DNA from: Dehalococcoidia bacterium
GTDB lineage: Bacteria; Chloroflexota; Dehalococcoidia; Lucifugimonadales; Lucifugimonadaceae
Reading direction: 5' to 3'
Assembly (NCBI GenBank): GCA_965226685.1
Contig: CBDDDP010000004.1
Location: 1,050,714 to 1,114,713 of the forward strand
Length of the DNA stretch: 64,000 bases
This document shows, piece after piece, positions 1 through 64,000 of the stretch. The notes under the pieces were generated by a model that was not told where the DNA came from, ran no database searches, and worked only from the letters and a program-made list of their open reading frames with translations. The translations under genes and the position numbers were made by a program. Every line of letters begins with the position of its first letter. The stretch's first letter is position 1.

Positions 1-773
1 TTTCGGTTCGTATCGTTCAAAACGGCTTCCAGATCGAACGGTTCTGCCCATGAGTGCGTGGGACCGATTCGTTCTACTTCGATTTGTTTCCAATGATCCG
101 TTTCGTCAACAACGCCCCGACCGTAGACTTCGACGTATTTAGTCGCTAGTCGTTGCATCTCATCGCCGAGTTCGGGACGAAATGTGAGTCGTATGTACTT
201 GTCTGAATACCTGTGAAGTTGCGCGGTACAACGATCCCAGTTGACCTCAAGCAGCTTGCCTGCTAAGTGAGTTTCCAAGTTATCTTTGGGTTCAGGTATG
301 TCAACCTTCTTCTCCGTTGAACGCCGGAATTCGATACTACGGTTCTGGCTTGCGGACGTCATTTTTACGATGTCGACATCCGCGGATAGATCGTTTGCGA
401 TCTCGTTCAGTTCTGCTTCAACGGTTGGCGAAAGTTGCGTTATCTGACCGTCCGAGGCATCGCATTGATCAAATATCGATTGGACCGCACGCACGCCAGA
501 CCGGTTCAGATGCGGTTGAACGCCAACCGGAGGGGTGAGTTCCCATTCGGTCTTAACCGAACCGCTCGAAGTCCCGATTAATCGAAGCGTGCTTTGCTCG
601 ACCACGATTTGCGGCGGACGACCAAGCGTTGCGTCGATCCCTTCGAACTCGCGGATCAGCAACCTGATTGCGCGTTGAAGATGAGCAACGGTTTTTACCA
701 AGTCCTCGAACGGAACTCCGTGGTCGTTGATCAACGGCCCCTCGAAAATCAGGTTGATTTTGTTCTCGTTCAA
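1..773 (-). CDS. hypothetical protein, partial (runs off window start)
   Basis: The minus-strand frame is open from TTG at 773 (in-frame TGA at 774-776 just upstream) to the window edge, so it is absent from the ORF track. My translation starts (L/M)NENKINLIFEGPLINDHGVPFEDLVKTVAHLQRAIRLLIREFEG and continues about 257 codons without a stop. No family recognised. Confidence 0.4.
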   Translation of the reverse strand, partial: MNENKINLIFEGPLINDHGVPFEDLVKTVAHLQRAIRLLIREFEGIDATLGRPPQIVVEQSTLRLIGTSSGSVKTEWELTPPVGVQPHLNRSGVRAVQSIFDQCDASDGQITQLSPTVEAELNEIANDLSADVDIVKMTSASQNRSIEFRRSTEKKVDIPEPKDNLETHLAGKLLEVNWDRCTAQLHRYSDKYIRLTFRPELGDEMQRLATKYVEVYGRGVVDETDHWKQIEVERIGPTHSWAEPFDLEAVLNDTNR

Positions 774-895
774 TCAGCGTGCCCCAAGATCGCGAGCGTC
801 CTATCTCTCGTTTTAATTACTACGAAACCTGAGGATTGACGGACGCGTAGCGTTAACTTAACACAGCAACCTTTGCGTATTCACGGCGTCGTTTT

Positions 896-1870
896 TCAGT
901 AGCCGGCGACTTTGTCGCATTCGTAGATGAAGGGTTGGTTGGCTATGTAGCGGCGGAGGTTTTCTTTGAAGACTTCTCGGCGGCCGAGGTACATGTCGGG
1001 GACTAGGGCTGAGGCGTGGGGAGAGAAGATTACGTTTGGGGTGGTCCAGAGGAGGGAGTCGGGTTCTGGGGGTTCGGGTTCCATGGCGTCTAGGCCGGCG
1101 CCTGCTAGGTTGCCGTTGCGAATGGCTTCGCACATGGCTTGTTCGTCGACGATGCCGCCTCGGGAGATGATGATGATGTGTGCGGTTGGTTTCATGAGGG
1201 CGATGCGGCGTTTGTCGATAGAGTTCATCGTTTCGTTGGTGTATGGTGCGGCGACTACGAACCAGTCGGACATGGCGATGAGGTCGTCGAGTTTTTCTAG
1301 GCCCCATACCTCTTCGGCATGTTCGGATGGTCTGGGGAATTTGTCTACTGCGTAGACGTTCATGTCGAAGCCGGAGGCACGTTTGGCTACACCGCGTCCG
1401 ATGTTACCGAAGCCGTAGATGCCAAGGGTTGCGCCTTCGAGTTCGATCTGTCGCCATGCGTAGTCTGCTGGTCGCCACTCTCGGGCCATTTGTTGCGGCA
1501 ACATCTCGGGCAACCGCTGGGCTAGCGAGGTGATGAGCGCGAAGACGTGCGTAGCCATGGGGCTGACGTGGGATTCGCGGGAGTTGGTTACGGGGATGTC
1601 GGATTCGACGAGTTCGGGTATCTTCATGATCCCGTCAATGCCAGTGCCGGCACAGTGGATCCATTTGAGGTTATTGGCGGCGAGGAACACCTTGCGCGTG
1701 GGCCAACCGCAGTATGCATCGGCGTCTTCGATGGCGATGAGCTGGTCTTCCTCGGTTTGGCACCAGACGAAATTGACGTCGGGGAAGGTTGCTTCGAGGT
1801 CGCGGAGGACGGCGTCTTCGGGTTCGCCGGGGGCTACGCCGCCGGGCATGGGGGTCATTACTACTTTCAT
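896..1870 (-). CDS. D-isomer-specific 2-hydroxyacid dehydrogenase family protein (NAD-binding)
   Basis: 324-aa ORF with Rossmann motif GIYGFGNIGRGVAKRA, then IISRGGIVDE and VIFSPHAS, typical of the PGDH/GyaR-like family. Substrate not assignable. Confidence 0.85.
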   Translation of the reverse strand: MKVVMTPMPGGVAPGEPEDAVLRDLEATFPDVNFVWCQTEEDQLIAIEDADAYCGWPTRKVFLAANNLKWIHCAGTGIDGIMKIPELVESDIPVTNSRESHVSPMATHVFALITSLAQRLPEMLPQQMAREWRPADYAWRQIELEGATLGIYGFGNIGRGVAKRASGFDMNVYAVDKFPRPSEHAEEVWGLEKLDDLIAMSDWFVVAAPYTNETMNSIDKRRIALMKPTAHIIIISRGGIVDEQAMCEAIRNGNLAGAGLDAMEPEPPEPDSLLWTTPNVIFSPHASALVPDMYLGRREVFKENLRRYIANQPFIYECDKVAGY

Positions 1871-2037
1871 GGCGGGGTTCCTTTGGGTGAATGGAGTGAC
1901 TCAGGTTGATAGGTAATTTAGCAGGCGGAAGGGTGTACGACGTGTGTGGACGGATTTGTGAGATTGAGCGGTACGAGCCCCCTTTGTCCTTCGGACATTT
2001 CCCCCGCAAGCGGGGGCAACCTTGCTGCTCCGCGACC

Positions 2038-2511
2038 CTACCGGCGGCGCACAGACTGCTCCTTCCCCCGCATCCACTCGTCGTGGGGCGGGACGTTCTC
2101 GCCGATGACGTAGAGGAAGAAGTAGCTTCCGGTGTCGCCGAGGAATTTGAACTGCTTCTTCAAGTCTTTGACGATGTCGTAGAAGTCGCCGTGGGAGCGG
2201 AGGTAGTTGCGGAAGTCCCCGTGTTCGGCGTCGAGTTCGATGATACGTTGTGCGTTGTGGACGATGGCGGCGAGTTTGCGTCGGTTACGGATTACGCGAG
2301 TGTCGTGTGCGAGTTCTTCGAGTTCCTCGTCGGAGAGGGATGCCACTCGGCCGATTTCGAAACCGTGAAAAGCTTCGTTGGTGTCGGGCCACTTGGCGTT
2401 GACGACTTGCCAGGACATGCCGCTCTGGAAGACGGCTTTGCTCATAACTTCTAGATAGTCATTTAGGGATTTGACATCGACTTGCGGCGGGGCACCTTTT
2501 TCAGCGGGCAT
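2038..2511 (-). CDS. DNA-3-methyladenine glycosylase I-like (Tag/Adenine_glyco family)
   Basis: ORF 2038-2613; the best start is ATG at 2509-2511 (MPAEKG...). EVMSKAVFQSGMSWQVVNAKW and VIRNRRKLAAIVHNA match the Tag family core. The N-terminal YHDxEWG/zinc segment of E. coli Tag is absent. Confidence 0.7.
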   Translation of the reverse strand: MPAEKGAPPQVDVKSLNDYLEVMSKAVFQSGMSWQVVNAKWPDTNEAFHGFEIGRVASLSDEELEELAHDTRVIRNRRKLAAIVHNAQRIIELDAEHGDFRNYLRSHGDFYDIVKDLKKQFKFLGDTGSYFFLYVIGENVPPHDEWMRGKEQSVRRR

Positions 2512-2654
2512 TTGGGTGGTTCTTTCTGGCGGAATGGCGGGAGAGGCGGTGCGGTTTGGTGAGCGGTTCAAGTTTACATATGGGGTTGCGCGGGTAAAAT
2601 GCTTGTTGCGCACATGCCGCTTGACTATGACGTGAACCTAGTTGGACATTCATC

Positions 2655-3818
2655 ATGCCGAACATCAATAAGCTGAAAGCACTTTCGGGCCAATCTGCAA
2701 TTGTGGGCGTCGCCGAATCTGACCAGATCGGAAATGTGCCGGGCAAGTCGCCGTTGGCGCATCATGCTGAGGCTGCTATCAATGCGCTGGACGATGCTGG
2801 GCTATCGCTTTCGGATGTTGATGGATTGATGACGGCTGGTTGGTCGACCTTGGATGTTGGGGAATATCTGGGGATACAGCCGAGGTTCACGGACAGCACG
2901 TCGGTTGGCGGCTCGTCGTTCGTTATCCATATTGCGCACGCGATTGCGGCGATTCAGGCGGGGTATTGTGAGGTTGCGCTGATCACGCATGGTCAGGCTG
3001 GTCGGAGCGATCGTTCACCGGCGGGGGCGAACCTGGGGACGCCGCAGAACCAGTACGAGCGTCCGTATGGGATCATTGGTCCACCGGCGTCGTATGCGAT
3101 GGCTGCCCGGCGTTACATGCACCAGTACGGCGAAGAGCGGACGCGTGAGGCGATGGCAAATATCGCGGTGTCGACTCGCAAGTGGGCGAACATGAACGAG
3201 AAGGCGTACTTCTACGACCGTCCGGCGACGTTTGACGACTACCACGATTCGCGTTGGATCGTTTGGCCGTTCCACCTTCTGGACTGTTGTCTGGTGACGG
3301 ATGCGGGCGCTGCGATTGTGGTGACTACGGCGGAGCGGGCGAAGGACTGTGCAAAGGGTGGCGTGAAGGTACTCGGTGCGGCTGAGGGTCATGACCACTC
3401 GATGATTTCGCAGATGCCGGACCTGACGCGGGCGTTCGGTCGGAACACGGGTGAACAGGCGTTGTCGATGGCTGGGGTTTCGCACTCGGATCTAGATCTG
3501 ATGATGATCTACGACTCCTTCACTTACACGGTGTTGGTTTCGTTGGAAAATCTCGGGTTCTGTGCGCCGGGTGAAGGTCCGGAATTGGTAGCTAACCAGC
3601 GGACGGCGCCGGGCGGCGACTTTCCAGTGAACACGTCTGGTGGTGGCTTGTCGTACACGCATCCGGGGATGTACGGGATATTCACCGTGGTCGAGGCGGT
3701 TCGGCAGTTGCGCGGGGAGACTGGCGAGCGGCAGTTGGATGATTGCAACTTGGCGGTGGCGCACGGGACTGGTGGCTACCTGTCGTCGACGGGGACAGTG
3801 ATCTTGGCGTCGCCTTAG
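2655..3818 (+). CDS. thiolase-fold protein (SCP-x/lipid-transfer-protein-like), catalytic cysteines absent
   Basis: 387 aa. Thiolase C-terminal signature NTSGGGLSYTHPGMYG is present. The nucleophile position reads SVGGSSFVIHIAHAIAAIQAG (no Cys) and the C-terminal CxGGG position reads AHGTGGYLSSTG (no Cys). Confidence 0.8.
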   Translation: MPNINKLKALSGQSAIVGVAESDQIGNVPGKSPLAHHAEAAINALDDAGLSLSDVDGLMTAGWSTLDVGEYLGIQPRFTDSTSVGGSSFVIHIAHAIAAIQAGYCEVALITHGQAGRSDRSPAGANLGTPQNQYERPYGIIGPPASYAMAARRYMHQYGEERTREAMANIAVSTRKWANMNEKAYFYDRPATFDDYHDSRWIVWPFHLLDCCLVTDAGAAIVVTTAERAKDCAKGGVKVLGAAEGHDHSMISQMPDLTRAFGRNTGEQALSMAGVSHSDLDLMMIYDSFTYTVLVSLENLGFCAPGEGPELVANQRTAPGGDFPVNTSGGGLSYTHPGMYGIFTVVEAVRQLRGETGERQLDDCNLAVAHGTGGYLSSTGTVILASP

Positions 3819-3861
3819 GTCGTCGCAAGAGTCCTCTCAAAATCAAACTTAGAATGGGTGC

Positions 3862-5142
3862 ATGTCGGAAGGTGACGCACCCCAAGTTGGGGATTCAACT
3901 GACAGCGATCCTCAATTCGTAAAACGGATTCGGCGCGAGATCGAAGTTTGGCGGTCCGAGGGGATTATTTCGTCGGAAGTCGCGGTAACCCTTGCTGGTC
4001 GTTACGGGGATTCGGAGGAAGACGGGCGTCCATTCGCGTTGAATCGGCTATCTGCGGCGATCGTGATCTTCGGGGCGATCTTGGTTGGGCTCGGCGTTAT
4101 TGCGATATTAGCAGCGAACTGGGATGCCATATCGGACATGGCGAAGATCGGTGTGATGGTCTTGGCGACGACGACCGCGTATGTTGTGGGGTGGTTGCTC
4201 GCGTACCGTTTCGAGTCGCCTCGCACTGGAATCGCGGTAATCCTGCTTGGTGCGATCATTTATGGCGCATCGATCCATCTCATTGCTCAGGCATTCAACG
4301 TAGAAGTGAACCATCCATTGCTGATGCCAGCGTGGTTCCTCGGTGTGGTACCGATTGCTTATGTCACTCGCTCGGTTGCGATTTTGGTGCTGTCGATGAT
4401 CTTGTTGCTCGTATCGCTTGGCTTCCGTATGCAGGTTTGGTTCGTGGAGGAGTTTGCGAACGCCGATGATGGCGCGGTGCTCATGGTGGTGGTCGCCGCG
4501 TATGTGATGTTTGGCGCGGTGTTGTTTGCTCTAGGACGCGTTCATGCGAGATGGGGCTACTATCAAAACTTCACCCGTTACTTTGATGTGTTCGGAATCG
4601 GAACCGCCACGGTTGGTACTTATGCATTGAGTTTCGCGTCGGCGTGGAGGACCATTGATCGCGTTGAGCTACGAGATTTTATGCCGGAGTCTTGGATCAC
4701 TTTTGTGGTTGCGGTGGTGGTGATGGCGCTTGCTTTGGCGGTGGCGTATCAGCGACGCGGGAGTGGTGCCAACGATTCTGTGCGATGGATTTGGATCGCG
4801 TCAGGCACGCTCGTGATGTGCGGCATCGCGATCGCTACTTGGATTGCGTTATTGGCAGATGCGTCTTGGTTCTGGATTCCCATAAACCTGATCATTTTGA
4901 TCAGTATTATTGCGATGTTGACGGCTGGTTTCCGATTCAATCGGGCGTATCTGGTCAATACCGCGTTCATCCTGTTCGGCGTTACGGTGATGACGCGATA
5001 CTTCGAGTTTGGGTTCGGCCTGTTTGATCAAGGGTTGGCGTTCATCGTCACGGGCGTATTGTTGCTGGGGATCGGGTTCGGGCTCGAGCGTCTGCGGCGC
5101 GGCATGATTCGCGATATGCACGAACGGGTGTCGGCGCCATGA
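3862..5142 (+). CDS. polytopic membrane protein, DUF2157/DUF4401-like
   Basis: 426 aa: a soluble N-terminal ~60 aa followed by about 10 hydrophobic helices. Its stop overlaps the next start (ATGA at 5139-5142), and it is paired with a GDYXXLXY protein as is usual for this family. Confidence 0.65.
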   Translation: MSEGDAPQVGDSTDSDPQFVKRIRREIEVWRSEGIISSEVAVTLAGRYGDSEEDGRPFALNRLSAAIVIFGAILVGLGVIAILAANWDAISDMAKIGVMVLATTTAYVVGWLLAYRFESPRTGIAVILLGAIIYGASIHLIAQAFNVEVNHPLLMPAWFLGVVPIAYVTRSVAILVLSMILLLVSLGFRMQVWFVEEFANADDGAVLMVVVAAYVMFGAVLFALGRVHARWGYYQNFTRYFDVFGIGTATVGTYALSFASAWRTIDRVELRDFMPESWITFVVAVVVMALALAVAYQRRGSGANDSVRWIWIASGTLVMCGIAIATWIALLADASWFWIPINLIILISIIAMLTAGFRFNRAYLVNTAFILFGVTVMTRYFEFGFGLFDQGLAFIVTGVLLLGIGFGLERLRRGMIRDMHERVSAP

Positions 5143-5645
5143 GTCGCAACCTCACGATCGTTTTCTTAGCCGTCGTTGCTTTGCAGATGATTGGTTTGGT
5201 GACGTTCGCCGCGGTTAAGCAGTATGTCGCTGCGACCGGAACTGAAGTGGTTTTGCAAGGGGCGCCGGTGGATCCTCGGTCTTTGATGCAAGGCGACTAC
5301 GCGATTCTTGAGTATGAGATTGCGAGCATACCTGAGGAATTGATGGCCGATTTCGCCTCTGGTGACGACGTGATCGTGGTGTTGGTGAACCGTGGGTCGG
5401 TCTGGGAGGGATCCCGGTATTTGACCAATGACCTCTCGCCCAAGCGAAATGACCAAGTCTTCATTCGTGGCGAGATGCAGTCGAACGGGAGGATCGATTT
5501 TGGGATTGGGACGTATTTCGTGCCGGAGGGTACTGGGCAGGAGATTGAGCGGGCGCGGGATTTGAAGATTCGGGTTTCGGTAAATGAGGACGGGGATGCG
5601 ACGGTTTTGGGTGTGATTGTGGATGGCGAGGATTTTGATCGTTGA
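5139..5645 (+). CDS. GDYXXLXY domain-containing membrane-anchored protein
   Basis: 168 aa: an N-terminal TM helix (IVFLAVVALQMIGLVTFAAV) followed by the literal signature MQGDYAILEY. Confidence 0.8.
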   Translation: MSRNLTIVFLAVVALQMIGLVTFAAVKQYVAATGTEVVLQGAPVDPRSLMQGDYAILEYEIASIPEELMADFASGDDVIVVLVNRGSVWEGSRYLTNDLSPKRNDQVFIRGEMQSNGRIDFGIGTYFVPEGTGQEIERARDLKIRVSVNEDGDATVLGVIVDGEDFDR

Positions 5646-5704
5646 TGTTATAGCGACAATCGGAGGAGTCAGTTTTCATAGCTTCATCTTCGCCAATTGG
5701 TCGA

Positions 5705-6271
5705 TTGAAGGGTGTTGTGGTTGCAATAGCCAGCATGGTCGTTGCGGTTGTTGCGGTTTTGTTCATAGTTACTTTGTTTGCCGGCAAGCTTCCGGACGCA
5801 TTGGAGTCGCTTCGAGGTCCGACGGTTTTTGTGCGGGAATTTCCGAGGGAGTGTAACGTCCACTTGGGGGATTGGGTATTGGGGGATTGGGTAAAGGAGT
5901 ACGGTCGCCGCGATGGTGGGGTCGTTTGGCTCGGTACACAATCCGACATGAACGCTTGCGCTGAGAAGTTCTTTCCGGGATCTTCCAAATTCAGAGACAA
6001 TCCGTTAAGGATGATGGACATCCGGATACCGCTTAGGTCGGCGGATGAGGAAGCGCCGGTGATCACCCTCGAGGTCTGTGACCCGTTCTATGCGGATGCT
6101 ATGGTGTTTGATGAATCCACTTCGGAATGGGTGTTGGTATTCGAAGGCGACGCGGATGACATGAGGACGTGTAGCGATTCGAGCCGTAATCCGACTATCA
6201 CAAAGTTGAAGATTCGAGGCAGGTTGGTAGATCACCCGTTCAGGTTCGTCACGGCTACACCGACGCCTTGA
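5705..6271 (+). CDS. hypothetical membrane-anchored/secreted protein
   Basis: 188-aa ORF (TTG start) with an N-terminal hydrophobic helix VVVAIASMVVAVVAVLFIVTLFAG. Contains 4 Cys. No family recognised. Confidence 0.4.
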   Translation: MKGVVVAIASMVVAVVAVLFIVTLFAGKLPDALESLRGPTVFVREFPRECNVHLGDWVLGDWVKEYGRRDGGVVWLGTQSDMNACAEKFFPGSSKFRDNPLRMMDIRIPLRSADEEAPVITLEVCDPFYADAMVFDESTSEWVLVFEGDADDMRTCSDSSRNPTITKLKIRGRLVDHPFRFVTATPTP

Positions 6272-6334
6272 CTGTGGAGGCGGAAATGCACAGATAATAT
6301 GGGAGGAGATTGGCGCGAAAGGAAGGTGTTAGCG

Positions 6335-6451
6335 ATGGATCAATCTAAGTTGGCGCAAGTAATACGACTGGTGGGAGTAATGATTGCGCTCGCCGTCACG
6401 TTGGGTTTTATTGTCATCATTCTTGCGGTTTTCGCTCTCGCTGGTGGGTGA
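6335..6451 (+). CDS. putative 38-aa single-pass membrane peptide
   Basis: Hand-found and below the ORF-track cutoff. ATG at 6335 is preceded by GGAAGGTG (6321-6328). Translation: MDQSKLAQVIRLVGVMIALAVTLGFIVIILAVFALAGG, stop TGA at 6449-6451. Confidence 0.3.
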   Translation: MDQSKLAQVIRLVGVMIALAVTLGFIVIILAVFALAGG

Positions 6452-6596
6452 TCGGGCTTCGTTGATGGCATCGGTTTCTTGCCGCCGTCGCCTTAATGTC
6501 CATGGCATTGGGTGTCATGTCACCGCGATGCGCGGTTACAATCTACACACGACTTGACGCCTCTGAAAGGGACCGTTTCTGCGGAGGGAACCCACT

Positions 6597-7016
6597 ATGA
6601 CGACTGATGCGCCTGCACGACCTGAGCCGGTATCGCAGCCGGAATCTGACCGCTATTGGGAATGCGCCCGTAATGGGGAGCTTTGGTTGCAGAGGGACAA
6701 GGCGACGGGCGAATATCAGTTCTACCCTAGGGCTTTCAGTTTGGCGACGCCGGGTGGCGACGTTGAGTGGGTGAAGGCGTCGGGGAACGCGACGTTGCAC
6801 ACGTTTGGGATCGTGCACATCCCGCCGCATCCCGGTTTCATGGCCGAGGTGCCGTACATCACGGCGATTGTGGAGTTGGAGGAAGGTCCGAGGATGGCGA
6901 CGAACATCGTGGGTGTGGATCCTGAGCCGGAAAATCTGGAAATTGGGATGGCATTGAAGGTGGTCTTCACGAAGATCAGCGACGACTATACGTTGCCGAA
7001 CTTCACGCCTGCTTGA
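6597..7016 (+). CDS. DUF35 OB-fold protein (thiolase/acyl-CoA-associated), zinc ribbon degenerate
   Basis: 139 aa. GNATLHTFGIVHIPPHPGF...YITAIVELEEGPRMATNIVGVD...GMALKVVF is the DUF35 OB fold. The N-terminal region has a single Cys (YWECARNGELWLQRDKATGEYQFYPR) instead of the CxxC...CxxC knuckle. Confidence 0.8.
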   Translation: MTTDAPARPEPVSQPESDRYWECARNGELWLQRDKATGEYQFYPRAFSLATPGGDVEWVKASGNATLHTFGIVHIPPHPGFMAEVPYITAIVELEEGPRMATNIVGVDPEPENLEIGMALKVVFTKISDDYTLPNFTPA

Positions 7017-7118
7017 TGCCCTTACGGGCGGCCCGTTCTTAAACTCCCATTGGCGGGAGACGGGAATGGATCGAGAAAGAGGGATTAGTGCGCCCGGGTA
7101 TTCGGGGGCATTTCGCGT

Positions 7119-7142
7119 GTTGCACAATTTAGGTATTGTTGC
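7119..7142. promoter_or_regulatory. imperfect AT-centred palindrome upstream of argF (possible ARG-box-like operator)
   Basis: GTTGCACAATTTAGGTATTGTTGC: arms GCACAAT / ATTGTTGC with one extra base, about 40 nt upstream of the argF start. No argR gene in the window. Confidence 0.2.
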
Positions 7143-7182
7143 GCTTCGTTTTTTCCGTGGCGCTTGATCTGAGGACCCCGTG

Positions 7183-8100
7183 ATGAACAGGCACTTTTTG
7201 AGGTTTCGCGACCTACCACCGGCGGAGATATCTCCGTTGCTGTACCGGGCGATCGAGCTCAAGAGCGGTGCTGAGAGTCGAGCGTTGTCGGGGAAGTCGG
7301 TGGCGTTGTTATTCGAGAAGCCTTCGCTGAGGACTAAATTGTCGTTCTGGGTTGGTGCGGAGAAGCTTGGTGCGAAGCCGGTGTACTTTTCGCCGGAGGA
7401 GGTAGGACTTGGTAAGCGCGAGCCGGTTGCTGATGTTGCGAAGGTGATTGCGAGCATGGCGGATATGGCTGTGGTTCGCACGTTCGCACAGGCTACACTG
7501 GATGAGTACGGCGAAAACAGCGATGTTCCGGTGATCAACGCTCTCACCGACGGCGAGCATCCATGTCAGGCGTTGGCCGACGTGATGACGATGTTGGAGA
7601 TACGCGGATATCTGGACGAAGTGCGCGTGGCGTTCATCGGGGATGGGAACAACGTGGCCGCGAGTTTGGCCTACGCTATCGCGGGACTCGGTGGGACGAT
7701 AGTTATCGCATCGCCGTTCGGGTATGAGTTGCAGTATGGAACTCGGGTTGACGCAGCGAATTTCACGTCCGGGTTGGCGAAGATGGTGAGCGTGATACAG
7801 ATGCGCGACCCGATCGAGGCTACGCGGCACGCTGATTTTGTGTACACCGACGTTTGGACTAGCATGGGGCAAGAGGCTGAGACGGCTCAACGGTTGAAGG
7901 ATTTTCAGGGCTACCAGGTGAATCCCGAGCTGATGGCGAAGGCGAAGCCGCAGGCGAGGTTCATGCACGACATGCCGGCACACCCGGGCGAAGAGGTCTC
8001 GGAGGACATGATGTCGCATCCGTCATCGGTCGTGTACCAGCAAGCCGAGAATCGCATGTGGGCGCAGATGGCTCTGATGGAGCACATCGTCGCCAGTTAG
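7183..8100 (+). CDS. argF: ornithine carbamoyltransferase
   Basis: Motifs SLRTKLSF (STRTR-like), HPCQALAD and DVWTSMGQE are present; the HCLP motif reads HDMP. ATG 7183 sits 7 nt after GAGGA (7171-7175); the ORF track starts at GTG 7180. Confidence 0.85.
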   Translation: MNRHFLRFRDLPPAEISPLLYRAIELKSGAESRALSGKSVALLFEKPSLRTKLSFWVGAEKLGAKPVYFSPEEVGLGKREPVADVAKVIASMADMAVVRTFAQATLDEYGENSDVPVINALTDGEHPCQALADVMTMLEIRGYLDEVRVAFIGDGNNVAASLAYAIAGLGGTIVIASPFGYELQYGTRVDAANFTSGLAKMVSVIQMRDPIEATRHADFVYTDVWTSMGQEAETAQRLKDFQGYQVNPELMAKAKPQARFMHDMPAHPGEEVSEDMMSHPSSVVYQQAENRMWAQMALMEHIVAS

Positions 8101-8160
8101 ATTCGCAACGATTGATCTCGTTTAATTTCGGTCGATTGAGCACTTGCAACACCAATCACG

Positions 8161-9480
8161 ATGTCTCTCCCTGTAATAGCCATAGTTGGGCGCCCCAATG
8201 TTGGGAAGTCGACGCTGTTCAACCGAATTGCGGGCCGCCGGATCGCGATCGTCAGCGACACGCCGGGGACGACCAGAGATCGCGTGTCGGTCGACACCGA
8301 TTGGTTCGGCCGGCGCTTCATGCTTATTGATACGGCGGGTATCGAGGATCAACCGTCGGCAGAGATACTGCTGTGGGACGAGGTCCGGGTTCAGACCGAG
8401 CGAGCGATTCATACAGCAGACGCGGTGATATTGCTGGTGGATTCTGCGGAGGGAGTTACGGCATCGGATTTTGATGCTGCGGATCTGCTCCGACGGGCGG
8501 AAAAGCCGTATGCTCTTGCGGCGAACAAGACGGACAACACCACTCGGATGGCGGAGTTGTACACGTTTGCGGCGCTAGGTATGGGGGAAGCGATACCGAT
8601 AAGCGCGTATCACGACATCGGGGTTACCGAGTTGATGGATACGGTTCTGGCGCACGTCGACGATCAGTTCGAGGATGATACACCGGACGACGTGGTCCGA
8701 GTTGCGATTGCGGGTCGGCCGAACGTTGGCAAATCGGCGATCTTCAATGCGTTGACGGGCGAGGAGCGTTCAATCGTGAGTCCGTTGCCGGGGACGACGC
8801 GGGACACGGTGGATGCGATATACGAGTACAAAGACAGCCAAATGATGTTCTTGGACACAGCGGGACTGCGGCGACGTGGCAAGGCTGAACAGGGCATCGA
8901 AAAGTTCAGTGCGATCCGGACGATAGGGGCGATTGAACGATCTGACGTGACGGTCTTAGTACTTGACGCGACCGAGTTTGTTACTGCACAGGACACGCAC
9001 ATTGGCGGTTTCGCTCAGGATGCGTACAAAGCGGGCGTGATAGTCGTCAACAAATGGGATCTGCGGCGACAACTGGATACGACGTTCGAAGAGGCGGTTG
9101 TTGATATTCGCGACCGTTTCAAGTTCATTCCGGACGCACCGATTCTGTTCACGTCGGCGTTGACCGGCCGCGGTATCAGGGCGATTCCGGACGCGGTTCG
9201 CCAAACATTTTCCCAATACATCAAACGGGTCGACGAGGGTGAGCTTTCCCGCACGCTTTACGCGGCGCTGGGCGATCGCCCGCTGCCTCCTAAGGGACGT
9301 CGTCGTTCACGGATATCGGGTATCGAGCAGGTTTCGGTACGCCCCCCGACATTCGTGATATCCTGCAAAAACCCTGAATTTTTGCACTTCTCGTATAAGC
9401 GGTTCTTGGAAAACAGGTTGCGCGACTCATTTGGATTCAAGGGTTCGCCCATCAGGATGTTTTACCGTGGCGGCAATTGA
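8161..9480 (+). CDS. der: ribosome-associated GTPase Der (EngA)
   Basis: 439 aa with two tandem GTPase domains (GRPNVGKSTLFN and GRPNVGKSAIFN; DTAG twice; NKTD/NKWD) and a C-terminal KH-like domain. Confidence 0.95.
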   Translation: MSLPVIAIVGRPNVGKSTLFNRIAGRRIAIVSDTPGTTRDRVSVDTDWFGRRFMLIDTAGIEDQPSAEILLWDEVRVQTERAIHTADAVILLVDSAEGVTASDFDAADLLRRAEKPYALAANKTDNTTRMAELYTFAALGMGEAIPISAYHDIGVTELMDTVLAHVDDQFEDDTPDDVVRVAIAGRPNVGKSAIFNALTGEERSIVSPLPGTTRDTVDAIYEYKDSQMMFLDTAGLRRRGKAEQGIEKFSAIRTIGAIERSDVTVLVLDATEFVTAQDTHIGGFAQDAYKAGVIVVNKWDLRRQLDTTFEEAVVDIRDRFKFIPDAPILFTSALTGRGIRAIPDAVRQTFSQYIKRVDEGELSRTLYAALGDRPLPPKGRRRSRISGIEQVSVRPPTFVISCKNPEFLHFSYKRFLENRLRDSFGFKGSPIRMFYRGGN

Positions 9481-9486
9481 GGTGAA

Positions 9487-10164
9487 ATGAACGAACTGTT
9501 GGCGTGGGTGCTTATTGCGCCTACAGCATACCTCATCGGATCGATACCGGTGGGCGTCATCGTTTGCCGCGTGTGGAGAGGCGTTGATCCGCGCGAGCAT
9601 GGCAGTGGGTCGATGGGGGCGACGAACGTCTTACGAACCGCTGGCAAGAAAGCGGCGGCCTTGGTTTTCGCACTGGATTTAGGGAAAGGCGCTTTGGTGA
9701 TCGCGCTGTCGTTGATCCTGGCGCCAGAATCCTTCCTGCTGCATGGGATTGCGGGGACATTTGTCATTTTGGGGCACACTTGGCCAGTGTTTGCGGGGTT
9801 CAAAGGTGGGAAAGGCATTTCGCCTGGTTGGGCTGCGCTGGTGGTGTTGTCGCCGACCGCAGGCGCCGTCACGTTGATTGGCGTGGCGATTGCGCTGCTG
9901 ACACGGTACGTTTCGCTCGGATCGATTGTTGGAGCGTCGTTAGGAATCTTGGCGTTGGTCGTCCTCGCGATCGTGGATATTCCAATAACTGACAGCTTCG
10001 TGTTGAAGGCACCAATCGAATACCTGGCCTTTGCAATCCCTGCGGTCGTCGTGATCCTGTTCAGCCATCGAGACAATATAGCCCGATTGCGCAAAGGGAC
10101 AGAGAACCGCCTTGACATAAACGCCGCGGAGGGGACAACGACCTCTGGCGGACACGGAGCCTGA
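9487..10164 (+). CDS. plsY: glycerol-3-phosphate acyltransferase PlsY
   Basis: 225 aa, polytopic, with SGSMGATNVLR and FAGFKGGKG motifs. SD GAGGTG lies upstream of the ATG. Confidence 0.9.
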   Translation: MNELLAWVLIAPTAYLIGSIPVGVIVCRVWRGVDPREHGSGSMGATNVLRTAGKKAAALVFALDLGKGALVIALSLILAPESFLLHGIAGTFVILGHTWPVFAGFKGGKGISPGWAALVVLSPTAGAVTLIGVAIALLTRYVSLGSIVGASLGILALVVLAIVDIPITDSFVLKAPIEYLAFAIPAVVVILFSHRDNIARLRKGTENRLDINAAEGTTTSGGHGA

Positions 10165-10168
10165 TCCG

Positions 10169-11188
10169 ATTTCCGCAATCGGGATCATAGGTGCTGGTTC
10201 ATGGGGCACGGCATTGGCTGTGCTTTTGGCGACTCAAGGAAACGAGACGCGGCTTCTCGCTCGGACTGCAGAGCGTGCTGCTCAGTTAGAGGTTGATCGC
10301 GAGAACAAACGTTATCTACAGGGGATGACGTTCCCTGATGCGATGTCGGTCCACCATGACCCTCGGCATGCATTATCGGGTGTTGATTGCGTGATCATTG
10401 CAGTTCCATCAGTTGCGATGCGGCAAGTCATCGAAGCTCATGTCGCGGAGATTGCTCCCGATACGATCGTGGTAAGTGCCACCAAGGGGCTTGAGATCGA
10501 GAGCGGGAAGCGGATGAGCGAGGTTATTGCCGAGAACATTTCGGTTTTCCATACGGTGTCGGTCGATGAAGCGATGGGAAATATCTGTGCGCTGTCGGGT
10601 CCCAATCTTTCGGTTGAGATAGCCATTGGATTGCCTGCACTTGCGACCGCGGCATCGACTTCGATCGAAACGGCAGAGCGGGTTCAGTTGATGACCAGTG
10701 GAGCCCGATTCCGCGTCTACGCTTCGGACGACATCATTGGCGTCGAGCTGGGTGGAACGCTGAAGAACATCATCGCTATCGGGGCAGGATTCATCGATGC
10801 ATCCGGCATGGGAGCAAACCTTAAAGCTGCGTACGTCACGCGCGGGTTGCACGAGATAACGCTGTTGGGATTGGCTCTCGGCGCAAAGCCGACTACATTT
10901 GCCGGCTTGAGTGGGATTGGCGACATGCTTGCGACCTGTTACAGCCCTTTGAGCAGGAACTATCGGCTGGGCACACGACTGGCGGAAGGGGATAGTGTCG
11001 AGGAAGCGTTAGAGTATCTCGGTCAAACTGCGGAGGGGGTGCCGACGACGCGGGCGGCGTTGCGGATCGCGCGGCAGTTGGGTGTTGAGATGCCGATCAC
11101 TGAGACGGCCCACAAGGTCATGTTTGAGGGAGTTCCGCCAACTGAAGCGATGGGGGAACTGATGCGGCGGGAGTTGCAGCGGGAGTAA
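10169..11188 (+). CDS. gpsA: NAD(P)H-dependent glycerol-3-phosphate dehydrogenase
   Basis: The ORF track starts at TTG 10214, but the same frame is open from 10121 and encodes ISAIGIIGAGSWGTALA (GxGxxG) at 10169-10213. The true start must therefore lie upstream and be non-canonical (ATT 10169, ATC 10178 or CTG 10145). The rest of the protein matches GpsA (GTLKNIIAIGAG, AEGVPTT). Confidence 0.85.
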   Translation: MSAIGIIGAGSWGTALAVLLATQGNETRLLARTAERAAQLEVDRENKRYLQGMTFPDAMSVHHDPRHALSGVDCVIIAVPSVAMRQVIEAHVAEIAPDTIVVSATKGLEIESGKRMSEVIAENISVFHTVSVDEAMGNICALSGPNLSVEIAIGLPALATAASTSIETAERVQLMTSGARFRVYASDDIIGVELGGTLKNIIAIGAGFIDASGMGANLKAAYVTRGLHEITLLGLALGAKPTTFAGLSGIGDMLATCYSPLSRNYRLGTRLAEGDSVEEALEYLGQTAEGVPTTRAALRIARQLGVEMPITETAHKVMFEGVPPTEAMGELMRRELQRE

Positions 11189-11196
11189 GCCGACCG

Positions 11197-12123
11197 CTAA
11201 TTTACCCTCAGCTGTCGCAGCCGCGGATCGAAGTAGTCTCGGAGCCAGTCGCCGAGGAAGTTGAATCCCATGACGACGAGGAATATGGCGATGCCGGGCA
11301 TGGTGCTGATCCACCAGGCGCGGGAGAGGTGTTGACGGCCGTCGGCGGCCATGATGCCCCAGGCGGGAGTGTCGGGTGGGACGCCGACGCCGAGGAAACT
11401 GAGGGTGGATTCGGTGAGGATGAGAGAGCCGACGCGGAGGCTGCCGATGACGAGGACGGTACCTACGACGCCGGGGAGGATATGGCGGAAGAGGATGCGC
11501 GATAGGGAGGCACCTTGGATGCGGGCGTAGCTCACGTAGTCGGATTCGCGCAGGGTTAGGGTTTCGGCGCGGACGACGCGGGCGAAGTTGTCCCATCCGA
11601 AGAGTATGAGCAGGACAATGATGAGTTCGAGGCTCTGTCCGAAGACAACGACGACGACGAGGGCGACGAGCAGGAATGGCATTGCGAGGGTGAAGTCAAC
11701 GGCTCGCATGGCGACTTGGTCTATCCATCCGCCGCGGAAGCCGGCCAATAGGCCGATGACGGTTCCGCCGATGCCACCAGCGAGAATAACCGCGATGGAG
11801 ATGATTGTTGAGACGCGGGCGCCATAGATTGCGCGGCTGAGGATGTCGCGGCCTTGGTGATCAGTCCCGAGCGGGTTTTCCCATGATCCGCCGTCCATGA
11901 ACACTGGCGGTGTAAATGCAGCTCTAAGGTTTCCCCTCAGGGGGTCATGTTGGGACAGTTGCTCGGCGAATAGCGCGCAGACGATCATCAGAACGAGGAC
12001 GGCGAAGGGAATGACGGGGTACCGTCGCGTCAATGACCAACCGACGCGCAACGCCCGCAATACCGGGTTGCTCGGAAGTGTGTCGTCGAGAGGCGACGGC
12101 ACGTATGTTGCTTCGATCGACAT
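11197..12123 (-). CDS. ABC transporter permease (DppC/OppC-like)
   Basis: 308 aa, 6-TM BPD-type permease with N-terminal OppC-like segment. EAA-like loop YARIQGASLSRILFRHILP. Confidence 0.9.
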   Translation of the reverse strand: MSIEATYVPSPLDDTLPSNPVLRALRVGWSLTRRYPVIPFAVLVLMIVCALFAEQLSQHDPLRGNLRAAFTPPVFMDGGSWENPLGTDHQGRDILSRAIYGARVSTIISIAVILAGGIGGTVIGLLAGFRGGWIDQVAMRAVDFTLAMPFLLVALVVVVVFGQSLELIIVLLILFGWDNFARVVRAETLTLRESDYVSYARIQGASLSRILFRHILPGVVGTVLVIGSLRVGSLILTESTLSFLGVGVPPDTPAWGIMAADGRQHLSRAWWISTMPGIAIFLVVMGFNFLGDWLRDYFDPRLRQLRVN

Positions 12124-12136
12124 CGAGGTTGTCCCG

Positions 12137-13054
12137 TTAATCCAAGCGGATCCTTGGGTCTAGTTGGGCGTAGAGCAGGTCGACGATGAGATTTAGCAGG
12201 ATGTAGAAGGATGAGAATAGGATGACTATGGCGCTGAGGACCGGGAAGTCGTTGTTCTTGATGGATTGGACGGCTAATCGTCCGACTCCTGGCCAGGCGA
12301 ATACTGTTTCGACAACCACGGTTCCGGTTAAGAATGCGGCGAAGATGAGGGCGGCAACGGTGAGTGGCGGGATTATGGCGTTGCGGAAACCGTGCAACCA
12401 AACGATCTTACCGCCGGAGACGCCTTTGGCTCTTGCGAGTTTGATGTACTCGCTGTCGAGGACGTTGAGCATGGCGCCGCGGGTTATGCGCATGAGGCCT
12501 GCAGCGGGAAGCCAACCCAGGGCTATCGATGGCATTATGAAGTGGTTCCAACCCTCGTTTCGACTCGATGGAAGCCATCCCAATGTTGCTGAGAACACGA
12601 GGATCATCATTATCCCGATCCAAAACACCGGCACTGATTGTCCGAGCAAGGCGAAACCGCGGACGCCGTAGTCGATTATGGATCCGCGTTGAACTGCAGA
12701 AATCACACCCAAAGGGATGCCGATGAGGATCGCGACGCCGAACGCGACGCCTCCCAACTGCAGTGTGTTGGGGACCCGTTCTTGAACTAGACGGAGGCTC
12801 GGCACGTTGTAGTAGAGGGATTCGCCGAAATCGCCTTGGAGGGTATCCCAGAGCCACACTCCGTATTGGATGTAGAGCGGTTTGTCGAGTCCCATGCGCT
12901 CGCCCCAAGCATCCCAAGCTTCAGGTGTGGCGTATTCATCGAGATAGATGTTGCGAGGATCGCCGGCGGCGCGGGACAGACCGAACACGACGATCGTAAT
13001 CAGCAACACGATCGCTACCCCAAAGGCTAGACGGTTAACGATTATTCGCCACAT
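12137..13054 (-). CDS. ABC transporter permease (DppB/OppB-like)
   Basis: 305 aa. MWRIIVNRLAFGVAIVLLITIVVF start and EYIKLARAKGVSGGKIVWLHGFRNA EAA loop typical of DppB/OppB. Confidence 0.9.
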   Translation of the reverse strand: MWRIIVNRLAFGVAIVLLITIVVFGLSRAAGDPRNIYLDEYATPEAWDAWGERMGLDKPLYIQYGVWLWDTLQGDFGESLYYNVPSLRLVQERVPNTLQLGGVAFGVAILIGIPLGVISAVQRGSIIDYGVRGFALLGQSVPVFWIGIMMILVFSATLGWLPSSRNEGWNHFIMPSIALGWLPAAGLMRITRGAMLNVLDSEYIKLARAKGVSGGKIVWLHGFRNAIIPPLTVAALIFAAFLTGTVVVETVFAWPGVGRLAVQSIKNNDFPVLSAIVILFSSFYILLNLIVDLLYAQLDPRIRLD

Positions 13055-13104
13055 TGTCTTTGTTCAACAGTAGGTGAGACTGCTGGAATCCTCTTTTCGA
13101 CGTG

Positions 13105-13186
13105 CGGTGGCCACCCGTTTTCTGTGACAGAATCCCGATTAGGAATGGCCACCGCATGTCGGCCGGCGAATTAGCCAGCCGACATC
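13105..13186 (-). promoter_or_regulatory. two strong stem-loops in the SBP-permease spacer
   Basis: Stem 1 is GCGGTGGCCA (13105-13114) / TGGCCACCGC (13147-13156), 10 bp perfect. Stem 2 is ATGTCGGC (13157-13164) / GCCGACAT (13179-13186), 8 bp perfect. Neither is followed by a U-tract on the transcribed (minus) strand. Confidence 0.5.
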
Positions 13187-13199
13187 GATTTTCTCGCCT

Positions 13200-15119
13200 C
13201 TATCTGAGAACGATCGTCTCTGGGGAGTTGAATCCGCCGAATGTTTCGGTGTACGGCATCCATTCAACGATGTCGGGCGAGACTGCGTACAGCTGGCTTT
13301 GTCGCACCATCGACATCACCAACGAAGTCTCGGCGAGCCAGTCGGTGAGGAGGATGTTGTTCTCTATGCGTTTCTGCGCGTCGGTTTCAATCAAGTTCGC
13401 CCAATATGTACGCTCGAGTAGGGCATTGGGCAGTTCGACGCCGCGGTTGGCGCCACCTTTAGCCGCGGTCATCAATCGACCCTTTGGTTCGTCGAAGTAT
13501 CCCAAGTTCATGTGGTGGTACAGCGGTATGTCGATGGTTCGCCCGATAAGCTTCGGTCGATTTCCGGCGTATGCGGTCGCATCGATTTCGACGTTCAGAT
13601 TCAAGTTGGCGGCCCATTGCAACACCGCAGCTTCCGCGATGTCGAATGGAAGCGAACTGGAGTCTGGGGTCAACCACACCGGAATGCGGAAGCCTTCTGG
13701 GACGCCAGCCTCGGCCATCAAAGCTCGGGCACCTTCTGGATCGAACGGAACTTCCCACTCGGGCTTCCAGAGGGGGTCGTTGCTGGTGAAACCGGTGAAT
13801 GTGAAGTGGGGTGGGTAGAGACCTTGTCCAATCACTTCGTTGATCGCAACGCGGTCGACGGCCATGCTCAATGCGCGGCGGAACTTGTTGCCGCGTTCCA
13901 TTGACGCTGGGTCGTTAGGGTCGCTAATCCAAGGGTGTTCGGCGTCGGGTTTCCAGCCCCCCCGCGGAAACTCTGTTGAAGGATCTACCGGATCTGACGT
14001 CTGCCAGAAGTTACCGCCCATGTAGATGTGCAGTGTCTGACCTTCACCGAGTGGTTGGACGCGTGATCCGTCAACCTGCTGGGTGGCCTCAAGCACGAAT
14101 TGTGCTGACATGACGGAGATGTGGACCTCGTCGTTGACGAATGCCGCAACTCGTGTCGCAGGCTCGGGGATGGCAACCATCCGAATTGCTTCGATCGACG
14201 GGATTTTTCGATAGTGCTCAGTGACAGCTTTGAACTCGATGAAGTTATCGGCTTCGCCTTCGATCATCTCGAACGGACCTTGTCCGATCTTTCTGCCGCC
14301 GGTCCCTGATCCAAGTTCATCGATGGCTTTCTTTGATGTCGCGGTCAAAGTGTTGCGCCAGACGTTAGAAGTCTCGAGTAACCATACTGGACTAAGGGTC
14401 GCGCCTTCTTTGACGTGCATGATGACCGTGTTATCGTCAACAGCTTCCCATGAGCCTTGGTATTCGCCTACGAAACCCGAGCGTGAGTTTGTGTTGCCTT
14501 CACGTAGGGCGTCGTTGAACGACCAAGCGACGTCTTCGGCGGTCAACTCACCCCAACCGTGATGGAATTGGACGCCATCGCGGATGTTGAAGATGATTGA
14601 CCTCCCATCTTCGGCTACCTTCCAACCATTGGCGATGCTGATCGCAGGGTTGAAAACTCCGCGTTGCGGTATCGGCGCTGGGTCGGCGAAGATTATCGCG
14701 TCTGCAACACCAATGTTGTCGCTCGTGTAGTCGTCATACGGCGAACTTGTGAACCAACCGGCTCCGATGTCGGGCGATACGACAACCAACTTGCCTGATT
14801 GCGCAGTCGGCGCTTCGACGACTGCTGTGGCCGCGGCTAATGTTTCGGCACCGGCTCCCGCGCCGTAGGCTTCGGCTGTCGCGGTTACGACGACTTCGAC
14901 CTCGACCTCGCGGATGACCTCGACCGCGACTTCGACTTGCTTCTCGACTTCGACGGTGACCTCGACTTCTTTGATCACCTCTTTCTCGACTTCGCGAATG
15001 ACTTCGACTTCGCGCGTGACCTCTACGACGGTCTCGCTGCCGCAGGCGAACACGATGGCGGAGAGCACTAGGGCTATCGCCATCGCCGCGCCTGATTTTG
15101 ATAACCAGATTCTTCGCAT
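13200..15119 (-). CDS. ABC transporter substrate-binding lipoprotein, family 5 (peptide/nickel type)
   Basis: 639 aa. Signal peptide with lipobox-like VFAC, a Glu/Val repeat linker, then an SBP_bac_5-like body. SD GGAGGAAACG lies upstream. Confidence 0.9.
   Translation of the reverse strand: MRRIWLSKSGAAMAIALVLSAIVFACGSETVVEVTREVEVIREVEKEVIKEVEVTVEVEKQVEVAVEVIREVEVEVVVTATAEAYGAGAGAETLAAATAVVEAPTAQSGKLVVVSPDIGAGWFTSSPYDDYTSDNIGVADAIIFADPAPIPQRGVFNPAISIANGWKVAEDGRSIIFNIRDGVQFHHGWGELTAEDVAWSFNDALREGNTNSRSGFVGEYQGSWEAVDDNTVIMHVKEGATLSPVWLLETSNVWRNTLTATSKKAIDELGSGTGGRKIGQGPFEMIEGEADNFIEFKAVTEHYRKIPSIEAIRMVAIPEPATRVAAFVNDEVHISVMSAQFVLEATQQVDGSRVQPLGEGQTLHIYMGGNFWQTSDPVDPSTEFPRGGWKPDAEHPWISDPNDPASMERGNKFRRALSMAVDRVAINEVIGQGLYPPHFTFTGFTSNDPLWKPEWEVPFDPEGARALMAEAGVPEGFRIPVWLTPDSSSLPFDIAEAAVLQWAANLNLNVEIDATAYAGNRPKLIGRTIDIPLYHHMNLGYFDEPKGRLMTAAKGGANRGVELPNALLERTYWANLIETDAQKRIENNILLTDWLAETSLVMSMVRQSQLYAVSPDIVEWMPYTETFGGFNSPETIVLR
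14886..15032 (-). repeat. in-frame Glu/Val low-complexity repeat (linker of the SBP)
   Basis: Encodes VVEVTREVEVIREVEKEVIKEVEVTVEVEKQVEVAVEVIREVEVEVVV. The DNA is built from reiterated cgacttcgac/cgacctcgac units. Confidence 0.85.
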
Positions 15120-15208
15120 TACGTTTCCTCCTCGGATCGTTTCTGCTTTTGTGGGTAAGTTCGTTTTTGTTTCGGATTTATTGTGATGTTCTGAAACAGG
15201 TTAACTCA

Positions 15209-17204
15209 TTATTGTTTGAGGTACCAGTCTGGGTCTTCCAGAGCCTCGTAGCCGATACCGCCTTCTACGTTTTTGGGCATTGGCCAACCCAGTAAATGAC
15301 ATAGCGTTGGCGCGACATCGACGACTTGGACTTTGCGTTCGAGTTCGACGCCTTGGCGAACGCCGGCACCTGCGAGGACGAATGTGGAGTGTTGGCTGCC
15401 GATGCCGAAGACGGACGATGGGAGGTGTTTGCCGTGCACGCCGTCGAATTCGGGCCGCATGGCGTAGATCACGTCACCGGCGGATGTTCCCCAGATGTTT
15501 AGCATCTCCGCGTCTTGACGGCTTACCACTACGGAAAATGGGTGTTCGCCCGTCTCGGGATCGGTGTAAGACATTAGCGTGTCAATGATCTTGCGTTGGA
15601 CTTTTTCGTAGTCTTCGGGTTCAACATGTCCTTCGGGGTCGCGGCCTTTGACAGGGATGAAGATGTCGATAGAATTCATCGGTATGGCGACGCTCTTCTC
15701 GAAATCGACGTCAAATTTGTTCTGCATCATGACGTCCCATGAGACGCGGTCGGGGACTTCGCCAGGGCCGAATGGGCCGGTGCGCGCGGCGTCTTGGTTG
15801 GACGGAGTGTCTGTGAAAACGAGTAGTCCGGCGTCGACCAGGATGTCCTTGATGTCGGGCGGTTCGCTACGGTTTGGCGTTGCGCCATGGTCGGAGACGA
15901 CGCAGATTACGGTGTCTTCATCGGCTAGTGCCATGAGTCTGCCGATCATTTTGTCGGTCGACTCATACGTGTCCTTCAAACCGTTGAGGCATCGTTCTAC
16001 GACATCCGGTGGTGCGCCGCTGATGGGATCGGCGGAACCCATGAAGAAGTGATCGGAGTAGTCGGTGGCGTGGGTTTCCGCCATTAGGATGTCCCAATCG
16101 TGGTCGCGAGTGAGCATCTCGGCGATATCGGCGATGCGGCCATGATGGAAGTCGCAGAGTTCGATGTAGGTCCGGTCGTCGACGAAGCCGAGTGCGTCGC
16201 GAGCTGGGTTCTGGAGGAAGTTGCCGACCTTTTCGTCGATCTCGTCAGAGACTGAGGGCGGGTTGGAGTAGCCGCGTCGCGGCCAGATCTGCGGGAAGAA
16301 GAGTTCAAAGTTGTCGGCGTTCGCAGAGAGGGTGATGAGCTTGCAGGAGACGTAGCCCTCTACGTCATCACCGTCGATCTCGAATGATTTGAGTTGCCAA
16401 TCAGACCACTCGCCAACACCGAGATCGGCGAATGCGTCGTTGCCGTCTTTGTTCGTGGCAACCAAAACACCGTCGTATCCGTCATCGCCGGATGCATAGA
16501 CGAGGACGTTCCAATCCTGCGGTGTTCCTTCGTGCCCCCGGTGTAAGATCGTCCGGCCGCGTTTGAGCGGTGTCAGGGTGACTACCGTCTCAAGCGGGTC
16601 CAATGTTGAAGGCGGGAGGTTGTTCCACCCTGCGGCGGGTTGCAGTTCAACGTAGTCGTATGGTGCGTCGGTGCCGCCGCGGCTGGGATCGGTTGCTTCG
16701 GGGTCGATGGTGCCGCCAACGGGGCGGGGTCGCCAATTGCCGGATACGAAGGGGTGGTAGCCAGCGATCTGGTGATAGTTGGATACAGCCGGGCCCGGAG
16801 CCTTCGATCTGCATTCCGCGTTCCAGCGTGGCGGGCCAAGTGATCTCCTGTTTGATCATGATCGGAGTCTTGCCGGCGCGCTCGGCGGTAGTCCATATCT
16901 GTTCGGACTCTGAGGTGTGGGCCGCCATTGTCCACTGCGCCGTCTTCATCGACTCGCCATCGCGATGCGATCCCCACCACATGATCCCGTGCGTGCCCTG
17001 CCAACTGCCGCTGAAAAGAGATGTCCATCCGCAAGGGGTGAGCGTCGGATGCGTCCCGAGCATCGGTCGGGAGACGCCGTTGGCCAACAGTTTGGCCATG
17101 TTTGGAGCCCTTCCCCACGCCGCCATTCGTCGCCACAGTTCCATGCTTGCGCCATCGGTGCCAATCAAGATGGCTTTTTTGGCGGGCCCCGGACGAAGGT
17201 TCAT
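15209..17204 (-). pseudogene. type I phosphodiesterase/nucleotide pyrophosphatase (alkaline-phosphatase superfamily) gene split by a 1-nt frameshift
   Basis: ORF 16647-17204 carries the N-terminal half (ILIGTDGASM..., GTHPTLTPCGWTSLFSGSWQGTHG) and then decays into Arg/Pro junk. ORF 15209-16603 carries the C-terminal half (ETHATDYSDHFF, VVSDHGATP). Its frame stays protein-like upstream to about 16800 (APGPAVSNYHQIAGYHPFVSGNW...). The two frames differ by 1 nt, and the switch lies near CCGGGCCCGG (16789-16798). Confidence 0.7.
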
Positions 17205-17340
17205 TGAGTTGGTTCCTTAACGAATGCGCCTGACTCCAATGCCGTGGCGCGGATGCATACTAGCACGATTCGCCGGTTGACGCACAGGCGGAATTGGATT
17301 CATCTATCGTCAGAGCGCTTTGCCGACGATAGTCACCGAT

Positions 17341-18111
17341 TCAACGCAGTATTTGTGCGGTTATCGACATCGCGGCGATCGACGCGGTTTCGGTTCGGAG
17401 AATTCGGTTTCCCAGGCTCGCGATGTCCGCGCCGATGTCGGTTGCGCGCTGCGCCTCCTTGGGTGCAAACCCGCCGACCGGACCGAGTACTAGTGCAAGT
17501 TTGTAGGGTGGTTGAGGCCCGCTGCGAAGCGTTGCGAGGAGATCGGCCAACATCGGTTCGCGAGCACCTTCCCACAGCAATATTGAGGTCGCTCCATCAT
17601 CGGAAAGTCGTGCCAACACCGAATTCATTGATTCTGGATCGGCGATTGGAGGAACGCGCACCCTTCCGGATAACTCGGCGGCCTCGAGGACGATGCGATT
17701 CCACCTAGCCATTCGATTCTCACCGATCGTCGAATCAGACTTGAGTACGCGATCGGTGAGGACGGGTAGGAACTCGCTCGCGCCGAGTTCGGTGCATTTC
17801 GCTAGTGCCAACTCGTAGCGCTGGGGGCGTGTTAATGCCATCACCATAGCAACGTGAGTCTTCATTTCGACGTTGGGTTCACTGACTCCCGAAAGGTGGA
17901 CCGAAACTGGCTGTGAACCTCGTTCGGTGACTTCGATTGAAGCTAACTCGGCTGTCCATTCGCGTCCATCGCCCGTGAATATTGCGATCTTCTCACCTGG
18001 ATGTAACCGCAAGACGTTACGAATTTGGTGCGAAGTGTTTTCGGGCAACGATATTTGGCTACCGATTTCGAGCGAACGCGCCGATGACGGCTCAAGGTAA
18101 AATCGGTGCAT
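17341..18111 (-). CDS. rsmE: 16S rRNA (uracil1498-N3)-methyltransferase
   Basis: 256 aa with MHRFYLEP start, PUA-like N-terminus and C-terminal LGNRILRTETASIAA. Confidence 0.85.
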   Translation of the reverse strand: MHRFYLEPSSARSLEIGSQISLPENTSHQIRNVLRLHPGEKIAIFTGDGREWTAELASIEVTERGSQPVSVHLSGVSEPNVEMKTHVAMVMALTRPQRYELALAKCTELGASEFLPVLTDRVLKSDSTIGENRMARWNRIVLEAAELSGRVRVPPIADPESMNSVLARLSDDGATSILLWEGAREPMLADLLATLRSGPQPPYKLALVLGPVGGFAPKEAQRATDIGADIASLGNRILRTETASIAAMSITAQILR

Positions 18112-18113
18112 GG

Positions 18114-19079
18114 CTAGGATTTCGTTTCGTCATTCGACTTGACGATGCGTAGCATGACCCAATCGCCATCTTGTCGCGTTTCCGAAATTTCGATTCGTCT
18201 CGTGTTGATGAATGCATCGCGCACCACATCTGATTGCTCCGCCAATATGCCCGATGCCAGTATCGTGCCGCCCGGATTGGCTTGATCGACGATCGCGTTG
18301 GCGAGATCGATGAGGACACGCGAGGTGATGTTTGCCAACACGTAGTCAAATTTGATATCAGGCAACTCTGCGTGAGGTACCGAACCACACAAAACGTGAG
18401 CGCGTTCGGAGACACCAGACATCACGAGGTTGTCTCGAACTGCCCTAATCGCGGTTTCGTCGATGTCTAAACACCACGCTTCACTGGCACCCGACTTCAG
18501 GGTGACGATCGTCAGCACCCCCGAACCGCAACCGACATCCAAGACGCGGGCACCGGCCATTCTGTTTGCATCAGCATCTTCGATAACCCCTTTCAAACAG
18601 AGCCTCGTTGTCGGATGGTTCCCGGTGCCGAAAGCTAATCCCGGTGACAGGTAAACTTGCACGTCGTCGTTTTCCGGAGCTGTAGGAACACCGTCTTCTA
18701 AGGACCATGGCGAGATGGTTATCCGATCGGCCACCCGGATCGTGGGGAAGGATTGGTTCGCCCATTCGTCGGCGGTGACGATGCGTTCGTGGTGCGGCTC
18801 CATGTCGGTCAGTTCCGACATCAGGCGCAATCCGATGCCGATCATTCCCTTGCGGTTTTCTACGGTGTCGTCGTTCTTGAGGTAGCAGAAGACCGTGACG
18901 TCGTCGTTCGGGTTGGCGTCACCGCCGACATCGTCGGCATCCCATTCGCCGGATTGCGATACGAAGACGCGGCCGTCACCGTAGGTAGTGAAGAGATGAG
19001 TAACTGGTTCGGCGTATTCGGCCGGCAGCTTTACGCGAATCTCCAGCCAATTCTCAGGGTCAGGTTCACGCGAATTCAT
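18114..19079 (-). CDS. prmA: ribosomal protein L11 methyltransferase
   Basis: 321 aa with GLAFGTGNHPTTRLCL and the SAM motif VLDVGCGSGVL. Confidence 0.9.
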   Translation of the reverse strand: MNSREPDPENWLEIRVKLPAEYAEPVTHLFTTYGDGRVFVSQSGEWDADDVGGDANPNDDVTVFCYLKNDDTVENRKGMIGIGLRLMSELTDMEPHHERIVTADEWANQSFPTIRVADRITISPWSLEDGVPTAPENDDVQVYLSPGLAFGTGNHPTTRLCLKGVIEDADANRMAGARVLDVGCGSGVLTIVTLKSGASEAWCLDIDETAIRAVRDNLVMSGVSERAHVLCGSVPHAELPDIKFDYVLANITSRVLIDLANAIVDQANPGGTILASGILAEQSDVVRDAFINTRRIEISETRQDGDWVMLRIVKSNDETKS

Positions 19080-19127
19080 ACAGAGTGCGTGGTCGGCGTC
19101 GGCGCGCAGTTTGGAAGCTACGCGAGA

Positions 19128-20291
19128 TTAACCGGTGAAGGCGCCTTTTAACCAGCTCCAAATCCCGTCGTCGGCACCTTGATTGCCATATGAGATTTCG
19201 TTTTGGACAATGATCGGATCCAAGGCGCGTTCGTCGGTCTCGCGCATGGTTTCACCGAGTTCTCGGACGAGTTTCTTTTGTTTCTGAGTCAAGGATCGCG
19301 GCGTGATGACGGCGATCTGGACGATCTGATCTCCGCGTGGTCCGTCGTTTCGCAGGCGCGGAACACCCAACCCGCGCATGATGAACTGCTGACCAGTCTG
19401 GACGCCGGGTTCGATTCTGACTTCTATGTCGTCTTCGAGGGTGGGCACGGCGATCATGCCGCCCAACATTGCGGATACGACGTTCAGTTCTGCGCGGATA
19501 AAAACATCGTTGCCGCTGCGCGTGAACACACGGTCAGGTTCTACGTGAACTCGGACGTATAGATCGCCAGCGTGTCCGCCGAACTCACCCACATCGCCTT
19601 GCCCCCGCATGACGATACGCGTGCCATCGTCGACTCCGGGCGGGATATCGATCGAGATTTTGCGTCGATTGTTGGATACTCCGGTTGCGTTGCATTGCGT
19701 ACATGCGCGCTCGACTTTGGTTCCGGCGCCGCGGCACGTCGAACATTCGCTGATCTGCTCGAAATTGCCGAACAGGGTTCGTTGGGCGCGTCGTACTTTG
19801 CCGGTGCCATTACAAGTTGGGCATGTTTTGGTTGTGCTTCCGGGCTCGCCACGGGTTCCGTGGCACCGCGAGCAGACCTCGCGTCGCATTACGTCGGTCT
19901 CGCGGCTGGTACCGAAGATGGCGTCGCGAAATGAAACGCTCAGCGCAAACTCGACGTCTCTGCCGCGCCGGTTTCGAGTTCCGGCAGCACCACCGAAGAA
20001 CGATTCGAAGATGTCGCCGAAACCACCGAAATCGTTGAATCCTTCGAAGCCTCGGCCAGCCTGACCGTTCACGCCCTGATGTCCGAAGCGATCGTAACGG
20101 GCGCGGCTCTCCGAGTCGATGAGGACCTGATACGCCTCATTGATCTCCTTGAAACGTTCGGTCGCACCCTCTTCGCGGTTGCGGTCGGGGTGATACTGCA
20201 ACGCTTGTCGCCGGAATGCCTTTTTGATGTCCTCCTCGTTTGCGGTACGAGGAATCTCCAGCACTTCGTAATAGTCGCGCTTTTCGCTCAT
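19128..20291 (-). CDS. dnaJ: molecular chaperone DnaJ
   Basis: 387 aa. J domain (DYYEVLEI...HPDRN), G/F region, and four CxxCxGxG zinc repeats (CSRCHGTG, CPTCNGTG, CSTCRGAG, CTQCNATG). Confidence 0.95.
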   Translation of the reverse strand: MSEKRDYYEVLEIPRTANEEDIKKAFRRQALQYHPDRNREEGATERFKEINEAYQVLIDSESRARYDRFGHQGVNGQAGRGFEGFNDFGGFGDIFESFFGGAAGTRNRRGRDVEFALSVSFRDAIFGTSRETDVMRREVCSRCHGTRGEPGSTTKTCPTCNGTGKVRRAQRTLFGNFEQISECSTCRGAGTKVERACTQCNATGVSNNRRKISIDIPPGVDDGTRIVMRGQGDVGEFGGHAGDLYVRVHVEPDRVFTRSGNDVFIRAELNVVSAMLGGMIAVPTLEDDIEVRIEPGVQTGQQFIMRGLGVPRLRNDGPRGDQIVQIAVITPRSLTQKQKKLVRELGETMRETDERALDPIIVQNEISYGNQGADDGIWSWLKGAFTG

Positions 20292-20339
20292 GGAATTGGT
20301 GCCGTTCTAGCGGAGAGATGTGCCGGATGTATAGGTCGA

Positions 20340-21377
20340 TCAGTTGCTGCCGGTGCGGTCTCGGTTGACCAAGGCGTCTAAGGACTCGGCGGCAAAGCTG
20401 ATCGTCGGGATCGCTCGGCCGTATGCGGTCCTCATTGGCGAAATCGTACCGACCACGCCTCTTGCGTTGACTGCGCCGCCGTAACCGCACATGATGAGGC
20501 TGTAGTCACACAGTTCAGGGCGAGCGTTGTCAGATCCGATAGCGACGACTGGTTGTGCGCCGTAGGTCACTCCGGAGGTTAGGTCGGCGAACGCGTCGTC
20601 GTTTTCGAGAGCCGAGAGTGCCAGTGCGCCTTTCTCGGGTTGTGCGGCCAATTCGGGATCTGATATGAAATGGCGGAAGCCGCTCATGTAGCGGACGCCG
20701 GGAACTGAATCGGCGCGTACCAACGCTTCGATCGTGGTTTGCCATACTTGCCGTTCAAAATCGTCTTCGATGTCTTCGCGATCTCGACTCGCGACAAGCT
20801 CTTCAACGCGTTTGCCTGAGACTTGCGCTGAAACTTTATTTCTGGTTCGCTCGAGCATCGGGTCGGTGATGGCCTCTTCAAGCTCGATCAGTTGCCGGTA
20901 GACCCGCGCCTCCTGCAATACGAGCACCAGCATGATCAACATGTCGTGCATACGCAGCAACTCGATCTGTTTGACATTCGGCATTTTGGCGCGCGGGGCG
21001 GTGATGAAAGCGAGTGCACCGATCAAGTCGGCGATCACCGAGGCAGTTATCTGCACCCATGCGTCAATGTCATCTGGAGCGACGTCGATTTGGTGCTGCA
21101 ATAGCGTGACCAAGTTGTCTGGCGGCGGCGGAGAGTCTCCCAATCCACCAACGAAGTGGCGGTACCCCTTCTCCGACGGGATAGCGCCGGACGAAGAATG
21201 AGGCCGCAACAGGTATCCTTCGTCGATGAGAAAGCCCATCTCGTTGCGGATGGTAGCGCTGCTGACGTTGAATCCGCCGGAATTGGCGACCGCGTTGGAT
21301 GAAACCGGCATCGCAGTCGAAATATAGTCGTCGACGATGAAGGTTAGAATTGTGCTTCTTCGTTCAGGCAGGGCCAT
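20340..21377 (-). CDS. hrcA: heat-inducible transcriptional repressor HrcA
   Basis: 345 aa. N-terminal winged helix ERRSTILTFIVDDYISTAMPVSSNAV...SSATIRNEMGFLIDEGYLLRPHSSSGAIPSEKGYRHFV. Confidence 0.9.
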   Translation of the reverse strand: MALPERRSTILTFIVDDYISTAMPVSSNAVANSGGFNVSSATIRNEMGFLIDEGYLLRPHSSSGAIPSEKGYRHFVGGLGDSPPPPDNLVTLLQHQIDVAPDDIDAWVQITASVIADLIGALAFITAPRAKMPNVKQIELLRMHDMLIMLVLVLQEARVYRQLIELEEAITDPMLERTRNKVSAQVSGKRVEELVASRDREDIEDDFERQVWQTTIEALVRADSVPGVRYMSGFRHFISDPELAAQPEKGALALSALENDDAFADLTSGVTYGAQPVVAIGSDNARPELCDYSLIMCGYGGAVNARGVVGTISPMRTAYGRAIPTISFAAESLDALVNRDRTGSN

Positions 21378-21492
21378 GTCAAGACGGTTGGGTCTTACGG
21401 CGTTTATCGACCGCCAAGGCGTCGAACGTATGGCGCAACCTTACGCCAAAAACTGGTCGCGCTCCTATTAACAGAATCTAACACTGTGCGGC

Positions 21493-22065
21493 TCAATGCG
21501 CCATTGATGCACTCCGTTCGCGGTCATCGTCGTCCGTCGGCATCTGGGCTGAAGCGCCGAATCCCTTCGGGTGGATGTCTAGGAGTTCGAAACCTTCGCG
21601 GATGAGTTTCGGTGCCAGCAACAACGAACGGTGGCATCGCGTTGCTTCGCCTTCCGAACACATCACAACTAACCGTTTCCCTCTTGCCAATCGGGAAATT
21701 TCTACAATTCCGGCTTGGAAATCAGGTTCTTTTGCCCTCTGTTCGTACCATTCGTCAACGGACGGATGTTCGGAATCCTTTGACCTGTTTGGGCCTCTCG
21801 GCATGCCGCCCAAGGATTCGCCCGCCCACAGATATTCCACGCCGATCCGCGTTAGGTTGCATTCCAACCGATCGCGATTCGACCAAGGCGCGAATCGCGA
21901 TCGGGGATACGACCTGACGTCGACCAGCATTTCGATTTCATACGGGGCAAGCAGATTAGCGAACCGTTCCCAATTGTGATTGCTGTGACCGATCGTGTAG
22001 ATGATCGGAGAGGTCGTGTTCACGCCACGGGAAATCCGTTCGTTGTGCGGTTGAGCAGGTTGCAT
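21493..22065 (-). CDS. DUF488 domain-containing protein
   Basis: 190 aa with IYTIGHSNH...LVDVRSYPRSRFAPW...GVEYLWAGESLGG, the DUF488 pattern. Confidence 0.75.
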   Translation of the reverse strand: MQPAQPHNERISRGVNTTSPIIYTIGHSNHNWERFANLLAPYEIEMLVDVRSYPRSRFAPWSNRDRLECNLTRIGVEYLWAGESLGGMPRGPNRSKDSEHPSVDEWYEQRAKEPDFQAGIVEISRLARGKRLVVMCSEGEATRCHRSLLLAPKLIREGFELLDIHPKGFGASAQMPTDDDDRERSASMAH

Positions 22066-22155
22066 GATTGTAGGTTGTGACGGAGCGTTTTCGAGCGAAG
22101 TACACTCAGTACCTTAGTTACGTATCTCACGCTTCAACGGAGACCCAGCAAACAC

Positions 22156-22800
22156 ATGGAGATTTCTCTCAACGGACAGAACGCTTTTCTGGTGAAGACT
22201 GCCTCTGGCTCGGTGATCTGCGATCCCGCCGACGAGGAAGAAGCGACGTTCGTGCCGTCATCCGCGGCTGACGATACCGTGGTCACTGCGATATTGAAGA
22301 GCAATCCTCGCAAATCCTCCCTTCGCAATCAAGTCGGCGGCAGCGACACGATTTCGCATCCGGGCGAGTACGAGATTGGCGACTTGGGATTGAGGGGCAT
22401 TGCTTTGCCAGCGAACCCGGAGTCGGAATCGAAGAAGACGATTACATCCTTCCGTATCGACACCGAGGGTTTGGCGGTTTACATGTTGGGATTAGCGAAA
22501 TCGTCTCCGGATGCTCGGACCGCGCAACGCATCGGTAGCGTTGATGTGCTGTTGCTGGACGTTGCCAGGTTGCAGATCGATGTCAAGGAGTTGTCCTCGA
22601 TCATCGGAGCGTTGGATCCGTCATACGTTTTGGTGAATGGTCTCGTGGCGGATGGCAACGAACCCAGCGAAAAACTCAAATCGCTACTCGTAGAGACAGG
22701 TAACGATCAAATGAACAACGAGCCGCAGTTGCGCGTCAGCGTGACTAGGAGCTCGTTGCCTGCAGACCGTCAACTCGTGGTCTTGCGTCCTCGGGCGTAG
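22156..22800 (+). CDS. hypothetical protein, possibly a degenerate metallo-beta-lactamase-fold protein
   Basis: The N-terminus MEISLNGQNAFLVKTASGSVICDP resembles the first strands of UPF0173-type MBL-fold hydrolases, but no HxHxDH motif is present. Confidence 0.35.
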   Translation: MEISLNGQNAFLVKTASGSVICDPADEEEATFVPSSAADDTVVTAILKSNPRKSSLRNQVGGSDTISHPGEYEIGDLGLRGIALPANPESESKKTITSFRIDTEGLAVYMLGLAKSSPDARTAQRIGSVDVLLLDVARLQIDVKELSSIIGALDPSYVLVNGLVADGNEPSEKLKSLLVETGNDQMNNEPQLRVSVTRSSLPADRQLVVLRPRA

Positions 22801-22820
22801 CGTTATCGAAGCTCGAAATC

Positions 22821-22859
22821 AAAGCGACCGCCGGGAATTGATCTCGGCGGTCGCTTTTT
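22821..22859. terminator. bidirectional intrinsic terminator
   Basis: AAAGCGACCGCCG-(11 nt)-CGGCGGTCGCTTTTT: a 13-bp perfect stem flanked by A-tract and T-tract, lying between convergent genes ending at 22800 (+) and 22887 (-). Confidence 0.75.
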
Positions 22860-22886
22860 GGTTGCTTGTCAGGCGTTGCAGCTAGC

Positions 22887-23891
22887 TTAAGCCTCTGCGT
22901 TGGACTTTCTTGAGTATTGCCAGGCAGCGATACCTATCAGCAGCAGCACGAGGACGATTGCTAGCGGCAAGGTTGCGTTGAATCCGCCGCCGGTATCTTC
23001 GGGCTCCGGATTGTTGGTCAATGGCGTTGGGATTCCTGTCGGAGGCGATGACGTTGGGGATGGCACCAGATTTGAGGTTAGTGGACTCGATGATGGAGTT
23101 GCGGTCGCGGTTAAGGTTGGTGGGATTGAAGACGGGCTCGGCGTGGCAGTCGGTGCGATTGGAGACGGGCTCGGCATCGCGGTTGAAGTCGGTCGCGGCG
23201 TGGCGGTCGGTGCGATTGGAGACGGACTTGGCGTCGCGGTTGAGGTCGGGGACGGCGTGGCGGTCGGTGCGATTGGAGACGGGCTCGACGTCGCGATTGA
23301 GGTCGGGGACGGTTCGGGCGTGTTCGTAGCCGTTGGGATGGGTGTTGGCGTCGGATCGGGCAAGGACGGAAAATCAAGGTCGAGTTCACGTACGATCCCG
23401 AAGACAAACGTGCACTCGAAACACACCTCTCCTGTGAATTCATTGACGATTGCATAGTAGTTTTTGACACTCGACTTGACTTGACCTTCTAGCCAAAACT
23501 CCACTTCGGAGCCGATCAGATCGAGCTCGTGCGGGGGAGCGACCCCCAAGTTAGCGTACTCGAATGGTTTGTTGGGATCCGCACCTACAGTGACTGGGTA
23601 TGACTCCCACGCGTCGCCGATTCGCGCAGTGATTTCGAATCCTGAGTATGCTGGAGTTTCACCGTTTATCGTCACTCTGCCATTGAAAATGACCGCTTCA
23701 ATAGGGGTTGCCGACACGTTGTTCGGCTGATGTAATTCAGGATCGTTGGAATGGGCGCCAATTGACGTACCGCCGTGGACGACGGTGGTCATGACGACGA
23801 TCAGGACCAACATCGCGAGATTGATGCGCGGACGTCGAAAACGGGTCCGTGGGCAAAATCGATAGGTCGTGTTTGACGGGGTGGTCACCAT
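22887..23891 (-). CDS. Pro/Thr-stalked envelope protein, paralog 1 (one globular module)
   Basis: 334 aa. N-terminal basic segment plus helix (RFRRPRINLAMLVLIVVMTTVV), one ~110-aa module, a PT stalk, and the C-terminal [40 protein letters not shown]. Confidence 0.75.
   Translation of the reverse strand: MVTTPSNTTYRFCPRTRFRRPRINLAMLVLIVVMTTVVHGGTSIGAHSNDPELHQPNNVSATPIEAVIFNGRVTINGETPAYSGFEITARIGDAWESYPVTVGADPNKPFEYANLGVAPPHELDLIGSEVEFWLEGQVKSSVKNYYAIVNEFTGEVCFECTFVFGIVRELDLDFPSLPDPTPTPIPTATNTPEPSPTSIATSSPSPIAPTATPSPTSTATPSPSPIAPTATPRPTSTAMPSPSPIAPTATPSPSSIPPTLTATATPSSSPLTSNLVPSPTSSPPTGIPTPLTNNPEPEDTGGGFNATLPLAIVLVLLLIGIAAWQYSRKSNAEA
23004..23363 (-). repeat. in-frame Pro/Thr/Ser-rich stalk with ~57-bp tandem units
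   Basis: Encodes the unit PSPSPIAPTATP(S/R)PTSTA(T/M) about 2.6 times (about 23136-23285) within a longer PT/S tract. Confidence 0.85.
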
Positions 23892-24041
23892 AGGGCGCGG
23901 CCCGATGCCGGATTGAGTTTCGTGTCAGGCTGATTCCATGCTAGTAGAAACGGTCTGTTGATTACCATGGCTAGTCGTCTCGACGGTCTAAGCAATATCA
24001 GTTCTAGGACTGGTCACTGTTAACCAACGAAATTGTTTACC

Positions 24042-24082
24042 AAAAAGCGACCGCCGGGAGTTCATCTCAGCGGTCGCTTTTT
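24042..24082 (-). terminator. intrinsic terminator (near-copy of the one at 22821-22859)
   Basis: AAAAAGCGACCGC-(15 nt)-GCGGTCGCTTTTT, immediately downstream of the paralog-2 stop. The stem sequence is the same as in the 22821 hairpin. Confidence 0.75.
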
Positions 24083-24109
24083 GGTTGTTTGTCCGGCGTT
24101 GCAGCTAGC

Positions 24110-25525
24110 TTATGCCTCTACGTTGGACTTTCTTGAGTTTTGCCATCCAAAGTAGCCAGCGATACCTATCAGCAGCAATACGAGGATGATTGCTAGCGGC
24201 AAGGTTGCGTTGAATCCGCCGCCGGTATCTTCCGGTTCTGGTGCTACGGTCGGTGGAACCGCGGTTGCAGTAGCCGGTATCGGCGTCGCAGTCGGCGGAA
24301 CCGGAGTTTCGGTCGGCGGAACTGGCGTCTCAGTCGGTGGGATTGGTGTTGCAGTTGGCGGAACTGGCGTCTCAGTCGGCGGGATTGGTGTTGCAGTTGG
24401 CGGAACCGGCGTCTCAGTCGGTGGGATTGGTGTTGCAGTTGGCGGAACCGGCGTAGCCGTGGGTTCCGGCGTTGCAGTCGGTTCCGGCGTAGCCGTGGGC
24501 TCGGGTGTCGCAGTCGGCTCAGGTGTAGCCGTGGGTTCCGGCGTCGCAGTCGGTTCCGGCGTCGCAGTCGGTTCCGGCGTCGCAGTCGGTTCCGGCGTGT
24601 AGGTTGCGGTGGGCTCGGGCGTCGGAGTGGGCGCGAGCGCTGGGAAGAATAGCCGCACGTCAGCTGGTTGACCAGCAGTGAAGATGCCGGGTGTCTCGGC
24701 TTCGAGAGTCTTGTTCGGGTTGGTCGGATCGCCTTTGTCGATCACGAAGAAGCGGATTGGTAAACCATCATCACCGTTGTCCTCGGTCGTGATTCCAAGG
24801 TTGTAGGTTCCTTCAAACACGGTTACGTTGTTGGACCGGAGTCGGGTACCGACCACTGCGTAGATTTGGTAACCGTCAGGGACGAGTCCTGCAGACGTAT
24901 AAGCTTGGCCAGTGAAAAGAGTCACGGTCGGACCAGCGCCAGATTGGCCGCCTGAGGGTACGGGTGTCGGCGCGGTCGCTTCGGGGAACGCAGGGAAATC
25001 GAGTTGTACGGTCCTAAAAATCGGGAGGCCGATCGGCTCGTTTATTAAGATGCTTCCGTCCGGAGCGATGATCGCATAGTAGTTAGAAGTCGTGGCTTCG
25101 ACCGTGCCGCCTAGCAGGAACTTCACTTCGTGGCCGAGCAACTCGGCTGGAGGGCTGACGGTGAGGTCTTCGAAGCCGTTGAGATCAGGTGTACCATCGC
25201 CGAGTGTAACGGGATCCGAGATCCATTCGCCGACCTGCGCGTACAACGTCAAACCCTCCAAGTCGAACGGTGAGCCCGCGACGGTCACTCGACCATCAAA
25301 AATCACGGCGGCGAGTTGCGGGGGTAACTGAGACTGTGCTTGAGCGTCATCGCGTGTGCCGAACATCGTGGCAGCCATCGCGATGGATGTGATCAACAAT
25401 AAACCGAACGTGAATGTCCAAACTCGGGTACTCCCCGCCCGCAATCGGTTCCGGAATCCAACCTTCATGGGGCTGTCGATGGGTCGTTGATTCTCGGTTT
25501 TGTCACGCTCGATTGAGTAGTACAT
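24110..25525 (-). CDS. Pro/Thr-stalked envelope protein, paralog 2 (two globular modules)
   Basis: The ORF is open to GTG 25534. ATG 25525 is preceded by GAGGTGA overlapping the upstream stop. Architecture: signal/anchor [19 protein letters not shown], two modules, (PEPTAT)n and ([14 protein letters not shown])n stalk, and C-terminal [43 protein letters not shown]. Confidence 0.75.
24236..24634 (-). repeat. in-frame tandem repeats: 18-bp (PEPTAT) x ~8 and 42-bp ([14 protein letters not shown]) x ~3
   Basis: Directly visible on the plus strand as ggttccggcgtcgcagtc reiterations (about 24455-24600) and ggcggaacYggcgtctcagtcggYgggattggtgttgcagtt x3 (about 24285-24450). Confidence 0.9.
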
Positions 25526-25535
25526 TCGGCTCACC

Positions 25536-26960
25536 TCACTTTGTCCGATTCAGGACAGATCCATCTTTGGCATCAAGTTCGTGGTCTTCTTTTTTGCGCG
25601 TGGCGGCTATGCGCCATGCGAACACGCTTAGAAGCGCCACGATCCCGAACGGCAACGTGGCTTCGATACTGCCGTTTTGGTTGGGCGTTGCGTTGCAGAA
25701 CCCAAAAAAGCCGCCGTTTTTTGGGGTAGGCGTCTCGGTCTCGTTTCCACCGACTACCGGAACGAATTGCGTCGGCCTCACAATCGTCACCACGGCGCTA
25801 GTCGGCTCTCCGGCGGCTGTCGTCGGACGCGGCGTACGCGTAGGTTCAGGCGTCGGAGTGGCGGTTGGAACGTCGGTTGGCGTCGGCGACGGCACGACGG
25901 TTGGCGCGCTCGTGGGCGTCAGCGTCGGGGTGTTGGTTGGCACCGGGGTAGGGGTATTGGTCGGAGACGGTGTTGACGTCTGCGTCGGGGTCAGTGTCGG
26001 CGTATGCGTCGCGGTTGGAACCGGCGTCGCGGTCTCGGTTGGCGTCGCGGTATCTGTCGGCGTCGGCGTAATCGTTGGCGTATCCGTCGGCGTCGGTGTT
26101 GGCGTCAAAGTGGGCAACAGATCGGGGAAGACCAGCGAGAAGTTCTCGAACTGCTGGCCTCCGACAAATGCTCCTGGAGGCGACAATGCCTCCAAGAAGC
26201 GCGGCGCGCCTGTCGGGTCGTTTCGATCAATGAGATAGAACACCACTGGTGCGTCTCGATATTTCTTGTCTACAACATCCATAGTGAGGAAGTAATCCCC
26301 ACCGAATACTTGGATGTTTGCTGACCGGAAATCTGAGCCGACGACAGCGTAGATTTCTGATCCCTCGGGCAATGGGCCTTTTGGCGTTCTCGCCTTGCCG
26401 GTGAAGAACGCGGGTCTGAGTATTTCGGGAGAAGGCGTGTACGTTGGAGTGACGGTCGGTGTTGCTTCTGGGAGGTTCGGGAAATCCAGATCCACTTGAC
26501 GGAGAATCGGGAACGTCCAAGTGCAGCCGCCACAGATCTGATTAGAAAATTCGTTGATTACGGCATACCAGTTGGCAGTTGTGGAGAGCACTTGGCCATC
26601 CAGCCAAAACTCGATTTGGGATCCGACCAAGTCCAGCTCCTTCTCAGGAGCCACGAGAAGATGGGCGTATTGGGAGGGTCTGTCGGGCAGACTGCCGACC
26701 ACGACGGGCGGCGATTCCCACTTATCACTGATCCGAGCCGTGATCGTAAACCCGGAGTACGCCGGTTGTTCGCCGTTGATAGTCACGTTTCCGTTAAACA
26801 CGATAGCTTGAAGGATTGGAGGGACGATAGCTTGTGCGTGAACGGATCGGCTGGCGCGGTTCTCCAGAGCGATCATTCCGACTGCTAGGAATGCCGACAA
26901 AGTTAAGACGACGCCCCAAACTCTGAGGCGCCTCATGATTGGGCGCGCGGGTACAGGCAT
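25536..26960 (-). CDS. Pro/Thr-stalked envelope protein, paralog 3 (two globular modules)
   Basis: The ORF is open to 27023. ATG 26960 ([32 protein letters not shown]) is preceded by AGGAAG 6 nt upstream. Two modules and a PT stalk, ending [44 protein letters not shown]... The stop lies 1 nt (to GTG 25534) or 10 nt (to ATG 25525) from the paralog-2 start region. Confidence 0.75.
25818..26117 (-). repeat. in-frame Pro/Thr low-complexity stalk
   Basis: Encodes [98 protein letters not shown]. Degenerate short-period repeats. Confidence 0.85.
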
Positions 26961-27003
26961 ACATAGCTTCCTACTGAGGATTGTGCGATTCCGCATAGCT
27001 GAA

Positions 27004-27033
27004 ATGCTACGTTTCCGATGCAAGATTGTTCAA
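27004..27033 (-). promoter_or_regulatory. candidate sigma-70-type promoter for the envelope-protein genes
   Basis: On the minus strand, TTGAAC (27033-27028) - 18 nt - TAGCAT (27009-27004), between the rpsI stop and the paralog-3 start. This is a sequence match only. Confidence 0.3.
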
Positions 27034-27094
27034 TTCCAGCGCGGCGTGTGCATCGAGCAGTCGCGCGGCGTATGGGCGTACCTAAAAGAGGAAT

Positions 27095-27502
27095 TTAACG
27101 TTTGGTGTACTGCGGTGCTTTGCGTGCCCGTTTGAGTCCGTACTTCTTCGATTCGCGCATTCTAGAATCGCGAGTCAAGAGTTTGTAGCTCTTCAGGACA
27201 GGTCTTAACTGCGGGTCGAACGCGATCAGAGCTCGCGCCAACCCGTGTGAAAGTGCGACTGCTTGTCCGTGGGTACCGCCGCCTTGCGTCTTGGCGACGA
27301 CGGAGACCTTGCCGGCTAGTTCGGTAACAGACAACGGCATCAGGGCGTCCGACAACCATTGATCCACGGAGATGGCTTCGTTCAACGGTTTACCGTTGAC
27401 AGTCACGCCACCCGCACGGTTGTAAACGCGGACCCGCGCGATGGACGTCTTCCGTCGGCCAGTGCCGTAGTAGTAGTTGGTGTTCTCGGTTTCGGTAGTC
27501 AA
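27095..27502 (-). CDS. rpsI: 30S ribosomal protein S9
   Basis: 135 aa with GTGRRKTSIARV... and ending ...KAPQYTKR. TTG start with SD GAGGAG 7 nt upstream. Confidence 0.95.
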   Translation of the reverse strand: MTTETENTNYYYGTGRRKTSIARVRVYNRAGGVTVNGKPLNEAISVDQWLSDALMPLSVTELAGKVSVVAKTQGGGTHGQAVALSHGLARALIAFDPQLRPVLKSYKLLTRDSRMRESKKYGLKRARKAPQYTKR

Positions 27503-27694
27503 GTTGCGCTCCTCACGCGGTTATATCACCGCACGGATAGGCTCGCGTTCGCGGATCGTACGAATGGACTATCGGTGAGACTTCCCACGAATCTGTCCGA
27601 CGTTTGCGAGCCCGTATGGTGTTACGAAAGTTGGGGGATGTTCGGATTGATCTCATCGCCTAACTGCCGGGCCAGTTCCCAACCAATCGGTTTA

Positions 27695-28156
27695 TTACTC
27701 GCCTGCTTCTCGCATCTTGGCGCGCTCGGTTCCGATAACTTGCGCTGAGTGGGGGTGCTCTGGGCCAGCGTAGACCTTCAATCGGGTCAACATCTTACGC
27801 CCAAGCTTGTTCTTGGGCAACATGCCTCTGACAGCCAGCTCGATGATCCGCCCGGGAGTGCGCTCCGACATCCGGGAGTACGGTATCTCTTTAAGGTTGC
27901 CGGGATATTGGCTGTGACGTCGGTAAATCTTTTGGTCAGCCTTGCGACCGGTCAATTCGATTTTGGTAGCGTTTACGACGACGACGAAGTCGCCCGATGC
28001 CATGTGAGGGACGTAATCGGCTCGATGCTTTCCCATCAACACCATGGCGATCTCGCTGGCTAGTCGGCCAAGCACTCTGCCATCGGCGTCGAACACGCGC
28101 CACCGGTTTTTCAACTCGGACGCGCTGGGGTTGTAGTGCTTCAATTTGGTTGGCAT
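27695..28156 (-). CDS. rplM: 50S ribosomal protein L13
   Basis: 153 aa with RWRVFDADGRVLGRLASEIA and GMLPKNKLGR. Confidence 0.95.
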   Translation of the reverse strand: MPTKLKHYNPSASELKNRWRVFDADGRVLGRLASEIAMVLMGKHRADYVPHMASGDFVVVVNATKIELTGRKADQKIYRRHSQYPGNLKEIPYSRMSERTPGRIIELAVRGMLPKNKLGRKMLTRLKVYAGPEHPHSAQVIGTERAKMREAGE

Positions 28157-28215
28157 AACATATCGATTCTAATTTGTGAGGGCCCAAGTTTCATCCCCGA
28201 TTTTGCGATCATCGC

Positions 28216-29007
28216 TCAGGCCACATTGGGATTGACCTCCAACGAAGGGAAGGATCTGTATACAACGCGCACCAGCGTCAACCCATGAGGTGGAGCGTTT
28301 TGCGATGCTGAGTCTCGCCTCGGATGATTGATCAACGACACGATCCAGTCTTCGGTTCTTGACGCGTTGCCCACCACGATCAGAGCTGCAACCATGCGTC
28401 GTATTTGTTGACGAACGAACGCGTTTGCCCGGATATCGAACGCGATCCGATTTTCGGAAGTGCGCGTTACCGTTGCAGTTTCCACTTGTCGCACCGTTGA
28501 ACCAGGATTCGTTGTGCTCGCAGCGAAGGATGCGAAGTCGTGAACGCCGATGAGGTGTCGAGCCGCTTCTGCCATCGTCGCAACATCCAAACGCCGGTTT
28601 ACGTGGTATTCGCGCCGTCTATTGATCGGGGAATGCGTCGGACCGTCGTTAATTGCGTAACTGTATTCACGCGCAACGGCGTCGCGTCGTGGATCGAAGT
28701 CGGCTGGGACACGCGTAACGAGCTTTACGCAGACATCGGCTGGTAGATTGCCGTTCATTGCTCTGCGCATTTCTTCGTCTGACATACCCGTCTCTATGTT
28801 GAGCGAGGCGACTTGCCCAAATGCGTGTACTCCGGCGTCGGTGCGACTTGCAAGGCTGATGCGACCGACATCGTTTCCGAAAATCGTCGCGGCTGCGGAT
28901 TCCAATTCGCCTTGTACCGTTCGCGCGTTCAACTGGAACTGGGACCCGCTGAAATCAGCGCCATCGTACTCGACAATCAACGCTATTCGCATTGTGCGTA
29001 GCGTCAC
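28216..29007 (-). CDS. truA: tRNA pseudouridine(38-40) synthase TruA
   Basis: 263 aa with IEYDGADFSGSQFQ, SRTDAGVHAFGQV and GVHDFASF. Confidence 0.9.
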   Translation of the reverse strand: MTLRTMRIALIVEYDGADFSGSQFQLNARTVQGELESAAATIFGNDVGRISLASRTDAGVHAFGQVASLNIETGMSDEEMRRAMNGNLPADVCVKLVTRVPADFDPRRDAVAREYSYAINDGPTHSPINRRREYHVNRRLDVATMAEAARHLIGVHDFASFAASTTNPGSTVRQVETATVTRTSENRIAFDIRANAFVRQQIRRMVAALIVVGNASRTEDWIVSLINHPRRDSASQNAPPHGLTLVRVVYRSFPSLEVNPNVA

Positions 29008-29033
29008 TCAACGACGCAAGGCAAGGATTGAAA

Positions 29034-29387
29034 CTAGTCGACGAGCTCGATGAGAGCCATCTCGGCCGAATCGCCTTGACGCTTACCGAGCTTGATGATG
29101 CGGGTGTAACCGCCGTTGCGTTCGCGATAGCGGTCAGCCAATTCGTCAAACGCTTTTGACAGCACTTCTTTGTCGGTGATGAAAGCAGCGGCTTGACGTC
29201 GGTTGTGGAGGTCACCGCGTTTAGCATGGGTGAGCATCTTTTCGGCCAATGGTGCCACTTCTTTAGATTTGGCATGAGTGGTCCTGATCACCTCGTGCCG
29301 AAGCAGATCGGTGACCATCAAACGGAACATGGCCTTTCGCTGGGCGGTTGCCCTGCCGAATTTACGTCCTGATCGGCGATGTCGCAT
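29034..29387 (-). CDS. rplQ: 50S ribosomal protein L17
   Basis: 117 aa with [20 protein letters not shown] and [10 protein letters not shown]. Confidence 0.95.
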
Positions 29388-29428
29388 TTTGTCCAGATAC
29401 TCCCAATTAGTTCGACGGAGGCTAACGC

Positions 29429-30421
29429 CTATTCAGGTTGCTCTTCTTCTTCTTCAGCCGGCCACAATTCCTTCTCAACCATGAAGTCACGGAGTTCTAG
29501 GAACGATACTTCGCCGAAATTGCGGACTTCTTGCTTTAGCGTATCCGGAGTGAAACGCATCAACTCACCTAACGTCCGGATAGGGTAGCGAGAAAGCGCG
29601 TTGATGATGCGAGAACTTAGCTCGTCGCCGAGGTCTTTGATCTCGGTCTCCAAGAGTTCCGACACTGCATCGGAATCTGGTTGATCTTCGGATTCGGGCT
29701 GCGCGGTGATGATGTCTAGTTTGGACTTCAAAATGTCCGCAGCGATGCGGAGTGCTTCGACCGGTTCGACCGTCCGATCGGTCCAGATTTCGATCGTCAA
29801 AAGGTCTCTGCCAGACAGTCGCCCAGACATGGCCTCGACTTCGAAGTTCGCCCTCAACACCGGCGTGAAGATAGCGTCAACCGGCAAGATTCCGTGGCTA
29901 GCGGCTTCTTCGTGATCGAATGAACGGTAGCCTTCGCCCTTCTCGACACCGAATGTCACCACCAATTCACCGTCGTCGGTGTCTAAGGTAGCCAAATGGT
30001 GTTCGGGATTCACGATTTCGAACACGCTGTGCGGTTTGATGTCGCCGGCGACGACTTCACCCTCGCCGGAAGCGTAAAGCGTCAAGACTTTCTGCGTCGT
30101 CTCAGCACGGGCACGTATTCGAATGCCTTTGGCGTTAATGAGAAACTCGCCAATGCCCTCGCGCATTTGCGGCACAGAGCCGTATTCGTGTTGCTGCCCG
30201 ACGATCCGTGCGGAGGTAATCGCCGTTCCGGGCATGGCGCCTAGGAGCACCCTCCTAAGTCCGTTGCCCAAGGTCGTGCCCCAACCTCGCTCCAAACCAG
30301 CGATCTGGAACTTCCCATACGTTTCAGTAGTTTCAACTACCTCGAGATGAGGGACGTACTCTTCTGCTTCGTCCGCGAACTGGACAGTGGTTGCGATTGG
30401 CGAGCGGATGCCGCTGATCAT
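29429..30421 (-). CDS. rpoA: DNA-directed RNA polymerase subunit alpha
   Basis: 330 aa with [15 protein letters not shown] and a C-terminal domain [20 protein letters not shown]. Acidic tail [11 protein letters not shown]. Confidence 0.95.
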
Positions 30422-30430
30422 ATTCCTCGT

Positions 30431-31087
30431 CTATCTCCTTGAGTAGTACTCGACGATCAATCTGGTGTCGATCGTCGTATCGACGTCGTCATCAGACGGG
30501 ACTGCGTCGATAGCCGCAGTCAAGTTATCAGAGTCGACGGTAATCCAATTTGTGGCTTGACGCCGTCGGCCAACGTTGTCGTTGGCGGCTTTGAAAAGTC
30601 CGGTGTTCTTCGACGATTCCCGCCAACCGACGACGTCGCCTGGTTTCACGATGAAGGAAGGGATGTCGACCTTTTTGCCGTTGACAACGATGTGACCATG
30701 GTTGACGGTCTGGCGCGCTTGCGGGCGCGAAGTCGCAAACCCCGCTCGGTATACAACGTTGTCGAGCCTGCGTTCCAAAAGTTTGAGTAGGTTCGAACCA
30801 GTGACGCCTTGTTGTCGGGCGGCTTCGTCGAACGTGCCTCGGAATTGTTTTTCGTAGATGCCGTAGATGTGTCGGGCTTTCTGTTTCTGTTGAAGCTGGA
30901 TGCCATGATCCGAGAGTCGACGGCGGCGACGTTGGGCGCCGGCAGGGCCGCTAGGGGCTCGGCGTCCGGAACTATCGCGGGAACGGTCGACCGCGCATTT
31001 GGGCGTGTAGCAACGCTCGCCCTTCAAAAAGAGCTTTTCTCCCTGCGATTTGCAAATTTTGCAAACCGGATCTGTGTTTCTTGCCAT
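30431..31087 (-). CDS. rpsD: 30S ribosomal protein S4
   Basis: 218 aa. The N-terminus CKICKSQGEKLFLKGERCYTPKC has four Cys. S4 domain LDNVVYRAGFATSRPQARQTVNHGHIVVNG. Confidence 0.95.
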   Translation of the reverse strand: MARNTDPVCKICKSQGEKLFLKGERCYTPKCAVDRSRDSSGRRAPSGPAGAQRRRRRLSDHGIQLQQKQKARHIYGIYEKQFRGTFDEAARQQGVTGSNLLKLLERRLDNVVYRAGFATSRPQARQTVNHGHIVVNGKKVDIPSFIVKPGDVVGWRESSKNTGLFKAANDNVGRRRQATNWITVDSDNLTAAIDAVPSDDDVDTTIDTRLIVEYYSRR

Positions 31088-31291
31088 TACCGTCCCTGTT
31101 TCCCGTGGCGAGCGAAGTGATGATTAAGCGCGATTCGAGCGGTGGACCGTCAATGTCGGGTCACACGCTAACCTCTTGATTCTAAATTCGCTTTCTATCT
31201 ACGATTACCGTTTTGGTACTAATCTGCCAGCTAACCGACGATACTTGTAATCGGAGTGCGCGATGAACGCGTAATTCGCTAACCTGCCGCC

Positions 31292-31675
31292 TTAGACGCG
31301 TCGCCTCTTCGGTGGTCGGCAGCCGTTGTGCGGTATTGGAGTTTGGTCGCTGATGGAGCTGACGCGGATGCCGGCACCGGCAATGGCGCGGATGGCCGAT
31401 TCACGCCCGTTGCCTGGCCCCTTGACCATTACATCAACGGTGCGCATCCCGTGCGTAATCGCCGCACGAGCAGCCGATTCGCCAGCGCGTTGCGCCGCGA
31501 ATGCGGTCTTCTTGCGAGATCCGCGGAACCCCATAGCTCCTGAACTACTCTGTGAAATCACGTCGCCATTCGGATCCGTAAACGTGATAAGTGTGTTGTT
31601 GAACGTCGCGATGATGTACACGCGCCCTTGCGGAACGAATTTCCGCTCTCTGCTTCTTCGTCGAGTTCTGGGCAT
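31292..31675 (-). CDS. rpsK: 30S ribosomal protein S11
   Basis: 127 aa with [22 protein letters not shown] and [16 protein letters not shown]. Confidence 0.95.
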
Positions 31676-31730
31676 AGCCTAGATTGTCGCTCCTATTAAT
31701 GTGACAGTAGCTTGCGAGCCATCGATGTTT

Positions 31731-32114
31731 CTAATGCGATGGTGCCCGGCGCTTGCCTGCCACGGTCTGGCGGCGCCCGCGCTTGGTGCGAGCGTTCGTC
31801 TTGGTTCGTTGGCCTCGGACCGGCAAACCACGTCGGTGGCGCAGGCCTCGATAGCTCTGAATGTCCACAAGCCGACGGATATTCATTTGATTTTCGCGGC
31901 GCAGATCACCTTCGATCGCGATCCCTGCGCGGTCGATGCTGGTTCTGATACTCGCCAAGTCCTCGTCGCTGAGGTCGCGCATGCGCCTGCTGGCCTCGAT
32001 GCCGAGGTTCGCGGTGATGTCCGTGGCGCGATTGCGTCCGATCCCGTAGATCGACGTCAGTCCAATAACGACCCGGAGGTTGTCCGGGATGTTTACTCCT
32101 GCGATGATTGCCAT
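31731..32114 (-). CDS. rpsM: 30S ribosomal protein S13
   Basis: 127 aa with [18 protein letters not shown] and [24 protein letters not shown]. Confidence 0.95.
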
Positions 32115-32133
32115 TGCAACACTCCTCAGATTC

Positions 32134-32250
32134 TTAACCTTGACGCTGCTTGAAGCGCGGGTTCTGCTTGTTGATGACGTACACGCGCCCTTTGCGGCGC
32201 ACGACGCGGCTGCCAGGTTGTTTCGCTTTTACTGAAGCTCTGACCTTCAT
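32134..32250 (-). CDS. rpmJ: 50S ribosomal protein L36 (Cys-less form)
   Basis: Hand-translated and below the ORF-track cutoff: ATG at 32250-32248, TAA at 32136-32134. Translation [38 protein letters not shown]. Sits in the canonical position between infA and rpsM. Confidence 0.9.
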
Positions 32251-32270
32251 TTCATTTCCTCGCTCGCGGT

Positions 32271-32489
32271 CTAGCGGAATCGATAGGTGATCCTGCCGCG
32301 CGTCAGGTCGTATGGGGATAGTTCCACCATGACGTTGTCGCCAGGCAAGATGCGGATGTAGTTCTTTCGGATCCTCCCAGATGCGTGTGCGAGGACCACA
32401 TGGTCGTTCGGGAGACGCACGCGAAAGTACGCGTTGGGGTGCGCTTCCGTAACCGTCCCTTGTACTTCTATTGCTTCTTTTTTGGGCAT
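32271..32489 (-). CDS. infA: translation initiation factor IF-1
   Basis: The ORF is open to 32519. The conserved start is ATG 32489 ([26 protein letters not shown]...); S1-like fold. Confidence 0.95.
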
Positions 32490-32515
32490 GTTTGCACCAA
32501 TCCAGCGTATTGGGA

Positions 32516-33313
32516 TCAACCGTTCCGGGCAGAGGTCAAGACCTCTGGCCCATCGGCGGTTATCGCCACCGTATGTTCAAAATGTGCTGAAAGCGAGTCG
32601 TCAGCGGTAACGACGGTCCATCCATCGTCGAGAACCTTGGTCTCCCAAGAACCCGACATTATCATCGGTTCGATAGCTATCGTCATACCTTCCATCAGCA
32701 TGGGTCCGGACCCTGCGTCGCCAACATTCGGCACTGACGGCGCCTCGTGCAATTCGCGCCCGACGCCGTGACCGCCATACTCGCGCACCAATTCGAAGCC
32801 TGCTTCGCGAACGAACTGCTCAATCGCGTTGGAGATATCGCCAACCCGATTGTGCGGCACGCATTGCTCGATGCCTTGCTCCAAAGATTCTCGGCAAACA
32901 TCGACCAGTCGTAACCGCTCGTGGTCGGCATTCTCGCCAGCAACCGCTGTACGCGCGCAATCGCTGTAGAACCCATCCACAATAGCACCGCAGTCGACAC
33001 TCACCAGATCTCCGTCGGACACTACCCGCTCACACGGGATGCCGTGTACGATCTCAGCGTTAATCGAGATGCAGGCAACCGCAGGGAAACCGTAGAGACC
33101 TAGGAACGCTGGTTTCGCCCCTTGGGCACGAATGGTGCGACGAGCGATGTCGTCAAGTTCGGCAGTGGTAATTCCAGGTTCCAGCGCGTCGAACACAGCA
33201 TCCAACGCCACCGCGACAATTTGGCCGGCGGATCGCATTGCATCGAGTTCGCGCTTGCTTTTGAGCGCGATACGGCGAGCCGTATCTCGGTTGCTCGTAA
33301 GACTATCTTTCAA
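32516..33313 (-). CDS. map: type I methionine aminopeptidase
   Basis: 265 aa with metal ligands in [25 protein letters not shown] and IAIEPM. Confidence 0.95.
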
Positions 33314-33381
33314 AACGCAACTTCAATCGCAATTGTAACCCAACTGACTCTTTTCGTCGGATCGCCATCGGGCGACTGACT

Positions 33382-33933
33382 CTATTGCAGAGCACCGATC
33401 AACCGTTCACGGACTTCATCAATGGTTCCAAGCGCATCGATCTGGATGACGCGGTCGCCATCACGGTAATAATCGACGACTGGCGCTGTTTCGCGGTCGT
33501 ACACATCCATGCGGTGCCTGATCGCTTCCGGCTCGTCATCCACACGACCCTCGATGTCGCGGCGCTTTTCCAGTCGATCAATTAACTCGTCGACATCAAC
33601 ACTGAAGTAGATGACCCTGCTTAGGGACACACCGATCCTGTAAAGTTGGTCGTCGAGCGAAGCGGCCTGCGGCACCGTGCGCGGGAAGCCATCGAGAATG
33701 ACGTTCTCAGCTCCTGCCAATCGCTCCTTGATCATGTCGATGACGGTCCCGTCCGGGACCAGATCGCCTTTGTCGTAGAAGGTCTTGGCGAACTTGCCAA
33801 GCTCAGTGCCTCGGGCCATCTCGTCGCGGATCATGTCGCCGGTGGACAGGTGGACGTATCCGAGTTCGCTGGTCAACATTTCAGCCTGCGTGCCTTTGCC
33901 CGCGCCGGGAGGACCCAGAAATACGATCCGCAT
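33382..33933 (-). CDS. adk: adenylate kinase (short lid, no zinc knuckle)
   Basis: The ORF is open to 33957. ATG 33933 gives MRIVFLGPPGAGKGTQ with SD GAGGGG upstream. The lid region is RRDIEGRVDDEPE, without Cys. Confidence 0.95.
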   Translation of the reverse strand: MRIVFLGPPGAGKGTQAEMLTSELGYVHLSTGDMIRDEMARGTELGKFAKTFYDKGDLVPDGTVIDMIKERLAGAENVILDGFPRTVPQAASLDDQLYRIGVSLSRVIYFSVDVDELIDRLEKRRDIEGRVDDEPEAIRHRMDVYDRETAPVVDYYRDGDRVIQIDALGTIDEVRERLIGALQ

Positions 33934-33975
33934 TTCAATTCCCCTCAGCCATATCAACTTGCCGGCCCGCGAATG

Positions 33976-35331
33976 TCACGACCTGACGAATCCCTCGTAG
34001 TTGCGCATCATCAGCTGCGCTTCGAGTTGTCGCATCGTGTCAAGTGCGACACCGACCATGATGATCATGCTGGTGCTCTGGATGAGCGTCAGCGATGCTT
34101 CGAGGTTAGTGATCAGATTTGCAATCCATGGCGTAATGGCGATTATGCCGAGGAATATTGCCCCACCCCAAGTGATGCGCAATACGATGCGCATAAGATA
34201 GTCGCGCGTCGGTTGACCCGGGCGTATTCCGGGGACGAATCCGCCGTTTCTCTGGAGGCTCTCCGCGAGGTTCTGTTGGTTATGCACGACCAGCGCGTAG
34301 AAGAATGTGAACCCAACGGTGAGCACGAAGATGAGCAACCAATAAGGGTCGCTTGTGAAGGTCAAAGTGCGCGTGACCCAACTTGCCGCCTGGGCTGTGA
34401 AGCTGCTGCTGCCGGGATCGGCGAGGTAGGTCGCGATCGTTGCGGGCAGAGTGACGATTGAGAATGCGAAAATCAGCGGGATCATCCCGGCGGCGTTGAC
34501 GCGCAACGGGATGAACGATGCGCCGGTCTGCCGGTACATCTGACCACCTCGGAAAACGCTGCGACCGTACTGGACCGGAACTCGCCGCTGCGCTTCGTTG
34601 AAAATCACCACCACGAAAATGATGATCAGCATCATTGCGACGAGCATTGTGACTTGGAAGGCCTGATCTCTGAGGGCCCACATTTGGCCGGCTGTCTGCG
34701 GCAGCGATGCCACGATGCCAGCGAAGATGATCAGCGATATTCCGTTGCCGATGCCTTTTTCGGTGACGATCTCACCCATCCACACCAACAGCATCGTAGT
34801 TGCCGTCATGCAGAGGATGATGGTGACGGTGTTCATCGCATCGTCGCCGCCCAATCCGATGCCGGTTATCGCGCCTTGCAACTCGAGCGTGTTGAGCAAC
34901 GCCCAACCTTGAAGGATGGCGAGCGGCACTGTGAGATAGTGGGTGTATCGGTTGAGGGTCCGGCGCCCGGCTTCTCCGCCTTCACGCGACAGTTCGCGGA
35001 GTTGGGGAATTACTGGCGTGAGGACTTGCAAAATAATCGATGCGGTGATGTACGGGTAGACACCCATCGCCGCGATACTGAGCTGGCTCAGCGCGCCGCC
35101 GCTGAAGAGATCCAAGACCCCAAAGACTGGGTTGGCCTCAAAAGCCCGTGCAAGCAGTTCCAGATCAACGCCGGGGTTCGGGACGTGCGCCAAGAACCTG
35201 AACGCGACCAAGATGCCAAGCGTGAAGAGGATGCGGAAGCGCAGATCTGGGACACGCCATGAATCAACAACTGCGCGGAACAACGCCGGCAGTGCGGATT
35301 GGCGTCCTGTCTGGGCCCCGGTGGTCTGCAT
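33976..35331 (-). CDS. secY: preprotein translocase subunit SecY
   Basis: 451 aa, 10-TM, with LGVLDLFSGGALSQLSIAAMGVYPYITASII. Confidence 0.95.
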   Translation of the reverse strand: MQTTGAQTGRQSALPALFRAVVDSWRVPDLRFRILFTLGILVAFRFLAHVPNPGVDLELLARAFEANPVFGVLDLFSGGALSQLSIAAMGVYPYITASIILQVLTPVIPQLRELSREGGEAGRRTLNRYTHYLTVPLAILQGWALLNTLELQGAITGIGLGGDDAMNTVTIILCMTATTMLLVWMGEIVTEKGIGNGISLIIFAGIVASLPQTAGQMWALRDQAFQVTMLVAMMLIIIFVVVIFNEAQRRVPVQYGRSVFRGGQMYRQTGASFIPLRVNAAGMIPLIFAFSIVTLPATIATYLADPGSSSFTAQAASWVTRTLTFTSDPYWLLIFVLTVGFTFFYALVVHNQQNLAESLQRNGGFVPGIRPGQPTRDYLMRIVLRITWGGAIFLGIIAITPWIANLITNLEASLTLIQSTSMIIMVGVALDTMRQLEAQLMMRNYEGFVRS

Positions 35332-35355
35332 TAGTAAGATACCGTCCGGTTCGGA

Positions 35356-35835
35356 CTATTCGCTCGAATCGGCTTCTTCGGCCGTGTCGGGAGCATCAAA
35401 GACCGTGACGCTGCCGCCCGCCGCCTCAACCTTGGCACGCGCACTCGCCGAGCATGCGTGCACCGAAACGTGAACGCTCTTTTCGACGTCACCATCGCCG
35501 AGGAGTTTGACTGGAAAGTTCGCGTTGCGCACCAAACGAATCGCTACGAATTCGTCGGGGCCGATATGTGCGCCGTCGTCGAACGCGTTAAGACTACCCA
35601 CGTTTACCGGCGTGTATTCCACGCGGAAGTTGTTGGTGAAACCGCGCATGAACGGCAGTCGCTTTACCAAACGCAGTTGACCGCCTTCGAAAAGAAACGG
35701 CACTTTACCGGTTTGGAGCTGTCCTTTGCTTCCGCGCCCCGAGTATGATCCGCGGTTGCTGCCGTCACCGCGGCCAACGCGCTTGCGTTTTCGGCGGGAA
35801 CCTGCGGCGGGTTTCAGTTGATGCAATCCTGGCAT
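35356..35835 (-). CDS. rplO: 50S ribosomal protein L15
   Basis: 159 aa with LHQLKPAAGSRRKRKRVGRG and GRGSKGQ. Confidence 0.95.
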   Translation of the reverse strand: MPGLHQLKPAAGSRRKRKRVGRGDGSNRGSYSGRGSKGQLQTGKVPFLFEGGQLRLVKRLPFMRGFTNNFRVEYTPVNVGSLNAFDDGAHIGPDEFVAIRLVRNANFPVKLLGDGDVEKSVHVSVHACSASARAKVEAAGGSVTVFDAPDTAEEADSSE

Positions 35836-35855
35836 TTCGATAACTCGTCAGTTTC

Positions 35856-36032
35856 TTAGGTAACGATCTCAACTAGGTGTGAGATTTTGTTTACCATTCC
35901 CCGAATTTGTACAGTGTCACGCTGCGCAACAACGTGGTTGATGCGCTTCAAACCGAGCGCCTTCAATGTCGCTCGGTGCTTGGGAATCGACCCGATCTCG
36001 CTACGAACTTGTTTGATGCGTATTTCACTCAT
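35856..36032 (-). CDS. rpmD: 50S ribosomal protein L30
   Basis: Hand-translated and below the cutoff: [58 protein letters not shown]. The ATG (36032-36030) overlaps the rpsE stop by 1 nt (TGATG). Confidence 0.9.
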   Translation of the reverse strand: MSEIRIKQVRSEIGSIPKHRATLKALGLKRINHVVAQRDTVQIRGMVNKISHLVEIVT

Positions 36033-36763
36033 CAGGATTGTTCACTCATCGGGGCTTCATTTTCGGGCGCTTCGGAAGAATCATCAGCAGAAGATTCAAC
36101 GACCGCGGCATCATCCGGCGATTGCTCTTCAACCGGAGAACCGTTTTCCGACGTTTCTGCTTCGGATCCGTCGGTGTCTGCACTTACCGTTGGCGTGTGC
36201 ACACCCGCCAGCCCAAGGCGTCGAGCTCGTTCAGTTTGCGGATCTCTGAGCATCGACAAGGCTTTGATCGTTGCTTTGACCGTGTTGACCGGATTGTTGC
36301 CGCCGTAGGTTTTCGAAAGCACGTCTTGGATACCAGCAGCTTCAATTACTGCGCGTACTCCGCCGCCGGCGATTACACCGGTTCCAGGTGCGGCTGGCAA
36401 CAGCAAAACTTTGGCACTACCAAACTTGGCGAAAACCTCGTGTGGGATGGTGCCGTCTTTGGTGATGATCTGTTGCATCGCCCTCTCGGCGTTTTGGCGT
36501 CCTTTACGCACGGCGTCCGGCACGGAAGCGGCCTTGCCAAGCTCCGCACCGACTCGTCCGTTGTAGTCGCCGACTACCATCATGGCGCTGAACGATAGAT
36601 TTCGACCACCCTTAACTACTTTCGAGACGCGGCGGATTTTCACCGCTCGTTCGAAAAGCTCGGGCCTGTCAGACGCTTCGTCTCGGCGCGGGCGTCGGCG
36701 CGTTCTGCTGCGACGGTTCCCGTCCGAGCGCGATTCACGCGATGTGCCGGTTTGAGTAACCAT
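36032..36763 (-). CDS. rpsE: 30S ribosomal protein S5 with basic N-terminal and long acidic C-terminal extensions
   Basis: 243 aa. S5 core [30 protein letters not shown]...[13 protein letters not shown], followed by a tail of about 60 aa, ...[50 protein letters not shown]. Confidence 0.95.
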
Positions 36764-36765
36764 GG

Positions 36766-37119
36766 TTAAAATTCAAGACCCTCCGCACGGGCAGCATCAG
36801 CCAACGCCTTAACACGTCCGTGATATTGATACCCGCCTCGGTCGAACACTACTTTGTTCACACCTTGTTCCAAGGCGCGCTTGGCGACCGCGGCACCAAC
36901 GCTCTTTGCAGCGTCGGTCTTGCCGCCATCGGCATCAGTTTCGATAGATGAAGCGCTAACCAGCGTATGGCCGATCGCATCATCGATGATTTGGGCGTAG
37001 ATTTGTTTGTTGCTTCGGAACACCGAAAGTCGCGGCCTGTCACCACCGCCAATGACCCTTCGGCGTACCCGACGGTGGCGGATCCAACGAGGTCGTTGGT
37101 CGAATTTTCTGTTAGCCAT
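36766..37119 (-). CDS. rplR: 50S ribosomal protein L18
   Basis: 117 aa with [20 protein letters not shown] and [20 protein letters not shown]. Confidence 0.95.
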
Positions 37120-37126
37120 CTAGCGC

Positions 37127-37696
37127 TTAACCTCCCACACCGGCGACGGTCTTGCCAACCCGCAAGCGCAGCTGTTCGCCTACGTATGCGATTCCGAACA
37201 ACGGAATTCGACCGGCTTTGCTCTGGAAACGGCTCGGTTTGCGGACGGAACGGATGTTTGCCGCCTGTTGTCCGACTTCCTGCTTATCGGGACCCGTGAC
37301 CGTGATAATGGTGTTGCCCTCGACTCCGAGTATGTTCTTCCCGATCGGTTCGATTTCTACCGGGTGCGAATAACCTGCAAGAATTTCCAGTCCCTTGCCC
37401 TTCTGCGCGGCGCGGTAACCGGTCCCGTACATGATCAGGCGCTTGCTGAATCCGTCGTCCACTCCGGTGACCATATTGTTGATGAGACTGCGGGCCAACC
37501 CGTGCAACGATTTTTGCTCGCTTGTTTCGTTGGAACGCGTTACCACGACCTCAGAACCGTTAACCTCGACTTTGATGCCGCGGTGCAGGTTTTGGGACAA
37601 TTCGCCCAATTTGCCTTTGACCGTCACTGTGTTACCGCTGACTTTTACGTCAACGCCGCTTGGTATCGTTATTGGGTTTTTACCTACTCTAGACAC
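37127..37696 (-). CDS. rplF: 50S ribosomal protein L6
   Basis: 189 aa with MSRVGKNPITIPSGVDVKVSGNTVTVKG. Confidence 0.95.
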   Translation of the reverse strand: MSRVGKNPITIPSGVDVKVSGNTVTVKGKLGELSQNLHRGIKVEVNGSEVVVTRSNETSEQKSLHGLARSLINNMVTGVDDGFSKRLIMYGTGYRAAQKGKGLEILAGYSHPVEIEPIGKNILGVEGNTIITVTGPDKQEVGQQAANIRSVRKPSRFQSKAGRIPLFGIAYVGEQLRLRVGKTVAGVGG

Positions 37697-37732
37697 TTGA
37701 AATTTCCGTTTGGACTACTTGATCCGTCAAAA

Positions 37733-38134
37733 TCACCAGACGTAGAACAGCAACTCGCCGCCCACGCCCGAACGTCGAGCCTGGTCCGAGGTCATCACGC
37801 CTTTCGACGTCGACATGAACGCTACCCCACGACCACCGAAATAGCGCGGGATCTCGTTTTTACCCACATAGATGCGGCTACCCGGTTTGCTGACGCGTTT
37901 CAAACCGGTGATTACCGATTCGTCGTTGTCGTCGTAGTACCGCAGAGTGACCTCGAAATCGGCTTTTACCCCGTCGCGGTGCGTCTGCACGTTCGAGATG
38001 AATCCCTCGTCACGCATCAATCGCAGCAATCCTCGCTTCATTTGCGAATGTGGGATCTTCACCGTGTCGTGATGCGACATCACCGCATTGCGGATGCGGG
38101 TCAACATGTCTGATATTGGGTCGGTAACTGGCAT
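37733..38134 (-). CDS. rpsH: 30S ribosomal protein S8
   Basis: The ORF is open to 38299. The conserved start is ATG 38134 (MPVTDPISDMLTRIRNA). Confidence 0.95.
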   Translation of the reverse strand: MPVTDPISDMLTRIRNAVMSHHDTVKIPHSQMKRGLLRLMRDEGFISNVQTHRDGVKADFEVTLRYYDDNDESVITGLKRVSKPGSRIYVGKNEIPRYFGGRGVAFMSTSKGVMTSDQARRSGVGGELLFYVW

Positions 38135-38181
38135 TGTTCGATCTGTTGAATTTCTTCGCTGTCTGTTATTGAGTTCGGCGT

Positions 38182-38487
38182 CTAAAGGCTGGCTTTGCGG
38201 ATACCCGGCAAGTTCCCGAGCAAGGCTTGTTCGCGAAACACTATTCTGCACAATCCGAAGAACCGAATGTATGCCCGCGGACGACCAGTGGCGAAGCACC
38301 GGTTTCGCCGGCGGACGTGGCTGGAGTTCTTGGGAAGCAGATGCAAGCGCCGACGGGCTTCCATCTGCTCTTCAAACGATCGTTGAGGATCGTTTGCCAT
38401 GTACTTGAGTTCTGCACGGTTTCGGGCGTGCTTCTCAGCGAGAAGCGCACGCTTCTTTTCACGTTCTATTATCGCTTTGCGAGCCAT
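38182..38487 (-). CDS. rpsN: 30S ribosomal protein S14 (long, non-zinc form)
   Basis: 101 aa with [26 protein letters not shown]. It ends KASL rather than the usual KASW. Confidence 0.9.
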
Positions 38488-38530
38488 ATGTTTCGATCTC
38501 TTCTATCCATGCCGAATTCGGCACCAGTTG

Positions 38531-39127
38531 TCAATCTAAGGGGCCACTTCCGGGTCTCGTCGCAAAAGGCATGCCCAGCAAATCGAGCAACCTGCGACCT
38601 TCCTCATCGGTGCGGGCGGTTGTAACAATCACAACTTGGAGCCCGCGCAACCGGTCTATTCGATTGTAGTCAATCTCGGGGAACACAACTTGTTCGGTCA
38701 GACCCATGCTGTAGTTGCCGTTGCCATCGAACGAGTTTCGGTTGGTGCCACGGAAGTCTCTTACACGAGGCAGCGCGACGTTGACCAGCCGATCATAGAA
38801 CTGCCACATGCGATGAGATCGCAACGTTACCGACGCGCCGATAGGCATACCCTCACGCAACTTGAAATTCGCGATCGATTTTTTTGCGCGGTTCACGATC
38901 GGCTTTTGACCTGTAATCGTTGCCAAGTCGCCAGTCGCGGCATCGATGGCGTTGGAGTTGTCGATCGCCTCGCCTAGTCCGATATTGACGATGATCTTTT
39001 CCAGTTTTGGGAGCTGCAACGGGTTCGTGTATCCGAACTCGCGCGTCAAGACCGGTACTGCCTCGGATCGATACTGCGAAAGAAGACGCGGCATGGTCAT
39101 TGTTGTACTGCCGTTGGATTCAACCAT
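38531..39127 (-). CDS. rplE: 50S ribosomal protein L5
   Basis: Contains [35 protein letters not shown]. The start is ambiguous: ATG 39127 (SD AGGTGG, overlaps the rplX stop), GTG 39136, or ATG 39094 (MPRL). Confidence 0.9.
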
Positions 39128-39431
39128 TGCGCCCACCTTTTACAGTTCTTACGCGGGTGCCGTCTTCGAGCTCACGCCATCGAACACGTCCGACCTCGCC
39201 AGTGTCAGCATCGACCAAAACGACATTGGAGACGTGAATGGAAGCCTCGCCTTCGACGATGCCGGTTTGAATCACGCCTCGACGGCGTCCCATGTGACGT
39301 TTGACCAAGTTGACGCCTTCAACGAAGACGCGCTGCTTCTTGAGGTCGACGTGAATCACTTCGCCTCGAGCACCTTTGTCTTTACCGGACACCACGAGAA
39401 CGGTGTCCCCTTTTTTGATCTTGTTAGGCAT
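39120..39431 (-). CDS. rplX: 50S ribosomal protein L24
   Basis: The ORF is open to 39551. The conserved start is ATG 39431 ([25 protein letters not shown]). Confidence 0.95.
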
Positions 39432-39441
39432 TTTCTTTCGT

Positions 39442-39810
39442 CTACAGAACTTCTGGTGCCAACGAAACGATGCGGTTGAATTCGCGTTCTCGCAACTCGC
39501 GGGCAACTGGTCCGAATATGCGCGTGCCGCGTGGGTTACCGTCTTCGGCAACGATCACGCAGGCGTTGTCGTCGAATTTGATGTACGAACCGTCTAATCG
39601 GCGATATTCCTTGGTGGTTCGGACGATGACGGCCTTGACGACCTCGTGCATGCCCACGGCGCCGCCGGGTTGGGCAGCTTTTACCGTACACGTGATTATG
39701 TCGCCCAGTCCAGCGTATCGGCGGTTGCTGGCTCCGGTCATGTTGATGCAAAGCACCTCGCGGGCGCCAGAGTTATCGGCAACTCTGAGGCGTGTCTCTC
39801 GCAGAATCAT
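39442..39810 (-). CDS. rplN: 50S ribosomal protein L14
   Basis: 122 aa with [19 protein letters not shown]. Confidence 0.95.
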
Positions 39811-40124
39811 TGCCCGTCTCCAATTGCGACGTCTTGCTGATCGATCTCTTCAGGCGAATCATCGGGATCGACGACCTCTATTTGCTCGACGACCTGTCGC
39901 AGACGCCATCGCTTCGTCTTGGACAACGGGCGGTGTTCTTCAATGATCACTCGGTCGCCCACAGAAGCCTCGTTGTGCTCGTCGTGCGCCACGAATTTTG
40001 TGATACGACGACGGTTTCGCTTGTACACGCGGTGACGTTGCGACCACGAATATGCGACGACTATAGTCTTGTCGTTTTTGTCGCGGATCACCGTGCCGGT
40101 GCGCGTCTTACGTTGTCCTGCCAT
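39807..40124 (-). CDS. rpsQ: 30S ribosomal protein S17
   Basis: 105 aa with [19 protein letters not shown] and an acidic C-terminal tail [22 protein letters not shown]. 4-nt overlap with rplN. Confidence 0.95.
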
Positions 40125-40172
40125 CTATTTGATTTCCTCAAAAATGCGATAAATCTCGCAATTCGGATGTGA

Positions 40173-40394
40173 TTAGGATGAAGCCTCGCTGAGTCCCAAC
40201 TCTTCGACAATTTGCCGTTCTCGGAGAACGGTATGGATGCGAGCGATGTTGCGACGCGCGTCGCGCAACGCGTTCGTATTCGTCAATTGACGCGTCGTTT
40301 TCTGGAATCGCAGGTTCATCATTGAGCGTTCCTGTTCCAGCAACTCGCGCCAAAGTTCGGTGTTGGTGAGCTCTCTTACCTCTGAGATGTGCAT
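40173..40394 (-). CDS. rpmC: 50S ribosomal protein L29
   Basis: 73 aa with ELTNTELWRELLEQERSMMNLRFQ. Confidence 0.9.
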   Translation of the reverse strand: MHISEVRELTNTELWRELLEQERSMMNLRFQKTTRQLTNTNALRDARRNIARIHTVLRERQIVEELGLSEASS

Positions 40395-40433
40395 ATGATC
40401 AAAACCTTCGGGAGTTCATGACTCCGTCTCAAC

Positions 40434-40850
40434 CTAGAGCTCGTCCGCTCGAGAAACGATTTTCACCGGTATGGGAAGCTTCGCACCCGCTCGGCGCAAT
40501 GCCTCGCGCGCAGCGTCTTCCGAAACGTCCGCGATCTCGTACATGATTCGTCCGCGGCGAACCGGTGCCACCCAGTGATCGACCGCTCCTTTGCCGCCGC
40601 CCATGCGAGTTTCGGCCGGTCTTGACGACACTGGTTTGTCCGGAAATATCCGAATCCAGACCTGGCCACCACGTTGGACATATCCTGTGATGGCGCGTCG
40701 ACCAGACTCGATCTGTCTCGAAGTGATCCAGCTCGCTTCCATGGCTTTGAGACCGAAGTCCCCGAAAGCCAGATTGCTGCCACGATTCGAAACGCCGCGC
40801 ATCTTGCCGCGTTGCTGCTTGCGAAACTTTGTTCTTCGGGGCTGTAGCAT
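40434..40850 (-). CDS. rplP: 50S ribosomal protein L16
   Basis: 138 aa with [19 protein letters not shown]. Confidence 0.95.
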
Positions 40851-40900
40851 CTGTCGTAAACCTCAACTGCCGAACCGCGCGTGTGCGATCGGCCAACTTT

Positions 40901-41614
40901 CTATCTTCGGTGCCTTTGGGCCCGACCCAGTCCGATCGGCGACACTCCGCTAGTTCCGGCCGTTCGCTGGGCTCGACCATCAGTCGGCATGTCTCCGGTG
41001 AAAATCCAGACTTTGATGCCGATGACGCCGAACGTCGTGTGGGCTTCCGAGATTGCGAAATCGATCTTGGCGCGCAGCGTGTGCAAAGGCACTCGGCCTT
41101 CCATCTGCTTGTCAACTCGTGCGATCTCCGCGCCGCCTAGACGACCGGAAACAACGACTTTGACGCCTTCGGCACCTGAGTCCATCGTTCGTTGCATGGC
41201 CATACGGACCGCACGCCGGTAAGGTATTCGTCTTTCCAGCTGTTCGGCGAGGCTTTGCCCGACCAGTTTGGCGTCAAGTTCGGGAACCTTGATTTCGTCC
41301 GCTGAAATCCTGACGCGGCGCCCGGTGGAGCGTTCTATGATGTGTCGCAACCGGTCGATACGCTGGCCATTACGACCAATGACGATGCCGGGACGGCTCG
41401 TGTAGACGTGGATACTCATGTCGCCGCCGCCGCGATCGATTTCGACTCGGGAGATCGCACCTTCGCCTTCGTACTCTTCAGCGACGATCTGTCGAATCCT
41501 ATAGTCCTCTTGCACCAATTCGCGGTACCCTTCGGGTTTGCCCGCAAACCAGTTAGAACGCCATTCGGCGGATACGCCTAGGCGGAAACCTATCGGATGT
41601 GTTTTCTGTCCCAT
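40901..41614 (-). CDS. rpsC: 30S ribosomal protein S3
   Basis: 237 aa with MGQKTHPIGFRLGV and a KH domain. Confidence 0.95.
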   Translation of the reverse strand: MGQKTHPIGFRLGVSAEWRSNWFAGKPEGYRELVQEDYRIRQIVAEEYEGEGAISRVEIDRGGGDMSIHVYTSRPGIVIGRNGQRIDRLRHIIERSTGRRVRISADEIKVPELDAKLVGQSLAEQLERRIPYRRAVRMAMQRTMDSGAEGVKVVVSGRLGGAEIARVDKQMEGRVPLHTLRAKIDFAISEAHTTFGVIGIKVWIFTGDMPTDGRAQRTAGTSGVSPIGLGRAQRHRR

Positions 41615-41656
41615 TAATGTTCCGATCGTCAGGAGCCAGCGCCGCTTGAGCTTCGC

Positions 41657-41986
41657 CTATCCCTCGTCTACCTCGATTGTGATGTGCGACGTTGGTCGGT
41701 TGAAGGCGCCCGCGCGGCCTCGTGCCTTGGGTCGAAAGCGCCGCATCGTTACCGACTTGTCGGCCACGATCTTCTTTACTACCAAAGATTCACGATCTTG
41801 CAGATCGTTGTTCTCCGCGTTCGCAGCAGCCGAATGCAAAACCTTGTAAATGATGTGCGCGCTCGGGGTCGTCATGTAGCGGAGATAGGCCAGCGCGTCG
41901 TCGACCTTCCTGCCGCGCAATTCGTCCATCACAAGTCGCAACTTGCGGGCGGATATTCCTATATTTTTGGCTCGTGCGAACGCCAT
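41657..41986 (-). CDS. rplV: 50S ribosomal protein L22
   Basis: 109 aa with AKNIGISARKLRLVMDELRGRKV. Confidence 0.95.
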   Translation of the reverse strand: MAFARAKNIGISARKLRLVMDELRGRKVDDALAYLRYMTTPSAHIIYKVLHSAAANAENNDLQDRESLVVKKIVADKSVTMRRFRPKARGRAGAFNRPTSHITIEVDEG

Positions 41987-41998
41987 CGCTTGGATTCC

Positions 41999-42262
41999 TC
42001 AGCGGTTCCCCGAGTGGGAGCGGAACACGCGGGTTGCCGAGAACTCTCCCAATCGGTGACCAACCATGTTTTCTGTGACCAGCACCGGTACGAACGTCCG
42101 GCCGTTGTGCACGGCAAACGTCAGGCCGACCATGTCAGGCATAATCGTCGACGCGCGCGCCCATGTGCGGATCGCTCCACGAGTCCGCTCGCGCCGCGCC
42201 CTGGCTACCTTTTTCATCAGTTTGGGGTCCACGAATGGACCCTTCTTTACCGATCTGCTCAT
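41999..42262 (-). CDS. rpsS: 30S ribosomal protein S19
   Basis: 87 aa with [15 protein letters not shown] and HNGRTFVPV. Confidence 0.95.
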
Positions 42263-42309
42263 GTTCTACTAACTCGACTATCGATTCAAAATCGTTTACG
42301 TCCGGCGGA

Positions 42310-43137
42310 TCAGCGTTCGTAACGCCGGCGTCGGATGAACTTGTCTGTGCGCTTGTTACGTCGCGTTCGGTAACCAAGGGTTGGTTTGCCCCAAGGTGTC
42401 TTCGGCTTCGAGAACCCGATACCGGAACGGCCTTCACCACCACCGTGCGGGTGGGCGTCGGGAGACATCGCTGTTCCTCGCACGCTCGGACGCTTCCCGC
42501 GGTGTCGGGAACGACCAGCCTTGCCGAGCTTGATGTTCTTGTGATCTGGATTGGATACTACGCCGATTGTGGCTTTGCACTCTTGCCTGACTTGACGCAT
42601 CTCGCCCGAAGGCAACCGCAGCAGAATGAACGATCCTTCGTGGGCCATTACCTGCGCACCGGTGCCGGCGCCTTTTGCGAGCTGACCGCCACTCCCCGGC
42701 GTCATCTCTATGTTGTGGACCATTGTTCCCTGCGGAATATTCATCAAAGACTTGGTGTTACCGGGCAAGTCCGGAGCGTCGGGTCCGGCTTCGACCTTGC
42801 GGCCTACTGTGAGCCCTTGCGGCGCTACGATGTACGATTTCTGTCCGTCTTCGTATTGGATCAAGGCGATCCGCGCGCTGCGGTTGGGGTCGTACTCGAT
42901 CCCCATAACTTCGGCTTCACCGGATCGGTTGCGCTTGAAATCGACCAAGCGGTATCGGCGCTTGTGACCACCACCGCGGCGGCGCACCGTGATACGTCCT
43001 TGGTTGTTGCGTCCGCCCTTCTTCGTCATCGGCGCGAGCAACGATTTTTCAGGTCGTTTCTTGGTGATGTCCGAAAAGTCGTCGACAACGTTGTTTCGAC
43101 GACCGGGCGATGTGGGTTTATGTTCCTTCAATGGCAT
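42310..43137 (-). CDS. rplB: 50S ribosomal protein L2
   Basis: 275 aa with GGGHKRRYR and [13 protein letters not shown]. Confidence 0.95.
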
Positions 43138-43154
43138 ATCTGAGGATCCGTAAA

Positions 43155-43439
43155 CTATGCGCCTTCGAATAGCACGATGGTATCGCCGGGCGTCAAAGTG
43201 ACGATCGCGCGCTTGACGTCGGGCCGTTTCTTCTCACGGAAACCCCGACGCTTCATCTTGCCTCGCCGACGATAGGTGTTGACCGAAACAACCTTCACAT
43301 CGAACGCCCACTCGACGGCGCGCGCGATGTCGTACTTCGTCGCTTTCATGTCAACGTCGAACACGTAGCGGTTCTGCTCGTTGAGCAGCGTCGATTTTTC
43401 CGTAATTACCGGTCGTTGGAGCGTCCTAGCGATCTTCAT
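43155..43439 (-). CDS. rplW: 50S ribosomal protein L23
   Basis: The ORF is open to 43475. ATG 43439 ([16 protein letters not shown]) overlaps the rplD stop by 1 nt. Confidence 0.9.
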
Positions 43440-44086
43440 CACACCGCCTCCGTCGGAACTTTGGCATCGTCCCAAAGGCTATCGATGCGCTCAACCGCGC
43501 CACGCGTAGCTACGATGTTTCCTGCCGCTGCTGCGCTAGTCGCGTTAAGTCCATCGGCGTAGATAACGTCGACGCGCTCGGCGCCGCGGACAGACAGGAC
43601 CAGATTGGGTTCGTTTTCTTCAACCACCAACAATATCTTGCCTCTTAGGCCTAGTGAGGAGACTAAATTGACGACCTCTTTCGTCCTGGGCGCGTCCAAC
43701 TCGAATTCTTCGAGAACGGTCAACCGTTCTTCGCGAACCTTGTCGCTCAGTGCAACTCGCAATGCCTGTCGGCGCATCTTTTTGGGTAATCGTTGCCTGT
43801 AGCTTCTGGCGTGGGGACCGAAAATGACGCCACCGCCTACCAACGTTGGAGATTTTCGACTGCCGAGGCGCGCACTGCCGGTGTGTTTCTGCGCGCGTAT
43901 TTTGCGGGTGGAGTACGAGACTTGCCCGCGAGTTTGCGATTCGTGTGTCCCTTGGCGCCGATTGGCGAGTTGCGCAACCACGACCTGTTGCAATAGCGCG
44001 TCATTCGATGGCGCGGACCAAACGCGGTCGCTGACATCGACGCTACCGACAACGTCGCCGTTCTTGTTCTTGACTGATAGTTCCAT
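43439..44086 (-). CDS. rplD: 50S ribosomal protein L4
   Basis: 215 aa with RQGTHESQTRGQVSYSTRKIRAQKHTGSARLGS. Confidence 0.95.
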   Translation of the reverse strand: MELSVKNKNGDVVGSVDVSDRVWSAPSNDALLQQVVVAQLANRRQGTHESQTRGQVSYSTRKIRAQKHTGSARLGSRKSPTLVGGGVIFGPHARSYRQRLPKKMRRQALRVALSDKVREERLTVLEEFELDAPRTKEVVNLVSSLGLRGKILLVVEENEPNLVLSVRGAERVDVIYADGLNATSAAAAGNIVATRGAVERIDSLWDDAKVPTEAV

Positions 44087-44099
44087 CGCCAGTTCTGCC

Positions 44100-44795
44100 T
44101 CAACCTTGCTTTTCGATGCGTACTAGGCTGTTGCGAGCGCCCGGAACTGCGCCCTTGACCAATATGTAATTTTGACCGACATCTACGCCAGCCACCTTCA
44201 ATCCGCTCGTCGTCACGGTGCGGTCGCCCATGTGCCCTGCCATGCGGGTGCCGGGCCAAACCCGACCGGGGGATGTTCCCGCGCCTACCGAACCCCCTGC
44301 GCGGTGCCGGTCCGACTGTCCGTGCGTCTTCGGTCCGCCAGCGAAACCGTGCCGCTTGACTCCGCCTTGGAAGCCCTTGCCTTTAGAGGTTCCCGTCACT
44401 TTGATTGCGTCCCCTTCGGAGAACACGTTGGCCCGAATTTCCTGACCAACTTCGTATTCGCCGAGATCTGAGACTTTGAATTCCTGCAAGTGCCGGTAGC
44501 TGCCGTTAGCCCGTGCGAAGTGACCCCGCATCGGCATGTTGACCTTTTTGGCCCGCATGAAACCGACCTGCACCGCCTGATAGCCATCGCGCTGCTCGGT
44601 CTTAACCTGCGTAACAACGCATGGGCCGACCTCGACCATGGTCACCGCGTTGGCATGCCCTTCGTCGTCGTAAATCGTCGTCATGCCGATCTTGCGGCCA
44701 AGCAATCCAGGCATGGATTGAGGTGCTTCCGGAACGGCGATGTCGTCCGCGATTGCCGACTCTACGTCAACTGTGTCTTGTTCTTGCGTCGTCAT
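44100..44795 (-). CDS. rplC: 50S ribosomal protein L3
   Basis: 231 aa. The conserved core starts at MPGLLGRKIGMTTIY (ATG 44714). The longer ORF adds a 27-aa acidic N-terminal extension. Start unresolved. Confidence 0.9.
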   Translation of the reverse strand: MTTQEQDTVDVESAIADDIAVPEAPQSMPGLLGRKIGMTTIYDDEGHANAVTMVEVGPCVVTQVKTEQRDGYQAVQVGFMRAKKVNMPMRGHFARANGSYRHLQEFKVSDLGEYEVGQEIRANVFSEGDAIKVTGTSKGKGFQGGVKRHGFAGGPKTHGQSDRHRAGGSVGAGTSPGRVWPGTRMAGHMGDRTVTTSGLKVAGVDVGQNYILVKGAVPGARNSLVRIEKQG

Positions 44796-44848
44796 CTCTA
44801 GCCGTTCAGTTCAATAAGCCCGAGCGCCCCGATTGGGTCGCTCCGGCT

Positions 44849-45163
44849 CTATTGAATTACCTTTACGCTGACCTCCACACCATTTGGGACGTTCAATCGT
44901 TGGAGCACGTCCATCGTCTTGGAGCTCGGTTCCACGATGTCGACTAGTCGCTTGTGGAGCCAAAGTTCGAAATGTTCCTGCGCATCTTTGGTGATGTGCG
45001 GTGATCGGAGTACCGTGAAACGACGGCGGCGCGTCGGCATCGGCACTGGCCCTGAAATCTGCGCGCCCGTTCGAGTCGCAGCGTCTAGGATCTGCTCGGT
45101 AGCCTGCTCCAACAATGGGGCGTCGTAACCCCGGAGCATTATTCGCATCTTGCCTGTCGCCAT
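44849..45163 (-). CDS. rpsJ: 30S ribosomal protein S10
   Basis: 104 aa with MRIMLRGYDAPLLEQ. Confidence 0.95.
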   Translation of the reverse strand: MATGKMRIMLRGYDAPLLEQATEQILDAATRTGAQISGPVPMPTRRRRFTVLRSPHITKDAQEHFELWLHKRLVDIVEPSSKTMDVLQRLNVPNGVEVSVKVIQ

Positions 45164-45175
45164 AGCTCTTTTTGC

Positions 45176-47377
45176 CTATCTTTCCAAAGCTTCTAGAACA
45201 TGCTGCGGCATCACGCCGTAATGATCAAGCTCCATGTTGAAATCCCCGTATCCGGACGTCAACGAACGCAGGTCCGTCGCATAATTGAACGTCTCGGACA
45301 AAGGAACGAACGCCATGACGCTGCCGATCCCTGCTTGCCCAGGCTTAGGCTCTACTGTCTCCATCGATTGAATCTTGGCGCGGCGCGAATTCAAGTCGCC
45401 AATGACAGTACCGAGCATCTCGGCCGGCATTACGACTTCTTGGCGCATGATGGGCTCCAAAAGCTGCGGGGACGCTTTGCGCATCGCGGCCTTGAACGCC
45501 AACGATCCAGCGATCTGGAACGCGAGTTCGGATGAGTCCGTGTCGTGTTGTGCTCCGTCTGTGAGAACCACTTTGACATCCACTACCGGATATCCAGCGA
45601 CGACACCCGAAGCGGCGGCTTCACGGAATCCCTTTTCGATTGCGGAGTGCCACTCTCTGTTGAGGGTGGCACCAGTGATCTCGCTCTCAAATTCGAGACC
45701 AGATCCACGCGGCAATGGTTCGACGCGCAACGAGCATATGCCGTATTGACCGCGTCCGCCTGTCTGGCGAACGAATCGTCCTTCCGCCTTGGCGGTCGAT
45801 GCAACCGTCTCTCGATACGCCACCCTTGGCCGACCTCGGTTACATGAAACACCAAATTCGAGCCTCATGCGGTCGAGGATGATTTCAAGATGCAACTCAC
45901 CCATACCTGAAAGCAGGAGTTGGCCACTCTCGTCGTCAGTGGAAAGAATCAGGGTCGGATCTTCGTCAACCAGCTTCATCAATGTCCCGGTCAACTTGTC
46001 CTTGTCGTAGCGGCTTTCCGGTTCTAATGAGATTGACAGTACCGGTTCGGGGAACTGGATCTGCGCCATTGCCACGGGCGCGTTGACAGCACACAGGGTG
46101 TGACCAGTTTTGGTGGACTTAAGGCCAATCGCGGCGACGATTTCGCCTGCTCCGGCCTCGTCAACCGGTTCGCGCACATCTGCACGCATTCGCAAGAGAC
46201 GGCCGATGCGCTCGCGACTGCGAGTAGACGGGTTGTAGACCGACATGCCTCGCTTCAACACGCCGGAATACACGCGCAAGAAAATCAACCGGCCTGCGTG
46301 CTCGTCGGATATGACCTTGAACGCTAGCGCGCTGAGCGGTTCGTCGTTATTCGGGTGGCGCTCGACTTGCTTGTCCGGGTGCAGCGGTTCGAACCCGACG
46401 GCCGGCGGCAAATCCATCGGCGATGGCAGGTAGTCCAATACCGCGTCCAGAAGTTGGTGCGTCCCGCGGTGGCGGAGCGCAGCGCCAGCCAGAACCGGGA
46501 AAATCTTCAATTCGATCGTCGCCTTGCGGACCGATGCTTTCAGGATGTCCGCAGACACTTCTTCGCCCATCAAGTAGAGCTCGGCAAGATCGTCGTCGAA
46601 TTCGGCAACCTTCGCCACGAGTTCTTCGCGGGCGGCATTGGCCTGTTCAAGATAGTCGGCGGGGACATCGGCTTCACGAGGTTCGAGCCGTCCGCTTCTG
46701 TCGACCTCCGCAGAGGGGTCGGTCCACTCGTAGTAGTAGGCCCGCTTTTCGACCAGGTCGATCACGCCTTGGAAATCGGCTTCTTGTCCGATCGGGATCT
46801 GGATCGGAACTGCGTTCGCATAGAGGCGGTTCCTCAATGTCGACACTGCGTATTCGAAATCCGCTCCGATGCGATCCATCTTGTTGACGAACACGATCCT
46901 GGGTACGTGGTGCTTGTCAGCCTGCCGCCAAACGGTCAACGACTGTGCCTGAACTCCCGCAACAGAGTCGAGCACGACGGTCACACCGTCCAATACTCGA
47001 AGGCTGCGCTCAACCTCGGCGGTGAAGTCGACGTGTCCGGGGGTGTCAATAATGTTTATCTGATGGTCGCGCCACGAGACGTTCTGGGCCGCCGCTGTAA
47101 TTGTGATGCCGCGCTCGCGTTCTTGCGGCATATAGTCCAACAACGCGGTACCGTCGTCCACTCGGCCGATCTTGTAGGTTTCGCCCGTAAAGTAAAGGAC
47201 GCTCTCGCTTACAGTTGTCTTTCCGGCGTCGACGTGCGCGATAAAACCGGTGTTGCGCAGTTTTCGAAGGTCGTCGCCAGCCTGGGCAACGATCTCAGAA
47301 GTGGCTGGATTTTTCAATTTCGTGGTCATTGCCTCTCGATGCCAGATTTCAGGATCAACAGTTTCCGACGCCTGCAC
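45176..47377 (-). CDS. fusA: elongation factor G
   Basis: Contains RNTGFIAHVDAGKTT, DTPGHVDF, NKMD and five-domain length. The start is either GTG 47377 or ATG 47329. Confidence 0.95.
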   Translation of the reverse strand: MQASETVDPEIWHREAMTTKLKNPATSEIVAQAGDDLRKLRNTGFIAHVDAGKTTVSESVLYFTGETYKIGRVDDGTALLDYMPQERERGITITAAAQNVSWRDHQINIIDTPGHVDFTAEVERSLRVLDGVTVVLDSVAGVQAQSLTVWRQADKHHVPRIVFVNKMDRIGADFEYAVSTLRNRLYANAVPIQIPIGQEADFQGVIDLVEKRAYYYEWTDPSAEVDRSGRLEPREADVPADYLEQANAAREELVAKVAEFDDDLAELYLMGEEVSADILKASVRKATIELKIFPVLAGAALRHRGTHQLLDAVLDYLPSPMDLPPAVGFEPLHPDKQVERHPNNDEPLSALAFKVISDEHAGRLIFLRVYSGVLKRGMSVYNPSTRSRERIGRLLRMRADVREPVDEAGAGEIVAAIGLKSTKTGHTLCAVNAPVAMAQIQFPEPVLSISLEPESRYDKDKLTGTLMKLVDEDPTLILSTDDESGQLLLSGMGELHLEIILDRMRLEFGVSCNRGRPRVAYRETVASTAKAEGRFVRQTGGRGQYGICSLRVEPLPRGSGLEFESEITGATLNREWHSAIEKGFREAAASGVVAGYPVVDVKVVLTDGAQHDTDSSELAFQIAGSLAFKAAMRKASPQLLEPIMRQEVVMPAEMLGTVIGDLNSRRAKIQSMETVEPKPGQAGIGSVMAFVPLSETFNYATDLRSLTSGYGDFNMELDHYGVMPQHVLEALER

Positions 47378-47474
47378 TCAATTCTCACGCGCTTTCGCGC
47401 ATCCGAGTGACTCGTCCTGATTTCCTATCCGTCTGAAAATCGCCGATCCATCGACCGGCGTCAGCAATCTCCAT

Positions 47475-47945
47475 CTACCATCTGAAGTGGGCGTAAGCCC
47501 GGTTAGCTTCAGCCATTCTTTGCAACTCGTCTTTTCGCCGCACCGCCGCACCAGAATTGTTGGCGGCGTCCAACAATTCTGTGAACAGTTTCCGCGCTAT
47601 CGGCTGACCCTTGCGCGTGCGTGACGCCGTTACAAGCCAACGTTGCGCTAACGCCTCGCGACGTTCCGGACGGACCTCGTTCGGCACCTGGTACGTCGCG
47701 CCGCCGACACGCCGCGGCTTAACCTCCAACAGAGGCGTGGCGTTTGCCATCGCTTGTTCGAACGCGTCCAACGCGTTCATGTTCAATCGGTCTCCAAGCA
47801 TGTGTAGCGCTTCGTAAACGGCGCGGCGAGCGATGCTTTTTTTGCCACCGATCATCACGCGGTTTATGAATCGCGCGAGCTCCTCGCTTCCATAGCGAGG
47901 ATCGGGTTGTGTGTAGCGCCTTTCGGCTCTGCGTCTTCTTGCCAT
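47475..47945 (-). CDS. rpsG: 30S ribosomal protein S7
   Basis: 156 aa with MARRRRAERR and ending ...ANRAYAHFRW. Confidence 0.95.
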   Translation of the reverse strand: MARRRRAERRYTQPDPRYGSEELARFINRVMIGGKKSIARRAVYEALHMLGDRLNMNALDAFEQAMANATPLLEVKPRRVGGATYQVPNEVRPERREALAQRWLVTASRTRKGQPIARKLFTELLDAANNSGAAVRRKDELQRMAEANRAYAHFRW

Positions 47946-48182
47946 CTCGTGTTCGCTTCGCGTTGTTATGATACGTGTCAGTTAAACGATGCTTATCCAG
48001 TTCGGGTGTCGATGCGAATTCGGGTCGGCCTCGAAATTGCCGCGCGTTGGCGCTACTTCGCAATCGAGGAATTTGCCAGCCGATTTAGGAGTTACGGATT
48101 TCGACGAATCGAGAACCCGAGTTACTTCCGCCTTAACAAACTGCTACGAATTCAGCAACAAATTATATATCTACCACCCCGA

Positions 48183-48599
48183 TTACACTCCACGTGGAGT
48201 CCCGTATTTGCTCCGACCGCGCCGTCGGCCCTCGACGCCCTCGGTGTCCTTGGTGCCACGAATTACATGGTAGCGGACGCCGGGCAAATCACGCACTCTG
48301 CCGCCTCGGATAAGAACCACCGAGTGCTCTTGCAGATTGTGTCCCTCGCCGGGGATGTAAGCCGTGACTTCGACGTTGTTGGAGAGTCGCACGCGGGCCA
48401 CTTTTCGAAGCGCAGAGTTCGGCTTCTTCGGCGTGACAGTGCGAACCTGCAAGCAAACGCCAGCTTTTTGAGGCGAACCCTTCTGCAGTTCGCGGGTTCG
48501 CCCCGTGAACGAGTTTCGGATCGCTCGCAACGCCGGTGTCTTCGGCTTTTTGCGAGTCCGCTTCCGTGGGTTTCTTACTAGCTGATTGAGCGTCGGCAA
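48183..48599 (-). CDS. rpsL: 30S ribosomal protein S12
   Basis: The ORF is open to TTG 48611. A second TTG at 48599 gives the canonical MPTLNQLVR with GGAG 6 nt upstream. Contains [17 protein letters not shown] and [13 protein letters not shown], and carries an insert of about 14 aa after PAL. Confidence 0.95.
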
Positions 48600-48839
48600 T
48601 GCAGTCTCCAATTGTCAGACTTGCGTCGCAAGGTGTTTCCCAGCCCGCGCGCCAACGCGAACCGCCGTTGCGGTGCAACTGCTAACCGATAAATCATACA
48701 AATTTTGAGAGGCATCGTCAACTATTCCAGGGCCACGTTGATGGGCGAATTACGTGTATCAGTCCCTCTGTAATATCCTGAACTCATACCGCCATCAAAC
48801 CTAGTTTGCCGGGCGCAACCTGATTACTACGAATACGGC

Positions 48840-49559
48840 ATGACCGCCCTGATCCTCTACGGATTCTCCGATCCGCTCGCAATGTCGCTAATCGACGAAT
48901 TGCGTTACGAAGACCAATCGCTGGAGTTCGTGCAAGTCGAACCCGGGCTGCATGACGCCGTGACTACGCCCAAACGTGATGAAGTAGCGCTCGTTTGGTG
49001 TGTCGGATCCTCGATCTCATTCCCGGTAGCCCTGTCGAACGACATCGCGTCCAAAGGCACCCCGGTTGTGGCTATCGCCGACGATTCGATAGCCGAACTC
49101 TTTGAATTCAACTCGGGATACATCGAGTTGTGTTTCAACCCGCCGACAGCGCATGAGGTGAGAGCGCGCATCAAGACCGTCAAAGTACGGGCGACGATTC
49201 GATCAGCGCCCAAGATCGTGCACGGGGATCTGACGATTGACGTCAATAGCTTCGCTGTTTCTCTTAACGGTCGCAACATTGAACTAACCTACAAGGAGTA
49301 CGAGCTCCTGAAGCTCTTCGCGTCGAATCCAGGCCGTGTATTCCGGCGCGAGGACATATTGAATCGCATCTGGGGCGACGACTATTTTGGCGGCACCCGG
49401 ACTGTCGACGTGCATGTACGCAGATTGAGGAGCAAATTAGACGATGTGAGCCACAGCGTGATCGAAACGATGTGGCGCGTCGGGTACCGCTTCAGCACCC
49501 CGGACATACACGTGAACGCGAACAACGGCGGCGCTCGAGAGCCGATTTCTGTAGCCTAA
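48840..49559 (+). CDS. OmpR/PhoB-type winged-helix transcriptional regulator with a degenerate (pseudo-)receiver domain
   Basis: The C-terminal domain is canonical (LTYKEYELLKLFASNPGRVFRREDILNRIWG...TRTVDVHVRRLRSKL...ETMWRVGYRF). The N-terminal domain has receiver length and pattern but lacks the acidic pair (ILYGFSD), the phospho-Asp (EVALVWCVG), the Thr (VVAIADD) and the Lys (LCFNPP). Confidence 0.8.
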   Translation: MTALILYGFSDPLAMSLIDELRYEDQSLEFVQVEPGLHDAVTTPKRDEVALVWCVGSSISFPVALSNDIASKGTPVVAIADDSIAELFEFNSGYIELCFNPPTAHEVRARIKTVKVRATIRSAPKIVHGDLTIDVNSFAVSLNGRNIELTYKEYELLKLFASNPGRVFRREDILNRIWGDDYFGGTRTVDVHVRRLRSKLDDVSHSVIETMWRVGYRFSTPDIHVNANNGGAREPISVA

Positions 49560-49712
49560 CCAATCTGGTAAAATTGGACTTTTCTGATCGATTCGGTCTC
49601 GGGCATTTGAACGCTCAGTGTTCGCTACCGGAAACGCCAAAACCCCTAAAAAGCGAACTGGAACACTCGCACGCGTATCAGTTGGAAACATTGGATCGGC
49701 ATCTGACCTAAA

Positions 49713-51140
49713 ATGGCCCAAATCACTCCAAACCCCGCGCTGACCACTACGTCCCCCGACGATGAGGCAAAAGAGTTTGTGCTGCGGTCTGCGAATCAAC
49801 AGGACGTTCGCTTCGTTCGATTGTGGTTCACAGACATTTTGGGCACAGTTAAGGGGTTCGCGGTCACCATTGATGAGCTCGAGCACGTTTTAAATTCTGG
49901 TGCTAGTTTCGACGGTGCCGTGATCGACGGTTTGGCACGCAGCGACGAATCCGACACCGTAGCTGTTCCAGATCCGACTACGTGGCAGATTCTTCCTTGG
50001 CGTCCAAGCCAGGACGCCGTCGCGAGCATGTTTTGCGACCTCAGCACGCCTGATCGTGAACCACTTCCGACTGACGGCAGGCAAATATTAAGAACCGTAA
50101 TACGGCGGGCGCGCAAACTCGGTTACAACTTCTACGTCGCACCAGAGCTCGAGTTCTTCTACGCGGACGATATCAGCGAGTACCGCAACAATGTCGGCGG
50201 CCGAGCCTACGCAGCAGTCGCCGGGAACTCCGCCGCCTCGGATCGAAAGGTTCAGTTCAATCGAGCGAGCCGATACTTTGACCAGACATCGCCCGATATC
50301 GGCGGCGCCGAACTGCGCCGCGAAGTCGTCTTGGCATTGGAAAAAATGGGGATACCCGTCAAACACAGCCACCACGAAGTTGGCCAGGGTCAACACGAGA
50401 TCGATTTGAGGCACACCAACGCCCTCACGATGGCCGATTCGGTCGTCACGTACCGAGTGGTCGTTAAGGAGCTGGCGGCGCAAAAAGGTGGACACGCGAC
50501 TTTCATGCCGCAACCGTTCTCAGACCGCCCAGGCTCCGGGATGCATACGCACATGTCTCTGTTCAGCGGTGATGACAACGCTTTCTACTCGGCTGAAGAA
50601 GACGAATTCCACCTGTCGGATGTTGGTCGAAAATTCATCGCTGGGCTTGTCCGCCATGCACCCGAGATCACCGCGATAACGAACCAATGGGTTAATAGCT
50701 ACAAACGTCTCGTTCCCGGTTCCGAAGCCCCGATCTTCGCTTCGTGGACATCGGGCAACATGAACGATCTGATCAGAGTGCCCGCGTATCGGCCCGGTCA
50801 GGAAGCGAGCATGCGAGTGGAGTATCGCGCGCCGGACGCGGCATGCAACCCTTACCTCGCGTTTACCGCCATGTTGGCCGCGGGTTTGGAAGGCATTGTG
50901 AAGGACTATCCGTTATCGAACCCTATCGAGGACGCCGGTAATGGCAACAGCAATTCGCTGCCTAGGTTGCCGAGGTCGCTTCAAGAAGCGGTTACCATCG
51001 CCGAGAAGAGTGAGCTGTTGCGGAAACATATCGGCGACAAAGCCGTCGATAGCTTCTGCCGGAACAAATATCTCGAATGGGACGAGTTCAATCGATCGGT
51101 GACCGACTTCGAAACCAACCGATACCTCGACATCCTTTAG
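49713..51140 (+). CDS. glnA: glutamine synthetase, type I
   Basis: 475 aa with VRFVRLWFTDILG, beta-grasp and catalytic domains (HHEVGQGQHEI, GSGMHTHMSLF, SWTSGNMNDLIRVP). No NLY(D/E)LP-type adenylylation loop seen. Confidence 0.9.
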   Translation: MAQITPNPALTTTSPDDEAKEFVLRSANQQDVRFVRLWFTDILGTVKGFAVTIDELEHVLNSGASFDGAVIDGLARSDESDTVAVPDPTTWQILPWRPSQDAVASMFCDLSTPDREPLPTDGRQILRTVIRRARKLGYNFYVAPELEFFYADDISEYRNNVGGRAYAAVAGNSAASDRKVQFNRASRYFDQTSPDIGGAELRREVVLALEKMGIPVKHSHHEVGQGQHEIDLRHTNALTMADSVVTYRVVVKELAAQKGGHATFMPQPFSDRPGSGMHTHMSLFSGDDNAFYSAEEDEFHLSDVGRKFIAGLVRHAPEITAITNQWVNSYKRLVPGSEAPIFASWTSGNMNDLIRVPAYRPGQEASMRVEYRAPDAACNPYLAFTAMLAAGLEGIVKDYPLSNPIEDAGNGNSNSLPRLPRSLQEAVTIAEKSELLRKHIGDKAVDSFCRNKYLEWDEFNRSVTDFETNRYLDIL

Positions 51141-51217
51141 CGGTTGGAGCGATCTGGCGACGCGGAAACCGCCGCGATATTAAGATTCAAGATTGACCTT
51201 GCCTGAAACGAGGGTCG

Positions 51218-54200
51218 ATGACGTTGGAATACACAGCTAGTGAAATGCGGCGACGCGCAGCCGAGCGCGACGCTGAATTTCGACGTCTCGAGAAGGAAGG
51301 GCTGTACTCCAAATCCCACGAACACGACGCTTGTGGCGTCGGCGTTGTTGCAAATATCGACGGTCATCGATCACACCAGATCATCCAGCAAGGTCTAGAA
51401 GTTCTACGCAATTTAGGGCACCGAGGTGCTTGTGGATGCGATCCCGAGACGGGCGATGGTGCTGGAATACTTGTGCAGATGCCGCACCGATTCATGGTCA
51501 AAGCAGCGGCTGAGTGTGGCATTCAATTACCTGAAACACCACGGTACGCGGTCGCGATGTGTTTCCTGCCCCAAAACGGCGGCCTCAGAGCGTTTTGCAA
51601 AAAGTCACTCGAGAATTCGGCTCGAGAGCATGGTGTCGAACCTCTGGGCTGGCGCGAAGTCCCGGTCGACCCAAGCTCGATCGGAGTATGGGCTCGCGCC
51701 CGCATGCCGAAAATCGAGCAACTATTCCTCAACGCCCCTGAAGGTATCGACGAAACCCTGCTGGAGCGTCGCTTGTACGTCGTCCGAAAATCGACGGAGA
51801 AGACGGTCCGCGCGCGCATCGACGAGATCGAAACGCAGGCTGGCGGCAATCCTCTTACCGAAGTGCAATCAGAGATCGTCAACGCACTCACCAACGAGTG
51901 GTACGTTCCTTCGCTTTCGGCTCGCACGATCGTCTACAAAGGCATGCTTATGTCCGAGCAGACCGATGCGTTCTACAAGGACTTGAGTGACCCTGATTTC
52001 GAGTCGCACTTCGCGATGGTGCACTCGCGTTTCAGCACAAATACGTTGGGGTCTTGGAAACTTGCACACCCCTACCGGATGCTGGCGCACAACGGCGAGA
52101 TCAACACCGTGCGCGGGAACCGGAACTGGATGTCGGCGCGGGAACTCACGCTAAAATCTGATCTTTTCGGCAATTACATCCGCGACATTCTGCCGATTTG
52201 CGAAACCGACGAACCGTCTGATACCGCGTCCTTGGATAACGCTTTTGAAGCTGTGTACATGGGTGGTCGCTCGGTGTCGCACACCGCGGCGATGATGATG
52301 CCGGCGGCTTGGTACGGGCATGAGTCGATGCCGCAAAACGTCAAGGACTTCTACGAGTACCACGGCGGAATAATGGAACCTTGGGACGGCCCGGCGATGA
52401 TCACGTTCACCGACGGTCACATGCTTGGTGCGGTCCTCGACCGTAATGGATTGCGCCCGTTCCGTTACTCCGTGACCACGGACAACGTCCTGGTTATGGC
52501 TTCAGAGACTGGTGTGTTGGACATCCCTGCGGATCAGATCCGCTACCGGTCGCGACTTCGGCCCGGCAGGATGTTCCTCGTCGACTTCGAACAGAAGCGC
52601 ATCATCGAACCACAGGAAGTCGCCGACAACCTTGCGACCAGCCAACCGTACGGCGAGTGGTTGGCCAATCAACGCCTGACTCTCAACGACCTCGAACCGG
52701 CCGCCAGCGTTCCCAATGTCGACCTAGAAACGGTTAATCTCCGGCAAATGGTGTTCGGATATTCCCAAGAGGACATGCGGATGCTGATCGGTCCGATGGG
52801 TGTGACCGCGCATCAACCGCAAGGTTCGATGGGCAACGACGCACCGTTGGCTGCGCTCTCGGACAAACCCCAGAACCTCTTCGCCTACTTCAAGCAAGAC
52901 TTCGCACAAGTCTCCAACCCGCCGCTCGATGCGATCCGCGAGCAACTCGTCACACAGATGGCGGTACCGGTCGGACGACGTCCCAACCTATTCGACGAAA
53001 CCGAAAGCCACGCACGTCTCCTGCGCATCGATCATCCGATACTACGCAACGCCGAGTTGGCGCAGATCAAGCGGTCAACCAAACCCGGCGTCAGAACCAT
53101 CACCATATCGACGCTCTTCCCGGTCACCGATGGCGTCGATGGTCTCAAAGCAGCGCTCGAACGCATCCGCCGAGAAGCGTCCGAAGCCATCGAAAACGGT
53201 TACACCGTCCTCGTCCTCTCCGACCGCGGCATCGACGCCGAAAACTCCTTCATCCCGTCGTTGCTCGCAACCGCAGCTGTTCATCACCACCTCATCCGAG
53301 AAAAGACCTGCACCCAAGCCGACATCCTCGTCGAATCCGGCGAACCCAGAGAAGTGCACCACTTCGCGCTGCTCTTCGGATACGGCGCCAGCGGTATCAA
53401 CCCGTATCTCGCCCTCGAGTCTCTAGCATCCATCCGCGAATCGGTAGCCAGCGACGGCACGATGCCACTGCAGGACCTTGCCGAGGAAAACTATCGTAGA
53501 GCCGCCGAAGAAGGTGTGCTCAAGACGATGTCCAAGATGGGCATTTCAACGTTGCAGGGCTATTTGGGGGCACAGATTTTCGAAGCTCTGGGATTGTCCC
53601 AAGACCTGATCGATCAGTACTTCACCTGGACCAACTCGAGGATCGGTGGCATAGGCCTCGACGAGATCGCTGCCGACGTCGTTGCCAACCACGCGAGGGC
53701 GTATCCCCAGCACGAGATACCTTCCAACCTGCGCTTGGACCTCGGCGGATACTACATGTGGCGCGCGACTGGCGAACGGCACATGTGGAACCCCAGAACC
53801 ATATCGCTCATCCAGACAGCCTCCACTCTTAACAGCAAGACAATCTACAAACAGTTTGAAGTTGCGGCGGATGAAGAGCCCCAGGGGTACATCGCCCTCA
53901 GGCAAATGCTCGACTTCGATGAGAGCAAATTCGATCCGATACCGATCGACGAAGTCGAGTCAGTCGAAAGCGTCCTGCCTCGGTTCGCCACTGGCGCGAT
54001 ATCTCTCGGATCAATTTCCCGTGAAGCCCACGAAACACTTGCCGTCGCGATGAACCGCATTGGAGCACGCAGCAACACCGGTGAGGGTGGTGAAGACGAT
54101 ACGCGCTACGGGCCATTCGACGTCCCTGATTCCCGCAACTCGGCGGTTAAGCAGGTCGCTTCCGGTCGGTTTGGCGTTACCACCGAATACATGGTCAATG

Positions 54201-55945
54201 CCAAGGATCTGCAGATCAAGATGGCGCAAGGAGCCAAGCCGGGTGAAGGCGGAGAGATCCCCGGCCACAAGATCAGCGAATACATCGCGTCGATTCGGCG
54301 AACCACCCCCGGAGTGGAACTGATCTCGCCTCCGCCCCACCATGACATCTACTCCATCGAAGACATCGCGCAGCTGATTCACGACCTTAAGAACGTCAAT
54401 CCCGACGCACGCGTCCATGTGAAACTCGTTGCCAGGTCGGGCGTAGGAATCATCGCCGCAGGAATTTCCAAAGGCAAGGGCGACGTAGTGCTTATCTCCG
54501 GCGACTCGGGCGGCACTGGAGCTTCGCCGCTGTCGTCAATCAAACACGCCGGCATACCGTGGGAGCTTGGTGTAAGCGAAACCCAGCAGGTGCTCGTCGC
54601 AAACGGCCTACGAGATCGGATCGTCGTGCAGACGGATGGTCAGATAAAAACTAGCCGCGACGTCGCGATCGCCGCGTTGCTCGGCGCGGACGAGTGGGGT
54701 GTGGCGACAGCTGCCCTGATCACCATGGGTTGCATCATGTTGCGCAAATGCCATCTGAACACCTGCTCCGTCGGTGTTGCCACGCAAGATCCTGAATTGC
54801 GAGCCAAGTTCGCCGGGACTCCCGAAGCGGTCATCAACTATTTCACAATGCTCGCAGAAGAGTTGCGGAATCGCATGGCGCAGATGGGATTTCGCACCGT
54901 CAACGAGATGATCGGTCGCGCCGACATGCTGAAGCAACGCGATGACGTAGACCACTTCAAGGCGAAGTCGCTGGATCTCTCTCGCATCTTGATAAACTCT
55001 CATCCATTAGAGGGCGACCACGCCTATCAGTGCACGGAGCAAGACCACGCACTCGAATTTGCACTCGACCACAAACTGATCGGGTTAACTGAACAGACGA
55101 TCGAAGATGGCGGCGCAACTACCGTCGACGAGACGATCGAAATTCGCAACCGGAACCGAACCGTAGGCGCCATGATGAGTGGTCGCATCGCCATGAAACA
55201 CGGTGGCAAAGGATTGCCTGACGGCTCGATCAATATCACATTCAATGGATCGACTGGTCAGAGTTTCGGTGCTTGGGTTGTCAAAGGTGTGACGTTCAAA
55301 GTCTTCGGTGATGCAAACGACTACTTCGGCAAAGGACTCTCTGGCGGTCGGCTTGTGATCGTTCCACCTGAAAACTCCACCTTCGTTCCCGAAGAGAACA
55401 TAATCATCGGCAACGTGGCACTCTATGGCTCAACTGGTGGCGAGGCCTACATCAGGGGACTTGCCGGCGAACGCTTCTGCGTTCGAAACAGCGCGGCTCA
55501 CGCCGTCGTAGAAGGGATCGGCGACCACGGTTGCGAATACATGACGGGCGGGCGTGTAGTGGTGCTTGGTGAAACCGGTAGGAATTTCGGTGCAGGCATG
55601 AGCGGCGGCATGGCGTTTGTCTGGGACCGTGACAACACATTCGAACATCGATTCAACGACGGCATGGCCGATCTGTCGACCGTACGACCCGATTCGGAAG
55701 ACGCCGAAGAATTGAAGACATTGATCGAGGACCATCTGAAGTGGACCGACAGCTCAGTCGCGGCGGCAGTTCTGGCAAATTGGGATGCGTCAGTCCACGA
55801 GTTCAAGAAGGTAATGCCGCGAGACTACGCCCGCGTGTTACGCGAACGGGAAGAGGCGAAGCTCGCGCTCATCGCAGATGAGGTTGAGTTCCCGCGCAAC
55901 GGCGGCGCATTTCCCGCACCGGTTTTGGCCGGCAGAACGGTTTAA
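51218..55945 (+). CDS. gltB: glutamate synthase large subunit
   Basis: 1575 aa. Ntn amidotransferase start EHDACGVGVVANIDG, followed by central, FMN/3Fe-4S (CHLNTCSVGVATQDP) and GXGXG C-terminal domains. Confidence 0.95.
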   Translation: MTLEYTASEMRRRAAERDAEFRRLEKEGLYSKSHEHDACGVGVVANIDGHRSHQIIQQGLEVLRNLGHRGACGCDPETGDGAGILVQMPHRFMVKAAAECGIQLPETPRYAVAMCFLPQNGGLRAFCKKSLENSAREHGVEPLGWREVPVDPSSIGVWARARMPKIEQLFLNAPEGIDETLLERRLYVVRKSTEKTVRARIDEIETQAGGNPLTEVQSEIVNALTNEWYVPSLSARTIVYKGMLMSEQTDAFYKDLSDPDFESHFAMVHSRFSTNTLGSWKLAHPYRMLAHNGEINTVRGNRNWMSARELTLKSDLFGNYIRDILPICETDEPSDTASLDNAFEAVYMGGRSVSHTAAMMMPAAWYGHESMPQNVKDFYEYHGGIMEPWDGPAMITFTDGHMLGAVLDRNGLRPFRYSVTTDNVLVMASETGVLDIPADQIRYRSRLRPGRMFLVDFEQKRIIEPQEVADNLATSQPYGEWLANQRLTLNDLEPAASVPNVDLETVNLRQMVFGYSQEDMRMLIGPMGVTAHQPQGSMGNDAPLAALSDKPQNLFAYFKQDFAQVSNPPLDAIREQLVTQMAVPVGRRPNLFDETESHARLLRIDHPILRNAELAQIKRSTKPGVRTITISTLFPVTDGVDGLKAALERIRREASEAIENGYTVLVLSDRGIDAENSFIPSLLATAAVHHHLIREKTCTQADILVESGEPREVHHFALLFGYGASGINPYLALESLASIRESVASDGTMPLQDLAEENYRRAAEEGVLKTMSKMGISTLQGYLGAQIFEALGLSQDLIDQYFTWTNSRIGGIGLDEIAADVVANHARAYPQHEIPSNLRLDLGGYYMWRATGERHMWNPRTISLIQTASTLNSKTIYKQFEVAADEEPQGYIALRQMLDFDESKFDPIPIDEVESVESVLPRFATGAISLGSISREAHETLAVAMNRIGARSNTGEGGEDDTRYGPFDVPDSRNSAVKQVASGRFGVTTEYMVNAKDLQIKMAQGAKPGEGGEIPGHKISEYIASIRRTTPGVELISPPPHHDIYSIEDIAQLIHDLKNVNPDARVHVKLVARSGVGIIAAGISKGKGDVVLISGDSGGTGASPLSSIKHAGIPWELGVSETQQVLVANGLRDRIVVQTDGQIKTSRDVAIAALLGADEWGVATAALITMGCIMLRKCHLNTCSVGVATQDPELRAKFAGTPEAVINYFTMLAEELRNRMAQMGFRTVNEMIGRADMLKQRDDVDHFKAKSLDLSRILINSHPLEGDHAYQCTEQDHALEFALDHKLIGLTEQTIEDGGATTVDETIEIRNRNRTVGAMMSGRIAMKHGGKGLPDGSINITFNGSTGQSFGAWVVKGVTFKVFGDANDYFGKGLSGGRLVIVPPENSTFVPEENIIIGNVALYGSTGGEAYIRGLAGERFCVRNSAAHAVVEGIGDHGCEYMTGGRVVVLGETGRNFGAGMSGGMAFVWDRDNTFEHRFNDGMADLSTVRPDSEDAEELKTLIEDHLKWTDSSVAAAVLANWDASVHEFKKVMPRDYARVLREREEAKLALIADEVEFPRNGGAFPAPVLAGRTV

Positions 55946-55951
55946 ACGGAA

Positions 55952-57430
55952 ATGGGCAGCACGAGCGGGTTCAAAGAGTTCGAACGCGTACCCATGCCGC
56001 GTCGCGATCAACGCGAAAGACTCAACGACTGGCGAGAAATATACCTCAAGTGGGACGAGAGCGCAGCGCGCCAACAAGCTGCACGATGCATGGACTGCGG
56101 CGTGCCTTTCTGCAATGATGGATGTCCCCTCGGAAATCTGATACCAGAGTTTAACGACCTTGTTTACCTTGGCGATTGGCAAGAAGCGATCGCACTTCTA
56201 CACGCTACGAACAATTTCCCGGAATTTACCGGTCGGATCTGCCCCGCACCCTGCGAAGCCTCGTGCACGCTCTCCATAAATATGGAGCCCGTGACGATCG
56301 AGATGATCGAGAAGCAGATCTCCGAGCGTGCTTGGCAAGAGGGTTGGATCGTCCCAGAAACCCCTGATCACCAAACGGGCAAAAAGGTCGCCGTCGTCGG
56401 CTCCGGTCCCGCTGGGCTCGCGGCAGCGCAACAGTTGAACCGCGCCGGCCACACCGTCACAGTCTACGAACGCAACGAGTATCTCGGCGGACTGCTGGCA
56501 CTAGGCATTCCTGAATTCAAACTCGAAAAATCCGTGGTCGAACGTCGTTTACAGCAGATGAGTGAAGAAGGTGTCACATTCCAAACCAACACCGACGTTG
56601 GCGTTGACATATCGGCGTCCGAGCTGCTTGAATCCAACGACGCGGTAGTCCTTGCAGGTGGTTCGACGGTTCCGCGCGACTTGCCGATCGACGGACGCGA
56701 CCTCGACGGCATCCACTTCGCGATGGATTACCTCACTCAGCAGAATCGACGCCTAAGAGGGCAAGAATTCTCGCCGGCAGAGACTTTAACCGCCGGGGAC
56801 AGACACGTGGTTATTATCGGCGGTGGCGATACCGGCGCTGACTGTTTGGGCACCGCGCATCGACAGTTCGCGAAGAACATCGTCCAGCTCGAGCTGCTAC
56901 CTCGACCACCTGAACGTCGCTCGCGAACCAACCCTTGGCCCGATTGGCCTAGTGTTTTCCGCACCTCGTCGGCCCACGAAGAAGGCGGAAAGCGCGACTA
57001 CAACATTATGACGAAAAGCTTCGCAGGTTCCGAAGGAAACGTCACACACCTAGAATGCGTACGTGTCGATTGGATATTTGAAGACGGACAACGTCCGCGC
57101 ATGGTCGAGATCCCTGACTCACAGTTCACTATTCCCGCTGATATCGTGTTCCTTGCGATGGGATTCGTGCATCCACAGCATGAAGGCTTGCTCGACGACC
57201 TCGAGATCGAATACGATGCGTTTGGCAATGCCAAAACAGGCGCCAACTCGGAGAGCAGCGTCGACAAGGTCTTCGCATGCGGCGACATGCAGCGCGGACA
57301 ATCACTGGTCGTTCACGCAATCGCCAACGGTAGACAATGCGCCCGAGACGTCGACCTTTTCCTTTCAGGGAAATCTTCGCTGCCCACGGTGCGTGGATAT
57401 GCCCGCCCAGCGATCCCTACCTACGCGTAA
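55952..57430 (+). CDS. gltD: glutamate synthase small subunit (NADPH)
   Basis: 492 aa with Fe-S Cys clusters (CMDCGVPFCNDGCPLGN, CPAPCEASC) and GSGPAGLAAA dinucleotide motifs. Confidence 0.95.
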   Translation: MGSTSGFKEFERVPMPRRDQRERLNDWREIYLKWDESAARQQAARCMDCGVPFCNDGCPLGNLIPEFNDLVYLGDWQEAIALLHATNNFPEFTGRICPAPCEASCTLSINMEPVTIEMIEKQISERAWQEGWIVPETPDHQTGKKVAVVGSGPAGLAAAQQLNRAGHTVTVYERNEYLGGLLALGIPEFKLEKSVVERRLQQMSEEGVTFQTNTDVGVDISASELLESNDAVVLAGGSTVPRDLPIDGRDLDGIHFAMDYLTQQNRRLRGQEFSPAETLTAGDRHVVIIGGGDTGADCLGTAHRQFAKNIVQLELLPRPPERRSRTNPWPDWPSVFRTSSAHEEGGKRDYNIMTKSFAGSEGNVTHLECVRVDWIFEDGQRPRMVEIPDSQFTIPADIVFLAMGFVHPQHEGLLDDLEIEYDAFGNAKTGANSESSVDKVFACGDMQRGQSLVVHAIANGRQCARDVDLFLSGKSSLPTVRGYARPAIPTYA

Positions 57431-57498
57431 TCTGACGAATACACGCGACAACGTAGCGTCCGTCCGGATCCGCACGTATACGAGGTGACAACGCGGAA

Positions 57499-59226
57499 AT
57501 GAGTTCGATCAGAGTCGCATCTGCACAGATCAACACCACCGTCGGGGACATCGCCGGGAACTGCGGTCTGATCGCTGGCGCAATCGATGAAGCCAGGAGC
57601 ATCGGCGCGGACATTGTGGCGTTCCCGGAACTTGCCATCACTGGCTACCCGCCAGAAGACCTGCTGCTGTCGCAACACTTCGTCCGCACTAATCGCCGCG
57701 CTTTGGACGATCTCGTGGAGAAATGCGCTGACATCGCAGCCATTATCGGCATCGTCGATTTCGACGAAGATCGAAACGGCAACATCAAGAACATCTACAA
57801 CGCGGCCGCAATCGTCGTAGATCGCCGGATAATCGCCATCTACCACAAGAATCAACTCCCCAACTACGGCGTCTTCGACGAGTTACGGTACTTTAAACCG
57901 GGAACGTCCTGTCAGATCATCAACATCAACGGGGTTGCGGTCGGTGTCAATATCTGCGAAGACATCTGGGTCAATCCAGGCCCCGGCGATGCGCAATGTG
58001 CCGCTGGAGCGAAACTGATCCTTACGCTCAACTCATCGCCATACGAGGTCGGAAAACTACAAACTCGCATCGACTTGATCGCGGGGCTCGCCGCTAGACA
58101 CGGTGCATACGCTGTCTACACCAACCAAGTCGGCGGACAAGACGAACTCGTTTTCGATGGATCCAGCATCTTCGCCGGACCAAACGGGGAAACGTTGGCA
58201 GTCGCTCCAAGATTTGAAGAATCGGTTACGGCCGTCGACATTGACGTGCCAGAATCGGCCACCTTTTCCGACGAAACTGTCGCGCCACAGGAGACGACTA
58301 GGGTTTCCTCACCGTGGTTCGAAACACCGGAAAAGGTTCAGATTCCTGTACCAAAAACCTCGGTGAAGGACGACATTTCCCAGGTCTACGCCGCGTTGAC
58401 GCTCGGCACTCGCGACTACATCCACAAGACCGGTTTTGAGAAGGTCGCGATCGCGTTATCGGGCGGGATCGATTCGTCCATCGTTGCCTGCATCGCAGCG
58501 GATGCCATCGGTAAAGAGAACATCGTTGGTGTGGCGATGCCGTCTCGATACTCCTCCGAAGGCAGTCTCATCGACGCCCAAAATCTCGCGGATCGATTGG
58601 GTATCTCGCTCTGGCGCGTCCCGATCGAACCGGCACACGCCGCGTTCGAGGGCATGTTGTCCGATGCATTCCAAGGTACTGCAACCAATACAGCCGAGGA
58701 GAACGTGCAATCCCGCATCCGAGGCAACGTAATGATGACGATCGCCAACAAATTCGGCTGGATCGTGCTCACCACGGGCAACAAGTCGGAGATGGCTACC
58801 GGGTACGCAACGCTTTACGGCGATATGGCTGGCGGATTCGCAGTGATTAAAGACGTCCCCAAACAGATGGTCTACGAACTAGCCCGGTACCGCAACAGCA
58901 TCTACGACGCCCCACCCATACCTCTGACGGTGATCGACAAAGCGCCAAGCGCCGAACTTCGACCTGATCAACTTGACGTCGATTCGTTGCCGCCTTACGA
59001 GCAACTGGACCCGTTGCTCAAAGCGTACGTAGAGGATCGCCTTTCCAGGGAAGAGATTCTCGCTGAAACCGAAATCGACTTGGAAACCGCGTCTCGCATC
59101 ATCCAGATGGTTGACCGCAACGAGTACAAACGTCGGCAGTCGCCTCCCGGGGTGAAGATCACCGGCCTCGCTTTCGGACGCGACCGCCGTATGCCAATGG
59201 CTTCGCGTTGGCGGCAAGGTCGCTGA
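57499..59226 (+). CDS. nadE: glutamine-dependent NAD+ synthetase
   Basis: 575 aa. N-terminal CN-hydrolase domain (VAFPELAITGYPPEDL, ICEDIW) plus a synthetase domain with ALSGGIDSS. Confidence 0.95.
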   Translation: MSSIRVASAQINTTVGDIAGNCGLIAGAIDEARSIGADIVAFPELAITGYPPEDLLLSQHFVRTNRRALDDLVEKCADIAAIIGIVDFDEDRNGNIKNIYNAAAIVVDRRIIAIYHKNQLPNYGVFDELRYFKPGTSCQIININGVAVGVNICEDIWVNPGPGDAQCAAGAKLILTLNSSPYEVGKLQTRIDLIAGLAARHGAYAVYTNQVGGQDELVFDGSSIFAGPNGETLAVAPRFEESVTAVDIDVPESATFSDETVAPQETTRVSSPWFETPEKVQIPVPKTSVKDDISQVYAALTLGTRDYIHKTGFEKVAIALSGGIDSSIVACIAADAIGKENIVGVAMPSRYSSEGSLIDAQNLADRLGISLWRVPIEPAHAAFEGMLSDAFQGTATNTAEENVQSRIRGNVMMTIANKFGWIVLTTGNKSEMATGYATLYGDMAGGFAVIKDVPKQMVYELARYRNSIYDAPPIPLTVIDKAPSAELRPDQLDVDSLPPYEQLDPLLKAYVEDRLSREEILAETEIDLETASRIIQMVDRNEYKRRQSPPGVKITGLAFGRDRRMPMASRWRQGR

Positions 59227-59421
59227 CCGCTGATGAACCCGTGAGATACTCTTTGTAACCGGGTTGTACCGCAAGTAAATCCGTTCCGTTTGGTATCTGC
59301 GTAATCCATCGCAAGGGGGAACGCGGCACATGCCATCAATGGCATCACCGCGTTACCCAACACCCAAACGACGAAGCGCTGCCGATTTTTATCGGCAACA
59401 GACCGAAAATTTACACGCGCT

Positions 59422-60816
59422 ATGAAAAACACACTTCACAAAACCTTGGCATTGCTTCCTGCCTTTGCACTCGCAGTTTTCGCGATCGCTTGCACATCCG
59501 CGGGAACGACCACCGTTCCTGATTCGCCTGAAACCGTCTCGGAAACCGCTTTCTTAAAGACCGCTGAAGCAACCGGTAAAGAAGCCGTTGGAATGGCTGA
59601 AAGCGTTTCGCAATCCAGCAGCACTGAGGTCGTCGAGATCGCCCAGTCCGATGCCGAAGTCGAAGACGATCCACTGACGCTAGTCCACTCCGCAGATGAC
59701 AACATCGACGGCGTGCCGATAAGCGACCTGGTTGGCGACGAAGAAAACAGCGAAACGATCGAAGCCCTGGCCGCAATGGAACGAGCCGATTGGGAAAACC
59801 GATTGACAGAAATTTGGGAAAACTCGATATCAGGAGTCGTGCTCATCAATTTGGGCAACACTCTGGTGCCCAACAGCGGAACCGGCGCAGGTTGGTTCTG
59901 GGACGACAAGGGACACATCGTCACCAACTATCACGTTGTCCGTCCTACGACCAGTTTCGTCGCTCCGACCACGATCATCGTAGAAACCTTCGACGGCGAC
60001 CAATTCGAAGCCGAAATCGTCGGTGGCGACCCGGTGTCCGACATCGCGGTCCTAAAAATCGATGCCGAAACAACCGTATCAAACCCACTGCCTGTCGGCG
60101 ACAGCGCCAACCTTAAACCCGGAATGACCGCCATCGCACTGGGACACCCGTTTGGTGTCGACCAAGCATTCTCGATGACCCACGGCATCATCAGCGGACT
60201 CTCTCGATCTATCCAAGCCGATACCAGCACGATACCGATCCCTGCCGTCATTCAGACCGACGCCGACATGAACCCCGGAAATTCCGGCGGGCCCTTGCTC
60301 AACAGCGCTGGCGAAGTTATCGGCGTTAACACCCAGATCCGCAGCCTAACCAGCACAAACAGCGGAGTAGGTTTCGCTACGCCCATCAACCTGGTTAGAC
60401 GGGTCGTGAATAACCTCATTGAAAACGGCGTGCATGAATACTCGCTGATCGGAATCTCGTCCCGAGTCGTCACCCGCACATGGGCGGAAGAACTTGATCT
60501 CGAAGAAGATCAACGCGGACTTCTCGTCACCGGAGTCTCCCCAGATGGCCCAGCCGACGAAGCAGGCATTCGGCCCGACTCTGGTACCTTCACCCCCTCA
60601 TCCGGATTCAGCGGCCTCAGTCGCTACCTCCCTAAAGGCGACGGCGACATCATCGTCCGAATCGACAACGTCGAGATCGACGATCTCTATGACTTGCGAA
60701 GCTACATCATGCTCAACACATCGCCAGGCGACGAGATTGTGGTGGAGGTATTGCGCGATGGCGAGATCGTACCGATCAGTTTGACACTCGGATCTTGGGG
60801 CGATCGGTTCAACTGA
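59422..60816 (+). CDS. HtrA/DegP-family serine protease with PDZ domain
   Basis: 464 aa. Signal/anchor, acidic linker, catalytic triad context (NYHVV, DIAVLKI, GNSGGPLLN) and a C-terminal PDZ domain. Confidence 0.9.
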   Translation: MKNTLHKTLALLPAFALAVFAIACTSAGTTTVPDSPETVSETAFLKTAEATGKEAVGMAESVSQSSSTEVVEIAQSDAEVEDDPLTLVHSADDNIDGVPISDLVGDEENSETIEALAAMERADWENRLTEIWENSISGVVLINLGNTLVPNSGTGAGWFWDDKGHIVTNYHVVRPTTSFVAPTTIIVETFDGDQFEAEIVGGDPVSDIAVLKIDAETTVSNPLPVGDSANLKPGMTAIALGHPFGVDQAFSMTHGIISGLSRSIQADTSTIPIPAVIQTDADMNPGNSGGPLLNSAGEVIGVNTQIRSLTSTNSGVGFATPINLVRRVVNNLIENGVHEYSLIGISSRVVTRTWAEELDLEEDQRGLLVTGVSPDGPADEAGIRPDSGTFTPSSGFSGLSRYLPKGDGDIIVRIDNVEIDDLYDLRSYIMLNTSPGDEIVVEVLRDGEIVPISLTLGSWGDRFN

Positions 60817-61165
60817 CTGCCCCTCACGAAGGTCGCGTCCCCTAAGTTGACATCTCGAGACAATTCGGGGCAGCAAACGCGTTTCCGAACGTAAAGGCGA
60901 AATCGCCCGAAGCCACGTCTGTCAACCTGCTTTGGGCCATTCAAGCAGGATTGATGGAATACTCTGGCACGACTTCCCCAGCGATCTAAAGCAAAAAGAG
61001 AAATTTTGTCAATGTGCCAGCGCCTCCACGCCAATCACTTATTGGTCGTGACCGTCCAACTCCCATCACCATTGGCAGCGAAGTTGATGTCTGCCTCTAA
61101 AACGTCGATCACAGCATACTATTCGGCACACACGTGATTGACCCCAACCATGAACCCTGACATCA

Positions 61166-61443
61166 TCACCAAACCTTTTCACGACATATCGAGCCATCGG
61201 CTCCCACCGAAATAACTATGTCAGCCGGCCGACCCTCCTCACCTTCGTAGCTACAACCTTCACCCGGCTGCATCACCATACCATTGCTGCACTCTCCCAA
61301 CACCGTCGGTTCAGCTCCATCCCCCGTCGCAGCCGGCGCACCCGATCCGGCAGTCGGCGCAGGAACAGTCGGCCGCGACTTCCCTGGCAAGCCAACATCG
61401 TAGCCGCCAACACCAGAATTGCAACCGATATCAAGTTTTTCAT
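61166..61443 (-). pseudogene. small lipoprotein gene with signal peptide and mature part in different frames
   Basis: ATG 61443 encodes a textbook lipoprotein signal MKNLISVAILVLAATMLAC, and that frame then becomes Arg-rich junk. The ORF-track frame (61166-61390) encodes a plausible mature part PGKSRPTVPAPTAGSGAPAATGDGAEPTVLGECSNGMVMQPGEGCSYEGEEGRPADIVISVGADGSICREKVW. The frames are offset by 1 nt at about 61385-61395. Confidence 0.55.
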
Positions 61444-61737
61444 GGATACCTCGTCGCTTCGTCGCGTTTCTTGCTACACAGTCTAAAGATCCCGCAACAT
61501 TTTCGGTTACAAACTTACACGGTTTTCAACCGATTCGCACCGGATAACCAACACACCCAATCCCATAGCAGTCCAACAATCTACACCCTACGCCCAAAAT
61601 CCAACCCGTTCTTAGATTCAGGAAGATCCCGTTGCAACGCCCCCGTAAGTTTCTACCCCGTCCCTTTCACTCCACGCGCTGCTACATTGAGAATGAGATA
61701 ACGTCGAATCACGCATAAACCAAAGTACCCGGCCGTT

Positions 61738-61830
61738 CCCGGTGACGATATCGTCGTGGCGGTATTGAGCGACGGCGCAATCTCGCCGATCGATTCGACG
61801 CTCAATTCGTGGTTCGATCGTTGCATTTAA
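61738..61830 (+). pseudogene. relic of the 3' end of a second htrA-like gene
   Basis: Translates to PGDDIVVAVLSDGAISPIDSTLNSWFDRCI-stop, versus the htrA C-terminus PGDEIVVEVLRDGEIVPISLTLGSWGDRFN-stop (20 of 30 identical, same distance to the stop). No intact upstream ORF exists in that frame. Confidence 0.6.
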
Positions 61831-62191
61831 CGCAACGGTTGTATGTCAAACGCATAAGACGCATCGCGTCGTCGAATACCCTGGGACCGAAGTCAGCGGA
61901 ACTGATTATCGCGGTTCGCATCGACGGGCTTGATGAAATTCGTAGGTTAGGTGCCGCTGTCGTATTTCACCGCGTCATGTCGAAATTCCCCGGCTCGACG
62001 TCGTTGAACCTCCTTTGGGGCCTTCAAGGTGCACTCATGGAGGTCCACTGGCACGAGGTTCCGGAAGAGATCCGAATTCAACTCCTGTCCGAAGGAGAAA
62101 CCTTGTCGAACCCTGAACCCGATATGTCTGACGAAAATGGATAGCAACTGACCGGCGTGATTTCCTAAAATACTCGAATTTTCGATCAAAC

Positions 62192-62240
62192 GTTACACAA
62201 CGGCGCAATATTGTGTTACTCTTGTGCTAACACATATGTG
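62192..62240. promoter_or_regulatory. cluster of inverted repeats upstream of recA (candidate operator)
   Basis: GTTACACAA (62192-62200) -N10- TTGTGTTAC (62211-62219), 8/9 complementary. GTGTTA (62213-62218) -N9- TAACAC (62228-62233). Perfect 10-bp palindrome CACATATGTG (62231-62240). All lie 45-95 nt upstream of the recA ATG. Confidence 0.35.
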
Positions 62241-62284
62241 GCGCGGGCCGCAACGTCGAAGGCATAACATAAAGGATTATCAGC

Positions 62285-63391
62285 ATGGCTAGCAAAAGCA
62301 CTGCGACTCTGGAACGAGAAATTCTCGCGAGTATCGAAACCGAATCTACTGAGAACGACAAGCAAATGACGACAACTAAGGGTCAAAGCGTTCGAGAAAA
62401 AGCCCTCGAAGAGGCGATCGCCCAAATCGAACGCAACTATGGGCGTGGCGCGGTAATGCGCATGAGCGAGAACCAAAGTTTCCGCAACATCGAAACCATC
62501 TCGACCGGTTCGCTTTCTCTAGACATTGCTCTCGGGATCGGTGGCCTCCCTCGAGGAAGGGTCATCGAAATTTACGGTACTGAATCGGCCGGCAAATCCA
62601 CGCTAGCAATGTCCGCCGTCGCGCAGGCGCAAAAAGCAGGCGGGGTGTGCGCATATGTCGACGTCGAACACGCGATGGATCCGGTCTACGCAAAAGCTAT
62701 CGGTGTAGACATCGATGCCCTGCTTATTTCGCAACCCGACTCCGCTGAGCAAGCACTTGAGATCATCGAACACTTGGTCCGATCTTCCGCATTAGACATG
62801 GTCGTGCTGGACAGCGTGGCGGCTCTGGTACCGTCGTCCGAGATCCGAGGTGAAATGGGAGAGTTCCAAATCGGCGCTCAAGCCCGACTCATGTCTCAGG
62901 CGCTTCGAAAACTCACCGCAGTCATCCACAAAACCAATACTGTCTGCATCTTCATCAACCAGTTGCGCGAAAAAGTCGGCGTTATTTACGGCAGCCCGGA
63001 AGTAACGCCTGGCGGCCGAGCTTTGAAGTTCTATTCCAGCGTACGTCTCGATATGCGTCGCAAAGAATCAATCAAGAACGGAAAAGAAATCACTGGCAAT
63101 CGCGTGCGGGTCCGCGTCGTGAAAAACAAAGTCGCGCCACCGTTCCGGCAAGCCGAGGTGGACATCATCTTCAACGAGGGCATCAGCATGGAAGGCGACC
63201 TGTTGGAGCTTGGCGTCGAGCATGGCATCCTGCAGAAACGCGGTGCCTTCTATTCGTATGGCGAAACAAGACTTGGCCAAGGTCGCGAAGCTTCTCGAAT
63301 ATTCCTCAAAGAGCATCCCGAGATGCGGGATGAGATCGATACGCAGGTCCGCAACATCGCCCTGCCCGACTCGAAACCCGGCCAATCGTAG
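62285..63391 (+). CDS. recA: recombinase RecA
   Basis: 368 aa with Walker [22 protein letters not shown] and [14 protein letters not shown] 62285 is preceded by AAAGGA 8 nt upstream. It has an N-terminal extension of about 27 aa relative to a possible internal start at 62366. Confidence 0.95.
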
Positions 63392-63520
63392 CTTTTGGCC
63401 GTTAACAACGCGTTGATCAAGCAAACCACGTCTCGGTACAGCTTCTCGACTTTGACTTAACGGGATGTGAATGAACTCGTACGCCGACGTGCGAGAATTC
63501 CTCCCGTTTATGATTAGCAC

Positions 63521-64000
63521 ATGGTTATCAACGCGCTATTGATCGTATGCGCACTTCTTGGTAGCGCTTTCATTTCGGCTGCCGAATCGGCGTTGCTCAG
63601 CGCTCGACCGTCGCACATCCAACACCTCGCTGAGAATGGCGATCGACGAGCTCATGCTGTGATGCGCGTGCTCGAGCGGCACGGGAATTTTTTCGCGACG
63701 ATCCTTCTCGTCGGGAATCTGTTCAACGTGCTCGTCGCTACGGCGTCGACCAGCTTGATCATCAACTCGATCGGCGGCGGCGAGAACACCGTCCTTACAA
63801 CGATCATTTCAACCGCTGCCGCGACCGTGATGGTCTACATCGTCGGCGAACTCACGCCCAAGACGCTCGGAGCTATAGCGCCAGAAACATGGTCGCTGGC
63901 AGTCGCCCACATAATCCTCGCCATCATGACGGTATCGAAGCCGATCGTGTGGGTATTCACCCTCCTCCCGCTCGGGTTGCTTCGATTGTTCGGCGTCTCC
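63521..64000 (+). CDS. CNNM/DUF21 (TlyC/CorC-family) membrane protein, partial (runs off window end)
   Basis: ATG 63521, with the frame open to the window end (160 codons). MVINALLIVCALLGSAFISAAESALLS...FFATILLVGNLFNVLVATA...YIVGELTPKTLG is the DUF21 N-terminal pattern. Absent from the ORF track because there is no stop in the window. Confidence 0.75.
   Translation, partial: MVINALLIVCALLGSAFISAAESALLSARPSHIQHLAENGDRRAHAVMRVLERHGNFFATILLVGNLFNVLVATASTSLIINSIGGGENTVLTTIISTAAATVMVYIVGELTPKTLGAIAPETWSLAVAHIILAIMTVSKPIVWVFTLLPLGLLRLFGVS

Follow-up and report, generated by a model that had tools for sequence, protein, structure and literature searches.

The question that this locus raises is how three paralogous proteins, encoded side by side in a 64,000-nucleotide stretch of DNA from an uncultured, SAR202-like Dehalococcoidia bacterium (the window), are held at the cell surface, and whether the C-terminal cassette that they carry is a sorting signal of a new kind. 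The three genes, with maximal open reading frames of 334, 474 and 495 residues for paralogs 1, 2 and 3, lie directly downstream of truA-rplM-rpsI (Table 1). The start codon of paralog 3 is probably ATG 26996 or ATG 26960, the latter being preceded by AGGAAG. A terminator-like site was sought in the gap between rpsI and paralog 3 and none was found; the array may be co-transcribed with rplM-rpsI, and the trio may be highly expressed.

Table 1. Coordinates of the array, its parts and its neighbours within the window.
Feature	Position	Strand	Description
paralog 3	25536..27023	-	first array gene: signal peptide, module 1, module 2, Pro/Thr stalk, Cys-type cassette
paralog 3 N-terminal hydrophobic segment	26862..26921	-	residues ~35-54; hydropathy
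paralog 3 module 1	26457..26807	-	residues 73-189; beta-sandwich; end DLDFPNLP; HMM match, E 1e-62
paralog 3 module 2	26109..26432	-	residues ~198-305; divergent copy of the same beta-sandwich; end LVFPDLLPT
paralog 3 Pro/Thr stalk	25749..26108	-	composition and tandem repeats
paralog 3 cassette	25587..25718	-	GGFFGF-C(443)...; Cys codon 25695-25697
paralog 2	24110..25534	-	signal peptide (AQA|Q), two modules, Pro/Thr stalk, cassette
paralog 2 module 1	24974-25309	-	HMM match
paralog 2 module 2	24626-24937	-	HMM match
paralog 2 Pro/Thr stalk	24245-24625	-	composition and tandem repeats
paralog 2 cassette	24113..24241	-	without Cys
paralog 1	22887..23891	-	334 residues; signal peptide, single module 1, Pro/Thr stalk, Cys-less cassette
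paralog 1 module 1 (sole module)	23346-23696	-	HMM match
paralog 1 Pro/Thr stalk	23013-23345	-	composition and tandem repeats
paralog 1 cassette	22890-23009	-	paralog 2-type, without Cys
rplM	27695-28156	-	directly upstream of the array; end of ribosomal-protein supercluster; Pfam label from syntenic loci
rpsI	27095-27502	-	between rplM and paralog 3; Pfam label from syntenic loci
Lactamase_B_3-like gene	22156..22800	+	convergent to the array; Pfam E 2.7e-13

An array with the same cassettes follows rpsI in about 30 species-level Dehalococcoidia genomes, which places the trio far beyond chance. The gene order across these genomes is rpsI, array, Lactamase_B_3 (opposite strand), DUF488, hrcA and dnaJ, and orthologs of paralog 3 keep the same place behind rpsI in about 30 of them, while the third array position is occupied by a protein whose length, number of modules and cassette vary from one genome to another.

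The first-pass annotation had described three same-strand paralogs sharing one architecture, and the open reading frames, hydropathy, stalk composition and HMM matches of the modules all agree with that description; the FP-containing module motifs and the three C-terminal strings that it quoted are present in the translations. In each paralog, hydropathy picks out two hydrophobic segments, one N-terminal and the other at the extreme C-terminus. In paralog 3, the first of these is followed at residues 61-64 by a conserved, signal-peptidase-I-like VHA|QA, and the A-x-A-Q motif is also found in homologs of the trio, suggesting that the signal peptide is cleaved at the A-x-A|Q site. The stalks, rich in Pro, Thr and Ser, span residues 169-301 (paralog 1), 296-435 (paralog 2) and 293-411 (paralog 3), are tandem repeats at the DNA level (periods of 57, of 42/84 and of 18/36, respectively), and are probably glycosylated.

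The module of about 110 residues had been left unclassified, rightly so, as Pfam gave no hit and neither sequence nor fold comparison with the PDB produced a significant match. Predicted structures of the two modules of paralog 3 are all-beta sandwiches (pLDDT 83 for the AlphaFold model of module 1 and 92 for module 2) with generic fold matches only, in the case of module 1 to transthyretin/CnaB-like domains; the best-ranked are extracellular sandwich domains, namely the usher C-terminal domain, the transthyretin-like domain of carboxypeptidase D and CnaB pilins. In homolog alignments, the F-P that closes module 1 is invariant, and at the end of module 2 the F is invariant and the P nearly so. 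In remote members, the module 1 and module 2 profiles each match both module positions.

With respect to the C-terminal ends, no Pfam or NCBIfam model reaches its threshold on the trio proteins. All three tails fall below the cutoffs of the NCBIfam/Pfam sorting-signal models, PGF-CTERM giving no hit and GlyGly-CTERM remaining silent even at E<=10. The best score (15.1 against a cutoff of 15.9 bits) is that of the paralog 2 tail with the LPXTG_anchor model TIGR01167. This near-threshold hit, together with the classic layout of Pro/Thr-rich stalk, helix and basic tail, would speak for sortase substrates with an LPXTG-like variant that are linked covalently to a wall, which the stalk would span. 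However, the match covers profile positions 5-33, which correspond to the helix and the basic tail and leave out the LPXTG motif; the cassettes conserve no pentapeptide of the LPXTG or LAXTG kind, as had been noted for LPXTG, and the flanks hold no sortase signature. Moreover, cultured SAR202 relatives are monoderm, with an S-layer-like coat and without peptidoglycan synthesis genes, so a sortase acceptor would be missing; by analogy with them, the host is probably monoderm and devoid of a peptidoglycan wall. Wall attachment by a sortase is thus very improbable. In agreement with the first-pass annotation, no sorting enzyme was recognized among the open reading frames of the window, of which eight were compared with Pfam and the remainder were assessed by reading their translations and by a motif scan. 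Genes for CPBP, rhomboid, sortase or exosortase proteins are likewise absent from the array flanks in every genome examined, and across about 0.9 Mb of flanking sequence the cassette occurs on no unrelated cargo, being restricted to the paralog family of the trio.

The cassettes had been defined by the elements GGF, N-A-T and ATLP. Nearly all of 28 orthologs of paralog 2 carry E[ED][TS]GGGFNAT[LVI]PLAI (a few with GGF or GEF for GGGF), FNAT is present in every one, and the cassette is the non-repeat block of highest pairwise identity (0.83-0.88, as compared with 0.55-0.73 for the modules and 0.29 for the N-terminal h-region). These facts, the likeness of GG, short spacer, helix and basic tail to the GlyGly-CTERM grammar, the N-x-T found just ahead of the helix in three cassette subtypes, and the absence of a match to any existing model would suit a new, self-standing signal, read by an enzyme that might be rhombosortase-like, with N-glycosylation at NAT. 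The elements are not uniform in the third-position paralogs, however, as illustrated by DGGMNVAIPIAVV and by KRANATTGLTVIV (the latter without Pro); GG and NAT are not conserved there (DRGWNVAIP, DGGMNVAIP), and a comparison of nine cassettes leaves P, L and W as the sole invariant residues. An oligosaccharyltransferase would also have difficulty in reaching a sequon that lies two residues from the helix. Considering, in addition, the silence of GlyGly-CTERM and the lack of other cargo in the flanks, and given the simpler account that follows, a self-standing new signal appears unlikely.

This simpler account derives from the wider family. An exhaustive profile search yielded a small family of 166 cluster representatives, confined to Dehalococcoidia, SAR202 and Chloroflexi MAGs from sponges, together with lineages without a taxonomic label, whose HrcA is only 32% identical. 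Most of the distant members, the proteins of these last lineages included, end in a canonical tripartite cassette, which terminates ~65/165 family representatives: GGG-C, a loop of about 10-15 residues, N-LLLxAPLGL, and RRxRR. They are positional orthologs of the trio, with Lactamase_B_3 and hrcA downstream, the former being kept even in very distant lineages (synteny in L003, L004, L006, L046, L047 and L055). In an alignment of 47 canonical cassettes, the Cys and the Pro are invariant and the Asn at helix entry nearly so; the Cys is unchanged over very deep divergence, while the adjacent loop varies freely. One tail, that of P0069, passes the MYXO-CTERM model TIGR03901.2 (24 bits against a cutoff of 20), and 6/47 other canonical tails give weak hits with it, on which basis the canonical cassette is assigned, by sequence, to the Cys-containing C-terminal signals, an established class.

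The cassette of paralog 3 retains this Cys (GFC-NAT) in 32/32 orthologs and matches the canonical cassette with an E of 2e-5 (hhalign) over the GG-x-C signature, although over 11 columns only and with the helices out of register. The Cys is a feature that had not been weighed before. L033 has the most divergent of the arrays examined, and its second gene (GGGLCSAPVTDDGSAEATLPLALI) keeps the Cys form and forms a link between the types of paralog 3 and paralog 2. Judging from these alignments, the cassettes of paralogs 1 and 2 are deletion derivatives that lost the 11-residue Cys loop, and the trio tails seem related to Cys-containing, MYXO-CTERM-type sorting signals, in a partly decayed form that is specific to the lineage. 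The cassette is therefore no isolated invention. The sorting-signal-like grammar of stalk, motif, helix and basic tail proposed for it is upheld by the tripartite Cys cassette of the family, but the notion of an undescribed sorting system stands only in part: no current model captures the tails of the trio, yet they are a derived form of a signal whose class is already known, and the system itself is unsupported because neither diverse cargo nor a co-varying enzyme was found in the flanks.

Taken together, we consider with a probability of about 0.5 that this conserved array of a SAR202-related Dehalococcoidia clade encodes stalked surface proteins that are exported by Sec and tethered to the membrane, in which the cassette of paralog 3 is perhaps processed and paralogs 1 and 2 are anchored by their helix. 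Briefly, each protein would be exported through the membrane via its N-terminal signal peptide, probably cut at A-x-A|Q, would display one or two transthyretin/CnaB-like sandwiches atop a Pro/Thr tandem-repeat stalk of 100-140 residues, and would remain attached to the membrane through its C-terminus. The cassettes would descend from the invariant-Cys signal (GGG-C, loop, helix with invariant Pro, Arg cluster), which is classed with MYXO-, Synerg-, JDVT- and CGP-CTERM. MYXO-CTERM signals are cleaved by MrtX, a protease of the CPBP family, in a reaction that requires the Cys, whose lipidation has been proposed; by analogy, paralog 3 would be a candidate for Cys lipidation and helix removal by an intramembrane protease encoded elsewhere. 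In paralogs 1 and 2, the uncleaved, unusually conserved helix would most likely stay as the anchor.

Several facts weigh against processing: the acidic, poorly conserved tail of about 17 residues that extends paralog 3 beyond its basic cluster is atypical for processed tripartite signals; the window tails score below every model, with no enzyme in the flanks and a single cargo family; and paralogs 1 and 2 are without the Cys needed by myxosortase, yet have the best-conserved cassette, which the model leaves unexplained. Most of these facts fit a less probable, still serious alternative, namely that the trio consists simply of type-I (tail-anchored) membrane proteins without any processing, whose conserved GGG, Asn, Pro kink, W/Y and R/K serve helix packing, hetero-oligomers of the paralogs or contact with a partner. 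The fact that the most conserved helix belongs to the Cys-less paralogs fits a structural role of the helix itself, and a C-x-x-C pair, present in the module 1 of both paralog 1 and paralog 3, makes extracytoplasmic disulfides plausible, so that the cassette Cys might form one, for example in a covalent dimer. Against this alternative, the distant members show the exact grammar of processed signals, with the Arg cluster at the extreme C-terminus, one family member exceeds the MYXO-CTERM cutoff, and the Cys persists beside a freely varying loop.

Returning to the favored reading of tethered, stalked proteins, their function might be sought in a surface layer. In the distant lineages, the gene of the cassette protein invariably follows that of a very acidic secreted protein of about 700-1080 residues, homologous from one lineage to the next and without an anchor, a pattern expected of an anchor paired with an outer-layer protein. 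In the clade of the window, this partner is not adjacent to the array.

Four known systems offer a comparison. Like Gram-positive LPXTG proteins, the trio combines a signal peptide, CnaB/transthyretin-like sandwiches, a Pro/Thr-rich spacer, a helix and a basic tail, but it has neither the LPXTG motif nor a sortase in the flanks, nor, probably, a peptidoglycan acceptor. SlaA/SlaB of the Sulfolobales form a two-component S-layer from a large outer lattice protein and a membrane-anchored stalk protein, and the pairing of the acidic protein with a cassette protein made of beta-sandwich, stalk and C-terminal helix is similar; however, sequence similarity is absent and fold similarity is not significant (SlaB ranks 47th, E 0.15), the stalk is a Pro/Thr repeat and not a coiled coil, the window clade has no adjacent partner, and the S-layer role is putative. 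The haloarchaeal S-layer glycoprotein has a Thr-rich, O-glycosylated stalk and a PGF-CTERM, and receives a lipid anchor after cleavage by archaeosortase A. It shares with the trio a C-terminal membrane hold, a membrane-proximal Thr-rich stalk, N-x-T sequons and, probably, a wall-less cell, whereas the trio has a bacterial host, no PGF motif or PGF-CTERM hit, a globular part that comprises no more than one or two small sandwiches, and putative glycosylation and lipidation. Finally, MYXO-CTERM/myxosortase (MrtX, CPBP) of the Myxococcota differs in that the family studied here belongs to hosts of another phylum that are probably monoderm, without an outer membrane or T2SS step to serve, has a longer Cys-to-helix loop and the near-invariant Asn, comprises a single cargo family without an identified cognate CPBP enzyme, and in the window lacks both a model hit and, in two of the three paralogs, the Cys. 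Nonetheless, the canonical cassette shares Gly-Cys, helix and C-terminal Arg/Lys cluster with MYXO-, JDVT-, Synerg- and CGP-CTERM, has the invariant Pro within a Leu-rich helix that is found in Synerg-CTERM and, as in the MYXO-CTERM class, is borne by Sec-exported surface proteins behind a disordered linker.

The three genes lie at the end of the bacterial ribosomal-protein supercluster, with truA, rplM and rpsI directly upstream. Pairwise alignment confirmed that the ORFs are paralogous and that paralog 1 lacks the second of the two globular modules, and each product has one hydrophobic segment at its N-terminus, another at its extreme C-terminus and a Pro/Thr/Ser-rich stretch of 110-140 residues, the stalk, encoded by DNA made of tandem repeats with periods of 57, 42/84 and 18/36. 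The trio and the architecture described in the first-pass annotation were thus confirmed (ORFs, paralogy, hydrophobic ends and stalks were all recovered), and every motif that it had quoted was found in the three ORFs. A promoter and terminator scan of positions 22000-28300 gave nothing above shuffled expectation, and Rfam detected no RNA family over the whole window; neither rRNA nor any other Rfam family was present in a stretch of about 3 kb that holds only implausible ORFs. At the start of paralog 3, the roughly 20 codons that precede the hydrophobic core show a pairwise identity of 0.56-0.71 among 32 orthologs, above the 0.44-0.51 of the signal-peptide core, and an internal ATG at 26960 is preceded by a good AGGAAG Shine-Dalgarno sequence, so that this stretch may represent a 5' leader or regulatory element rather than coding sequence.

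Locations of the surface-protein genes, their large partners and associated features (positions with no locus prefix are those of the window; L numbers denote genomic loci)
Feature	Location	Strand	Description
Paralog 1	22887-23891	minus	Maximal ORF, 334 aa
Paralog 2	24110-25534	minus	Maximal ORF, 474 aa
Paralog 3	25536-27023	minus	Maximal ORF, 495 aa
Start of paralog 3	26960-27023	minus	Codons upstream of the hydrophobic core
Lactamase_B_3-like gene	22156-22800	plus	Convergent to the last surface-protein gene
Lactamase_B_3-like gene	L046:11208-11843		Convergent
Lactamase_B_3-like gene	L047:4402-4881		Convergent
Lactamase_B_3-like gene	L055:11238-11873		Convergent
Stretch with implausible ORFs	5166-8160
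Array with three paralog 2-type genes	L021:11329-16686		OY759581.1
Large partner	L046:7232-9904
Large partner	L047:319-3258
Large partner	L049:420-3703		Called as two ORFs, 377 and 566 aa
Large partner	L054:6666-9920
Large partner	L055:6796-9912
Large partner	L056:3-2144
Wzy_C gene	L046:4344-6458	minus	704-aa membrane protein
Dispersed single-module gene	L001:10001-10798
Dispersed single-module gene	L002:10001-10645

When the globular part of paralog 3 was used as query in a word-indexed search, only 19 proteins were returned, all of them unnamed and devoid of Pfam domains. A scan of GTDB species representatives yielded 38 loci, of which 37 belong to 'Dehalococcoidia bacterium' MAGs, one 'SAR202 cluster bacterium' and sponge-associated Chloroflexi, the sole outlier being a weak partial match (E 1e-4) in an Aestuariivirgaceae MAG (L044); the DNA of the window is 94-96% identical to that of locus L007 (OZ245044.1). 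In about 30 genomes, the array begins after rpsI with an ortholog of paralog 3, followed by one of paralog 2 and by a variable third or fourth paralog, and it is succeeded by a Lactamase_B_3-like gene on the opposite strand, DUF488, hrcA, dnaJ and prmA. The window's clade has this convergent MBL-fold gene, and so do lineages where HrcA is only 32% identical; its product in the window shows no obvious HxHxDH motif. One array (L021) contains three paralog 2-type genes with nearly identical cassettes, two of which carry a different N-terminal part (...IYVMDVDGGVEVRVPTATP...), which indicates that the locus underwent recent duplication and domain shuffling. Frameshifts in the Pro/Thr (PT) repeats truncate several public gene calls of the family, e.g., the representatives P0001, P0004, P0007 and P0019.

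The C-terminal cassette of all three paralogs has a tripartite layout, consisting of a signature motif, a hydrophobic helix and an Arg/Lys cluster, with some 17 extra residues beyond the cluster in paralog 3. Comparison of the whole proteins and of their last 50-70 residues with Pfam and NCBIfam gave nothing above threshold, bearing out the initial view that the tail fits no existing sorting model. The nearest one was TIGR01167 (LPXTG_anchor), which scored 15.1 bits vs a cutoff of 15.9 on the tail of paralog 2, over profile positions 5-33 only, that is, the helix and the basic tail but not the LPXTG motif; with a score below the cutoff and no conserved pentapeptide before the helix, attachment by a sortase through an LPXTG signal was rejected. 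The PEP-CTERM/exosortase reading was discarded too, since no model matched and TGGGFNAT lies between the sequence PEPED, missing in paralog 3, and the helix, as was that of PGF-CTERM and archaeosortase A, for which neither the PGF motif nor a model match was found. A GG is present in paralogs 1-3, as in GlyGly-CTERM, but TIGR03501 gave no match at E<=10, and some third-position orthologs have RG at this place. Indeed, PEP-CTERM, PGF-CTERM, GlyGly-CTERM and the other sorting-signal models gave no report on the tails even at E<=10, nor did TIGR03901.2 (MYXO-CTERM) or the JDVT-, Synerg- and CGP-CTERM models, and the remaining signals, TonB over the Pro-rich region and DUF3309, were sub-threshold noise. 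The N-A-T sequence is missing in several orthologs and paralogs, and was rejected as a universally conserved sequon.

The distant relatives were collected by an exhaustive HMMER search in which the module 1 profile was run against 1.84 billion cluster representatives and retrieved 166 proteins. In many of the distant members, a signal peptide and two modules likewise precede a long PT stalk. The C-terminus of about 65 representatives is a sharply delimited cassette, denoted here as canonical, in which (E/S)xGGG(F)C is followed by a loop of 10-15 residues, a helix and an Arg cluster, the last two conforming to the pattern G-x-(A/G)-N-(L/M)LLL-x-(A/G)-P-LGLI-x-G-x-RR-x-RR. Aligning 47 of these tails showed that the Cys (47/47) and the Pro are invariant and that one Gly and the Asn are more than 90% conserved. 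The canonical cassette has the same grammar as the tripartite sorting signals with an invariant Cys, a class that includes MYXO-, JDVT-, Synerg- and CGP-CTERM and was described with no mention of Chloroflexi (Haft, 10.1101/2023.06.07.544157). A single relative, P0069, passed the cutoff of TIGR03901.2 (24 bits, cutoff 20), 6 of 47 other tails gave weak, sub-threshold matches to MYXO-CTERM, and no other model matched consistently. Considering this common grammar and these scores, the canonical cassette is akin in kind to the known signals, yet captured by no model of NCBIfam release 20. In MYXO-CTERM proteins, the helix is removed in a Cys-dependent manner by MrtX, a CPBP intramembrane protease, and lipidation of the Cys has been proposed but is unproven (PMC11980579).

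How the cassettes of the window relate to the canonical one can be traced through the orthologs of each paralog. Those of paralog 3 all present GG-x-G-[FL]-C-[NS]-A-[TS]...G-x-[MIL]-E-A-[TS]-[LMV]-P-helix-W-R, with the Cys in 32/32. In the orthologs of paralog 2 the Cys is missing in 28/28, as it is in the paralog 1 cassette, and nearly all of them read E[ED][TS]GGGFNAT[LVI]PLAI...GWxY[ST]R, with FNAT in 28/28; a few carry GGF or GEF where the others have GGGF. The second gene of the most divergent array examined (L033, module 1 67% identical) keeps the Cys form, GGGLCSAPVTDDGSAEATLPLALI, so that the paralog 1/2 type is most simply explained by loss of the Cys loop (11 residues) together with a change of E to N. 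Third-position cassettes vary (DGGMNVAIPIAVV, DRGWNVAIP, or KRANATTGLTVIV, which has no Pro). The alignment of paralog 3-type and canonical profiles by hhalign (probability 76%, E 2e-5, 11 columns) reaches significance over the GG-x-C signature alone; therefore, the case for common descent is built on the existence of intermediate forms (P0045, P0046, P0058, P0064, P0066 and P0069), on the homology of the N-terminal modules and on positional orthology. In two distant loci (L046 and L055), the next genes after the canonical-cassette gene are Lactamase_B_3, which lies on the opposite strand, and hrcA, and a third (L047) keeps the Lactamase_B_3 neighbour, where its contig ends; the HrcA of L046 is only 32% identical to that of the window.

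The degree of conservation also differs among regions. The paralog 2 cassette block shows 0.83-0.88 pairwise identity among 28 orthologs, compared with 0.55-0.73 for the globular modules and 0.29 for the N-terminal signal-peptide core, and in paralog 3 the cassette (0.64-0.72) and the modules are conserved to about the same degree. Such constraint would not be expected of a purely hydrophobic anchor; something reads the cassette sequence, be it an enzyme, a partner helix or both. The tail of the window proteins is a conserved cassette that resembles a sorting signal and is covered by no model, and the best reading of it is a lineage-specific derivative of a MYXO-CTERM-class signal, Cys-less in two of the three paralogs. 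The sorting-system interpretation of the first-pass annotation is partly supported: it holds as regards a conserved, unmodelled cassette, and not as regards a wholly new grammar.

Within the approximately 0.9 Mb formed by the window and the loci, the window-type cassette was found in array genes only, with no other cargo, and the canonical type was absent from the window's clade. One-cargo systems, such as JDVT, exist among invariant-Cys signals. No CPBP (PF02517) membrane protein with the EExxxR...HxxxN pattern was encoded within about 10 kb of any of some 45 loci, a match to this pattern in L046 being a false positive, the MTHFR gene, and motif scans detected neither sortase nor exosortase-like genes in any flank. 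They did reveal one rhomboid, 8 kb from a dispersed single-module copy (L035), which is probably irrelevant. In a collection of 5.8 billion proteins, cassette profile A3 gave a saturated candidate list that contained nothing but fragments of this family, and profile A4 returned nothing, known members included; both searches are uninformative. Equally uninformative was a DNA scan of JGI metagenomes with the back-translated paralog 3 cassette, which recovered no orthologs and gave four chance matches with no motif-bearing open frame.

A candidate second component came to light in the distant lineages. On six independent contigs, the gene directly before the canonical-cassette gene, on the same strand, encodes a large protein (700-1084 aa in five of them) that has a signal peptide wherever its N-terminus is on the contig, no C-terminal anchor and a very acidic composition (e.g., 152 acidic vs 39 basic residues). 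These proteins are mutually homologous (E 1e-16 to 1e-87 in all pairings but one) and lack Pfam domains, bar a weak Big_5 match in one; the L046 member gave nothing significant against PDB sequences. In three contigs (L046, L054 and L055) pyrG and rho come before the genes for the large protein and the cassette protein, in that order, and in the distant lineages the conserved order extends to Lactamase_B_3 (opposite strand), hrcA and ffh. In the window's clade the large partner is not adjacent to the array. Judging from these features, the pair looks like an outer-layer protein and a membrane-anchored stalk protein, that is, a candidate two-component surface layer. A gene located 3 kb upstream of the L046 pair encodes a Wzy_C (PF04932, O-antigen-ligase/PglL-like) protein, whose action as O-oligosaccharyltransferase for the Pro/Thr stalks is speculative.

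As for the modules of about 110 residues, AlphaFold models built from family alignments are confident and all-beta, with pLDDT values of 83 (module 1) and 92 (module 2). Foldseek searches against the PDB gave no significant match (best E 0.018 and 0.026, query-normalised TM-scores of 0.34-0.50), the recurrent non-significant ones being the usher C-terminal domain, the transthyretin-like domain of carboxypeptidase D, CnaB-type pilin/adhesin domains and the sandwich core of intradiol dioxygenases, and the module profile found nothing significant among PDB sequences. The profiles of modules 1 and 2 each match both module positions in distant members; hence, the two are divergent copies of one superfamily. 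According to the models, they would be generic extracellular sandwich domains, with no catalytic function suggested. Some genomes also carry dispersed single-module members of about 200-265 aa (L001, L002, L035 and L037-L043), which are not linked with the ribosomal array and have ABM and 2-hydroxyacid-dehydrogenase genes as neighbours. These have a short linker in place of the PT stalk and end differently, with a conserved DI[SG]KL[RG]VGG.A.P...helix...KR or a GG-containing helix end (...LRVGGVAMPLKFATIAMLAGLAFLTLGS.TLKRWT). Two further representatives, P0088 and P0162, combine the same sandwich modules with dockerin-like repeats (DLNSDGVVDFRDLAMLG...) in place of the helix cassette, and these ends suggest that the module is displayed via a different attachment mode as well.

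Cultured SAR202 bacteria are monoderm, encode no peptidoglycan synthesis and bear an S-layer-like coat (PMC10444878); in other Dehalococcoidia, e.g., Tepidiforma, peptidoglycan and S-layer are both present (PMC10284905). If the organism of the window is wall-less, it would offer no acceptor for sortase-type attachment, and anchoring to the membrane by helix or lipid is therefore to be expected. The trio most likely consists of membrane-tethered, stalked envelope proteins, of which paralog 3 may be lipid-anchored after cleavage, and paralogs 1 and 2 would be held by their helix anchor. A more specific model, tentative and given a probability of roughly 0.3, is that GGG-C...N-LLLxAPLGL...RRxRR represents a fifth, unmodelled invariant-Cys signal, which lipid-anchors the stalk/anchor subunit of a two-component surface layer, with the window's clade in evolutionary transition. 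According to this model, the hosts would be Chloroflexota-related and probably wall-less monoderm bacteria, anchoring would be to the cytoplasmic membrane, and processing would be carried out by a cognate intramembrane protease encoded elsewhere. In the window's clade, paralog 3 would still be processed, while paralogs 1 and 2, having shed the Cys loop, would have become permanent helix anchors again, with a motif for recognition or packing that stayed rigidly conserved.

Dehalococcoidia and SAR202 are abundant in the ocean, sponges and soils, with few cultured members, and the cultured SAR202 have no peptidoglycan and an uncharacterised outer layer. The locus offers concrete candidate envelope proteins, conserved and adjoining a ribosomal-protein operon, together with a sequence-defined C-terminal cassette missed by current annotation models, and it points the way to a candidate two-component surface layer, encoded by a gene pair that is conserved in related lineages. 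Moreover, its Cys and Cys-less cassettes provide a natural contrast for probing lipidation and cleavage of the MYXO-CTERM type outside diderm bacteria. Should the organism of the window indeed lack a wall, tethering to the membrane by helix or lipid would be a solution that archaea likewise employ.
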